Notes under the pieces: model-generated
Seen by the model: only the letters and a program-made list of their open reading frames with translations
Told to the model about the DNA's origin: nothing
Databases searched by the model: none
In this document: one piece after another, positions 1-64,000 of the stretch
Layout of the letters: each line of letters begins with the position of its first letter
How positions within the stretch are numbered: position 1 is the first letter of the stretch
Translations under genes and position numbers: made by a program
Source of the DNA: Eutreptiella sp. 'Long Island Sound 2002'
Taxonomy: Eukaryota; Protista; Euglenida
Assembly (NCBI GenBank): GCA_964036045.1
Contig: OZ038378.1
Span: 167,462,001-167,526,000, forward strand
Reading direction: 5' to 3'
Length of the DNA: 64,000 nt

Positions 1-634
1 AAAACTTGCTGAAAGTACTGAAGGACACATTGCTTTGGGCCATTTTGGCACACAGACTTTTGGGTCCCAGATCTTCCCTCCAACAACCCCTGCATGCACA
101 GGCCTGTACAGCACCGCAGGCAGGCTAGGGTAGGGCATTGCTCCTCAGAATACCATTAGAGACAACTCCCCCGGGCTCTATTCTTGGTGTGTTTGCTATG
201 GAGGCGGTGCGGTTGCAAGGCATCTGCTCCGGCCGAAGGGGCGGGGCCAATGTGGGGGAGATGAGTCCCCAATTTATTTGCAGGGAAGGCAAAGGCATCT
301 TCTGCATTGGCCTGCCCACTCGGTGTTGTGCATTACATACTGCATATGTGTTTCATGGGGCATTTTTGGTGAGTTGCCACCCTTTTGTTTGCATGTCTTC
401 TTGACCCCCCCCTGTTTTTGTGCTATCCCGCGTGAGTCAGCCCAGTTGACGTTTTTTGAATGTAGCACTCTATGGGCTCTAGAGGTCAAATTAATAGTGG
501 CTCCTCACGATGCTGTCGAAGGTAGACTGTAGGAGAACCATTGTCAAACTTTTGTGACAGTTGCAGGGGCCCACAACGCCCGATAATTGGGTCAAAGTTG
601 CTGAAAACCACTTGCTAGCTCATGCCAAGTGGTG

Positions 635-1470
635 TATGATGAGGTTTGGAATAACACGTTTCTGCCGCATTTTGGACTCTGTTTTGGTCCCAAAATGGCC
701 CATTTCCAAGGATTTTGGCACTTTCGGAGGGCCAAAGTGGGTCACCATGGGCTCAAATGCCCCCCCACCCCCAAAAAAACTGGTTCAAGGATCTTGGTCG
801 TTTGGGAACAATTTTGGGAAAGGTCATTTTTGAGCCCTCAGAGAGCCAGTGGACCCTCTTTGGCCACATTTGGTTTGTGCTGCCCTTGTAGGCCCGACCA
901 TGCCCTGGTACAGGGGTCTAGGCGTCTAGTTGGGCAATTCTCAGGGATGGAAACCACAAAAAGTGGAAGGTTGTGGGTGGATTAGGTGCCCTCGGAATCG
1001 GATGTTGATTCACGTAGCCCAAGGGACAACCCATTCTTGGTTTGGGGCTCTTTGCATCCAAGCGGATTTGAGGCCATTTTGGGGTCATTTTTCAGGTGTT
1101 TGTGGGACGTGTCACGGAGGCCACTGAAGAGCTCTTTGACACAAGGAAACCAAGCCAAACACACAACACGCAATCTATTTTGCAATCTATTTTGCGTTTT
1201 ACGAAAAAAAAATTTGCTGTATTTGACGAAAATTAGGCCGATTTTGGATGGCACCCTCCCAACTTGGCACGCACGCCCCGTGCTGCCACTGGTGAGTTGA
1301 GGGTGCAAATTTTAGGCTTGGGAAGGCCATGCAGCAATACCAACGATGGATCGAGCAGAATAGAGCCCAAAGCGTTGACATAGAGATATTGGCAAAACGG
1401 AAACATGAAGTGCTTGTTGCTTGTTGTTGCTTGTTGCTCCTTGTTGCTTGTCGCTAGCTAGATTTAGGGG
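635..1470 (+). repeat. Dispersed repeat, diverged relative of the ~1.15-kb element at 38.5 kb and 52-56 kb (different right end)
   Basis: Shares internal blocks such as GATGAGGTTTGGAA..TTTTGGTCCCAAAA and GGAAACCACAAAAAGTGG..GTGCCCTCGGAATCG with the 1.15-kb units; ends in a (TTG/CTTG)n tract plus GCTAGCTAGATTTAGGGG. Boundaries approximate. Confidence 0.7.
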
Positions 1471-1498
1471 CGAGGGGTGTAGAAGAAAATCCGCCAAT

Positions 1499-2110
1499 TT
1501 ATACGCTCCTCCACGATGTAGGCGGGTAGGCTCCCGTCGCTGGTATGTGAGGAAGAATTACAGCACATTCTAGTTGGAATTGCTCGCTGGAGTCTTGGTT
1601 ATGTCCAGCCAACGCAGGCCGTTGAGCAACCAAAAGATCATCCGGATCCGTGATGTGGTGGGGACCCAGACATTTCTGGACAAAGGACCGTTGGAGAACC
1701 CAAAACTCAGAAGATGGTTCGCGCTCCCTGCTCCCTGCTCCCTGCAGTACCTCCAACCCATCTCAGGTCCGGTCAGAATTTAGGTTATTGGTTACCGGGT
1801 TAACGTTAAGCCTTATCTTTACTGTTCTCTTGCACTTGTCTATTTGGCACACAAATCCGTCGCTCCCCTTCCAATCCATCTTCGGTACTCTCCCACTTGG
1901 AGGTCCATTAGTTTCGGGAAATCTTTGTTCTAATCTTCCCATCTCCACTTCGTCAGAGTCGTGTAAGGGTCCGCCTTGAGAAATAAGTCTAAATGTATGT
2001 CCATCCTTTGGAAACCACTTTTGTTTTGCAGCTCCTTCCAAACTGAATTGTACGACTTCGTCCAACTTTTTCCTTGATGACCGGTTTGATAATTCGTTCT
2101 TGGTGTGAGA
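1499..2110 (-). pseudogene. Unknown protein-like reading frame interrupted by one in-frame TGA, probably a decayed mobile-element ORF
   Basis: Track ORFs 1763..2191(-) and 1499..1756(-) are in the same frame, separated by a single stop; composition is non-repetitive; no family recognised. Confidence 0.25.
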
Positions 2111-2139
2111 GCAATGGAACACAGCAAAAGGCATTTGTG

Positions 2140-2700
2140 AGATACGGGGGTCTAGATGCCCGTTTGGGCAATTTTGAGGGGTTGAAACCACAAAAGGTGG
2201 GTGGTTGCAGGTGGACCAGGTGCCCTCCGAATTGAGTTTTGGGCCACATGGCTAAGGATACCCCCCATTCTTGGGTTGGGGCTGTCTACAGCCGAACTGT
2301 GCCGATTTTCGGGCTCTTGGGGATCCTTTTGAGGTGTTTCTCAGACATCCTTTGGTGTCGGATGCCACCAAAGGGCTCTTTGACACGAGAAAGTCAAGCC
2401 GCACGTGGAGTGTGCCAATCGTTCCTTTCGTTGGGCTGCTTTGAACGGCTTTTGGGGCTGTTTTGGGGACCCCCCCCCCCCAAAACAGCCCCAAACATGG
2501 GAGGGCTCCCAACTTGGCACCACCGCCTTGGGGCACCACTCAGTTTTTTGCTCAAAACTTGGATTTGGGAATGCCACCACCTAGGGTATATTGGCTAGAG
2601 TAGAGTAGAGCCCAAAGCATTGAGACGGAGTATTGGCCACAACGGAAAGGAGACGTGTGTTGTTGTGTGTTGCTTGCTTGCTAGCTAGATTTAAGGGGAG
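2140..2700 (+). repeat. Second, 5'-truncated copy of the 635-1470 repeat subfamily
   Basis: Same internal blocks and same right end (TTGCTTGCTTGCTAGCTAGATTTAAGGGG) as the 635-1470 copy. Confidence 0.7.
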
Positions 2701-4247
2701 CAGTAATTTCTGGCATAACTATACCAGAGTGTTGCACCAGGGCTCTGGCACTCCGCATCGCGATGCACTCAAATGCAGGTCTCATATGTGCGTGTGCTCA
2801 ACGGGATGCAGGTCACATGGGCACTTGGGGCGCAGATCGATGCCATTATGGATGCTGCAGCGCATGCAGCACTGCAACCATACCCATCGGAACCGGAGCC
2901 TCTGGGTGGGACGAAGGTGGACATTTTCTCATTGGTTGCGGGCCTCCCTTCAGCAGCGGTGATTGGGGGTGCCATCTGCGCAATCCTCACGTATCTGTAT
3001 TGCAGGCGGCCTGCAAGCCCGCGAGGGGCAGAACTGGCCCTCAGTAACATTCAGCGAGCATTGTAAATTTGCAGGTCAAATCATTGTGTTGTGAGTCTTT
3101 CTTTCTCAAGTTCCAAGACAACAGCGGCATATTGCGAGCCAAAAGCAAAACAATTTCTGATCTGCCTCACACCATCCAGCGTGCCCTTTCAGGGCACTCA
3201 TTCGGATGCATAAATCCTCCTCCCCTTCGCCACCCGATGCGCTATTGCATGCTGTCTGGACTGAAATCCTCATAATTGCTATCCACGGTCCGAACTGGGG
3301 TAGGAGAAGCAGGAGTGTGTTGTGCCTACACCACTTACTTTCCAACTGGTGAGAGACAATCGGGCGGCGGATTGAGGGTCGGGGTTGGCCCGCGCCACAG
3401 ACAAAAGGTCGAAAAGCACCAGATTATTGTCCTACAGGCTGAGGTGTGATTTGTTTTTTTTTTGGTTGCCACAACTGCTGATGGCAGCAATGATGGGCGG
3501 CCAGACCTGTGCACACTGCAGAATCGATGGCGGTGGGTCGGATGTTGGGTTGGGCTGGTTTGAGAGGTGTAGCCTCTGCGACCAATAGCCACTGCAGCCA
3601 AAGCGCACGCCAGGATACAGCCCAATCCTGGCGCTTCGGGGATGAAGCCCCTGACCATGGCTGGGCAGGCTTCACCCCAACTTCCGCAACGGCAGGTGCT
3701 GCCACAGAGCAAGAACGCGCAGACTACGGTCCAGTACCGGAGCACGGCACGCAGCCCCAGACAAGGGTCCAACGTAAGTTTGTGCTGAAAATGAAGTACC
3801 GTGGCGGATATTACTGGGACTCTGCCCAGCCTTATGGTGTAGTGTGGCACAGCCCGACACCAAGACATCGCAGGATGTGGCCCAACATCCGGACATCGCG
3901 GCGCACCTCAGCTCAGAACTTCCTCAATTCAAGAACGAAATTGGTGGAATTTATGCAGTGGGTACATGGCGAGCATGTGGTGGCCTTTTGGTGCTCTGCC
4001 TTCTGCTCCAGCCTTAGCATGCCCAATGAGCCAGTGCCGAAGAGCTGGAGTCGTTTGCGCTGGCTCGGCTAGTACTAAAAGCTCATGGACTGCCGTTGCG
4101 TGCACTGAGCTCTGCAGGATGAGCAGGCTATGAGTAAAGTGTGCATGTAGTGTGTAAGACGAGTGCATGATGAGCGCCCAGCCCCCATATTGGCGTTGCA
4201 CTTCACGGCTTGCCACCCGTTATCAAAGCGGCTGGCAAGCCGTGGAA

Positions 4248-4678
4248 TGGGGGCGCCGGGTTTTCACTTCCGGGGGGGGGGGGCTGGGTGGGTCGATAGA
4301 GCCCCCAAAACTGGGGGGGCGGGGGTTCAGGAAAAGGGCTCAATTGACAGGCACCATTAATCAATTATTATAAATTCTGGCGCCGAAGGTCCCGAAAAAT
4401 TTTTTGAGCATTACAATTGGTCAATTTTTTTCCACCAAATGTATGGCAAATGATGACTTTTCTGAACCCCCTCGACGCGCTTATTCCAAAAATCCCGTTT
4501 TCATTTCTCGCCGATATTTGGGTCTGGGTCACCTCCGAGGTCCGGGGGTCAGTCTTGGTAGGATTTTGGGGGTCCCGCCAATTGAGCCCTTTTTGGGAGG
4601 GGGAGGGGGAGGGGTTTCCGGCTGGAGGGCTCCATCAACCCCCCCCCCCCCCCGGAAATGAAAGCCCGCCCGCCCCTG
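4248..4678. mobile_element. MITE-like element with ~110-bp imperfect terminal inverted repeats
   Basis: Left GGGGGCGCCGGGTTTTCACTTCCG(G)n..AAAAGGGCTCAATTG is the reverse complement of right CAATTGAGCCCTTTT..(C)nGGAAATGAAAGCCCGCCCGCCCC; non-coding interior. Confidence 0.65.
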
Positions 4679-7600
4679 GAGCTTTGGTGTAGTGAAGTGC
4701 TGCACTGCAACATTTTCCTGCTGCACTGTGACGCTGCAAGGCTGCTGCTCTGCAAGGCATGCCTTGTGCTGTGGGAGGTGTTCGTGCTGTGCTGGCCAAC
4801 CGGTTCAGCACCGCGGGGAAGCCGTCTGTGTATCAGCGGTGCAGGGGTCGTTCACAGTCTTTGCGTGTTGTGTCGAAACGGGGATGCGGGGTGAGGCCGA
4901 AGGCAGTCTATGTCTATGTTGACCTCAAGATGATTCCCAAAGGTTGACCCTCCGTTTGTCCCAGTTCCCAGGTGTTGGCACCCGCTCCCGCCTGCTTTCT
5001 CTTGGATCCCCACTCCCTGTCCCCTGGAGAATGCGTTTCCTGCGGCACCTGCAGCTCGACCTGCAGTGCGCGGCTTTGGTAATTGCCTCAGGGCATGGGG
5101 ATCGTGACTGTGCACACGGATCCGCATGCATCGCTTATCCCCTCATTCGCCATTCTCGGATGTTTACTTCATGTGTCAGCCCTGTTAAGGCAGGGGGTGT
5201 GCCCGATGACTCTTGCGTGGATGTGGCAAGGTCCTGGTGTACAGGTTTTGCACAAAGTCAGGATATGCCTGGTTGATGGTCCACGTATCTTTATGGTTGC
5301 CCCTGACTTGAAACTGGTGCTTGTACCAGGTGTAAATACTGCCCCCCTCCTTGGCCTACGTCGTTTATGGATGTCATGCTGCCTTGGTGTGTCAGCAATG
5401 CCTTGTTGTTAGTTTTCCTTGGGTGCCCCCACTGCTGGCCCCGGTCTGTGGACACAAGCCCCTGCCTTTTTTGCAAATCAGTTGCCCAGTGACGACAAAC
5501 TAGTCCACATGAAGATGGTGCAAAAGGCGCGGGAAAAAATTTTTGGGGACCTGACTGCGCTCTAACATGTATATGATGATTAGTTTTGAAGTATAAATGT
5601 TGCAGCCCTCCCTCCCACTCCTTTCGAGGGTGGTAATGGAAGCAGTCTTTGTCGGCACTATGCACTGGCTTTGCAGGCAATGTGCCCGTATGACGCATGC
5701 ACTGTGCACGCACCGTGCGCACACCATGAAGGAACTGTGCGCACACCATGCATGCGCTGTGCACACCTCAGGCACGTTCCGTGCACACACTGTGCATGCA
5801 ACAGGCACACACTGTGCATACCCCATGCAAGCATGAGGGGACGGTGCTCCAGGGCCTCCCTGGCACGTCTTTGACTTAGCTGAGCAAATCTGTAGCACTG
5901 AATGACTCTAAAACATCCAACACTGCGCATTGAATGCACTGAGTGAGCACAGCCCCGTCCTGCGACTCATACGGTTGCACTGAGTGTTTCAGGCCACGAC
6001 TTGCAAACCTGCTGCAGCGGAGGAAGCATCGTGCCATGAGCCTTGTGATGTTTGATCTGCTTGCTTGTCCTTTTGTGTCTGCTGGGGCTGTGGCTCTTGC
6101 TGCGGGGGTAGTCCTGCATGGGTTCCCTTCCGGGCCCTGGACAGCCACTGGTCTTCCCTCCGCAAGCTGCCTCTGGTCGTTGCTGCCTGGTCGGCCACAG
6201 GGCCGGCGTGCGGTGCCCCGTTTGCGTGTGAGTGGGGCCCAGTAGTTGGTCTGCTGGGGCTGGGCAGCAAGGGCAGCGCAGGCACAACCGAACCAATTTG
6301 CACCGGCCCCCAGGCTGTGCGAGCAGCGACCACCCAGCGCAGTCTGCGAAGGGAAGAATGGGTGCTGTCCAGGGCCCCGTAATGAAACCACTGAAGGACG
6401 AAATGTCACACAGGGGGTTCTGGAACGGGGCTCCTTTGGCTGAGCGGATGTAAAAAGTGCTTTTTTTGTATCACACAAGGACACAAGGGGTAGAGACTCA
6501 CAGAATTTGATTCTGCCACCTTCCTCCGACTACCACCTTCCTCCCACTGCCATACAAAAGGGTGCCAACATCCTTTTTCCACTAGTCATGAGCAGCAGTC
6601 ATCTGGAGCTTACTAGAAATAATCGTAGTCATCTAAGAATAGAAAGCTGTTATCCAGACCCCAGCCAGAGGGAGTGTCAGTTGTCCAAAACGCTCAAGCA
6701 ATCGGTTGCACTCAATCCAGAACGTTCCAATAATTCACACTGGGCATCCGCAGCTCACGCGGAATTTACCTCTACTACCTCCTGCAAGCCTTCTCCAGGA
6801 GCAATTTTGGACACATGCAACTTTTGGGTCCCAACTTTTCCAGGATGGCTGTCCACCACAAATGATGCGAAAAAGGGGCTAAAAATGCTGAAATGCGGGC
6901 TCTGTGGACACTGGCCCAAAGATTCCTCCTGCAACGGGGGGGGGTGTAGAAAAGGAGCACCCCCTTGAACTTTTATTTCTTTGGGCACCCAGGGTATTCT
7001 GTTTTTTGTGTGTCGGACGGTTGGGCAATGCTGTGCATTTGGCATTGGATGTGGTAGGCCCATGCTACGTATTCTGCCTGTGGCATCGGATCCGAGGGTC
7101 GTGCTATGCATTCTATGTGCCGCATTGGATGGTGGGGTCATACTAGCAGTATGGACATCTGGTCATTGTGACTCGCATGTTGAAAAAATCCCACTGTAAA
7201 CGTTTGCATGGACAGAAATGCGTGCATTAAGAAAATATATGTGTCTTTTGTGGCAATGCACGCTAAGTCACCGGGGAGATTTCAAGTGGAGGGAGAGGGT
7301 AGACTGCATAGCATGACCCTCAGGAATGCCATGCACGCAGTGCAAAGTTTTGGCAGTCGGCAAATACTCGAACCCTAGTTTCGGCCCCTTTTCACAAGTT
7401 TTTGGTTCCGTACCAGGGATTTTTTTTTAGCTTCCTAAGCATTTAGGATGTGGCATATTTGAATTGTCAACCATTTTTGCCCATTTTCAACCACCTGCAC
7501 CTCCCTACTTAGGCAGTTTTTCTGTCAATTTGCTTTCAATGAGTGCCATGGACGGGCATGACATGCAACCACCTTCCGACTCCCAGCGGCCTCACGCCTC

Positions 7601-8874
7601 AGTAGAGGAGAGGATTGTAGAACAAGCCAGAGAAATTCAGCAGCTACGCGAGCAGCTGGCCAGGGCATCAGTCAAGGAAGGTCCGACCCTCCATCCCCTG
7701 TCTGTGCTGGAGTTGAACAAGGCCCTCGAACGACTTATCGTGTCTAACTTGAAAGCCTATGTCAGGCTGAGGGCTAGAGAAGTCAACGAAGTCCCGAGGC
7801 CAGTGGAGTTCAAGGGCATAGTTGTACTTTACAAGGTTGAGTGGCTTGTTCATAACGACGGTTGATTACCAAGTTGAAGGCAGTTTCGTTGTTCTCATGT
7901 GGGCTTTGCTGCTTCGCCGTGCTACTACACAAGTGACAGGTATTCTTGGGTGAGTATCCCAGCTTCTACGTGCGCAGTATGCACACAGTGCGCACGCAGT
8001 GCAAGAACTTGGCCCTCGTTCCAGGAATATGGCGATGTGCATAGCATGCATACGTGTTGTCTGATTTTGATCTTGTCCAAACACAAGACATGGTGTTTGC
8101 ACGTTCAGAAACACTCTTGCTGCTATATGAAACATATCATGGTCCTACCGCAAAGAGTAGATTCACACAGGTAGTGAACAGGGTAGGTCCGCCAGATGAA
8201 AGTGGGACACACTGACATGTTGCATGTGGGGCCCTTGTTTGTACCTAATGCCCTACTCCTTGATCAGGACTGTTGCCTGGGAGCTCACTGTGAACTTGAT
8301 GGAGAAGTTGAGTTGGAAGGAAAAAAAAGAAACATAGCATGGTCCTCCCATTTAGTACCACATGCAGACTGTACAACGTGACTCGGATGCAGCACGGAGA
8401 ATCCATAAATTGGCATCGGAATGTAGGACCATGCTCTGGATTCTGCATGTGGCATCGGAGGGTGGGGTCAGGGGGGTTTCTTGTAAAACTGAGTACTCCG
8501 TGATCTGATTCCATGCTATAGATACTCTGTGGTCTGCTTCTGCTAGATATTCATCGGGTCGTGGCATGCACAATTCTAGGGGGCGCCTGAGTATGTAGGC
8601 CATGGTTGTTGGGTCAGGTGCAATGGGCAGGATGTGAGGGACGCTTCCGGCGTGGCAAGCAAGCAAAATGCACGGTATGTGGGGAGCTCCACGGCAAACA
8701 TTGCCCGAGCGACTGATCGAATGTAGATGGTGGAAGGGCTCCTTCTGAAAGGTATGGGATGATGCGTGGGACCAAGAACGGGACAAGGCGGCACGATGGA
8801 GGCTACAACATGCGAACAGAGGTTGCGCACTTCCAATATGCGCTATTTTTCTTGGTACCGACACGTCACGCATA

Positions 8875-9756
8875 GTGGTGGTAAGCACCCCGGAGGGGAA
8901 GCGCACCCCACTACCGATACGAAGCCCGGAGCAGCCTCCACACGAAAAGGGACGCGACATCCCCCCGGGGATAGCAAGGATGTTGCAGCAGATCCGAATG
9001 CCTCAAGCAAGGCCACAACCGCTACAGCCTCGAAGGGAACCACGGCCCAACGCGCGGACTTCACGCACCGCCGTCCTGCCCACCGGCCCTCCGATGGGGT
9101 TCAACGTAACTAGCACCCCGTCTCCGCGGGTGCCGAGTAGGCCAGGGCAATTCTCGCCATCTCCGGCATGGTCGCCGGCGGTGACTTCCAGTTGGCACTC
9201 AGTGCGGCACGTGTCCCCAGAGCATTGGTCGCCCGCATGCACACCACGGGGGGGGTCTGACCGACAGCAGGATTCACCTCACCTGCCCCCCGTCCTGCTG
9301 GCGCCCCTATTTGAGAGCGCCATGTCTACCCCGCGAAGGGACAGCACTCAGAGTGCGTCTGATGAGGACGTGCAACAATATGCCGTCCGGTGTTCTACCC
9401 CCCCCGATCTGCCCCCCACCCTGCTGGCGCCACTTTTTGAGAGCGTGATGTCTGCCTCGCGAGCGGGCAGCACTCATCGTGAGTGCGATGAGGACATGGG
9501 TCAGTACGAAGTCCAGTACTCTACCCCAGCCTCCGTGGGGGAGTGGCCCCCTAACCCCTTTACCTTTCCCTCTCTTCGCGGAGCACAGCGTCTCTGCACG
9601 GAATTGCCTGGCATGGCCCGACAGGGCCAGGGATGGGTTCGTGACCCCCATGCACGACACTCCACCATGCTGTACAGCATGCAGGAGGGTGCTCTGTCTC
9701 CCAACAGCGCGGAGGGGCTCATGAAGCATGGACGGGCCTCACGTGAGGCAACATAA
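8875..9756 (+). CDS. Orphan Pro/Ser-rich ORF (293 aa) with an internal 42-aa tandem duplication
   Basis: 126-nt in-frame duplication (starts 9283 and 9409) with several synonymous differences (CCC/CCA, CTA/CTT, CAA/CAG, TAT/TAC); no family recognised; true start uncertain. Confidence 0.4.
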   Translation: MVVSTPEGKRTPLPIRSPEQPPHEKGRDIPPGIARMLQQIRMPQARPQPLQPRREPRPNARTSRTAVLPTGPPMGFNVTSTPSPRVPSRPGQFSPSPAWSPAVTSSWHSVRHVSPEHWSPACTPRGGSDRQQDSPHLPPVLLAPLFESAMSTPRRDSTQSASDEDVQQYAVRCSTPPDLPPTLLAPLFESVMSASRAGSTHRECDEDMGQYEVQYSTPASVGEWPPNPFTFPSLRGAQRLCTELPGMARQGQGWVRDPHARHSTMLYSMQEGALSPNSAEGLMKHGRASREAT

Positions 9757-9868
9757 AGGACGGAGGGGGGAGCCTCTTGTCATACAGGGCGGCAGCTCTC
9801 CAGAAACCCGCGCGACTTGCCCCTTGGGTGAGTTTGGGGGCTGGAATGGGTAGAAGCCCCATGGACTA

Positions 9869-10537
9869 TTGCTCCTTAATATGATTTCCTTCCTTCCGCT
9901 ATTTTTCTTGGTAATGGCGCAACTTAGGTCGCGGTTGCCCATGCTGGACACGGAGGAATACGACGACCCGAAAAAGGTGAAGCCATGGTATGGGAAATTA
10001 CGGACACGACCATTCACTCCCAACCCCACGGTGTGGTGCTCGAGGCAACAGGTGCGACTGCCTAACGGAATGACACCCAAAGGAAAAGCTCAGCGGGAAG
10101 GCAAGAGACGGACTATGGACAGATGTGCACCATTGGGCGATGAGTGGTGGAAGTGTATCATAGAGCGAGATAAGGGAGATGAAGCACGGATAGATTCGGC
10201 ACAAAGCCTAGTGTCGCGTGTGTGGGGACTACATTTTGAGGGAGGGAATGTTACTCACGATGGGGCGGCACTGAGGGCGTACTGGGAGACACAAGAGTGG
10301 TTAGCGCAGCACAGGACGTACCAAGCACAGCGGTGGGAAGAGTACAGGGCACATGTGGCGGTAATGTGGCAGGGCCACCACGCGGTATGTGGGCTGGGAG
10401 ACATAGCTAAGAGAGGACATAGCGTAATGGAGAGGACCTGGAATGGTGAGTCTGTGTGGGCAGTGGCATGGAGGGCGGTAGGCAAGAGGCGTAAGTTGAG
10501 GTTAGGACGGTGTGGGAGGCTAGGGACAGTTAGATGA
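9869..10537 (+). CDS. Orphan Trp/Arg-rich ORF (222 aa), possibly mobile-element derived
   Basis: Long open frame in non-repetitive sequence directly downstream of the 8875 ORF; no recognisable motif. Confidence 0.25.
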   Translation: MLLNMISFLPLFFLVMAQLRSRLPMLDTEEYDDPKKVKPWYGKLRTRPFTPNPTVWCSRQQVRLPNGMTPKGKAQREGKRRTMDRCAPLGDEWWKCIIERDKGDEARIDSAQSLVSRVWGLHFEGGNVTHDGAALRAYWETQEWLAQHRTYQAQRWEEYRAHVAVMWQGHHAVCGLGDIAKRGHSVMERTWNGESVWAVAWRAVGKRRKLRLGRCGRLGTVR

Positions 10538-10743
10538 TGGTATGAGAGAGATGAGTGAACAGGTCCCCACGGGTCCCAGGGTACTGAATTCCGCACCCCC
10601 TGCTGTTTTGAATTGATCATGCATGCTTCTGTAGGTGGGTGGTTTTCAGGGGTGTCCTTGGGATAAACGACGTGATAATTGGTGCTGTGCCCGCCATGTG
10701 CGAAAACGCCCCCTAAGGATTGTGGCTTGGTACAAAGGGGGGA

Positions 10744-11122
10744 GGGGGTTCAGGAGGGGAGAATTTCGCGGTGAAAATTTTGCCGTTAAGAAAAGTAGCG
10801 AAATTTCCCCAGGTGAAATTTTCGCGAGCATGTGACCAACAGCTTCAATGCGGGTTCAGATGCAGGTGAGTACTGTGAATTCAGACATGTGCAGCAGTGT
10901 ACCAGGCGGAGGGAAGGGACAAAGATGTGTTTGTTTGCAGCATGCAGTGGTTGTGTGACTGGATTGCATTGGAAATAAGAGGAACCGCCCAGAGAGCCCA
11001 CCAGGAAACACCAGAAATCATCCAGAGCCCGCCAGGAAATACCAGCAAGCTTCAGGATACCTGGAGGTGGCGAAATTTCCCCCTTCCGTTATCCCCGTCG
11101 AAATTGTCCCCTGGAACCCCCC
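10744..11122. mobile_element. MITE-like element ~180 bp upstream of the phosphatase start codon
   Basis: Left GGGGGTTCAGGAGGGGAGAATTTCG versus right CGAAATTGTCCCCTGGAACCCCCC (imperfect inverted); internal repeated GAAATTT(T)C motifs. Confidence 0.5.
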
Positions 11123-11303
11123 CCCCCCCTGTGGGGTGTTTTCGGGCATTTGAGAGGCCAAAGGAAGCATGCGCACAGCGACCGTGTGTCATGTAAGCAT
11201 CGTGCGCCATTGTGCAAACGCTCCTTCAAAGGGGGTGCGTACATCCGCTGTGCCGTACATGTTTCTGTTGGCAGGAAAGCAAGCGATTTTCTTCCTCCAC
11301 ATC

Positions 11304-11501
11304 ATGTTGTGGTGGCTGTTGGCAAGCCAGCTGTTGTGGCTGGCAGTCGGCGAGCTCCTGGGCGCCATGGTCATCTCGCGGCACGGCACGCGTGCCCCGA
11401 ATGCGCCGGTTGAGGAATGGTGTCCGAACTTGAGGGCCAACCTCGCGGTGTACCGCGGTGTGGGCGTGGCCCCCGGTGGCCTGACTGGCAAGGGCATGCA
11501 G
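11304..11501 (+). CDS. Histidine acid phosphatase (branch 2), exon 1: signal peptide plus RHGxRxP motif
   Basis: MLWWLLASQLLWLAVG signal-like N-terminus, RHGTRAP catalytic motif, GGLTGKGMQ followed by GT donor at 11502 (phase 0). Confidence 0.85.
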
Positions 11502-12413
11502 GTCTGCACTCTGCACTGCAACCTGCGTGCACACTGTGTCTGTGCAGCAAGGCCATGTGCCTGTGCTCTGCACTGCACTGCTGGTCCACATACCTGATCA
11601 GACCGGTGCTTTGTGGCAGAAACCATAGCCTGGGAGGAAAGGGGGGCTGCAGGAGATGGTAGGCACTACCTTGACCGTGGGACCGACCACCAACACGACC
11701 TGCAGATTGCAGCAGCACAGCACATGGCAGTGAGCAGCTCAGGGAAGACCTCCGCCCAGGCAAATCTCCACAGGACTGCGAGCAAGGGCGTGTTTCAGGA
11801 TACGTCAACACGCAGCTGCCATGCGAAGCGCAAAGTGGGCCCGACGCATGGCAAACCGCTAAGAGGGCAACGGGTGGGTCACACACCCATACAAATGGGT
11901 GGAGCGAGAGTCGGCCTCAAATGTCTAGCCTCGTGAGAAAATTCATTCTCTCGACCCGCCAAGGGGCAGAAGCCTTTTTGAGCAAGGGAACGACTGCACT
12001 GCTCTCACTTACCAAAAACATTTTCCCCTGTGGCTTGCAAGAAGAAATGTGGACAAATTCCCTCTGGAATTCAAACCCGTGTGTACACCCGGAAGTACCA
12101 ACTGGCACCCCCCCCCCCCCGGCCAAACTAATTGGATAGAAAAGAGAAGTGGTCAAATTTTTGCAGTCCCCCTTTTTTGTGGCAATTTTTGACATTTTTG
12201 GCCAATTTTAGCATGTATTGCTATATGACTCCCCCCAATAATTTTGCAGTGGTGCTCGGGTCGTGCTTCATCAAATTCTCCAACATGTTGTTTTATTGAG
12301 CCCTACTTAGTACAGATTTGAATTCTGCACATCAAAGTGGGCAGGTCCATCCTCATTTAATTGAATTTGGGGTGAAACGATGATATGTTCGGGCTATGGC
12401 AAGGTTTGAGCCC

Positions 12414-12452
12414 TTGTACTTGTACTTGTACTTGTACTTGTGCTTGTACTTG
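12414..12452. repeat. (TACTTG)n microsatellite in phosphatase intron 1
   Basis: About 6 tandem hexamers, read directly. Confidence 0.85.
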
Positions 12453-12806
12453 TTTTTGTTGAGCCTCGAAACATGTATTTTTGAATCTTACACACCCAAA
12501 TGGTGGGAGGGGGGGCAGTAATACCTGCCAAAGGCCGGAGCAAAATGTCGGACAACGGCCTTGAAGCCACCAACCTGCTCTCCGCATTGGTTTGACCCCC
12601 CCCCCCCCCCGGTGGATTTGGGCACAGATAGGGGCCGTGTATATTAATGGAGTTGCTGGTCTGGTCCGGTGGCAGGGGTCAACCAAAGGCGGTTGGCGCT
12701 CAACTGACGGTAGTTGATAGCGAATCGACGCCCGCAGCCGTTGGCCGGTGCTTGCGGTGAGGTTGGCCATACTCCAGACTGCCGTGCCGTGTTCTCCGGA
12801 ACGCAG

Positions 12807-13174
12807 GAGCTCTTTGAGATGGGCAGGTTCGTCCGCTCGCGCTACATCCACGACTTAGAGCTGCTCCCCGACACCTACGACCAGTCCGCCCTGATCACGC
12901 AGGCCGTGGCCAGCGAGCGCACGCTGCAGAGTGCCGTGGCGTGGGGGCAGGCGCTGTACCCCCCCGGTTTTGGGACGCGTGGCTATTACGCGAAGCTGCC
13001 GGTGCCGCTGCCGGTTTTCTCCGCCCAGAAGGACAGCGACGACCTTATGGAGACACGGAAGGGCCTGTGCCGCACGCGCCTGGTGCTGGAGATTGAGCAT
13101 TGGGACCGGCATGAAGGCAAGGCTTTGTTGGAACGGCACGGGCATCTGATTGATCGCCTGTCGGAGCAGTGCGG
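12807..13174 (+). CDS. Histidine acid phosphatase, exon 2
   Basis: CGCAG acceptor at 12806; ELFEMGRFVRSRY and ERTLQSA family motifs; GT donor at 13175 (phase 2). Confidence 0.9.
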
Positions 13175-13504
13175 GTTGCCTCTCTGCCCCACTGGGCCCT
13201 GGCATGCCTGGTCCAAGCATTCACCCCCCGGGCCCTCCTTCATCACCCTGTGGTGGCTCCTTCTTCTTTTTTGGGGGGCTAAGGAGGGCCCCCAGGGGGC
13301 ACCAAGGTGCTCGCTGATGGAGAGAGATAACTTGATAAACCCAAGTTGTAGCTGGCCCTGAGCCCCAGTCATCTGCTGTTTGTTGCTTACCGCTTGCTGC
13401 TTCCCGCAGGTTAGACCTGCAGAGGGAAGGAATAACCCTTCCGGACATGGTTTACACATGTTTCTTAACCACTTTTCTTGCTCCCGCTCTTGTTTCGTGG
13501 TTCC

Positions 13505-13507
<3 letters not shown>

Positions 13508-13548
<41 letters not shown>

Positions 13549-13603
13549 GCACTTGTGTTTTGGTCGAGCGGAGTGTGTGTGTGTGTGTGTGTTTGTGTGT
13601 GTG
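13508..13603. repeat. Two (GT)n microsatellite tracts in phosphatase intron 2
   Basis: Read directly. Confidence 0.95.
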
Positions 13604-15817
13604 AGGCCCCATGAGTGGCCGTGAGAATTTGGTTCCCCTCCTCTTCGCACGTGTGACGCAAAGCCCCAATGGGTGGCAATCACACCCGCTTTTGTCCTTT
13701 TCTCCATGTCGTTCTTTTGCTGGCTTAGCAGGGTACATTGCTATGTAGCGTTCTGCTGCTGTGTGGTCCGAGGCCACCACTATCCAATGCAAAAGCATTC
13801 ACTCCCCTCCCAACTATGGAAGGGCCAACTCACCAAACCTGTGCATGGTTTCTTCTCAGTGCACATGTTTAACCCAATTTGTCATGGGTAATAATACCAC
13901 CCCTTGTCTTTTCCACAATCAAGTGGAATCTCTACCCCCATTGTGTACCTCTCATCCTATCATGTGCCTCCAACCCCATGATTACCTCAGGATACCCACC
14001 GTTGGAGGTTTTTGGAATCTATTGCTGGGAATATTCAAGTTGATGCAACCATGCGCTATCTTGGGGTGACTTGTAAGTTGTGTTTTCAATAATAGGATTA
14101 CCTTCAAACTTGGAACATTGGGAACAAGTATAAGTCCAGGCCTCTGTGCGTAAGAAATGACAGGCACCCTAAAGGCACCCTAAAGTAAGGATTAGGGATT
14201 CATCTTTGTGAAATGCAAAAGTTATAGTGCCAAATGGTACCATGGTTGTGGTGGGAGCTGGGCGGCAGTGCAATTCATTAGATCACAGCTGGGTCGTGCA
14301 CCCGTTCCGGAGAGGCCTGACTTTTTTTGTTTGCACACACGTCTGAGCGCCGACATGCTCCTTAGGGGGTGGGGAAGGTTACACTTCCTTGCCCTCACGT
14401 TGGCACGCCCCACAAGTCAGTTTTGGCCAACCCTTGAGATGATATCCCTGTAGAGCATAACCCCCCTCAAGCGAGAAAGGGTTTTTATACGGCTTAGGTA
14501 GCCACTGTGCGTCAGCCTTCTTCGACCTGGGGGTCCAAAAACGGAATGTGGGCACTTGTAGGCGTTTGAAGGGGGAAATACGGACTTTGTTGAAAATTAT
14601 CCATCCCCCTGCACCCGCTTGGAGATGTTGATTGATCATTTCGTTTTCATGTTCTTATCAATTCCTTGGTTCTCACTTTGTTGTTTGCGTCAACAAGGAA
14701 CACCCATAAAATTAATTTTGATGTTTCTCCTGCATATCGTGCTTGTTGGATTTCTCTTTCCACTTGCCCTAGGGCTTTTTCGTACACGCATCCCCCCCCC
14801 CCTCTTTTGAGGCCCAAATTGCAGAAAACTGGTCTCTGCACCAGATGAATCACGTGGTTTGGTGTGCTTGCGCCTGAGTTGCAAGGACCATGTCAGTGAT
14901 AAGGACAACCTGTAAAGATAGCCCCCGGCGTCGGTTGGACAACCTCGGATGAAGGGTAACCTGCGACGGGTGGCGGTCATTTTGGGGCCCATCAGTGGGA
15001 GTTCGTGCTGACTGACAGCCGTTTCGTCAGCAGTGGCAAAATGGAGGTTTTGTCTACACTGCTCCGCACAGTTGGTGGTAAGTGCAAAGCGCCAGAGGCA
15101 CAGGGGCTGGTTATCCCCCCCCCCCCCCGACCCCAAACCTATGCCAATGGGGAACACCACATACTGTGCCACACCACGTTGACAGGCTGCGGGAACATTC
15201 ATAGTACTTGCCCTGTAGCCTACCCAAAGCTGCATGTTGGCAAGCCAAGGAAGGGGACTTTACCCCCGACTGGTGTGCGCTCAGAAAAATACCCCCCCCC
15301 CAAAATTTAGTACCCCCCCAAATTTAGTAACCCCCCTAAGCAATCTGCCAAAATTAGTAAATTAGTACCCCCTTGAGCCTCCCACGAAAACGGAACCTGG
15401 GCCACAGCTGGAGAAGAGTCTGCATTAGCTCTGTCAGCCCCTGTTACACACACATCCTCAAAATGTTCATCTGCATGAAACTGATAGTCAAAATCTGAAT
15501 GTTCCATGCAGCGAATAGAAAAGAAAGCTGCATAAAACGTGAAACTCACACGTGGCACGCACCCGCCCAAAATTGGTACCCCCCCTGGCCTTATTGAGCG
15601 TGCAGCCGAGTTTCGTACCCTAGGGTATTAAATTAATAATAAATAATAATAATAAATTAATAAATGGGGGGGGGGTTTAGCCCAACAGCCAAAAAAGAAA
15701 AAACAGTTTTGAACAGCCCCCCCCCCCCCCCCCGCATCCTTGCTCACGCTGTGGGGGTTGTCTGGAACTAAGTTTGGTCTGGACCTGAACCGAGCTTCCC
15801 CCCACGACCGGCGACAG

Positions 15818-16213
15818 GCGCAACCTCCGGGACCATCCCAACCTGGGCGACATCCTCAAGGAGGTCTCGGACGCCTTCACGATGGACTACTTCATGGGCC
15901 TGCCCCGCTTGGCCAACCTCACCCTCGTTGAGCGCGAAAGCCTCCGCCGCTTGGCCGTGCACAACATGTTCGGGCGGCTGTTCTACACCGACGCGCAGAA
16001 GACGTACATGGCCGGGTCGCTGCCGGCGGAGATCACGACGCACTTCGAGGCGCTTCTGTCGGGCCAGGGCGTCGCGCGCCTGCGGTCGTTCCACGGGCAC
16101 CGCGAGATGCTGCACGCCTTCGCCTTCTTCTTCAACGTGTCCCTCGACCTGCCCGGGCCACGCCTCATGCCGTACATCCCGGAGTTCGACGCCAGCGCCC
16201 TCCCGCCCTCCAG
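15818..16213 (+). CDS. Histidine acid phosphatase, exon 3 (carries the HD-equivalent motif as GHRE)
   Basis: GACAG acceptor at 15817 restores frame (GG+G = Gly); strongly GC3-biased codons; RLRSFHGHREML; GT donor at 16214 (phase 2). Confidence 0.9.
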
Positions 16214-18051
16214 GTGCCTCCTCCGGACGGCGGGGGAATGATGGGGAAGACCCTTGTGTAGGATGTGCCTAGGCCTTGCATACCCCTCCGGACCCCCCAC
16301 GATATACCCAAATGGTGCCAAAATGGCACATGGCTGCCCAAATGGGCAGAACTGATTTTCTCAACACGCACGCGCGGCACGACGCGCAAAACAGTTTTTG
16401 TTTTTGCCGGGAGCGAGTTTGGGTGGATTCGGCTTGCTCCAGCAGGGCTGTGGTAACGCTGGCAGCAGCCCGAGAGGAAGGGGCAGGGGCTGCAGCAAGA
16501 AGTGTAGCAGGGTCTGTGGCAGGGTCAGAGAAACACCCAGCGGCTGTAGCCGGGGACGTGCTCGAAGCCGTACCACGATCTGTAGCAGGAGCCAGTAGAA
16601 GGGACAGTAGCAGCAGCAGAGTCTATAGCAGGGAGGGGGGGGGGGGGGGGCAGGCAACAAGGTCTGATGCAGGGGCAGGGTGCACTCCTTACCCTGCACT
16701 TATCCTCCGCTTCTGCCACCCCTCCTGCTACAGTCCCTGATAGTCCTGAGGCAGCCGCGATCTCTTGCACAGTGCTGCACCGCCTGTGCCAGCGACAGGG
16801 CGGTCACGGAGTCCTGGTCCGGCCTCCCCCAGTGGGAACGCGTCCCGCGCGCCGCAGGGTACGGTCGATTGGCTGTCGGGTCATCAGCACCGCATGAATT
16901 TCCCTCGATTTTGGGTGAAGGAAGTATGTCAGACGGGCACAATCCTTAAAACGCACAAAAAAAATGCGGCGATACTCGACCCCCGTTCAAAAGTACGGTT
17001 CACCAAAAGGAACCATCTCCCATTTTCCGCTCCAATTGCCCATATCGCGCACCCCAGGGTGCGCCGCAGGTGCCGCAGGATTTGCGTTCCCAGTGGCTTC
17101 TCTGTGCCCCTTGCCCCCCCCCCCCCCCCGCAGGCCAGCAGAAGCAAGTGGCCAAAACCACCCACTCCAGGCACACCGACACCAACAAGGAGCCGCCTTG
17201 AGCCAGGATCTTCCTCCTCAAGGGGAAGTAGGAGGCAGGGCGCGACGAGCCCACTCCCACTCCCCCTCCCCCGCCCCCTCCTCTACCCCCTCCCTGCAGC
17301 AACACGCTCCCCCGCCACCCAATGCCCCCCAGGGCAGAAAGAATAGGGAGGGTGGAGAAGAAAATGGGCAGGGAAAGGAACGAACAAGGGGAGATGGCAG
17401 GACAGCGCAGACCGCGCTCACCGAAAACAGTGCAGAGCGCAGAAGGAGGAGAAGGAAAGGACAAAAGGGAAAGAATGATTGTGGTTGTTAGAAGCCCCTG
17501 TCAGGAAAATGATCCTGCAGATGCACACCCCAGCGCGCACAAGTCGGTGTGGGAGTCTGCAAACCCCGCATGGACTCGGAGTGTGCATCTGGATGCACCT
17601 GGTCAACGGCACGGGCAACAGCCCATCTTTGGGACGGCCGACCCTGGAGTAGTCAAACAGGACAAGTCATCCAGGAGCTCCGTTGACACAACCAAAACAT
17701 GTTCGGGCCCACAGAGGGTCAGAATGAGCAGTGGCGAGAGGCCAATAGGCGCCGCCAAAGGCGCAATGATACCGAGGCCTTGTGCCAACCCCCCCCCCCC
17801 CCCCAGTGTGCCAGGGCCAGAACAGCCGTGGGAGAGGCCCGTATCGATATTTGCCCAGGCTGCAGGCTGCCTGACCCCCTTGTCCCCTGGCCGCCCGACA
17901 GAGGCCCAACCCAAAAGCCCACGGCCGTGGAGCACCTGCTACACTTCTGCCTGACCCCCGTCCCTGCCACCCCCTGTGCCTCTGCCACTGCCAGCCCCGG
18001 CCCCGGCCACAGCCCCTGCCATCCACCCCCTCGCCGTTGTCTGTGCCTCAG

Positions 18052-18352
18052 CACCTTCATTTTGGAGCTGCACAAGGCCAAACACGACGTGTGGGTGGAC
18101 CTGCTGTTGTGGCGCCCCTGCCACGAGGACCTGGACCCCGCGCACTGGCCCGCCAACATGCCCCAGTGCCGGCCGGTCCCGCTGAAGATGGGCGACTGCC
18201 CGGAGCACTGCCCGTACGACCGCTGGAAGGCGCTCATCCACCGCCGCCTCGAGCGCACCGGCGACTTCGAGAAGCTCTGCACGCTGCCCGCGCAGCGCTT
18301 GGCCCAGGAATCGTCGGACGGCGAGCGTGCCAAGGCGTGCAAGACAGCGTAA
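18052..18352 (+). CDS. Histidine acid phosphatase, exon 4 (to stop)
   Basis: CTCAG acceptor at 18051 gives PPSSTFILELH; C-terminal CPEHCPY and C Cys pattern typical of the family; TAA at 18350-18352. Exon lengths sum to 1263 nt = 420 aa + stop. Confidence 0.9.
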
Positions 18353-21300
18353 GGCCGGCGCCCCGTGCGCGTTTGGATTGGCCGACGAGGGCATTCCACG
18401 CAGACAGTCCCGAGGGGTCTTTGCGGCCGCGGCGGTAGCGGGAAACGCTCTATTGTCCTGCGACGCGCACACATTCGCTGCCGAACACGGGACGTGCGTG
18501 CGTGTGGGGGGGGGGGGGGGGGGCGGGGCATCAAGTTCGCTTCCGGCCCGTTTTGCGCTGGCGGGAGAGTTGTTGGTGCCCACACCCCGCGCTCGGGGCC
18601 GCAATGCTCCTTTCTTGATTTGCTTCGTGACGTTTCGGGAGTCCAGACCCCCGGTTTAGCGGTTGGGGGTTCCTGCTGACGGTTGATGCCGCACCGCCGG
18701 TGTTTACGGGGGGGGCAACCGCCGGCATTGCGGACACAAATGCCACGAGACCGAACCATCTCTGTTGCCCTGCATAGCGCAGGCATTCACTCCGCTTCTC
18801 TGGGTCCGACTGGTGCGCCCCTGTTTTGCCGGCCGCACGGCGGTGGGCGGTGCCACCTCGTCCCCAGACGTCCCGTGTCGGTGTCCCTCAGGCCCTACAG
18901 CACGGAGTCACGCATGACGGCCTTTCCCAAGGCCGTCACGCGTGGCATCACGGATCATGACCAGAGGGTCTCGCCGGTCCGCCGGCAAATGCACGTGCGA
19001 CTTCACATGTCGTTTGTACATATCGGTGGGCCAGAGTGGGGCCTCTCTCTGGTCCGCATTGCGGGGGGGTCAATGATTTTCAATTGCGAGGCAAGCGGAT
19101 CGTTGTGTCATTGGCGTTGGGAAACGGGAGGAAAGCGCGAAGTGGTGACTCATTGGCACAGGGAAACGGGGAAAACCCGGGGAATTCCGCGGGGATCAGG
19201 TCTTGGGGACATGATCATCATCACTGGTCCTTTGCTTTCGCCGCTGTCCGCCGTGTGCAAGTCATGGCTGAATGGGGACAAGCGCAGTGGTCCCGCCCCC
19301 CCCCAAACCCCGGTTTTCCCTCATTTTCCCCATTTTGCCCCACCTCCCCCCAATCGTCCCCTCTAATCTCCCCCTCAGGTTCCCCCATGCCCCCCTGTTT
19401 CCCCCCTCACCCCCGGCCTCGGTTACATTTCTTTCGCACGGGACGCCTCGACCCCTGCCTTGACTTGACATCCGCTCCCTGCCGTCCCCCAGAATTACTT
19501 GAAGCACCCCACAGCCCCTCTTGAATGCCGATGACCGGGCCTTGCGCATGCGAACGTCACACGCCGCAGCAGACGTGCCCCCTCAACAAGTCACACGGTC
19601 ACGCGACCCGTGCGTTGCAATGTGCGGATCGAGCTCCATGGCAGTGGGCCAAGGCCATGTGTGCGCGTTGCTGTGACAACATCGGTCCCGGTCCCTCAGA
19701 GTGTGAACAGACCATGCGGCTCCGACCTCCAGACGTAGGCTTCCCCGGGGAGTTCCCTGTGCCGTGTTGTGGCGCATGGATCTCCCCTGGCCCTCGGACA
19801 CGCTTCCACGCATCGGACATGGGGCTACGGTTTGTGAGGCAGGAGGCTCTTGGTCGGCTGCACTGACTGAGTGTATGTCTGAATGTTGTGCTGCTTTCTT
19901 CGCTTCTTTTTCTTTGCTTTGTGCCGGGTCGTGTGTGCCACTCGGTTCCTTCTGCTTTGATGATTCACCCCGCAAACCCCCAGCCCCCCCCCAATCCCAT
20001 TTCCTGAGATTGTGTGCACCTCGAAACTTCACTCATGGGACAGGGGTTGTCTGAAGGGGAACGGGGCCATCACCTCTTCCACCAGAACCAGCCTCTACAC
20101 CCCGAAAAGGCACTTGCCTACGCGCCCAACCCATAGGCACTGATGGGCAACTCCTCCCTTGCAGGAGGCGGGGAGGGGGGGGGGGGGCTTGCCTTGTAGT
20201 CATTTGTGGTTTGGGATCTCTGAGGGCTGCCAACGCTCATCCCACATGCAATTGACTGAATCCCTGGCCTAAGCACTTCGATGTAACCCCAAGCCCCGCC
20301 CGAAGTGATTGGGATGTCCCATTGGATTGGCATGCAGGCTGATCGCTGCGTCTCAGCGATTATGAAGGATGCAGGCCCATTGAGCTGGCAGCCGGATGAC
20401 TGGGCAGATCAATGCGTCGCAGCGGAAGCACACTTCTCTTCGAATACGAGGCCTGCGGGTTTGTAGGTTTTCTTTTCGCTGGAATTACTGCGACTTTGCT
20501 CTGCCCGTGTTGTTCGGAATTTGGTGCCATGGCCTTACACGCGGTGTAGGGCCCAATGAATTCGGTACAGAGTGTCAAGGGACGCTTTTTGTACGATGGG
20601 TTCTGCGGGACCCGCTATAACACGCGAGTAGACGGGGACTGGACAGTGGTCCGGGCCTACATTGTATTGGCGCTTATGGGGCTGCCCGTGGCAGTCTCCA
20701 ACAGGAATGACCAATCACGAAGCCCAGCCCACGTGCTCCATTTCCATCCCCCCACCCCAGCGCACCTCCCCCGCCACCCCAGCACAGCTCACCACCCCAG
20801 CGCAGCCGAGGCGCAGCCTTCCTGGATGCGCTTTCGCCCCCTTTTATCCCGCGGAAAGGACCCGGTGATCTTTTTCGGGACATGCACGACCCCTTGTCTT
20901 GGTCAAACCTGCCATCCAGCCCCTTCCGATCTCTTGTCGCTGCTTTGTATTCATTGTTGACGGCCCGCATTTCTGTCCACTTCATTGTGCTGGGGAAGGC
21001 CGCACCATCCCCCCCCCTCCCCTCTCCCTCCCCTCCCTCCCTACCTGTCCCCTCCCCCCCGCTCTCTGACCTTTTGGATCCCACACATGCGGCTCACCGT
21101 GGTGGGCTGCGAACGAGCGGCGGCGGCGCATGCTGCTGCGCTCTAGCCACTGCATGCCATGTCCTTTGCAATGGCATCGGGTCACCAGCTTCTCATTCCT
21201 TACAATTCAAGGCAATTGACAAGAATTTCAGGGCTCCTGGCCTTCATAGGCGCCCTGGTCCCAACCATGGTTCTCAGTACAGGCGCCCCAATGACGGGCG

Positions 21301-23603
21301 CCGTGCACGCACTGCGCACAACGCTCCGTGGCACTTGATGCGGATACAAAGTGCATTTGCACTTTGGTCATGTGCTGGCGCGGTTCCCCTTGGGGGTGGA
21401 ATATGGGGTCAACACGTTCTCTACAAAATGGATGTGGTTTTGGCTTTGTCAATTTTGCCTCATGTCAGAACAACAAAGACGAGCTGCAAAGATCCACCAC
21501 AACAAAGCACCGCACATACAATCGTTACAGCGACTGTTGTGGCCAAAACTGTTGCTGGTTGGATTCGTGTGCATTGTTTTTGATCATGGAATGAAAGCAG
21601 ATCCAGGCGCACCTTTCAGCACCACACTCCCGTTTCGCAGGCATCCGGCCGTTGCCCGAACCGCAGGTACCAAGTGCTGCACTCTGAGTCCCACGCACGA
21701 GCCGGAACAGTTTCCTGAGTACCCCCCCCCCCGGGGGGGGGGGATGGGGGACTGTCACTTGGTCAACACAAAATCTTTTGTTACGGCTCACTGTGTTGTT
21801 GTGTGGGTGACTGTGTTGTGAGGCACTGCCAGTTGTATCCCTTGTACTCTTGGCAGGGCATGTTGCTCACTTTCACTTCGTCGCTTCTCACTGCCACGTG
21901 TCCGCTCTCCACACTGCCCTGCCCAATCGGAGGCTTTATCCTCGACCCGGGCAGAGCAACAGAGCTCAGTGCATTGGCAGCCCTTTGAACGCATCTTACC
22001 CGCCGGGGGGATGCTGTATTCTTTCGTTTTGCAGTGCAAACTTCTGTGCCTGAAAATGTGCGTGTACGGTGGTTGCACAGGGGGGGGATGGGGGACCATC
22101 ACTTGGCAACCATCCCCCAGGGGGTGGCGGGGGACCGTCTTCCCTGGGGTGGGGCAGGACAAGGGGGGGGGGGGGCGGGTAATTTCTATGACAGGATACG
22201 GAGTGTTTTTGTGATTGCTATGGCAGACCTGTTGTACATTGTACACTGTGCCGCGCAGATCCAGCATGAAAGCCATTGCAAACTTCCTGCCGGTTTCTGC
22301 AAACTCCGGGAACTTTGTTTCCAGTTGGCGGACTGCAAAATTCTTCCGCCCCCGTTGGGCCCTGGCTGGTACAAAAAAATTATTCTTGTGTGTAGAATGT
22401 TTCTTCATGCAGTTCTGCTGGTATCGTGGGGTGCTTCTTTCCGCTGGGGGCAGGGCTGTTGGAGTAGCGTGCAGTGTCCCAACGCAAAACCAATCTGTGC
22501 CCGATATTGTTGCATGTTGTTGCAGGGAATTTGTGCATAGCAGTGTCTAATTGAGGGGCATGCAGTCTATCTTTGCTGACTCTTGCTCCGCCCTCATCTC
22601 TTTTGTAGGCCTAGGGACCCCCAACAAACTGCACACCTTTCCGATGTTGTTGGCAACGCCGTCAGCATGGCATGGGCGTCTTTGTGCCCGCCACTGTCCT
22701 GGGAAAGGGGTGTTGTGGGCGGACCCTGGCATTTGGTACAACCGCTGTCAACACCAGTGAAGCCAAGTAGCCTTTCCTCATGGTCTCTGCCGGATTTTTT
22801 GGGCCTATGCTTTTCTTGTCCAAACACCACACACAAACCTGCGAGACAAGACACAGTGGTTTCCCTTCTTCTCTGGTTACGAGATGTGATCTGCCTTTGC
22901 AAAGTCGGACAGGCATCCATGGCCAGGCAGGGACAGGGCAGACGACGTCATTTGCAGTCACGAAGCCATACTGTGCCCCCCCTTCAACGGTCGCAGTTTG
23001 ATGGTTGCCCCCTTGTGTGATGAGACCCGCAGCCCGTCTGTACATATCAGGTGCTCATCCGGTTGCGTGTGATCTTGGACTCATGGGCTAAAAATGTCTG
23101 GAAGTGCCCAATGGAGGGGGTATCCAGCCTATCTTTACTCTTGCCCCCCGTTCCATCTCTTTTTGTGGGCCCAGATACCTCCAACGAACTATGATCTCTA
23201 GTCCACCTGACGGTCTGAGAGCTCACAGCCTCTGGTGGTTATGGGTTCCCCAGCCCCCGGTAGGGGGATGGAAGTTTTGTTTGCACCGAAAGATCTGGAC
23301 GTTGTTCATGCGTTGCATGAAATGAAAGGGGGCAAAATGCGAGATGTTACTCAAGCTGTTGGCTAGACATAAGCTGGCTTGGACAGTGACAAAGTCACAC
23401 GGGTGCATCAATCGGGAGGTATATGTTGCCAAGGACGTTGTGCACATATTTATGGCTGTGTCACTATCACTGTCACGACAACCACAGCCAACAGTAGGGC
23501 TGGTCACGAATCGACGGCTGGGCCGCATTTTGCCTTCAGTGGTGTGTATTTCAAGCTTCTTTGATTAAATGAGGCGGGACGGGACAGGAAACGGGATCGG
23601 TTC

Positions 23604-23673
23604 GCATTGCATCGTATCGCATGGCGTTGCATGGCATGGCGTGGCATGGCGTGGCATGGCGCGGCATGGCATG
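23604..23673. repeat. (GCRTG)n pentamer microsatellite
   Basis: GCATG/GCGTG tandem units, read directly. Confidence 0.85.
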
Positions 23674-24288
23674 GTACAAGATGGGGGAATGGGATGTTGG
23701 GGCGCTCTTCCATGCAGCCTGCTTGCTCTGTGCTCAAATGCAAACAGGTGGAGTGGGAAAGGTCAGGCATTGGAGCATCAGACACAACTAAGGGGGCGTA
23801 CTACGCGCTTTGCGCGTGACATGCGTGCGCTGTGCACAAAATTGGTACGTACCCAAGCTGCATAGTAGTGCCTAGTACCAATAACAATTAGCCTTGTTAT
23901 GCATCTATATGAGTTGCTTGCATGCTTTGCCCTCATTTCTAGTGTATTGGTGTGTGTTCTTTGCTTCCTTTCCCATAGGTTCGTGGTATCTATCAAATCA
24001 CCTCGAAGAGAGGTTGTTAGAACAAGCGCAAGCGCAGGCGTCGTATACCCCCCCTTTTGGGGGGTCATTTGCGTAGCATACCCCAAGGCATGATATTTGA
24101 TGTCGAAACCTCTTGTAAAATCATTATTTTGCCCAATAAGACAATCCCCCAATGGATTTTTTGATTCTGAGACGTCTATCCCCTGAAACTCTGGATATGA
24201 CTTTTTTAAGGGGGGGGGGTTGGGGGGGGGGTTCAAAAGTTTGTGCTCAGAAGGCTTCAAGCAGTGGGGAGAACCACAACTGTCAGAA

Positions 24289-24360
24289 TAAGCAGCGGTC
24301 CAATGGTAATGCAGCTGACCGCACACTTGGACGTCGGCGGTTTAATTCCCGGTGAGCCGA
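24289..24360 (+). other. tRNA-like Pol III internal promoter (possible SINE head or tRNA pseudogene)
   Basis: A-box-like CGGTCCAATGG (24296) and B-box-like GGTTTAATTCC (24339) at tRNA spacing, one mismatch each; cloverleaf does not close. Confidence 0.3.
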
Positions 24361-25937
24361 CCTTGTCAGCGCCGGCGTTGCTGTCGGCGGACTGGGGTTC
24401 AAACTGCCGACCCACATATCCGCGGTCGACTGCTTTACCACTCGACTGCTGTGCGTTCTGTTCTCCCAACCGCTTGAAGCCGAGTCTGCAACTGAAAAAA
24501 GAAACCCCAAACTGTGTGTTTCTGTCTGCTAGCGTGCTTGCCCGACTGATTGTGTGACTAACTGCTAGCCTGCCTAACTGACTGATTGGCTGACTGTCAG
24601 CCTCTCTTCGAGGTGCATTCCGAAGGCAATAGAATTTGGATTTGGATCGGCCCCTTTCTTGTTGCGGATATGGACTGGCACGTCAAGCGAGCATGTCTAT
24701 TGGCATCGCATGCTTGACATGATGACCCCAGCTCAAGTGCAACTCCCCAACAGTCCTATCTATGTGCCTAAGGATTCAGATGAGACTATGCAGGCCCCGG
24801 AGTGGGCTAGCTATTTGTCCATCGTTGATGAGGCTCTTAACCCTATACCTTTGTGTGAGCTAGATCAACCTATGCTCAAAGAGGTCATGGCGGAACATTG
24901 TGGCCTGGTCTCCTATATTCCTACCAGTACATTTTTCACCAAAAGAGTGCACATGAAATACCGGGGCTGTCCAACATTGTGGGGGTGTAGTATGGTCTGT
25001 ACAGGCAAGAATGTTGCCAATTGTAGCAAAAACCCCCAATTTCTCCCTGTCATGTGCGCACTGTGCACGCGCTGTGCCGATACCCCCCCTTAAGGCCGTC
25101 TATTGGGGATTGTAAATGGCTTGTGTCGCACTGCATACCCCGTTGTACATAGCCTGGTTGCGTCCTGACAACTGTGTGCTTGTGCACGTGTTGTGTGCAA
25201 ACGATGTTCCCCACAGGTTGTGAGAACGCACATGTTTTTCACTTTTGTAAGATTGACATTTTCTTGAATCAACGAGTAGTGTAATTCCCTGCTTATGAAT
25301 TTGATTGGGCGTGGCAGTACCTGCTGCGCTACCATTCGTCAGATCTAATCTGCACCCTGACACTCCTTCTCACTTCAGATTGCCTGAGGTGCCATGATAT
25401 CTCATGTGCTGAGAATTCAGGGGTCAGCTATCACGAAGAGCCTGGGACCTTTCCGAGAGTCTGATTCGTCAACGATACATACCGTCCTCTACTGCAGACC
25501 TGTCAACCCAAAAAACGTGAGAGCGCACAGTGGGCCTCAAACATATGCACGGGCTTTGCAGCTACACCACATGTCGCCATTGTTTCTCAAACTGTGTAAG
25601 TGTTGGGAGAGAGGCAGCCGGGGTACGGTGTGCATTTAGTCTTTGGTGCACCCAGACCTGACCGGTATAGTGGAGTATTGGCCATCCCCAAGCCTTTGTA
25701 TATTCTTTTGAGGACAAGCAGAAGTATTGGCTGCGGTTCATCAGAAAATTCTCTCTGAGGGAAAACTTGTACAGCACAAGCATCGGTAACGGCAGTGACT
25801 GTTTCGCTGCAGTGTTTGCAACATTTACGGGTGTTGAGTTACCAGTTCCTGAGTTCGCGACTTCAAAATCCTCTGCGAACCTGGACGTTACTCCGATTAT
25901 TGCACGCCCTGCTTGCCATGAGGTGTCAGATTGGTTT

Positions 25938-26640
25938 GTGCCGGCCGGAACGGGGCTTGTGCTGGCCGGAACGGGGCTTGTGCTGGCCAGAACGGGGCTT
26001 TTTTGGCCAGAATGGGGCTTGTTCCGTGTGGCACGAGATTCAATTTGTCCAGCACGGTGCTGGTTCCGGTAGTAACGGGGCTTGAGCCGGCTAGAACGGG
26101 GCTCACTCCGTCCAGAACAGGGCATATGACGGCCAGAACGGGGCTTATTTCATCCAAACAGGGTCGTCTAGCCGGAACGGGAATCTTCCCGTGCCCTTAT
26201 TCTGTTCCGAACGGGGCTTGTGCTGGCTGTAAGGGGGCTTGATGCGGCCAAAAAGGGGCTTGAGCTGGCGGAATGGGGCTTGATCCGGTCTGGACCGGGC
26301 TTGGTCCGGCCGGAATGGGGCTCTTGTCGGCCGAAACGGGCCTTGTTCCAGACAGAGTGGGGCTGGTTCCGGCCGGAATGGGGCTTGATCTGGCCGGAAC
26401 AAGGCTAGTTCCGGCCACAGCGGGGCTTGTGCCGACCGGAAGGGGGCTTGTTCTGGCCGGAAGGGGGCTTGTGTCGACCAGAACGGGGCTGGTTCCAGCT
26501 GCAACAGGGCTTCTTCTAGCTGGAACGGGGTTTGTTCTGACCGGAACGAACCCTGTTCCGGCCAGCACCATCCGCGGGCCGGCCGGAAGAATCCCCATTT
26601 CGGCCAGCACAAGCCCTGTTCAGCACAAGGGTTGTTCCGG
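25938..26640. repeat. Degenerate ~21-bp minisatellite (GTGCTGGCCGGAACGGGGCTT)n
   Basis: Two blocks of contiguous diverged units with no unique spacers; explains the repetitive ORFs in the track. Confidence 0.85.
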
Positions 26641-26699
26641 CCTGCACTGGAGGAAAAAGTATATTTGAAATGATGTGTCAAGCTGGTGTGTTCCAGGAC

Positions 26700-27400
26700 T
26701 GATTTTTTCAACACGTGCGAAAACTGGGATTGGTCAAGAAAGGGTTCATGCAGAACGTATCCAAGGCCGCCATGCCGAAGGGTGTAGTCCGAGGGGGCGG
26801 TGATACACACGGACCGATGGCGGATCATAAAATAAATGGCGGGTGCATTGTCCATGCAGCAAGTGAATTTCCATCCATGGTACAATATGGCGGCGGGGCA
26901 AATGAGAGCCTATTTCAGCAAGGTTTGCTACCCAAAGGACGGGTCCCAAAAACCGCACATCACAGGTGCCAACTCATGTGACGGGCCCCAGCCCTCGGTA
27001 AGCTTTGCTAGTTCCCATTCAACAGGGGTTGGCGCGCGGTGCTGCTCCCAATGATGTGTCACATAGTAGGGATACCATGGTCGAGGTGCAAGACGCCACC
27101 AATCCCGGGTGGGTGTATTGTACACGTCGCCGGTGGGTACAGACCGTGGTGGAATTCCGCGACCGGCAAGCCGCGCGCCGGCGTGCCGATTTCAGCAGCG
27201 TGTGTTTGAAACATGATGGCAGTGGTAACCCTGTCCAAACCCAGAGAACCATGCACACTGACCGGCCTTATCTAATGTCCGACCAATGGTGGCACATTTG
27301 CCCAACATTGACATTCTTCCCTTCCATCCTTTACCCCAAACATCCCAATTAGTGTCCCCGAGCTGCAATATTGCCACCATTAGGTCTTTTTTTTTGATGG
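26700..27400 (-). pseudogene. Possible pogo/Tc1-like DDE transposase remnant
   Basis: Frameshifted fragments MDNAPA and PPRTT..ALD resemble the DDE_1 pattern DNAxxH..PPxTT..QPLD; heavily decayed. Confidence 0.2.
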
Positions 27401-28097
27401 GCTTGCCACACACCCCAACCTGGATGTTCTATGATGGTGGCGGTCGCTTGAAGTTTGCCCTGAAGTGGGTCCCGCTGGCAGACAGTCAGGGTGCACATCA
27501 TTTTTTCCCTTTGTTGCCCCTTGACATAAAAGCGTCATGTGCAAGGGACGTACTGGAGGACCAGCCGCCCGCCAACCCTATGTCTCCATCTTCGATTGAA
27601 ATATCCCTAGTTGAATCCTCGGGGCCGTAGGCTCGGCCAGTCCCCCAGTCCCCCAGTGCCCCAGTGCCCCCAAAGTACCCGGAGTACTTGGAGGCCACCC
27701 AGTAGTCCTGTCTTCAGTGACTGCAGGATGTGCGGCTGTGGCATACCCAAATCTAGACTAGTCGGGTATTCTTTGGACTGTTTTGCAATAGATCAGAATC
27801 TTTGCCATTCGCTCTCAAACCCTCGCAAATCCCTCCCACTCGCTCTAACACCTTCCCAAACTGATTCTGACCCACGCATTCCTACCAGCGCAACACGCCC
27901 AGGGCTTTCGGGCAGAACACTTGTAGTGGGCTATGGAGAACCCCATGCATGTGAGTTTCTGTAAAAGGCATTAATTTTGCCCCTGAAAATGCACTGGCCA
28001 CAGTCTGTGATACCACAAATTATTTAGCCCGTGAAACAGCGGTGTCCCGTCAACGAGAAAACCCCCTCCCTGTCCAGAGAACCCGGGAGAGGGTACA

Positions 28098-28468
28098 GTG
28101 GGTCGGGGTTGGGGGGTTAGAGCAAAACTCAGCACCATCAGTGTTGGATGGCGCCGCGGGGCCGCTGCTGCTGCCACTGCCAGAGCGGCCGCTGCTGGGG
28201 CTGCCTCCACTGCAGCCCGCGCCCAATGTTTTGCAGCCTGGCAGCTGGTCATCCTGCCCGGCGCGTACTCTTGGCTGGCGAGCCCCAGCAGCAGATTGCA
28301 GAGCTCGTCAGCACAATATACCACTTCGGGCCCCCAAAATCCTAGCTGGGCAGAGAGGGCTGGAGGGTGCTGGGCAGGGTGCACGGGAGGACGAGCTTGG
28401 AAGCTACTTAGCCCCGACAACGCGTCCCCCTTGGCGGCCGTGCAGGCACAAGGCAAGGGGCGCATACG
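28098..28468 (+). CDS. Candidate upstream exon of the AlkB-like gene
   Basis: GC-rich open frame ending CG|GTAGGC; phase matches acceptor CTGCAG at 30330 (CG+A = Arg, Ala, then Met 30335). No ATG in this frame, so a further exon would be needed. Confidence 0.3.
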
Positions 28469-30334
28469 GTAGGCAGGGCGCCCGAACACTACTCGGCCCA
28501 CCTACCAGCCCCCCAGCCCCTGTACATATGCCAATGTTGTTGTTTAGGGGCACCTAAAATTCGACTTTTTCCGAAAGCCTTCTTGCACCCCTGGGCTTGG
28601 TTGCCCCACTTCAACCCTACTTGCACCTCACAAAAATAGGGCGGTAGGGGCCAAATTCTGAGTGGCACTCACTACACAGGCGTGGAGTCATTCCTAAACC
28701 TAGCCCTTTGAAAGAATGTAGAGGGGATGTGCCCTGTGCCCTGGCTGTTTTGCATGCCACCTAAATTTGGTGGGGATGTGACTCAAGTTTTCTGGGTGCC
28801 ACCTGGCTTTGGCAGGGATGTGATCCATCGTTTGGGGGTGCCCCCTAACTTTGGTGGGGAACAACCCTAAAAGGGTTACTTTCACTATTGAATGTGACCA
28901 ATCTCCCCCATACCACCCCACACCTCCCCCCAACACACATCTTATGTGGGGAAACTTGGTGCAATGTATGCATGCAAAATCCAATGTATTGCATTGCTAC
29001 AGATCATCAGATATCATGCAAAGCAATGGATAGGCACAACTCTTATTGTGGTATTAGGGTTGTGAAAGCGAACTGGTGCCATGCACCTTCACACTGATGT
29101 GCCCCTCCACTAATTGTGATAGATGAACCGCATCCACCCAATGCTTTCAAACAAACACATACTAGGGGTTGCGGTTGCTTGAGAGTTCTGAATCCGATCA
29201 ACGCACTGATTTCATATTTGAATACGGTCTCTTTATGGGGGAGCCGACTCCTCGGTTCTGGACGCCAACTACCCCCCCCCCCCCCAACTAATCCCCCCCC
29301 CCCCTCAATCACCAACCACCAGCCACCAACCTCCGCCAACCGCCACCAACCACCAACTGCCATGACCAGGAAGCAGAGAGCGTTCCCGTGAATGTTCGTT
29401 TCTGTTGGCGTTACGAAGGTCTTTTTTCTTCCCCTTAAGGACAGCCCTGCTTCATATGTGGAGCGACAGGGCTCAGCAGGTCCCTTGAGGGAAGGTGGTT
29501 TCACGCCCTGCTGATTTGCATTCCCTGTGGAAGGCAAACCACGCCCCTTGAGCCACTGCTTACCCTGTGTTTTCCTTGTGCACAGTGTGGTTGGTGTACC
29601 CAGTGGGCACCTTTAGCCTCCACCCACACCTCCTGTGAAGCGCCACCAGCCTCTGCCCAAGGGAGAACAAGGGAGGGGGGGGGGTGGGGCAAGGCGCAGG
29701 AGTCATTTCTCCTGCCACGCCGCCGCAGCAGGTTAGGTAGGGATAGGTCGTGCCCATCCCACACCCGAAACCGGCCCTGTCACTGACCAAAAAAAAGGCC
29801 TGAGCAAACAAGGACAATGATCCAGTAATGGTGGGATTATCCTTCATTCGAAATGCGGACCATCGCACATGCATGTGTGGAGCGCTTTCTCCCCCCCCCC
29901 CCCCCGTTCCAAAAAGGCGCAGCCAGAGCCAAATGCGGACACTGCAACCTGACCATTTGAGGCCCCGTTCCAAAAAAAACAAAAATTTCTGACCCCCATT
30001 CCGCCCCAGTGCTGTGGGTGTTGGTGTCCATATCTACAATGAAACACCGCCCATGCCTCCATGCATGTGTGGAGCGACCCCCCCCCCCCCCAACACAAAC
30101 CAAAATTATTCTGACCGCCATCCATCTCCAGTGCCACAGATGTTGGGGTCCAGATCTACACTGAAACGCAGCCCATGCCTCTGTGCTCCTGAGCCTTATG
30201 CACTGCCATGTATTTCTGCACCATGTACTCCCCGTTTCTGCTCCTCTTGCTCCTATTCTCAACATTGTACCCTCCCCTCTGCTCCTGAGCCGTCTGCTGT
30301 GCTGTCTAGTTCATGTGTGTGGTACTGCAGAGCT

Positions 30335-30991
30335 ATGCCTCAGAATGCAGTGCAGGTGCTTGGCCCCGGTCTAGTATTGCTGCAAGGTGCCCTCTCACCA
30401 GAGCAGCAGCGGTGGCTTGTGGAGTACGCCCTGTGTGCAGGCGCCCGGCCGAAGCGTGGCTGGTACAGTGCTGCAGGGCAGCTCAATGCAACCCCATCCC
30501 GCGGCCGTATCTACGATGCCATTGACAACTTCCCGGAGGCCGACGGCATTCGGGGCCTGTGCTTGGATCTGGTGCAGCAGAGCCGGGCAGCCCAGCCCAA
30601 TATTCCCCAAATGCACGTCACCCACATGCTCCTCCTCCTGTACACCACAGCAGAGGGCATGGGCTGGCACCGAGACAGCGACCCCAACGACGGCGACAAT
30701 GACCACCCAATCGTGAGCATTTCCCTGGGCAATGCCTCCGATTTTGGGTACAAGCCGCTGCTTCGGCCTGAGTGCCAAGTCCGCTTGGACAGCGGAGACG
30801 TTGTGGTGTGGGGCGGGCCGCAGCGCATGCTCGAGCACAGTGTCTTGAGGGTACACGAGGATTCCTGCCCTGGGCACCTGCAGGACCTCCTCAAGGGTGC
30901 CCGCATCAACTTCACCTTCCGAAGTGCCCCAAACATCTTGGGGCAGGAGGCTGCCTATGGGACGGACACTTTCTGGGTGGATCCAACCTGA
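30335..30991 (+). CDS. AlkB-family Fe(II)/2-oxoglutarate dioxygenase (ALKBH1/bacterial AlkB-like)
   Basis: GMGWHRD (HxD), PIVSISLG, SGDVVVWGG, LEHSV (distal His) and RINFTFR (RxxxxxR) all intact; may be the last exon of a longer gene. Confidence 0.88.
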   Translation: MPQNAVQVLGPGLVLLQGALSPEQQRWLVEYALCAGARPKRGWYSAAGQLNATPSRGRIYDAIDNFPEADGIRGLCLDLVQQSRAAQPNIPQMHVTHMLLLLYTTAEGMGWHRDSDPNDGDNDHPIVSISLGNASDFGYKPLLRPECQVRLDSGDVVVWGGPQRMLEHSVLRVHEDSCPGHLQDLLKGARINFTFRSAPNILGQEAAYGTDTFWVDPT

Positions 30992-33254
30992 ACGACTTCT
31001 GGTGCTGACTGATGAGATCAATGAGTCATTTGATTGGAGTGGAATGGCTCATTGATGAGTCGCTGATGGCACCTTCCGGCTCGGGGATCATGCAGTGGGC
31101 CACCCACGGTGATGGCGCTTTGGCACTGAGCCGACGGTGCTTGATTTACGAACGGTGGTTAGCAGTGAGACCCCATCCAACCCAAGCTCCGGATAGAAAG
31201 TCATGTCATGTGGAGGATTTTTGTTTTCGGTGGGCCCCCCTTGAGTCCTACTCAGTCACGGCGCGGGGTCGGAGGCTGCTGAGTCGCGGATGGCATCGCA
31301 CCGAGTCTCATCTCAATTGCTACTAGATCAGGGTTGAAGTGTATGACTTTGTTTTGCAACTGCGAAAAATTTTCCTGCCCCGACGCTCATGTATGGTGGG
31401 CGATCAAGAAACATGCCTCTGCTTTGCTTGCTCAGCATTGGTTGGAGGTGACGTCCGAATTTCAACATGCTCGGTCCACGCGTGTGTAACAGCCGTCAAC
31501 AACCCCATGGTATTTCAGACCACCTGATTCTCTTGCCCATGGCATTTCCATTCATCGGATTTGGTGGTTTTAGTTCAAGCGAAATGTTGTGGAGCTGGAG
31601 CAGAGATGGGCTTGGCCAACAATCACCAGTTATATTGATGCTGCGTTCTACAGGCTGCCTTGTTGGAACAGCTGACCCGGAGTAAGCCACTGTTGTTGAC
31701 TGGACTGGTGCTCTCAGGTGGGGCTACTGTGATATTATAGGGTGAGCCGCCACGCATTTTTTTTTTTTGAACTCAGGGCGGTTGAGAGGTTTGGGTTTGT
31801 AGGGCACAGTGAGGGGCTGTTAGGAGCCAAATGTATGTTTGTTTTTTCCTTGCATTTTTTTAAGGGTCCTTGTTGAAGGACGCTTCCTTCAGAATTTGGC
31901 ATAGTAGAGTCCCGCAGTTGTCTTCAATGTTGATTTGCCAGCCACATTGGCCTGCTTATGAAAGGAATGGCAGCCTGATGAACAACCTCAGACCTGGCGA
32001 CCTTGTCTCTGATTTCAGCTCCCATTCTTACAAAGCATCTTCTTTCCCAATTTCAAGCCTTCATAAGGAGGTGGTGTGGTGAATAAGTGCCGTCGTAGGG
32101 GAGGGTTCTCTAGAGGCCAGATTTCGAGTTGTCTTCCAGAATGATTTCTTGGATTAGATTTCTTGGATCTGCGCAGCATGTCTTGGGAGTTTGCTTTGCA
32201 GAGTCTCAATCATGTCTTGATATCAGATTCAGCCTGTCCTCACCATGTGTCATGCCCGCTACCATTGTGCTTTGTGGGACAATTGCAGATCCAGACAGCT
32301 CTGATCCTTGATGCCAAGACTATCTCAAGTACCATCTGGTAAGCAGGCCTCACCAACTTACCTAGATCTGGACCCCTACCCCCCGAAAAAAAAGTCCCTC
32401 CTGGTGGACACAATGTCCATCATCAAAGTTCTGTGAAGCCAACACCCACAGTGTGTCATGTGGGCGTGCAGGTAGCAGCCAGCTAGCCAGTGAGTTCAGG
32501 TTTGCCAGATCTGGCGGGTAGATTTCGACGCACAGCTTGACTTCTACATACCACAGGGCACAAGGAAGAGGTTAAACGACTTAGATTTGCAGCAGGGGGT
32601 GGGCGGACAAAATTTCTGGCTGCAGGTCCTTTTTCCACCCACCACCAGGGGGGTAGTGTGTTGCAGAGAAAAATTGCCCGTATACAAATTTTCTCGAAGA
32701 AACAATGCCTGTGTCTTGAACTTTGTGCTTGCTGCATGCGGTGTGAATGCGCAGTGTAGAGATGAGATGCAGTGTCAATGGATACTGTCCTTTCTCTAGG
32801 CACTCAAGACTGACGAACATTCGCAGCAAAGTCCCATACAATTCATGGATGTGCCCCCCCCCCCCCCCTGTGCCTAGGAACCGCCTTGCGCAAGAACCGC
32901 CCCCTGGTTCCGCGGTCGAATTCGCGCATAACTTGTTTTACCAGGGTATTGGGTTTTTCATGGTTCTGGTGGATTAGGACAGCTATTCAGGTGTGCAGGA
33001 CAACATTTCATGTTCACGGGTCTACGGGTCCCCCCATAGGGGGGGCCCCTATCAGTCACTCACAGGCGCACATCCCCCTTAAACCCCTGCCCCCACTCTC
33101 GACCCCTTCCCCGAAGCAACAGGACGTTCCCTGAGACCCTCTTTTTTCCCCCCTCTTAAGGAACGTTGGTTGTAGGGTTACCCTGTACCATCTAGGACCC
33201 CGTGAGGGGCTTTTTTCCACTTGCCCGGTGAGGGCCCTTTTTGAACCCGTGTTC

Positions 33255-33420
33255 AGGGACCCCGAGAAGGCAGGGGGTGACGTAGCATTTCCGCCCTCCT
33301 TTGGGCCCCCGAGAAGGTAGGGGTGAGGCAGCCACTTCTGATTTTATTCCCCTTTGTTGGGGACCACTTCTGATTTTGCTCCCCTTTGTTGGGGATCCCC
33401 GAGAATGCAAACTCCCACCC
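33255..33420 (-). repeat. Composite repeat (CCCCAACAAAGGGGA..AAATCAGAAGTGG subunits), inverted partner of 34856-35175
   Basis: Reverse complement aligns with 34856-35000. Confidence 0.75.
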
Positions 33421-33988
33421 CTTGCAATCCCCCCCCCCCCCGGGAGACCGTCACTTGCATGTTTTTCTAGTTAACATGTATTGCGCTGGTGTGTGTTGCC
33501 CATCTGCTTTACGCATGGCCTTGCATTGCTTTCCCATTACTTCAAATCAAGCACATGTGTGTGTTCTGTGATATTCTCTCTCCAAAGGCGTTGTATGGGT
33601 GTGTTGTGCTGCTACTTCAGACCCAAGATATTTTCTCCCGGTGACCATGTACAGTACCACTCACGCACACTTGGTGCACATGTCTTCGAGTAGTGAGGAG
33701 GAAGAGGAGGAAGAGGAGGGTAATGATGTGGAAGTAGTATGGGCAAAGAGTGTGTGTGGAGTTTGGGGCTTGGGCCATGTGTTTGATGGGAAACTGTACT
33801 TCACTCGTGATATATGTGAGGAAAGTGGATCCCTAAGGATTTGGTGCCTCCGAAGAAGTCGGTGGCTGCCCCCAAGGCAAGAGCAAAGGCTGCCCCCCAG
33901 CCAAGAGGAAAGCCAGCCGCCAAACGGACTGGTTTGGTTGTGCAAGCGGGCGCTGCTCCCACCCACCATCAACCGGTTTGCGCTTCAT

Positions 33989-34707
33989 TTACATCAATTG
34001 GGAACACAAAGCATTGACCATCCCACGGACAACGTCCACTTTCAGGCCGTGTGTGTGCTGAGCGTTCTTAGAAGTGACACACACAACTTGAAAAACATCC
34101 GCCAAAAAAGCAGCTGAAACAGAAAAAATCTCATGACGCACAGCTTCCAACAAATCTTCTGCTTTGTGTTTGCGACCTGTGTCTGTCTGTGAAGCAATAT
34201 ATTGTGGCACATGCTTTTGCATAGCCTGCAAATTAGCTAGCACGGCGTCCAATTCCCTGGACATGGCCTCCACCCACCGCCACCTGGTCCTTCTATGAAA
34301 TGTCTACCTCCCCTCATGTCGAGCTAAACCCCGTATACGCTTGGATGACGTTTGGTAGAAGATTGCCAAAAGAAAGACCACCTGATCGATTGCTTTATAC
34401 CAGCCCTTGCAACTATTTTTGGCCGTTGCAATGGAGCGCATCAATAAATGGGCAGCATCCCGAACCCAAAGAATAGGATTACGTCTACGCTTGCGATTCA
34501 ACAAGCCACCAGGGCACCCATTACCGATGCTCCGTCAGAATTCAGAGCTTTGATCTTGGGTTCCACAGTGTCCCACGGTATATCCAGGTTGCCAAACGCT
34601 TCCTTGAGTGCTGTGAAATATGCCTCCGCATTGGCCTTGTCGGCATCATCGCCCTCGTCGGCAGTTTCATTCTCGACAACAGATTTGATGTCCAAAATGG
34701 CTGACAA
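33989..34707 (-). pseudogene. hAT-superfamily (ZNF862-like) transposase fragment
   Basis: NSDGASVMG, DAAHLLMRSIA..FYQTSSKRIRGL, TRW and FLADVFQVVCVTSK..Q motifs in the expected order; one frameshift and in-frame stops. Confidence 0.7.
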
Positions 34708-34855
34708 AAATCTCCGCTTTTGTAGTCCTCACGAAAATAGCAACAGGCTCAACTCCAACCCCAACTCAGGGCCACGCAACAAAGCGTGGATTAAGAGTCC
34801 CTAACCCCAACTCAAGGGGCCACGCAACAAAGCATGGGAGTCAAAAAAAAGGAGA

Positions 34856-35175
34856 GAAAGTGGGAGGCAAAATTGCATTCTCAGGGATCCCCAACAAAGG
34901 GGAGCCAAATCAGAAAAGGTCCCCAACAAAGGGGAACAAAAGCAGAAGTCGCTACCTCACCCCTGCCTTCTCAGGGGCCCAAAAGAGGGCGGAAATGCGA
35001 TGTCACCCCTGCATTCTCGGGGAACAAAATTAGAAGTGGTCCCCAACAAAGGGGAACAAAATCAGAAGTGGCTACCTCACCCATGCCTCCTCGGGGGCCC
35101 AAAAGAGGGGAACAACATCAGAAGTGGCTACCTCACCCTTGCCTTCTCGGGGGCCAAAAGAGGGCGGAAATGCTA
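34856..35175 (+). repeat. Internally tandem composite repeat, inverted partner of 33255-33420
   Basis: Repeated CCCCAACAAAGGGGA and CTACCTCACCC..GCCTTCTC..GGGGCCCAAAAGAGGG subunits. Confidence 0.75.
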
Positions 35176-35549
35176 CCCCCCGCCCATCATCCAACACAAA
35201 TGTTATTGAGGATCCAAAGGAACAGTAAAGAACTTCTGTGTACGAGAATAACACACTTTGAACTTTTGCACATGCTCAGTTTGCATGACAAGCACGGGGT
35301 GTGCTGCACTGGCCGATGAGGAGGAGGCAATGGCGTGCGGGGCTGGTTTGGCAGGTTTGGTCTCTCCCATTCAAGGTGCCCGCGCTCATTTTCATACTTC
35401 CCTAATTTCAGATTTGCAGGAGCGCTTTTGCTAGGGGGGTATGGGTGCAGCAAGAGGGACTGCCAGATTGGATTGAGGCATCATCTTGCTCATGTGAGCG
35501 TGTTTTTTCTTTTGTGACATCCCATGACCACGGGCAAAGCACATAGCGT

Positions 35550-36119
35550 ATGTGCGAGGTCCTGTGGATTCGGTGTAATGGGCCATGTGTTGAGGAGTGG
35601 TGTCCAGGTGAAGTGTTTGCTGAGCTGCGTGGCACGCAATTTAGGCCACAACGTCGTGTCCGACGGTACACTGTAGACGTAGAAGATAACACATTGCTTT
35701 GTTTTGAAGTATCTAAAGATTTTTCAGTCCCCTGTGATGTGGAGGACTTTGAACCCACTGAAGAGATGATGTCATTTTGGGCCAGACCCAGCATTGCACA
35801 TACATAGGACGTTGACATTTCTGAAATTGAAGAGCTGTATGGCACGGAGGAGGATGCAGACTCAGAAGTTGAGGAAGACCTTATTCACCCACAGCATTTT
35901 TTTAAAGCTATGGAACAACCCAAGAAGGATCCCCCCATTCTTTCAGGAGGGTTTCAATATGATGTGGATGCAGCACTTGCCGCATCTATGAAAGATGGCA
36001 CCATGCATGAGTGGGTGTTGTGTGAACTCAGGGCTGTTTGCCGCACATATGGTCTCTTTGCTTGGGGGAACAAGGCAGATGTGTTGGCGTGTGTTGTCAG
36101 CCACATTGCAAGCAAGTAA
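35550..36119 (+). pseudogene. Decayed ORF with PHD-like start, acidic linker and C-terminal SAP-like motif
   Basis: Track ORFs 35550..35807 and 35910..36119 share a frame with one TAG between; WIRCNGPC and LCELRAVCRTYGLFAWGNKADVL resemble PHD and SAP patterns. Confidence 0.4.
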
Positions 36120-36409
36120 GTATATATTATTCACTATTATGCACACCACTTCGGTTGATTACAAAACTGGTGGGTGTGAATAATCTGAAATTGATTTGTG
36201 TTGGACTGCATGTTTGTGCTATGGACTGCAATCCCAGGGTCCAATTGATCCACATGTGTATGCCTGTGTAGGGATGGACTGCAATCCCAGAGTCCAAGGT
36301 AACCGAGGGAGAAGAGTGGCAACACCCAGCCGGGAACAACCGTTTTGGGGTTTTGGGTGTAACACCCCGTTTCATTTTTTTTTTTTGGAGTTAGGGAACG
36401 TCCTGCGAA

Positions 36410-36730
36410 GCAACTAGCCCCTACAAGTAAACAAACAAAAGTCAGTTCAACACAGGGGGCCACTGACAACACCTCTTTGCAAATTTTATTTTTTCGTTTT
36501 CAGCGAACCATCCGTTCTTAGTTAAATAGGTGCTGTCTGATGGCTAGGTGCTTGGGCAGGCAGGTTTCACCTTCTTGCCCTATTGTGGGGGAGGAGAGGA
36601 TGCCCAGGCTACAAGGGGTCCAAGAGAGCAGGGTGGGATGTAAAAATAAATATCTGTAAGTTCCTCTCGTGCCCTCCCGCCTGGGCCACCCCCGCCTTCT
36701 TGCCCCCTGCCCTTGGGTTCCACACATTTC
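36410..36730 (+). repeat. Left copy of a ~320-bp diverged direct repeat
   Basis: CAACTAGCCCC..ACACAGGGGGCCACT..GTTAAATA(G/A)GTGCTGTCTGATGGCT..TGTAAGTTCCTCTCGTGCCCTCCCGC also at 37690-37995. Confidence 0.75.
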
Positions 36731-37689
36731 TGGACTTCAACAGGTCAGGGATGTTGCAGACATTAAATTTTTTTGTGCTGTGTCTGTGTCACTGAAGGTC
36801 ATCTGAACGTCATATTTATGCCCCCTGGTTTTCAGTATTTGGAAGCTCACATTTGCTTTTGTACCACCTCTTCCATTCCTTGTTATGCACCATAGACGTT
36901 CCCATGTACACTGCCGGTGAGTCTGTCTTCTATCGGCGATCTGATGGCTCTCTTGTTCCAGCCACTGTGTTGGGTCTTGGTGCCCAGTCTCAGACAGTGC
37001 AGATTGAGTACAAACACAATGAGCGTCTGGTGAAGCACCGAGCTGCTTCAATTGCCAACCTCTCGCGTCCCATTCCCATGATCCCCGATTCTCCTGACTG
37101 GGACAGTGCACCAAGTCGGTCCCCGTCCCCACCCCCAAGGACACGACCCATGGAGCGCTCTGCTAAACAACTAAACGACGCGCACGGCATTTTGCGCCCC
37201 CAAGTGTGCGACCAGTCCCGATTCAACCTGAGATTACCAATTTCTTTTCTGCTATGCGTGTCCAGAAGCAAACGGAGATCACCAACTTTTTTGGGCCCAA
37301 TGCTTCACTCCTTTGGTGTTCATTTGTCAACGTGGTTAACCGTGGGAAAGGAGAGGGCGCGCATGTCGCATGTGCAGGACGGGGCTGCCCACGGTCATGC
37401 GTGAGAACCAACCCCAGGTTCCATGGTCGTATTTTGGGGGGGAAAGTGTACGCAAGAACTGCCCCGTGGTTCCGCGGTCGAACATTGCCGGTGCTTGGGT
37501 AAGGGGGGGTGTCTGATCAGTTGCGCCAGCTAACCGCAACATGCTGTGCATGATCACTCTGTAGCCGGGGGGGGGGGGGGGGGTTGCTGCAGTTCCCCTG
37601 CCAGGGGGACCCTATCGGTCAAGCACAGGCCAACATACCCCTAAAACCCCTCCTCCCTGTTCTCGACTGCTTGCTTGCACCTCCGTTAA

Positions 37690-37995
37690 ACAACTAGCCC
37701 CAATCAAGGAAACGAATAAAAGTCCGTTACACACAGGGGGCCACTAAAAGCACCATTTGGAAATTTATTTCTGTGCTTTTGACCATCTCAGTGGTTTGTT
37801 AAATAAGTGCTGTCTGATGGCTGGGTGCCTAGGCAGGCAGGTTTCGCGTCTTGCCCGAAAAGGGAGGAGGAGAGGACACCCAGGCACTGAAGGGTCCAAG
37901 AGAGCATGGTGAGATGTAAAAATAGAAACCTGTAAGTTCCTCTCGTGCCCTCCCGCTTGGGCCAGCCCCCCTGCGTTTTCCCACCCCGGTTTCAA
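37690..37995 (+). repeat. Right copy of the ~320-bp direct repeat
   Basis: Aligns with 36410-36730. Confidence 0.75.
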
Positions 37996-38369
37996 CATTT
38001 TTACAAGGGAAAAGGGACAAGGAGAAATTACATGAGATTAGAAGTTACATGAGTTGTAAAGTCCTACCTAGGGGTAAAAATATGTTCTAGGTGCCTACCT
38101 TGGGGTAAGTACATTGCGCAAGGCGGCCGACGTTTTTGGCTTGATTTGTGGCCAACAGCACCCCGTGAAGAAGATGCGTAACCATCACGGGGGGGGACGT
38201 CTCCTCAGTTCCGGTACGCGACTCCCCCCCCCCCCCCCTCCCTGCCCTCTGGGCCCACTTAGTTGCCAAGGGTCAACAGCTACTAGCCATACATATGGTG
38301 GCGCCAAAGGCGCCCGAAAATTTTTTTTCATTCCCCTTGCCCATTTTGTCCACTTTGCACCCCAACACT

Positions 38370-38480
38370 ATCCTTGAACCCAACCTTGACTCTAATGCCC
38401 ACCCCAACCCTCAGCCTACTCCTAACCCTACCCACAAACCTTACCCTTGACCCTAACCCTAACCCTAGCCCTAACCCTAA
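38370..38480 (+). repeat. Interstitial telomere-like (CCCTAA/CCCTAG)n tract, degenerate distally
   Basis: ..GACCCTAACCCTAACCCTAGCCCTAACCCTAA directly abutting the 1.15-kb element. Confidence 0.8.
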
Positions 38481-39628
38481 TCAAGACTGAATATTGGGAC
38501 CGAGCTAGTGGGGGAGGGAACATTAGTTATGACTGGTGAGGGACATCAAGAATGATTCACGCATTGATGGCTCTTGACAAAGTGAAATCAGCTTGCAAGT
38601 GAACCCCATCACCACGAGGCCCACTTTCAAGGCTTTTTGGACTTTTGAGGGGCCAAAATGCCCCAACATGGGCTCAAAATGGGCTCATTTCACCCGTTTG
38701 TGCACCCCAAATGATCTAGGATGAGGTTTGGAAAAATGCGTTTTTGACCCATTTTTTTTGACTCATTTTTGGTCCCAAAACAACCCATTTTCAAGGCATC
38801 TTGGGATTTTCGGAGGACCAAAATGGGCCACCACAAGCTCAAAACGGTCCAAAAACACTTGTTTTAGCGTCGCACATGGTCTAGGATCATTTTTGAGAAA
38901 AGTCATCTTTTTGCCCCTACTGGACCCCGTTGACCCATTTGGGCACCCACCTGTTTCGGTTTGAGCTTGCAGCTTGCCGCAGCCTAGTGGGCATAGGTAT
39001 TGGGGTCTAGGCGTCTGTTTGGGCAATTCTGAGGGGTGGAAACCCCAAAAAGTGGGGGGTTGCGGGTGGTGTAGGTGCCCTCGGAATCGCATTTTGAGCC
39101 ATGTAGCCAAAGATATGGCCTATTCTTGGTTTGTGGCTGTCGGCATTTGGAGCTTCTGGGGACCTTTTTGGGCCATTTCCGGGACATATCATGGAGTTAG
39201 AGGGCCGCAAAGAGCTCGTTGACACGGGGAAGTCAAGCCGCACTCGGAGTGTACCCACCGTTTCCCTTCGTTTGGCCGTTTTGAATGTGTTCTAGGGCTT
39301 TTTTTGCCGAAAAATGGCTGTTTTTGGCCATAAACTGCAGTTTTTGAAACTGAGGTCCGCCACTTGCGAATCCCGTTCCCGGCCGCCACCGTTGAGTTTC
39401 TTGCTCAAACTTTGTGTGATTGTACTTCACACCCATAGGTATCATGCACCAAAATTTCACCCGAATCCAAAGCACCTCGACAGAGGTCTGATTTTTGCCC
39501 ATTTTGCGCGTGCTGCTGCTTGCTTGCTGCTTGCTTGCTGCTTGCTGCTGCTGCTGCTAAACCTGGTAGGTCCACCCTAGACACTAAAAAGGGTTATAAA
39601 ACCAAGACTGGTTCCACCAGCTCGGTGA
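38481..39628. mobile_element. Solo full-length ~1.15-kb non-coding element (unit E) flanked on both sides by telomere-like repeats
   Basis: Begins TCAAGACTGAATATTGGGACCGAGCTGGTGG, ends CCACCAGCTCGGTGA, followed by CCCTAACCCTAGCCCTAG; highly similar to the units at 52676-56326. Confidence 0.75.
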
Positions 39629-39934
39629 CCCTAACCCTAGCCCTAGCCCTAGCCCTGCCCCTAGCTCTCACCCGAGGCTCGGGTTAGAGTGAGTGTTGGG
39701 GTCCAAAATGGAGAGCAATGATGCCCCCCCCCCCCCCCCCCCCCCAACCCACCACCAGATGATGATGAGAAGGTCATCAACGTACAGCATATCCCTTCGA
39801 ACACAAGAACCGTTGCAGTTTGAATGATGATTGCGCCAACCCACCACCCCAAATCGCCCCACACCCCCCAGCCGACCCTCCCAACCGCCCCCCCCCCCCC
39901 CCCCCATCGCCCCTCCCTGAACCCCCCCCTCCAA

Positions 39935-39970
<36 letters not shown>

Positions 39971-41562
39971 GGCCTTCGGCCCACTTCTACTGGGGGGGGG
40001 GGGGGGGGGTCGCGTATAAAAGCGAGGAGACGTCCCCCCCGTGGTGACCATGTGACGTTCCACATTGGTCCAGGAGAAGTAAATGTGCCCTACTGCGGGT
40101 TTTGTGGGAATACAGGGACATGTACATATAAGACGCACGCTGTCTGGGCCCAAAGGAGGGAAAACCAATTTAAACTTGCTTAAGTCCAAAATCCGACAGG
40201 CCAACTCATTGCAATGGCAGCATTTGCTTTGTTAAATTCACATTTTCACATCCTATGTGCAAGACAACCTGCACATGTTCTATGCAATTCTTGGACAACC
40301 CCACCCACCCAGACAGTCTCTATGGGAAGCGCATGCCCCAGATTTGATTTCTAATTGTGCACATACCAGTACAGCCCACACATATCACACATGTCACACC
40401 AACACCAGCAGCAAGTGATGGGCCTAGCTGTGTAAGTGCTAGCGATTCTAAAGGGCCGCACTAGCTGTGCACAACACACACAGGCTGTATGTAGTCCTGG
40501 GATGCATGCCACACTGCATTGCCTAGGGCTGGAGGAGGGAAAGCTATAAGTTGGTGTATGGGCTGGGGCATGGAAAGTGCAAGAGGGAGGGCTATGCAGA
40601 TGATTGTTCCCATAATTGAATGAAAGCACCACAGCTCTTCATTTCTTTGCACTAGGATGAGGTCTTGTTGCATGCTCAGGGTCCATGCATTCACATCGCT
40701 TGATTGTGTAGAAAAATTCTTGTGCACGTCATCCAATTGCATATGACCATGCATATTGAAGCACCACTGCCAAGGATCAGAACATTGGCGCACCACCTTG
40801 TTATGTACTGCTTGCTTGCTTGCCAATAGCGTGTTAAACTTGCAAAACATACCATTGCTGCAACTGGCATGATGCACCTCATTGGAAGTTGTGGAGCCAG
40901 TGGTGCATTGCATGACTGAGATGAGTGCAAGGAGCTTGTGCATCAAGGTTGAGAAGCAGGTAACAGATGTAGGGTGTTCAACAGCAAGAACAAGGACAAG
41001 GATAGCAAGGACAAGGAATATACAGGGAAGGCAGCCTTTGTACGGAAAGTAGAGACTTCAGAAGAGACACACATCAGCCGCCCATAAGCCCTATGGATTG
41101 AATGTTTATCCTGAGCATAGCTGCTTCAACATGAAGCCAAAGAATTAGGTTGTTTATGTGTGTCTGCCATGTTTGTCATTGACATGTTCCTTGCACATGG
41201 AACGCAGAATATCACTTCGACTAGTGCAACAGTGATCAACACCCTATAACCATCATCCATCCCGTTCACCCCCCAATTTGGAATACACACTATGGACCTT
41301 CTTTCCCCCACACCACGTCCCCATAGGAACAGACCACTATGGCCAAATGAGTCCCCTCAATCCCTCAAGCTGAGCCGTCTCCACCCTTGTGGTTGCCTGC
41401 AGGCAGTGAGTATCTGGCAGTGGCTACCGCTTGTCACATAGCCATCACTAGCCTCTAGGCCTTGGGCCCTTGCAGCATGTACCATACCAACACCAATGCT
41501 CTGTACATGCCTGAATCACACCAATACTGTTGCAGTGGAAATGATGATTGTGCCCCTAATTT

Positions 41563-41587
41563 GGAAAGTTCGTGTTGCCACCGAGCC
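41563..41587 (+). repeat. Left copy of 25-bp target-site duplication GGAAAGTTCGTGTTGCCACCGAGCC
   Basis: Identical 25/25 to 51328-51352; directly precedes the SL relic. Confidence 0.9.
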
Positions 41588-41612
41588 TTTCTGAGTGTCT
41601 ATTTTTTTTTTG
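41587..41612 (+). other. Genomic relic of the euglenid spliced leader
   Basis: CTTTCTGAGTGTCTA(T)10G versus the euglenid SL as I recall it, ACTTTCTGAGTGTCTATTTTTTTTCG; followed by a 7-nt UTR and ATG rather than by the SL-RNA intron. Confidence 0.88.
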
Positions 41613-41619
41613 TCATCAC

Positions 41620-44600
41620 ATGAACTCCATCTTCGCGTTCCTATTCTTTTGGGTGCTCATTACCACGTGTGTTCCCGTCGATGATAGCGACAATCTAGTC
41701 CCACATACCCCCTTGGCTCGTGAAAAAGTGAACATTGCCACCGACATAACCGCTTCTTTGGTGTTGAGGCAAGACCACTTCATTCCATCCCAAGCACATA
41801 TAACAGTGCATGGAGGTGTTACCATCACATTGGCCCACGATGTCAGTCTCACGATTGAGGGCGCAGTACATTTTGCTGGGAATCTGCAAAACCCCATCAA
41901 CATTGTTGGAGAGGGTGCAAATGGAGCGCAAGGTGGAGTGGTCCTTGACAAAGCAGGATCCTGCGATTTGGAACATGTAACCATTCAACATATTGGACAA
42001 AAAACTGCGGCGTTTCAAGTTGTTGGGAAAGAGTCCTCGGTTAAGTTTCGGAACGTCACATTCACCAAAATACCCGGAGACGCTTTGGTCGTCCATGCTG
42101 GACAGCTGAAAGAGTTCGTCAACAACACCTTCAAAGACGTTGTCGGTGCATGCCTTCATCTTCATGGCGACCTGCACAACGTTCATGTCCGTGGGTCCAT
42201 GTTTGATAATTGCAGTGATCATGCATTGTCTGCAATCAGGTTGAGCAAATCGTTGTTTATCAGTGATACGACCTTCAAAAATAATGGGAAGTACACCATC
42301 AATTTGGAGACGCCCCCGTCTTTCGAAATCCGAAGTAACCGCTTCGTCAACAACCAAGGAGTCCTTTCTTGCAAGCGGCACGCAATTACGGCTGCAATTG
42401 TGGACCCGAAATTGAATGATTATGTCTTCGCTGAGAATGACCTGAATGGGAACGTGGTAGATTACTCTTCGGATCCTTGGTCTAGAGGCAACGTCATCTA
42501 CATCCATGGGTGCACAATGATCATTGCCAACAACACACTGAAGAAGATGGACCGTGGCCCGCATCTCCTCAAGTTTTCAAGTTCAAGCATGATCAATTTT
42601 TTCGATGCACACATTCATATGGAGAGGAACACAATCCTTGAGAACTGGGGTTTTCAATTCATTGTCAACGTGGGTGGGTCTTTGTCGAGAGTTGTCATCC
42701 TGCGAAATATCTTCGCCAATCGCAACATCACTAGTTCAACGCCTTCAACGCCCAACTATGAAGTGGTAAACGAAGCGATGGAGGCTGAAGTGGATGCACG
42801 CATGAATTGGTGGGGTTGCTCGCTTCCTGAGGACGTGGGAAAGCGCATCCTCGATTTTGTGGATGGAGGTGAGAAGTATGGAGTGATAGAATATTGGCCA
42901 TTCCTCACAGAGGCGAATATGAAACAAGAGGTCACGGATTTGGGGGATGATGTGGTGGAGAGCCCTGTTGACCAACCCGATTCACCAGCCAAACAGATCA
43001 ACAAAGGGGAGATCATTGGCCAAGATGAAGAATGGCATGGGGAGCGAATTCTAAATGGCAACGTGTGGATCAACAAGGGTGTGATTTTAACGCTGCGAGC
43101 AAAAACACACATCCGCATGGCCAGAGATACAAACATCCACGTGGATGGCACCCTCTCGTTCGAAGGTACTGAGCAAGAGCCTGTTCAGTTTTCCCCAATC
43201 GGAGGCTGTAAGGTTGAATCAATCCACAAAATGGACCACTGGGGGGACATCACTTTCTCTGCATCTTCTGGCCTAACTATCATCAAGAATGCGAATTTCT
43301 GTGGAGGAGGTGCTGCGCCTATGCTCAATGGCAAAATGCAACCTCTTACCACGGCGATGCTGAAGTTCGAGGGAGCCTCTGCATTCTTGACAAATGTTCG
43401 TGTAACTGGCAGTGCCAGCAGTGGCATAATCGCAACCGCTGGCAACTTGACGGTCATCAACAATGCTTTCTATCACAATCGGGGCAATGCAATTGTGCAC
43501 TCGGCCCCAGGGCCACTGACTGTCAACAGTTCGCTATTGAAAGACACCCGTTCGTTCACAATAGTGATCATTCAATCGGAGTACACGATTGCTGGGAATA
43601 CTTTCGGCCTCAACAATGGAATTTTGTGCGTGCACCATCAGAGATTGGAGTGGTTCAAGGAAATGATCGATTTGGCAGGACCCACCTCCCTCTTCATTAA
43701 CAACATGGTTACTGGGAATCAGCATGCCTTTGCGTCAGAATGCTGGGGAGATAATTCACAGGAGTTGCTGCTGATGGACTTGGCAGATAAGCGGGTCAAT
43801 ATAGAAGGCAATATGTTCTCAGACAACAAATGCGAATCACGAATGGTACGCCGGCAGTATGCCATGTACTTCTTGATCGCCAACAACGCTGCATCCTTCA
43901 GTGAGAACTACGTGAACTCCAATTACGGGTCGATTTCAATGGAGCGGAAGGAGACCAAAGTGGCCTCATGGGACCATGAGCCTCAGGTGTTCAGATTCGA
44001 ATCCAACCGCTTCACAGACAATCAGTTCTTGCAGATCTATCTCCGCATTCCCGGACGCAGGGCCCTTGTCGTGAACAACATTATCCGAGACAATGAAGTT
44101 ACTGATGTGAGCAAATTACAGGAGACCGCAATCCTTGAGATTGTGGGTGGCAGCTTCACGTTGAAGCCCATGATCCTCACCAAAAACCAAATTCTGGGGA
44201 ATGAAGGGACGCTGCTTGCAGTGCGTCTGCACGACAACACCAAGGCCCTAGGAAACTGGTTCTGCAATCCTGTGATCAAGTACGAGTTGGCATTCAAGAA
44301 CTTGGACCCCACACTGTTCACTGGCATCAACAACTACTGGGGGATGTTTGGTGAAGAAGATGAGCGTTTGGTGATGGCCCGTCTCAAGCCTGTGAACGGC
44401 CACGTGCCTCGCAGATGGTACATGCATTGGATCACAAGGACGGGGGATGCTGCGAACGTGAAGAGAACCACGCCGCCCATTCCGCCGCAGGACAAGCAGA
44501 CGGCAGTCACTGTGGTCTCGCTGGGGATGGCCATCATGTTTGTGCTGGCGATGTGCATCCTTGTGAGGCACTGCGCACAGGGGCCATTCTATGGACGAAT

Positions 44601-44976
44601 GGAGTTCAACTCTGATGTCACGATGCAGACCGTGAGCCAGATCATGTCGCCGGGAAAGGACGGCAAATTGAATAAGACCGGCACTGTCATCAGGCAGTAT
44701 GATAGTAGGTCACCCACTGGCCGTACAGACATACAGGGTGGCATTGATGCCACAACTGCGGACAGTCCCAACAGCTCTGGCACACCCCACTCCCGGCCAA
44801 GGCCTCAGTCACTGTCCTTGTCCACATCGGTGGCAAAAGGACGTATGGACTACAGAGAGGGTGGTGAGGGCAGTAGCCCTGAGCAGGGGATGGCAAGCCC
44901 CTGCTCAGGTAGCAGAGGAGCAGGGGATGGCAAGCCCCTTCGCAAGCCGCGCTCCCTTAAGCAGGCGGAAGATTGA
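41620..44976 (+). CDS. Intronless type-I membrane protein (1118 aa) with two right-handed parallel beta-helix (PbH1) modules; retrogene
   Basis: Signal peptide MNSIFAFLFFWVLITTC; many N-x-F-x-x-N rungs; module-end motifs ARMNWWG..RILD..IEYWPF and NNYWG; TM AVTVVSLGMAIMFVLAMCILV; Ser/Gly/Pro-rich tail. ATG 41620 is preferred over the track start 41572 because it follows the SL relic. Confidence 0.88.
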   Translation: MNSIFAFLFFWVLITTCVPVDDSDNLVPHTPLAREKVNIATDITASLVLRQDHFIPSQAHITVHGGVTITLAHDVSLTIEGAVHFAGNLQNPINIVGEGANGAQGGVVLDKAGSCDLEHVTIQHIGQKTAAFQVVGKESSVKFRNVTFTKIPGDALVVHAGQLKEFVNNTFKDVVGACLHLHGDLHNVHVRGSMFDNCSDHALSAIRLSKSLFISDTTFKNNGKYTINLETPPSFEIRSNRFVNNQGVLSCKRHAITAAIVDPKLNDYVFAENDLNGNVVDYSSDPWSRGNVIYIHGCTMIIANNTLKKMDRGPHLLKFSSSSMINFFDAHIHMERNTILENWGFQFIVNVGGSLSRVVILRNIFANRNITSSTPSTPNYEVVNEAMEAEVDARMNWWGCSLPEDVGKRILDFVDGGEKYGVIEYWPFLTEANMKQEVTDLGDDVVESPVDQPDSPAKQINKGEIIGQDEEWHGERILNGNVWINKGVILTLRAKTHIRMARDTNIHVDGTLSFEGTEQEPVQFSPIGGCKVESIHKMDHWGDITFSASSGLTIIKNANFCGGGAAPMLNGKMQPLTTAMLKFEGASAFLTNVRVTGSASSGIIATAGNLTVINNAFYHNRGNAIVHSAPGPLTVNSSLLKDTRSFTIVIIQSEYTIAGNTFGLNNGILCVHHQRLEWFKEMIDLAGPTSLFINNMVTGNQHAFASECWGDNSQELLLMDLADKRVNIEGNMFSDNKCESRMVRRQYAMYFLIANNAASFSENYVNSNYGSISMERKETKVASWDHEPQVFRFESNRFTDNQFLQIYLRIPGRRALVVNNIIRDNEVTDVSKLQETAILEIVGGSFTLKPMILTKNQILGNEGTLLAVRLHDNTKALGNWFCNPVIKYELAFKNLDPTLFTGINNYWGMFGEEDERLVMARLKPVNGHVPRRWYMHWITRTGDAANVKRTTPPIPPQDKQTAVTVVSLGMAIMFVLAMCILVRHCAQGPFYGRMEFNSDVTMQTVSQIMSPGKDGKLNKTGTVIRQYDSRSPTGRTDIQGGIDATTADSPNSSGTPHSRPRPQSLSLSTSVAKGRMDYREGGEGSSPEQGMASPCSGSRGAGDGKPLRKPRSLKQAED

Positions 44977-45750
44977 AGAGTCTTACGGCTGGCAAAACGC
45001 CTCGTTTCGTTTCACTTTTTTGCCTAATGAGGATTGCATACGGCTGTCAGTTTGCAGCCAATTGCTGTTGGTGGTACTCAACAGTGGCGGGAGGGTATAT
45101 ACTGGGGGCTGGCATCTCGTTTGGTGAGAACATGAGTTGGTGAGAACATCTACACCGAACATGCCCCTAGTGCGTCGAGGGTTTCAAGTGTCTGCATACT
45201 GCTGTGGTGTGGATGCGATTATACTGTTGTCAGTATGCGATTGTACTATTGTGAGTATGCATTTGTAGTCTTATAAGTATGCGATTGCAGTATGGTGATC
45301 GTAGCCGTTTTCCATCTTCCAATCTTCCTGTTTTCCGGCTTCTTTTGCACTGGAAGCTGAGCAATGAACTGACGACTCAATTTCCCAGCTCCAGCTTATT
45401 GATGGAATTTGGATGCAAATTGCGATACGTGCTTGCTTGAGATTTGGTGGCAACAGCACCTCCAGCACCCCTACTGACCAGGTTTCCTGTTTGCTGTACC
45501 TGTTTGACACAGCACATTTTTTTCACATGGCGTATCGTCACCGTATCAATATCAAAGATCAGGAACAGCACTTAACATATCCAGTCTAAATTGGGCCAAT
45601 TGCTGCTTTGCTGCTTTGGTGAGGTCCTGTCATATCCGGCAAACACCATCGGATAACAAAGGCCCCCATGGGTATCCAAATGTAGCATTTCTGGATAATT
45701 TTTGGAACGCCTCAAACCGGCCCAACTGGACAGCGCAAATGGACTAACAT

Positions 45751-45782
<32 letters not shown>

Positions 45783-46260
45783 GGTCTCTCCATTGCCAAG
45801 CGCTAGAGCAGGCTCGCCCATGGGGGCCCCTGCCAAGGGAAAGGGGCATACACACGTGGGACGCAGGGTGCGGTAGGGATGCACACCCTGTGCATAGCCT
45901 TGTTGTAGGGTGCAGTAGGGATGCACACCCTGTGCATAGCCTTGTTGTAGTGCAGAGAGGGAGGAAAGGCCGCGCGGAGCAAAGTCCAAACATTGCTGCA
46001 CTGCGAACAATGCTGTAGAGAGGCGATGTATGTCAGCGAACACTATGGAGTTTGTTGAAATGATTGGGCATCACACACACACACAATCAGGCACACACAC
46101 ACACATACACACAGACTCCCAGACTTGTAGTGCAAAGAGGGAGGAAAGGCTGCGCGGAGCGAAATCCGAACATTGCTGGAGTGCGAACAAAGCTGTAGAG
46201 AGGTTATGTATGATAGCGAACACTATGGAGCTTGTTGAAATGATTGACGCGCCACACACA
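45783..46260 (+). repeat. Dispersed repeat with an internal ~175-bp tandem duplication, preceded by (AC)n
   Basis: GCGCTAGAGCAGGCT..CCCTGCCAAGGGAAAGGGGCATACACACGTGGG..GAAATGATTG; direct copy at 49915-50170. Confidence 0.8.
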
Positions 46261-46264
46261 GACT

Positions 46265-48801
46265 CCCACTCAGGCCACAGATCAGCAGCGCTGGGACTAC
46301 CTCTCCGGCATGCCATACTGATGGCGGGGGCTTTCACAGAAGTTATGGAAGGAACCCAACCTGGAAATGGTGGCCTTGGCTCTCAGGGTTTCTGGATCCA
46401 GCGTCGGCGCCCGGGAATGATGGGTTTACAGGGGCATTTTACAAAGCGTTTTCATCCCGCTTCTCCCCAGCTTTGCTCGATATTATCAGGGAGGTGAGGG
46501 AAACGGGCATCTTGCCCGCATCATGGTGCGAAGGGATGACGCGGTGTGTTCCCAAAGAACACGGGAGCATTGCAGTGTCCAAGCAGCGGCCCATAACGCT
46601 GCTAACTTGTAAAATTAAATGGCTCACGGGAGTGCTGAAGGTGACGCTCAATGACCTTGTGTCCTTCGTAGTGCCTAAGTAGCAGGCGGGGTTTATTAAA
46701 GGCAGGCAGATGGACGATCACTTGTTCTTTGTACAAAAAATATGGAAGTCAGGGCGCCAGGGTGCCTGGCTGGGTATTGCTTTTGCGAAGGCCTTTGACT
46801 CCACGAGTCATGCCCTGCTGGGTTTTTTTTGGAATTCCTGGGCGTGCCAGAGACGTGGTGTGCGGCTCTAATTCACTTTCTCAAGGGACCACTGTGCTTT
46901 TTGGTGGGTAACCAACTTACAGAATCGGCCCTTCAACCCGGCACAGAGATCAAACAAGGGGACACATTGTCCCCGACGATTTTCTCCCTATTGACAGCGG
47001 TGCTAATTTGGAAGGTCTTGGTCGAGTTTCCGCAGGTCCAGTCATTTCTGTTTGCTGATGACACACTGTTTGTCATCCCCGGAACTCCCGGACAAGTGAG
47101 AACTGCCCTAGAATCCCTACTGCTGCTCTTGCAGCAGTATGGTGAGGTGTCAGGGTGTTGGTTGAACATGGACAAATGCGGAGTGGTCTTTCAAGGGCCC
47201 GGTGCTCCTCCACCAGGAACGATACTATATGGGGTGCAGGTAAGGTCCAAAGTGAAATATCCAGTACTTGGTTGGGGCACATGACAGTCCTCGACCAATA
47301 TTAGGGGCCACTGGCTAAGTTGGTAGTCAAAGCACAATTTTTGGCCTTTTTGCCACTCAAAGCGGAAGAGAAAATCCAGGCACTCTATACCTGGGTGTAC
47401 CCGGTGCTCAGGCACATTGCGGTTCTCTTTTTTCCCACCCAGCAAGTCATCCGGAAAGCCAATATGGCTATGCGCGTAGCGTTGGGTATTTGGAGCTAGG
47501 TGCTACCCACTACTCATTGGAAGTTGCCTCACAACCGAGGGGGATATGCGTTCAACTTTCTGCTATGGTGCCACTCAGCGGCATATGTCAGAGCGCTGAA
47601 AGCACTGGAAGGGGGGGAGTTTAGGGATTGGGTGCGTTGGAAGGCTCCGAAGCTCCGACTTGACCCGGTGCACCTCAGAAGCTTTTCCTGGTTCCGACAG
47701 CCGCAGGACCAGTGGCCGGTGGTGGTCACTTCCTCGGTGGCATATTCGGTGTTCACTCACATCTGCCTGGGAGCCTGCCGGGGCCTGTTACATATTCCAC
47801 TCTGGAACTCCGTCTTTTTTCATCAGCCTGTCAAGTCTAGGGTCCTTGAAAACCGTTTTCGTATTTTTTACTGTCCGGCCCTTGTGGCCCAGGGGTTTCA
47901 GAGAGTGGCAGATTGTGTAACGGACACGGGGTAATTAGATGCAGGGATCCTCCCGCGCATCCCACGGTCATATAGAACTTTGTACGCTCGACTGTTGTTG
48001 CAGTATATTGATGCGGCTCATGGGAGGGAACCACGGCCGCAATGGCCAGCACTCCCGCCGCTGCGAGTATGGAAGCAATCTGGGGTCTTGAAGGAATGTA
48101 GGCAGCACTTGCGGGTGGACGCACGCCAGCCAGGGTCGGTATGGGAATCACGGCTGACACAGACAACCCCCCTGAAGCTTTGCGAGTTTGTTGTAATGGC
48201 GCTGTGGCGCAAGCTTCCGGTCGCACAGCGACTAGCACAATTTTAGGTGATGGAGGGACAAGATTGTCCATTGTGTGGGGTAGCTGAGGATCATGATCAT
48301 GTCTTCAAGAAATGCTTCTTTCTCCAGGACCCTCTGGCCCTGATCCGTAGCCTCTGGGGGTTGCACGTTTGCGACAAAATCTGGTACGAGCCTTCGCGGC
48401 TCTGCAGAGACCACTCTTTGGTATCGGTCACCACCATCCAAGGGTGGCTAGTTTGGACGGCGGTATATGCGCGTTGGCTCATCCGCTGTGAGGCGATCAA
48501 CATTCTCCGTTTGGATATGGCCACGGCCGTACTACAACGCTTCTACGTGGCTCTGCTCAGCTGGAAATCTTTGCCACCGGGGACTCTGCCACAGGAGGTG
48601 ATCACAACTACCTGTGGCTGCCTAAAGGATATTTTGAAACTTCGAGACAGACTGCACGGGGTGGCTACACAAAAGGGGAATCGCTTCAGGCTTATTCCTC
48701 TCACCCCCCCCCCCCCCAAGAAGCAGGGGAAGAAACAACCAGACAGGCAGGGCACGAGCGAGGGCCCTGAGGACCGCCTGAAATTCCGCTTCCCTCGCTG
48801 A
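46265..48801 (+). mobile_element. 5'-truncated, decayed non-LTR retrotransposon (L1/Tx1-like) reverse transcriptase with C-terminal zinc finger
   Basis: SAPGNDGFTGAFYK, QRPITLL, QAGFIKGR, FAKAFDS, IKQGDTLSP, LFADD, then LWRKLPV..CPLCGVAEDHDHVFKKC; stops and frameshifts; no endonuclease or ORF1. A degenerate RNase H-like tail may extend to ~49430. Confidence 0.88.
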
Positions 48802-49744
48802 TAAGCCAAATCCTGCTATCACATGGAAGTCATGGGGGTGTGAGGTGCCAAAAGTCGCCCCACAGGCAGTGCCATGCTCGGATTCGGCGGTCGCCACCCA
48901 AACTCGCACACGGGAGACTCGAACACCCCCCTCCTCCCTCGCCTGGCATAGTCTCGCAGGATCTTACACTGTATGTGGTGTACACCTCTTAGTGCCAAAT
49001 TGATCTGCATATACGCCTTCATGCATGGGCCAAGGATAGCCGGCAACAAAGGGATGGCACTCCGATCTTGGGAAAGGCACCCTCGTGGCGTTATATGAGC
49101 ATCTAGAGGGCAGGGCCACACAAGTGTATTGGCGCCTATGGGGCACATCAACAGTCAACCGTAGATACAAGAATTGCAGGAGCTCCTATACGTCGGGTTG
49201 AGATTAGCACGCCCAACGGACCCCCCCCCCCCCCGGAGCGATAGGTTTTACAACGGCCGCCTGGTAGTGACGCCCAGGATCGCCTGGCGATCTAGGAAGG
49301 AATGGCATCTGTATTGCCGGAGTCCACAATATACTCTGTACTCTGTGACTTAGCCCCTATCCCCCGACATTGCCGTCTTTTGGTGACGAGGCGGATGATG
49401 CAAATATGGCTAGGCGCGGACCGCTAATCGCGGAGTCGGTGTCGGCTTCAACCCCCCCCCCCCCCCCCGGCCACCGCTAGTGGAACCAGTGAGATTCAAA
49501 GGGGCGGGGGAGCGAGTGCCAACGAGGAGACAATTATTCCTGTGAGCCATGCATAGAGGGAGGAGCATACCTGAAACGCATGTGACCCCACGCCACATTT
49601 CTTCAAACGGAATCGGGGGCAGCCGGCACGCCGCTGTGTAGCCCCTGCGGATCCTCCATGACACTGTACCGAAATAAAATGGAGCATAGGCACAACCCAG
49701 AAACTCTTACACTGGTGGTTATGAAGGTAGGTTTCTAACCACAT

Positions 49745-49816
49745 CGGGTAGTAGCATACCGGAAACACACTTGACAACCACGCCATAGATCTTGGGTTCG
49801 AATCCCGGAGCGGAGG
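49745..49816 (+). other. tRNA-like Pol III promoter (possible SINE head or pseudo-tRNA)
   Basis: A-box-like TAGCATACCGG (49752), perfect B-box GGTTCGAATCC in a T-arm-like stem, T-run at ~49834. Confidence 0.4.
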
Positions 49817-49914
49817 GCACGCTGCCGCCAGGGTTTTTTCTTTTGTAGGCGGAAACAGGCGCGTCTCAGCACAGAGCCGAACACCAACACGCATGCAACA
49901 CAGCAGCGTCACGT

Positions 49915-50170
49915 CGGTCTCTCTATCGCCGAGCGCTAGAGCAGGCTTGCCCATGGGGGCCCCTGCCAAGGGAAAGGGGCATACACACGTGGGAAGCAGG
50001 GTGCGGTAGGGATGCACACCCTGTACATAGCCTTGTTGTAATGCAAAGAGGGAGGAAAAGTGGCGCGGAGCGAAGTCCAGACATTGCTGCCGTGCAAACA
50101 ATGTTGTAGAGAGGTGATGTATGTTAGCGAACGCTACGGAGTTTGTTGAAATGATTGGGCCACACACAGA
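49915..50170 (+). repeat. Second direct copy of the 45783-46080 repeat
   Basis: High similarity by eye to 45783-46080. Confidence 0.8.
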
Positions 50171-51305
50171 CGCACATGTATGCACGGACACACAAACACA
50201 CACGCACAAGCATACCGCCCCCCCCAAATGCCTCTAGCCACACATACATTTTTCCATACATATATTACACATACATTACCGGACAGGCCACCAAGGAGCG
50301 ATTGGTAATACAACTTAGACGGCCCAACCCCACCCTAAAATACAACCCCAAAAACGTTAAAACAGAAATTTCGGAAATTGGTGTGAAAATGGGTAATGGC
50401 ACATTTACAAAAGAGAACAATGTTACAATTGCCAATGCTAGGTGCGGGAGCATATCGGAACTATCGTACAAGACCCTGAGGGTGCTACGCACAAATAGCA
50501 TCAAAGAGAGTACAAAGCCGTATCGAGTGCAAAGCAGTGGAATGAAGTAGTATACACATAGGGAATCTGTAAAACAGCGTTCTACTTAGACGGCCGAACC
50601 CCCACACAGATACAATGGACTTCTCCGGCCTGGAAACCTCTGCCGGAGAATGAATTGACATGAGGGTTTGCACACGGTGTCCGGGGGGGAAAAAGATAGA
50701 GCGTATATACCAATGTAGGGAATAAAAATTGCACAGTTACATGATAAAAGCAATATGAGAAATTTATCCCAAGAATGGGTAAAATGCAGAGCAAATGCAA
50801 AAAAGATGGAAACACGTTTGTTTTATTCGAACACGGTTTTATCTGAAAAGGGAAGCAAAAATACTACATGTGCTAGTGGTTGCAGACAGAGCTGAAGAAG
50901 TACGTGTGCTGGACTAAGGTGTGCCTAACACTCTAGAACGAAGTTGCCTTCCGCAAGTTTGGAAGAGGCGTATCTGGTTTCCTTCCGCAAGGTCTCTCGA
51001 AATTTTTTGGGGGGAATATGACCGAAAAATGCGGGACTAGTGCCAACATAGCTACACCCCGGCACAGAGCGAGAAACAGTCCCTCTTCTCCCGCGCGGCC
51101 TCTGTGAGCGTCCAGCGACACTTGGAGAACCAAGCGGTGCGGTTGGAGACGCTCTCAGGCCGGTGGTTGACGCATGCCTAGTCTCAGAAGGAATGCCACT
51201 TGGCCACGGAGTCCGACATCGTCCGCTGCTGTACATACTCTTTGGGCCTCAGTGCCCGCGCACACCGGAGGCCGGATGGCCTGAACTCAATTTGGTGTCA
51301 GCTAC

Positions 51306-51327
51306 AAAATAAAAACGAAAAAAGAAA
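51306..51327 (+). other. Decayed poly(A) tail of the retroposed mRNA
   Basis: AAAATAAAAACGAAAAAAGAAA (18 of 22 A) immediately before the right TSD copy. Confidence 0.75.
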
Positions 51328-51352
51328 GGAAAGTTCGTGTTGCCACCGAGCC
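51328..51352 (+). repeat. Right copy of the 25-bp target-site duplication
   Basis: Identical to 41563-41587. Confidence 0.9.
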
Positions 51353-51973
51353 AATTTTCCACCCGAACCCATAGAAAAACTTCTTTTGCCTATGGGGGTT
51401 ATGCCATGCAATGACATATAGCTCAACAGGAATCTTGGTTTAGGCAAAGGCAAGGACCCAACCAATCTCTCCGTTTCTCCACCCCAGGGATAGTGCCCCT
51501 TGGCCAAGACCTTTGGGACACTTCTTCCCCAAGGTGGGGGACCCGGAGATGACGAGATGACTGATATCCCCAAGGCACGCTCGGAGTGTGTTTCTTGACA
51601 CTCTCTGGTTACTGGATAACTCTGCTCTTGAATACTCCTTTTTCTTTTACCACAGGTGGGCTCTTTGTGAGCCGTGGCAGGACAAACCACTTAGTGTACA
51701 GTAGCCCCGGGGGGGGGGGGGTCCTTGTATGCAAACCCCCCCCCCTTGGGTTTTGAAAGATAGTGGTGCTGGGTCGGCCACCAACAAGTGTCTCTAGAGA
51801 AAACTGTCCGGCGCCAAAGGCGCCACATTTTTTTCCCTACTATGTGTTTATACTCAAAATACTCAAATTTTTGTAGAGAATTCATATTTGTGTTAAAACA
51901 ACAAGAAAAAATTTTGACCTGAAGGAGGGCTACAGGAGGGCTGCAGGGCTGCAAGCCCTAACAGCAACCCTAA

Positions 51974-52282
51974 TCAAGACTGAATATTGGGACCGAGCTG
52001 GTGGGGGAGGGAACATTAGATATGAATGGTGAGGGACACCAATGAGTTACACCTTGAAGGCCGTTGACAGGGTGGAATCAGCTTGCAAGTGATCCCCTTC
52101 ACCACAAGGCCCACTTTCAAGGCTTTTGTGGACTTGTGAGGGGCCAAAATGCCCCAAAATGGGCTCAAAATAGGCTCATTTCACCCGTTTGTGCACCCCA
52201 AATGGTCTAGGATGAGTTTTGGAAAAATGCGTTTTTGACCCATTTTTGACCCATTTTTGGTCCCAAAACAGCGCATCTTCAA
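51974..52282. mobile_element. Truncated copy (unit A) of the 1.15-kb element
   Basis: CCCTAA|TCAAGACTG start; near-identical to the start of unit B; breaks off into the 12-bp array. Confidence 0.8.
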
Positions 52283-52675
52283 GGTTCCCTAATTGGTTCC
52301 CTAATAGGTTCCCTAATAGGTTCCCCAATAGGTTCCCCAATGGGTTCCCTAATAGGTTCCCTAATAGGTTCCCTAATAGGTTCCCTAATAGGTTCCCTAA
52401 TTGGTTCCCCAATAGGTTCCCCAATAGGTTCCCTAATAGGTTCCCTAATAGGTTCCCTAATAGGTTCCCTAATAGGTTCCCCAATAGGTTCCCTAATAGG
52501 TTCCCTAATAGGTTCCCTAATAGGTTCCCCAATTGGTTCCCTAATTGGTTCCCTAATTGGTTCCCAAATTGGTTCCCCAACAGGTTCCCCAATGGGTTCC
52601 CTAATAGGTTCCATAATAGGTTCCCCAATAGGTTCCCTAATAGGTTCCCTAATTGGTTCCCTAATAGGTTCCCTA
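52283..52675. repeat. 12-bp minisatellite (GGTTCCCTAATA)n, about 33 copies
   Basis: 393 bp of contiguous units with variants CCCCAATA and CCCTAATT; each unit contains CCCTAA or a one-base variant. Confidence 0.95.
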
Positions 52676-55600
52676 TCAAGACTGAATATTGGGACCGAGC
52701 TGGTGGGGGAGGGAACATTAGATATGAATGGTGAGGGACACCAATGAGTTACACATTGAAGGCCGTTGACAGGGTGGAATCAGCTTGCAAGTGACCCCCT
52801 TCACCACAAGGCCCACTTTCAAGGCTTTTGTGGACTTGTGAGGGGCCAAAATGCCCCAAAATGGGCTCAAAATAGGCTCATTTCACCCGTTTGTGCACCC
52901 CAAATGGTCTAGGATGAGTTTTGGAAAAATGCGTTTTTGACCCATTTTTGACCCATTTTTGGTCCCAAAACAGCCCATTTTCAAGGCATTTTGGGATTTT
53001 CGGAGGACCAAAATGGGCCACCCCAAGCTCAAAACGGTCCAAAAACACTTGTTTTAGCATCACACATGGTCTAGGATCATTTTTGAGAAAAGTCATTTAT
53101 CTGCCCCTATTGGACCCTATTGACCCATTTGGGCACCCACCTGTTTGGGCTTGAGCTTGCAGCTTGCCGCGGCCTACTGGGCTTGGGTACGGGGGTCTAG
53201 GCGTCCATTTGGGCAATTTTGAGGGGTGGAAACCACAAAACGAGGGGGGTTGCGGGTGGATTAGGTGCCCTCGGAATCGCGTTTTGAGCCATGTAGCCAA
53301 AGATATGGCCTATTCTTGGTTTGTGGCTGTCGCCAGCCAACCTGCACAAAATTTGGGGCTTGTGGGGGCCTTTTTGGGCCGTTTCCGGGACATATGGTGG
53401 AGTCAGAGGGCCGCAAATGGCTCGTTGACACAAGAAAGTCAAGCCGCACATGGAGTGCACCCACCCTTTCCCTTTCCTTGGCCGTTTTGAATGGGTTCTA
53501 GGGCTCTTTTGGCCCAAAAATGGCTGTTTTTGGCCCTAAATTGCAGTTTTTGAAACTGAGGTCCGCCACTTGCGACACCCATTCCCGGCCGCCACCGTTG
53601 AGTTTCTGGCTCAAACTTTGTGTGGTTGTCCCTCACACCCATAGGTATCATCCACCAAAATTTCAGCCGAATTTGAAGCACCACGACAGAATTCTGATTT
53701 TTACCCATTTCGCGCGTGCTGCTTGTTGCTGCTTGCTGCTTGTTGCTGCTGCTGCTAAACCTGGTAGGTCCACCCTAGACCCTAAAAAGGGTTATAAAAC
53801 CAAGACTGGTTCCACCAGCTCGGTGACCCTAGCCCTAACCCTAACCCTAGCCCTAGCCCTAACCCTAATCAAGACTGAATATTGGGACCGAGCTGGTGGG
53901 GGAGGGAACATCAGCTATGACTAGTGAGGGACATCAAGAATGATTCACGCATTGATGGCTCTTGACAAAGTGAAATCAGCCCGCACGTGAACCCCATCAC
54001 CACAAGGCCCACTTTGAAGGCTTTTTGGACTTCTAAGGGGCCAAAATGCCCCAACATGGGCTCAAAATGGGCTCATTTCACCCGTTTGTGCACCCCAAAT
54101 GGTCTAGGATGAGGTTTGGAAAAATGCGTTTTTGAGCCATTTTTGACCCATTTTTGGTCACAACACAGCCCACTGTCAAGGCATTTTGGGATTTTCGGAG
54201 GACCAAAATGGGCCGCCACAAGCTCAAAACGGTCCAAAAACACTTGTTTTAGCGTTGCACATGGTCTAGGACGATTTTTTAGAAAAGTCATCTTTTTGCC
54301 CCTATTGGACCCTGTTGACCCATTTGGGCACCCACCTGTTTGGGCTTGAGCTTGCAGCTTGCCGCAGCCTAGTGGGCATAGGTATTGGGGTCTAGGCGTC
54401 CGTTTGGGTAATTCTGAGGGGTGGAAACCACAAAAAGTGGGGGGTTGTTGGTGGAGTAGGTGCCCTCGGAATCGCATTTTGAGCCATGTAGCCAAAGATA
54501 TGGCCTATTCTTGGTTTGTGGCTGTCGGCATTTGGAGCTTCTGGGGACCTTTTTGGGCCGTTTCCGGGACATATCATGGAGTTAGAGGGCCGCAAAGAGC
54601 TCGTTGACACGGGGAAGTCAAGCCGCACTCGGAGTGTACCCACCGTTTCCCTTCGTTTGGCCGTTTTGAATGTGTTCCAGGGCTTTTTTAGTCCAAAATT
54701 GGCTATTTTTGGCCATAAACTGCAGTTTTTGAAACTGAGGTCCGCGACTTGGGAATCCCGTTCCCGGCCGCCACCGTTGAGTTTCTTGCTCAAACTTTGT
54801 GTGATGGTACTTCACACCCATAGGTATCATCCACCAAAATTTCAGCCGAATTTGAAGCACCACGACAGAATTCTGATTTTTACCCATTTCGCGCGTGCTG
54901 CTTGCTTGCTTGCTGCTGCTGCTTGCTTGCTGCTGCTGCTGCTGCTGCTGCTGCTAAACCTAGTAGGTCCACCCTAGACACTAAAAAGGGTTATAAAACC
55001 AAGACTGGTTCCACCAGCTCGGTGACCCTAACCTTAACCCTAGGGCTAAGCCTACCCCTAATCAAGACTGAATATTGGGACCGAGCTGGTGGGGGAGGGA
55101 ACATCAGCTATGACTGGTGAGGGACATCAAGAATGATTCACACATTGATGGCTCTTGACAAAGTGAAATCAGCTTGCAAGTGAACCCCATCACCACAAGG
55201 CCCACTTTCAAGGCTTTTTGGACTTTTGAGGGGCCAAAATGCCCCAACATGGGCTCAAAATGGGCTCATTTCACCTGTTTATGCACCCCAAATGGTCGAG
55301 GATGAGGTTTGGAAAAATGTGTTTTTGACCCATTTTTGACCCATTTTTGGTCCCAAAACAGCCCATTTTCAAGGCATTTTGGGATTTTCGGAGGACCAAA
55401 ATGGGCCGCCACAAGCTCAAAACGGTCCAAAAACACTTGTTTTAGCGTCGCACATGGCCTAGGATCATTTTTGAGAAAAGTCATCTTTTTGCCCCTACTG
55501 GACCCCGTTGACCCATTTGGGCACCCACCTGTTTCGGTTTGAGCTTGCAGCTTGCCGCAGCCTAGTGGGCATAGGTATTGGGGTCTAGGCGTCCGTTTGG

Positions 55601-56326
55601 GCAATTCTGAGGGGTGGAAACCACAAAAAGTGGGGGGTTGCGGGTGGTGTAGGTGCCCTCGGAATCGCATTTTGAGCCATGTAGCCAAAGATATGGCCTA
55701 TTCTTGGTTTGTGGCTGTCGGCATTTGGAGCTTCTGGGGACCTTTTTGGGCCATTTCCGGGACATATCATGGAGTTAGAGGGCCGCAAAGAGCTCGTTGA
55801 CACGGGGAAGTCAAGCCGCACTCGGAGTGTACCCAACGTTTCCCTTCGTTTGGCCGTTTTGAATGTGTTCTAGGGCTTTTTTTGCCCAAAAATGGCTGTT
55901 TTTGGCCATAAACTGCAATTTTTGAAACGTTCCCGGCCGCCACCGTTGAGTTTCTTGCTCAAACTTTGTGTGATTGTACTTCACACCCATAGGTATCATG
56001 CACCAAAATTTCACTCGAATTCAAAGCCTCTTTTTGCCAAAAAATGGCTATTTTTGGCCCGAAACTGCAGTTTTTGAAACGTTCCCGGCTGCCACCGTTG
56101 AGTTTCTTGCTCAAACTTTGTGTGATTGTACTTCACACCCATAGGTATCATGCACCAAAATTTCACTCGAATTCAAAGCACCACGACGGAGGTCTGATTT
56201 TTGCCCATTTCGCGTGTGCTGCTTGCTTGCTTGCTGCTTGCTTGCTGCTTGCTGCTAAACCTGGTAGGTCCACCCTAGACACTAAGAAGGGTTATAAAAC
56301 CAAGACTGGTTCCACCAGCTCGGTGA
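52676..56326. mobile_element. Head-to-tail array of three full 1.15-kb elements (B 52676-53826, C 53869-55025, D 55062-56326) separated by telomere-like spacers
   Basis: Period 1193 bp twice; spacers 53827-53868 (CCCTAA/CCCTAG x7) and 55026-55061; D has an internal duplication near 55870-56170; each unit has a (CTG/CTTG)n tract and 13-bp inverted termini. Confidence 0.85.
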
Positions 56327-59300
56327 CCTTAACCTAACCCTAACACCCCCCCCCCCTTCACCCTTGGCTGGACGCCCCCCCCCCCCCCCGACCCCCGGCC
56401 AGACCCCCCCCCGACCCCCGGCTGGACCCCCCCCCCCAAGTTTTGAAAGATAGTTGGGGGGTGGGTCGCATCGGGACCGGTTGTATTCGCCCCCCCCGGG
56501 ACAGTAGCAATAGGATTGCCACCCCACCAACATCCCTTCTGGGGGACATGCCTCGCCCGCATGAAGCTGATGGCTACCCAATTCTTGTTGTACATATGTT
56601 CGGGCCCAGATGCTCATGAACGCCGAATGCCTCGATGGCCTGAACTATTTCAGTGTCCAAACATACAACAACGTTGGGACCTAGAGATGGCAGGAGTTAT
56701 GTATCCACCTCGAGACCTCGTCTCTTTGGAGACCTTGAGATGGTATGGGCAATGTAGACTTTTTACTTCCTCCCTCCTATCCTGGTTTCGTGCTCTAGTG
56801 TCAACAATGGTGCCCCTTGGAGCAAGCCCCTTAGGGGATGACTTTGCACGGCTTGCACTCTGTGCACATTTTTGGCTAGCAATGAGCTTCCTGCCAACAA
56901 TACTTAGGCAACATTGCACAGAGAGAAAAATGGGGCAGAATGGGGATAACTCAGGGAAATGTCCAAGATGGGGGCAAATGGTAAAAGTGGTATTTATGGA
57001 TCTTGGCAGTAGGTGCAGTCAATGCAAGGCTTAATGAACAAGGGAAGAGACCTTGGTGACGCGCCAACCTCTGCAATAGTGAAGCTCAACATTGCTAAGA
57101 TTTCCCCAGCCATCTATGCCATGCTACCAACTGCCCCTCCCAGTTTTTCACCCTTTCCAGCAATTTTTCCTATGGTCATAGGCCTCAACTCTTCCCTAGT
57201 ACATACATGCACACCCCATCACCAAGTGCCTTTATCAGAAAAGGTCGTTTCCCAACAAGTTTTCCAAGGAACCTTGAACAATTTGCTGGTTCTCGGTCAT
57301 TTCTCCCCACATTTCATAATGTTGCCCCATTTCCTACAAGGGCCAATACAGGCATTGGAAATCAACAAATCGCAAATAGGGGTATGGTTTACATATTCTT
57401 ATGTGTGTACAGAACTACAGTTTCACAATTTTCATTGTGGGATGAGTTGCCAAATTGCACCTCAGGCAATGCAGGATCGGCTTTCCGTATCAGGTCTGCA
57501 GCATGGTATTTGGAGGGCATTTTTTCTTTAATTTAGGAGGATATCCAAAGAGGATTTCTAGTGTCCTGCTTGGCAGCGATGCATGCTTGTACCCTCCTAG
57601 ACCTTTTTGGCTTACATACCTAGTACTCCAACACCTTCTCACACTGTGTGGATGATGTTTTATGGAGGATGTGGATAATGCTTTATAGACGCTACCAGCG
57701 GGGAGCAGACCACACTAGACACACTCATAGGGGAGGCGGGCAGTGGTCAGAAAGGGGCTTTCATGACAGAGAGGTCCCCAATCCCTATTTTTGTAGCCGG
57801 AACCCCTCGTTTGTTGCCTTGCTTTCTCAGCCAAATCAAGGTTTTCACATATGTGAAGCCATGTTGATTCCTGGCCACTCTGGGCACCCCGATGTGGTGG
57901 GAGTTCAGCCATTCCAAGTCCTCCCCGCTTTGGGATCCCAATACTGTAGGGTTTATGAAGCCATCTTGGCCGCTTTGGGGACCCCGATATGGTGGGGGTT
58001 ATGCAGCCACTTTCAGTCCTCACTTCCGGTCCAGCTTTGCCCAAAGATGCAAAGATTCCACGTGAAACTTTTATCCAGCATGGCTTGTCAGGGGCATGCA
58101 ATATTTACTGTTGACCCATTTGAGGTCTTTCAAGTCCACACCAATGGATGATACCTTCCTTGGGCTGCACACTGGCCTGTCAGCCACCGGCCTGCTTGTC
58201 CTCCTTCCCTGCTTCAGGAGAGAAGATGCAGGGTCTCCCCTGCACGAGGCCTCCCCCATCACAGGGCACTCCCGGTGATGTGCTCAAGCAGCAAAGGGCA
58301 CGGGTGTGCACAAGAATTCACAGGGGTAGATCTCCAGAGGGAGCCACGGAGCACGAAGGAGTATACAGGGGTACACAGGACTGCGTTGGGGTACCTACGA
58401 CCAACCACAGCATTTTGGCAGAAAGGCTCACCAAATGGAGCCCGCTTTGCAGCACGCTCCGGCACATACCTGCCTCCACCTCCGTCCACCCCACCTTTCC
58501 TATGGCATGGCGGTGCGCTAAAAGGTCCCTAGCCTCCGGCCATGCGCCCCCCAGGGTCTGCGCCAATGCACATCTTCTTAGCTTTCTGATGGGTTTTCTT
58601 GATCGGAGGAAAAGAAAAGAGAAAGCTGCAGCCGAAAAGGGCGAAAAGCTGCCAAAGACCAAGAACGCGCCATGTATGTGGAATATATTGTGTGTTGTGC
58701 CATGAGTTCAAGGTTGTGCAGGCTGGCATGCCAAACCCCATCCGACAGTTGGTGCGTTAATTCCATCGGCATGTGTTATGTGATGGGTGCTGTCAAACCA
58801 CAAAATTGTCCTGTGGAGCACTTGAATGTGATCAGGGTCCCCCTCCCCTTTGCACAAGCACCGCCTTGTCTAAGCACCGGGACCCGGTGTGACTGTAGTT
58901 TTTCTGACCACAGTTTTTATGGTCAGAAACTTAGCGGAACGTGATTGTGTGCCAATTGTAGAAGGAAATAGGGGCTGTGTCATGTTTGGGATGAGTCCTC
59001 CTGCTCATAACAACATTGGGACTAACGAGTAGCCAACTCGTTGGTCCTTCCATTGCGTAGTGTACATACCAGATGACACACACAGGGTGGCCCAGCGGGC
59101 TTTTCCCGCTCCCAATGCTGCGCCGATCCCTTGTGCATGCTGCGTGCAGGACCTTAATCGTGTGCGCTGCTTCCGCAACTTTTGGAGGTCCTTCTCTCGC
59201 GCCGTGTACACTAAGGGTGAGGCTTGGGGGGCGGCACGGTGGCTCTGCCACGTCCTGCTTCTGCGCTGACCCCTGTACGCACAGCGTGCAGGACCTTAAT

Positions 59301-59783
59301 CAGTTACTTTGCTTCCACAACTTTTGGAATCGTGGGATTTGGCGGTTGCATTTTCTGGCTCTTCTTAAAGATCAAGTGCTTTTTGTGATTTGGGGCTAGG
59401 GATGGTATTATGGTGCTGACTATTGTCCTGCCACTTGTTGCCACATGTCCAGTTGTGCATGCGTGCAGGCCATCATCCATGGATTTGGCAGTGAGGTAGT
59501 GCCACCACTTGTGTCTTCTCATGGTGCATGTAGACAATACCCAGGAGGCGTCGTTTCTATCATTGTCAGTGCTTTTCCAATTGTTCTTGCGAGGTAGGGG
59601 ATGGGGTTCCAAGGGGCACCACCCACCTCCCCCTTGCCCCAGCCTGGGGGCTGACCTGCCTTGACCTGCCACCAGCATCAGCATCCCCCCTCATGGCTTG
59701 CAAAGCGGTGCGCCGGCTTCCCACCACTGCCACCCCCAACCCCAACGATTGTGCTCATTTGTCTTGCAGTCCAGCACCAGTTC

Positions 59784-59825
59784 TGTCTCATTTGCCGATT
59801 CTGGGGACACCGTGCGAAAACTTGC
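59784..59825 (+). pseudogene. Isolated CCHC zinc-knuckle remnant (CLICRFWGHRAKTC)
   Basis: C-x2-C-x4-H-x4-C spacing in a short ORF. Confidence 0.4.
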
Positions 59826-61042
59826 CCAAGGAAGGAAGGTGTGCCATTGATTAGTACCTGGGGTGTCGCGGTGTAAGCAAGGACAGTCTCAGACAAGGCT
59901 GTGCTAGTGCCAGTGGGGGCAGGAGGGATTAGGTGTGCGCAGGCAGGTACGCCTGTGAATCCCGTTGGAAATTGACACCTCTGTACCCCTCCCCTCATGT
60001 GCATGTGTACCCCTGTGTGCCCTGTTGCAACCCGTTGTATGCCTGTGTACACCTGTGTATCCTGTTGCACCCCTGTGCACCCCTCTGTATGCCTTTGTAG
60101 CCTTTTGTGCCCTGGCGCACCCCTGTGCACCCCTGGTCACGAATGGATGGCATGTCTGTGCCAGAGGCAACACGGCTTGGTCATGCCTGTGAAGTGAGCA
60201 TGGTTGCTGCTCATAACAGCATTCTACTTGAGACTGCAACCCCTTTTTATTTCTTTTGATGTGATTTTCAGCAAATGTTGTTACAATGGGCCCAGATCTT
60301 CCCAGGGGCCGCTTGCATGTGCATCTACGCACGGGATCCTTGTCTAACCAGTGTTTTCCCTGGCTTCGGCCATGCTTGTGAAAGGTTGAACACTTTTCTT
60401 GTGGCACCTGTGGCACACAGTTTGGGTAATTATGCTGAAATAGAAGTAGCACTGATGTGCGCAATACGTACCCATATTGCGTGTGCATTTGGCCATTTCC
60501 AAGAAGGAAATGGCCAAAAAGCACTCTTCTTGTTGATTATTGCAAGACATGATGGATTTCTAGGGCCGTGATCCTAACCTTTGCAGGTAGCTGGTTCGGC
60601 CATGCTCGCCATGTTGGTTAGGCTGAACAAGACCTTCAAATTTGGGCATGGCTGCCTTTTGCAAAATGGGTGGACACCAAACCTGCTCCACCCTCCTAAA
60701 AGTTCTGTGTGCACAAGCACATAGGGTGATGGTATGTTTAGAGGGAGGGCAAGGGGCAGTTAGGGGAGCCTGTGATTAACCAACATTTGGCCTTGGAGGC
60801 ATGGAACCAGCCCCCCCCCCCCATCGCCCCTCCTAGACACCCCCCCAAAAGGGGCCTCTGGCCAACAGTTAGTGGGGGGGGGGGGGGGGTAGTCTGTGTC
60901 CAAACCCAAGGGGTCCCCCCCCGGCCCCCCTTGCGGTTGTGGTGCATTGTTCGATGCCTCCTTAACTCCAAGTATCCAAGGAAAATCTTCAAAATCATGG
61001 TGTCCGTTGACAACCTTGGAAGTATTGGACCCCCAAAATGTC

Positions 61043-61183
61043 TGTTGTAATGTATGCGACAGTAACACCGGTACTGAAGTGGATGTTTGTGATAGAGATG
61101 ATCTTGAGTGTGCATGCCCGTTGTGGACGAAATGGTATGCAGATGAGTGCCCCCAAAGTAAGTTGTGGTTTTGCCATGCTTGT
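61043..61183 (+). pseudogene. PHD-finger-like Cys cluster remnant
   Basis: CNVC..VCD..C..W..WFCHAC pattern in ORF 60896..61255; ligand set incomplete. Confidence 0.3.
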
Positions 61184-61774
61184 ACCAGCCTCACATGTAC
61201 AAGACCCATGCTTATGTGCCCAAAGCTTCGTGCGGGTAGCACTAATATTGCTTGATCCTTATGTTTGTCATTATCAGAACCTCGCCCAAGTGGGGACCAA
61301 TCCCAGCCGCACCGCTTCATAAAGAAAAATGCCTTCATTTCGCTTTGCTGTTGTGTTGATGTTTTGTAGAAAGGTTGTGTGAATATTGCGTTGTACCTGG
61401 TAACAACTCGGGCCAAGGGAGCTAGTTTTGGGTATATCAGTCGTCTTTCTCAAAAAGGTTTGCCCATTGTGCATACAAGTTGTACAGACTGCCTATGCTG
61501 GTATCTGTAGCCTTGCCTCGAGGTACAACTTAACTTCTTACCAGAAGGCCAGGAGGGGACAAAGTTTGGTGTTGCAGAACCTGTGCATGACCTGTCTAAA
61601 GCTGGGAGGCTGATCGAATTTGCAGCCTTGGGACACGGCAAGCTGGACGAATCATGACTCTGGCTCTTGTATGCAGCAGAGGTGATGCTATTGAGGCCCT
61701 GGGTGTTCCTTGCGGACCCCCACCCCCCAAGCTTTTTTGAATGTGCACTGAGAAATGCCACCCCAGCGGTCCGT

Positions 61775-61974
61775 NNNNNNNNNNNNNNNNNNNNNNNNNN
61801 NNNNNNNNNNNNNNNNNNNNNNNNNNNNNNNNNNNNNNNNNNNNNNNNNNNNNNNNNNNNNNNNNNNNNNNNNNNNNNNNNNNNNNNNNNNNNNNNNNNN
61901 NNNNNNNNNNNNNNNNNNNNNNNNNNNNNNNNNNNNNNNNNNNNNNNNNNNNNNNNNNNNNNNNNNNNNNNNNN
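61775..61974. other. Assembly gap (200 N)
   Basis: Read directly. Confidence 0.99.
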
Positions 61975-63079
61975 CCACCAAGAAGAGGACGCCATTAACT
62001 TGCTGCGTATCAATTTGATAGGCTAGTGGCTGAAAGTGCCTTGAGGGGGCATTCAGTCAATCAGAATTCACGGTGCCCCGGGAAATGAACCAGGGCAAAG
62101 CCTACAGCCGAGCAGGTGAATGGAACGAGTGTGTTGTCGCTTGGGGGTGTGCAAGTTGTCACCGACTGGGTACTCCTTGTCTGCCACCAGATGTTCAGTC
62201 TGTTACGGTCACTGACAAGGTGGGGCGGGCCAGAGGCCAAGGGAGATTGTACCCCTGAGTTAGACCAGATGTGGCTTGGCAGAACTATTGGGCACCACTG
62301 ACCAAGAACTGACCGTATGACGCGCCCCGAGACATGGCAAAGTACACAAGGAGTAGACCTGAGGTCGTCCGGGACGGCGAAGAAAGCAACAGGGAACCGT
62401 TGAGGGCCCCATAATAAACGATTACGCATTTTGCACATATGAGGCACATCCCGTCAGTTGCCAGAGGATCAAGGGGAGAAGCTTGTGAGCATCTCTCACA
62501 CGTTGGAGGGCCTAGGTTGTGGTGCCCATGGCGGCTCCAGGGGGGACCCAAGAGTGGAGCTGGGCTGGGGGTCTCTGTGAAGAAAGGCGGAATGGCACCG
62601 TGACCCCAACCTTCGATTAAGTCTCATCCTGAAACAACTCAAGGCGTTTTCATCCTTAGCCAAGGGCGATTTGTGGGGACATGGCGACGGGATCTCAACT
62701 ATTCGTGTGGGCGCCTGCATGTTGCTTGAACCGCACCGCATGGACATGTGCAACGTTTCCAACCGTATGCTTGTCTACGCACGGGACACCCCTCTGACCG
62801 TCGTTTCCCTGACATTTAGCGTGCTTGCGCAAAGGGGGGGTAGGATGTTTTGAGGGTGAGATGCCTGGGGGTGAGACGGATTCAGAGGACGGCTAAGCAC
62901 GGCGACCACATCTGACTGTAATATTTCCAATGCAGTCTTTGTGGTTGTCTGTGAGCCAGTTGTTGTGGGAAAGAGGGGCTGGTCATGCCTGAGGAAGTCG
63001 TGTCGTCAGGTCGGATATCATGGGCTCGTGAGCTCTGTGCTTGCCTGCGTCTTCAGATCAGGAGTTTTTGTACAAAAAT

Positions 63080-63121
63080 TGTCGGAAGTGCGGTGTGACA
63101 GGTCATTCCCAGGCTCAATGC
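63080..63121 (+). pseudogene. CCHC zinc-knuckle remnant (CRKCGVTGHSQAQC), gag-like
   Basis: C-x2-C-x4-H-x4-C spacing followed by further Cys/His-rich sequence. Confidence 0.45.
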
Positions 63122-64000
63122 CGGTGGAAAGGTGTGCTGCTGCTTTGCATCATCGCACTGCATTGCCCCGCTGCAAAGTGCCCATGTTGGCGGTGTTGTC
63201 TGATGGAAAGAGTGCTCTTCAACCGATGGCACAAGCGTTTTTGGCTGCTCTTGGGCGACTATTGTTGCTCTTCTGTGTGACGTCCTGCAAAGGCATCATC
63301 AGAGACACTACGCGGTGCTTCCGTGCTTCTCTTGCACATGTGTGTGCGTTGTGTGTTGTGCAAATGTGTGCGCTGTGTTTATGAATGTGTGTCTGTTTGT
63401 GTACCAACTTCCGCACGAAGTTGCCTGTCCAGGTCAGGGGTTGCTTTGGTTCTCTGCAGCCTCATGCCCAGGGGCGTGTGAGCTCACCCCTCACCGTGGT
63501 GTGGGGGTGTAACCAGGGGGGGGGGGGGGCTGGGCTAACACGCAACCTGGGGGGCGGCGTTGCCACAGGGTTGTATGCCCCACCCCCCGCTGCCCGGAAG
63601 CTTTTAAGTCTAGTGGGGTGCTTTGTCAAAAAACCTTGCGCAAAGCAGTCCTCTTGGGAGAGAAAACTTACCGACGTTTTTGCAAGTTGGGGTGGTCCGC
63701 TACCTGGGTGTCATATTCACACCTAGTGAGCCGCCAACCACTGGCACCATCTCAAGCATTAGAGGGAGGCCTTGCCGGAGCCTAACCCACCGTGGGGGAG
63801 CCACAATGGGGCAGGGCGGGCTCCACTGGAGGGGCGGGGGGGGGGGGGCGGTTTGTGGGGGTTTCCAGGCATCAGGCATCCCTGTGGCCCTGCCCACTCC
63901 CGGGCTTTGTGGTTCCCTCCCTCCTCCCTGGCCCCACTCCATTCTATAATCCTTGCTCAGGTGTGGATTATCCTTGGAGTGGGCAGAGCATGGGATCCTT

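Follow-up and report, generated by a model that had tools for sequence, protein, structure and literature searches.

The 64,000-nucleotide (nt) stretch of euglenid DNA analyzed here, hereafter the window, contains an insert enclosed by two copies of a 25-bp target-site duplication (TSD). The 25-mer GGAAAGTTCGTGTTGCCACCGAGCC occurs exactly (25/25) on the + strand at both 41563–41587 and 51328–51352, with 9,740 nts between the two copies. No match arose in 100 shuffles (0/100), and at up to two mismatches the 2.28-Gb genome holds just these two copies. The repeat cannot be extended past 25 bp, the adjoining 30 nts per side matching at 7/30 and 6/30 positions. The original prediction, made from the sequence alone, had pointed to this identical pair, which is confirmed here and is unique genome-wide. 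The insertion point reads TTT|GGAAAG, and neither the target 25-mer nor its flanks contain spliced leader (SL) gene sequence. Outside the insert on the left lies a dispersed repeat, R4 (41282–41559, no strand assigned), which ends 3–6 nts upstream of the left TSD; it has 367 candidate copies at 77–85% identity, and all matches end at 41553–41563 of the window. On the right, the ~120 nts that follow the TSD are unique.

Both junctions are supported. Over 31576–54975 (23.4 kb), the window aligns collinearly with a second assembly record (ENA ERZ25074135, locus L064), with no mismatches and five indels. At the left junction, a DNA contig of 4,246 nts from run X1 extends by arithmetic to about 41530, and at the right junction a contig from run X4 crosses 51221–51399 without a single difference; the short-read contigs over the junctions come from two differently labelled organisms. 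Joints in the X1 DNA contigs were considered as possible alleles but have sides of just 20 nts and were rejected as artefacts of repeats or of poly-C. A search for the empty site of the insertion returned no evidence of one.

A spliced leader at the head of an uninterrupted gene

The left TSD runs straight into an SL relic (41588–41612, + strand), as had been predicted. The sequence TTTCTGAGTGTCTATTTTTTTT at 41588–41609 is an exact 22/22 match to the SL core (the E. gracilis SL as published is ACTTTCTGAGTGTCTATTTTTTTTCG; PMC6242988), and the same core is present in the SL-RNA genes of this genome. The relic is not a perfect copy of the canonical SL: its first AC is missing, and its 3′ end is T10-G instead of the canonical T8-CG. 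A 5′ UTR of 7 nts (41613–41619, + strand) separates it from the ATG. A protein-coding gene is headed here by a DNA-encoded copy of the species' own SL that has no SL-RNA-gene context.

The open reading frame (ORF) that follows (41620–44976, + strand), foreseen as an uninterrupted 3.36 kb, comprises 1118 codons with no stops, while every other frame has 50. Its predicted 1118-aa product has a signal-like N-terminus (2–21), right-handed beta-helix repeats (PF13229, E = 5.9e-23), a transmembrane segment near 960–986, and a tail of ~135 aa, features that suggest a beta-helix type-I membrane protein. Homologue searches recovered nothing beyond the protein itself, distantly related beta-helix proteins, and fragments of exons from a paralog. 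This paralog, on C5, is the only one; it is divergent (32–54% identical) and split into at least nine exon-like pieces across 42 kb, whereas the ORF within the insert is uninterrupted. The ORF and UTR are each present once in the genome. An intron-containing parent is absent from the assembly and from the DNA contigs, so the comparison with a parental 3′ UTR that had been proposed is impossible.

Downstream of the ORF, 3′ UTR segment A (44977–45750, + strand) is unique, and is covered to at least 45719, or about 45720, by contigs (records 17 and 18) of run X6, a probable RNA run whose status as RNA is a guess. Exact-protein lookup found no transcript contig for the 1118-aa form, and found a 1134-aa form starting at GTG in a genomic contig only. 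The X1 DNA contig crosses the ORF unbroken at a depth that is single-copy-like. Because no parent gene is found in the assembly or DNA contigs, the locus can be described as an orphan retrogene: the sole copy of its gene, intact, and apparently transcribed. If the insertion was recent, the missing parent locus and the unbroken, single-copy-depth X1 contig together would require a rapid loss of the source.

Transposons within the insert

Only 41588–45750, or 43% of the insert, is gene-like and unique. Transposon sequence accounts for 56% and belongs to three families: a (CA)n-tailed LINE, present as three tandem 5′-truncated copies, a high-copy repeat of 650 bp, and R3, which is SINE-like. A (CA)n microsatellite (45751–45782, + strand) marks the junction between UTR and LINE. 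It is followed by two 5′-truncated, (CA)n-tailed LINE 3′-end fragments at 45782–46112 and 46125–46260 (both + strand, within 45782–46260), and then by a roughly 3.9-kb 5′-truncated copy of the same APE-type LINE (46261–50208, + strand) bearing an RVT_1 domain at 46829–47281. This long copy has no sibling above ~85% and differs by ~9–11% from a small-sample consensus of 7 copies, a figure from which the age may be overestimated owing to CpG decay or to structure among subfamilies. Other 5′-truncated copies of the family elsewhere are likewise preceded by (CA)n and lie in tail-to-head arrays. The internal direct repeats 45782–46112 and 49915–50203, considered as possible LTRs, are instead tail-to-head 5′-truncated LINE 3′ ends with (CA)n tails. 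A single large autonomous element, with the beta-helix ORF as its ORF1 alongside the reverse transcriptase, was rejected as well, since neither the ORF nor the UTR has a second copy and the LINE copies elsewhere differ upstream.

Past the LINE cluster lies segment B (50209–50312, + strand), a CA/TA-rich and unique sequence that matches only itself. It gives way to one arm of the 650-bp high-copy repeat (50313–50959, no strand assigned), 94–97% identical to other copies. The arm has the canonical left end and is cut at the tip of the hairpin, a point beyond which other copies have a spacer containing CCCTAA, plus an inverted arm. The rest of the hairpin was sought downstream of the TSD and is absent there. 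The first base of R3 (50960–51327, + strand) sits exactly at this cut, with a GGAAG microhomology. The R3 copy has a canonical 5′ start, a conserved A-rich terminus and a variable tail that directly adjoins the right TSD. It carries a private internal deletion of ~440 nts at 51227–51229, and no other copy is more than 90% identical to it. A 6.3-kb genome search scored 40 of 1,926 candidates; it was separate genome searches that revealed the R3 family, whereupon the assignment of 51007–51305 as unique UTR was rejected. An Rfam search of 38–55 kb of the window yielded nothing credible.

This anatomy revises the original prediction at its 3′ end. The right TSD does directly follow a tract with 18 A's in 22 nts (51306–51327), which had been taken as a poly(A) relic. 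Other R3 copies, however, align through 51312–51326, and the tract is mostly the conserved R3 terminus; only the last ~11 nts (GAAAAAAGAAA), which lie beyond the conserved end, could be a true tail. What precedes the tract, instead of being unique 3′ UTR, is a dispersed repeat. No A-rich remnant is found at any internal junction of the insert, including that at which the mRNA part ends. With transposons of three families in the insert and the contigs of the probable RNA run ending at ~45719, the 9.74-kb insert does not represent a single complete mature mRNA whose UTR spans 6.3 kb. Retroposition of an SL-capped, intron-free transcript continues to be strongly favoured, although the insert, being 56% transposon, is not simply one such mRNA.

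Origin of the insert

The SL at the 5′ edge, the unique and perfect TSD, the A-rich 3′ edge, and an intron-free ORF set against a multi-exonic paralog all suggest that a trans-spliced RNA underwent target-primed reverse transcription, and APE-type LINEs are present in the genome. An RNA-mediated origin of one kind or another is accordingly very probable. Among its versions, we tentatively prefer one in which a single SL-capped RNA was inserted at TTT|GGAAAG in one target-primed reverse-transcription event that created the 25-bp TSD. The template would have been a trans-spliced, fully cis-spliced transcript of the putative beta-helix type-I membrane-protein gene, extended at its 3′ end and derived from a source locus that is now lost. 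This transcript would already have borne the old LINE copies, segment B, the 650-bp repeat and R3, such that its 3′ end fell in the A-rich tail of R3 and not in a plain mRNA poly(A). Synthesis of cDNA may then have been primed on or next to that tail and, with the subsequent loss of the parent, the retrocopy would have become the gene's sole copy. A single lost source locus would also explain why the ORF, UTR segment A, segment B, the LINE copy and R3 have no close relatives. The state of the TSD favours this version too: had the transposons inserted later, 2.5–4.5 differences would be expected between the TSD copies, and the probability of none would be ~0.01–0.08, yet all 25 positions agree. 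Several observations weigh on the other side. Run X6 has zero coverage of the LINE, segment B and R3 and shows no 9.7-kb isoform, which would have to be rare; the T10-G end of the relic departs from the canonical SL; the source is missing from the assembly; and no empty site was seen. On balance the single, 3′-extended transcript attracts somewhat less than even confidence.

The 3′ boundary of X6 coverage bears directly on a less probable, if still serious, alternative, as it suggests that the native mRNA ended near 45720–45780. Reverse transcriptase could have been primed on R3 RNA, proceeded to the R3 5′ end, jumped to a 650-repeat RNA, copied this as far as its own 5′ end, switched once more into the mRNA within its 3′ region, and continued to the SL cap, with the (CA)n LINE cluster joined in the same manner or inserted later into a UTR microsatellite. 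Such template switching would naturally place the mRNA, the LINE and R3, the parts whose polarity is known, all on the + strand within one TSD pair. It would also account for the exact abutment of the canonical first base of R3 on the 650-unit cut with its GGAAG microhomology, for the canonical left end of the 650 unit, and for an mRNA part complete to the SL; R3, moreover, is a tailed, non-autonomous RNA of the kind that LINE machinery copies. The cost is several jumps within one event. No source R3 exceeds 90% identity or carries the private deletion, the unique segment B is left unexplained, the mRNA part has no A-run at its distal end, and an old LINE cluster within a perfect TSD is still problematic if the cluster nested later. 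That last difficulty also faces the improbable reading closest in essence to the original prediction, namely that a polyadenylated mRNA with a ~1-kb 3′ UTR was retroposed and that all of the transposons inserted afterwards, R3 at or in the poly(A) tail. The SL, TSD and intron loss fit this sequence of events, nesting in a UTR microsatellite comes naturally to a LINE family that targets (CA)n, the final 11 nts past the R3 conserved end could be residual poly(A), and an old event makes the loss of the parent unremarkable. However, old-looking LINE and R3 copies within a perfect 25/25 TSD run into the probability of ~0.01–0.08 given above, every internal junction is devoid of an A-rich remnant, the R3 tail directly adjoins the TSD, and the 650 repeat would need to have landed exactly at the first base of R3.

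Two further explanations dispense with an RNA template. The copying or movement of a 9.7-kb genomic segment, such as an older retrogene locus and its neighbouring transposons, with 25 bp duplicated by a DNA mechanism, accounts for old transposons within a young TSD, and 25 bp is at the long end for TSDs of LINE events. It is nevertheless quite unlikely: the edges match the SL 5′ region and an A-rich retroelement tail to the base, as expected from an RNA template but a double coincidence for DNA breakage, and a source copy has not been found. Finally, the region is rich in repeats, which raises the specter of an assembly artefact or a chance repeat. The collinear second record over 23.4 kb, the junction contigs from two differently labelled organisms, and the shuffles devoid of 25-mer matches make this extremely improbable.

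Spliced leader relics across the genome and in known systems

The locus does not appear to stand alone. The genome contains 4,471 SL cores, ~1,328 with SL-RNA-gene context and ~3,100 without, a distribution from which SL-tagged retroposition looks widespread. In a sample of 30 cores, 18 were fused to unrelated sequences, stacked SLs among them; stacked relics occur at locus L046. A search for TSDs in the 1.5-kb flanks of 20 other SL-relic loci gave nothing usable, apart from two relics inside (TG)n, and a literature search found no paper describing SL-tagged retroposition in Euglena. It is conceivable, at slightly under even likelihood, that Euglena gracilis, in the manner of dinoflagellates, returns trans-spliced RNAs to its genome in thousands of copies, and that this locus is a complete, junction-preserving copy of an SL-capped RNA of 9.7 kb. 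That RNA, formed by read-through or from several templates, would have been primed on a tail of SINE type, and its copy left as the sole functional one once the intron-containing parent was lost. An SL relic is a built-in tag of retroposition, one whose use has so far been confined almost entirely to dinoflagellates. A euglenid example with both junctions complete, together with ~3,000 SL cores outside of SL-RNA-gene context, suggests that the 2-Gb Euglena genome allows a direct count of gene duplication, intron loss and genome expansion mediated by reverse transcription. Judging from this locus, host RNAs that are retroposed can terminate in the tail of a retroelement, and a gene can come to survive solely as its retrocopy. 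The locus also cautions against taking every A tract beside a TSD for the tail of an mRNA.

Slamovits and Keeling reportedly described SL-relic retrogenes in dinoflagellates in 2008 as "mRNA recycling." The phenomenon is documented in several accounts (PMC5585692; PMC6050394; PMC12014239). As there, a genome-encoded SL directly upstream of an intron-poor gene marks the reverse transcription of a trans-spliced mRNA, and relics can be stacked, in this genome at L046. Unlike there, the host belongs to the Euglenozoa and the SL is a different one; this locus also keeps both junctions with a 25-bp TSD, and its 3′ end is a retroelement tail instead of plain poly(A). Mammalian processed and orphan retrogenes of the LINE-1 type share intron loss, a TSD, an A-rich 3′ end, a T-rich/purine nick and, in some cases, survival as the sole functional copy, but the present locus has no available parent, its tail is not pure poly(A), and 56% of it is transposon. 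Template switching by reverse transcriptases yields chimeric retrocopies such as U6-L1 and mRNA-L1, and the R2 reverse transcriptase jumps end to end between RNAs. Such chimeras likewise combine several RNAs in one orientation within one TSD pair, with a tailed retroelement as the 3′ part and 5′-complete parts upstream; the present locus has more parts than usual, junctions without an A-run, and no source copies that could be found. In L1 3′ transduction and transposon-terminated transcripts, a read-through RNA that ends at an A-rich or poly(A) site farther downstream undergoes retroposition along with its flank. The resemblance to the preferred reading is close, except that there the LINE carries host flank, whereas here the host mRNA would carry the downstream transposons. 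Within the Euglenozoa, retroelements associated with SL sequence are familiar from SLACS, CZAR and CRE, the SL-gene-specific LINEs of trypanosomatids (PMC10161547). Those elements reside inside SL-RNA genes, in contrast to the arrangement here, where the SL heads an mRNA copy bounded by the TSD and the insertion site is unique and contains no SL sequence.

Boundaries of the insert

The same 25-mer, GGAAAGTTCGTGTTGCCACCGAGCC, is found at both 41563-41587 and 51328-51352, forming a perfect target-site duplication (TSD) around an insert of 9,740 nt. It had no match in 100 shuffles, and a search of the whole 2.28-Gb genome at two or fewer mismatches (in which the window is G000:C1:167462001-167526000) returned two occurrences in total, both at the insert edges. 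The duplication is thus exact, as originally noted, and also genome-unique and non-random. Identity between the copies ends at the repeat edges, with the adjoining 30 nt matching at 7/30 and 6/30. Directly 3′ of the left copy lies the sole spliced-leader (SL)-like site in the window, TTTCTGAGTGTCTATTTTTTTT (41588-41609), which bears out the predicted SL relic: it exactly matches the core of the Euglena gracilis SL, ACTTTCTGAGTGTCTATTTTTTTTCG (PMC6242988), and this 22-nt core is also present in SL-RNA genes of the same genome. The initial AC is missing from the relic, whose 3′ end reads T10-G versus the canonical T8-CG. At the opposite edge, 18 of the 22 nt preceding the right TSD copy are A. 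However, the 3′ ends of other copies of R3, a SINE-like family, align through 51312-51326, most of this A tract, and the presumed poly(A) relic is therefore largely the conserved R3 terminus.

The left flank contains a dispersed repeat (41282-41559), for which there are 367 candidate copies; it ends in ...CCCCTAA only 3-6 nt before the TSD. The first ~120 nt 3′ of the right copy are unique. Around the locus (38438-39668 and 52945-55000; 52186-52723; 39720-40010), units of ~1.2 kb recur on both sides at 89-97% identity, along with a 12-nt tandem array and inverted repeats made of long poly-C/poly-G tracts.

An intronless gene and its trailing elements

An ATG 7 nt 3′ of the SL relic opens an intact ORF (41620-44976) of 1118 uninterrupted codons, versus 50 stops in each of the other two frames. 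The encoded protein has a predicted signal-like N-terminus, Beta_helix repeats (PF13229, E=5.9e-23), and one predicted transmembrane segment near residues 960-986, followed by a tail of ~135 residues; among 1.8 billion representatives searched, its relatives are remote beta-helix proteins only. The ORF DNA and the first 774 nt of the 3′ UTR (UTR-A, 44977-45750) are single copy in the genome, where no close parent gene was found. Since the sole recognisable paralog, on C5 and 32-54% identical, is split into at least nine exon-like pieces across ~42 kb, members of this family normally carry many introns; the window copy has none.

The SL, 5′ UTR, ORF and UTR-A (41588-45750) make up 43% of the insert. 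Behind them follow (CA)n (45751-45782), two 5′-truncated LINE 3′ ends (45782-46112 and 46125-46260), a ~3.9-kb 5′-truncated copy of the same LINE (46261-50208), a unique CA/TA-rich segment B (50209-50312), one arm of a 650-bp repeat (50313-50959), and R3 (50960-51327). The window LINE copy bears an RVT_1 domain, and fuller copies elsewhere have zf-RVT and a weak Exo_endo_phos match. This APE-type family has a (CA)n tail, and its 5′-truncated copies typically sit behind (CA)n in tail-to-head arrays (window 45751-50208; sampled loci L025-L033), an association and pile-up likewise known from microsatellite-specific LINEs. The window copy is ~9-11% from a consensus of seven copies and has no sibling above ~85% identity.

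Other copies of the 650-bp repeat are 94-97% identical. The window arm has the canonical left end but is cut off at the hairpin tip, the point from which the repeat elsewhere extends through a CCCTAA-containing spacer to an inverted arm. The usual unit is hairpin-like, with a 653-nt arm, a ~75-nt spacer with CCCTAACCCTAA, and an inverted 381-nt arm (L020-L024). R3 has >200 candidate copies of 78-90% identity, every one beginning at the equivalent of 50960; its first ~40 nt resemble the spacer motif of the 650-bp repeat (TTCCGAAATTTCGGAAG). About 22 copies have an extra ~440 nt where the window copy has a private deletion (51227-51229), and no other R3 copy is more than 90% identical to the window copy.

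Origin of the composite insert

The observation is real and non-random, and we class the locus as a composite orphan retrogene tagged by an SL. The original prediction holds for the retroposition of a trans-spliced mRNA, but not for an entire mRNA ending in a poly(A) relic, as 56% of the insert is transposon sequence and the A tract derives largely from R3. Because the SL and the R3 tail adjoin the same unique TSD, they must be the two ends of one integration event. An RNA template explains both edges, whereas DNA breakpoints at the SL and the R3 tail require two coincidences, which leaves a DNA-level event improbable. The ENA assembly record ERZ25074135 matches 31576-54975 collinearly, differing by five indels and no mismatches, and we give an artefact next to no weight. 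The bottom-strand nick is at TTT|GGAAAG and would yield a ...CTTTCC-3′ primer that could pair with the A/G-rich template end. The template may have been a single 3′-extended transcript that already carried the LINE and R3 elements and came from a source locus since lost; we favor this version, if tentatively. Had a plain mRNA been retroposed and the elements nested later, 2.5-4.5 TSD differences would be expected (P(0) ~0.01-0.08), and this course of events is therefore rather unlikely given the old-looking LINE and R3 and the undiverged TSD. The lack of close relatives shared by the ORF, UTR-A, B, and the LINE and R3 copies would likewise be accounted for by a single lost locus. A chimera made by template switching, from R3 to the 650-bp repeat to the mRNA, is a lesser but real possibility: every unit is 5′-complete, and a GGAAG microhomology marks the 650/R3 junction. 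Against the 3′-extended transcript, the probable RNA run X6 does not show the long isoform, and loss of the parent after a recent event would be surprising.

Assembled contigs of sequencing runs were compared over 45400-51399. Run X1 looks like whole-genome DNA, in which unique parts have a depth of ~25-37. Its 4,246-nt contig ends at 45742 and by arithmetic should reach ~41530, across the left junction, in a part beyond the compared stretch; a contig of this length, unbroken and at single-copy-like depth, speaks against another near-identical copy of the gene in that sample. X4, low-depth DNA under another organism label, covers the LINE as well as 51221-51399 and beyond with 0 differences, and thus contains the right junction. 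No empty-site contig was seen among the loose ends listed. X6 (guessed to be RNA; 33 Mb of contigs) covers 45400-45719 but, past that, no unique part of the LINE, B or R3, so present-day transcripts seem to end around 45.72-45.78 kb. Five estuary metatranscriptomes (X7-X11) contain 8-17% of sampled words of 41500-51400; X7 shows only short mismatched pieces of the LINE tail and 650-bp repeat within the compared stretch, and the remaining words thus probably lie in the ORF or UTR.

Spliced-leader relics beyond the locus

In the genome, 4,471 copies of the 22-nt SL core were counted, versus 0 of the control; ~1,328 have SL-RNA-gene upstream context and ~3,100 lie outside it. Copies of the SL-RNA-gene type form arrays spaced ~9-60 kb, mostly near chromosome ends (e.g., C20:43.08-43.63 Mb, C1:29-458 kb, C3:164.1-164.7 Mb). 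Among 30 sampled cores, 10 have the exact upstream context plus a splice-donor motif, two (L034, L042) are variant SL-RNA-gene copies, and 18 are fused to unrelated sequence, the last including SL-headed multi-copy families, relics inside (TG)n, and one three-SL stack. The dispersed families (L047, L048, L050, L062; pairs L045/L053, L054/L057, L058/L061) begin exactly with the SL, usually with AC before it, which suggests that they spread as trans-spliced RNAs. Two SL-headed inserts of ~1.0 kb and 0.27 kb (L049, L060) have (TG)n on both sides, a hint of microsatellite-targeted retroposition.

In our literature search, reports of SL-relic retrogenes came from dinoflagellates and their relatives only, with none from Euglena, and the 2024 genome paper makes no mention of them. 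The stack at L046 (G000:C1:1041251-1044272; SL at C1:1042751-1042772, minus strand) comprises three SLs in head-to-tail order (a full copy, a copy with G for A, and a 5′-truncated one), followed by unrelated sequence; it has the same form as the stacked SLs that in dinoflagellates are a known signature of repeated retroposition rounds. The euglenid locus itself is of the same kind as the dinoflagellate SL-relic retrogenes, a kind first described in that group and, it appears, unreported in euglenids.
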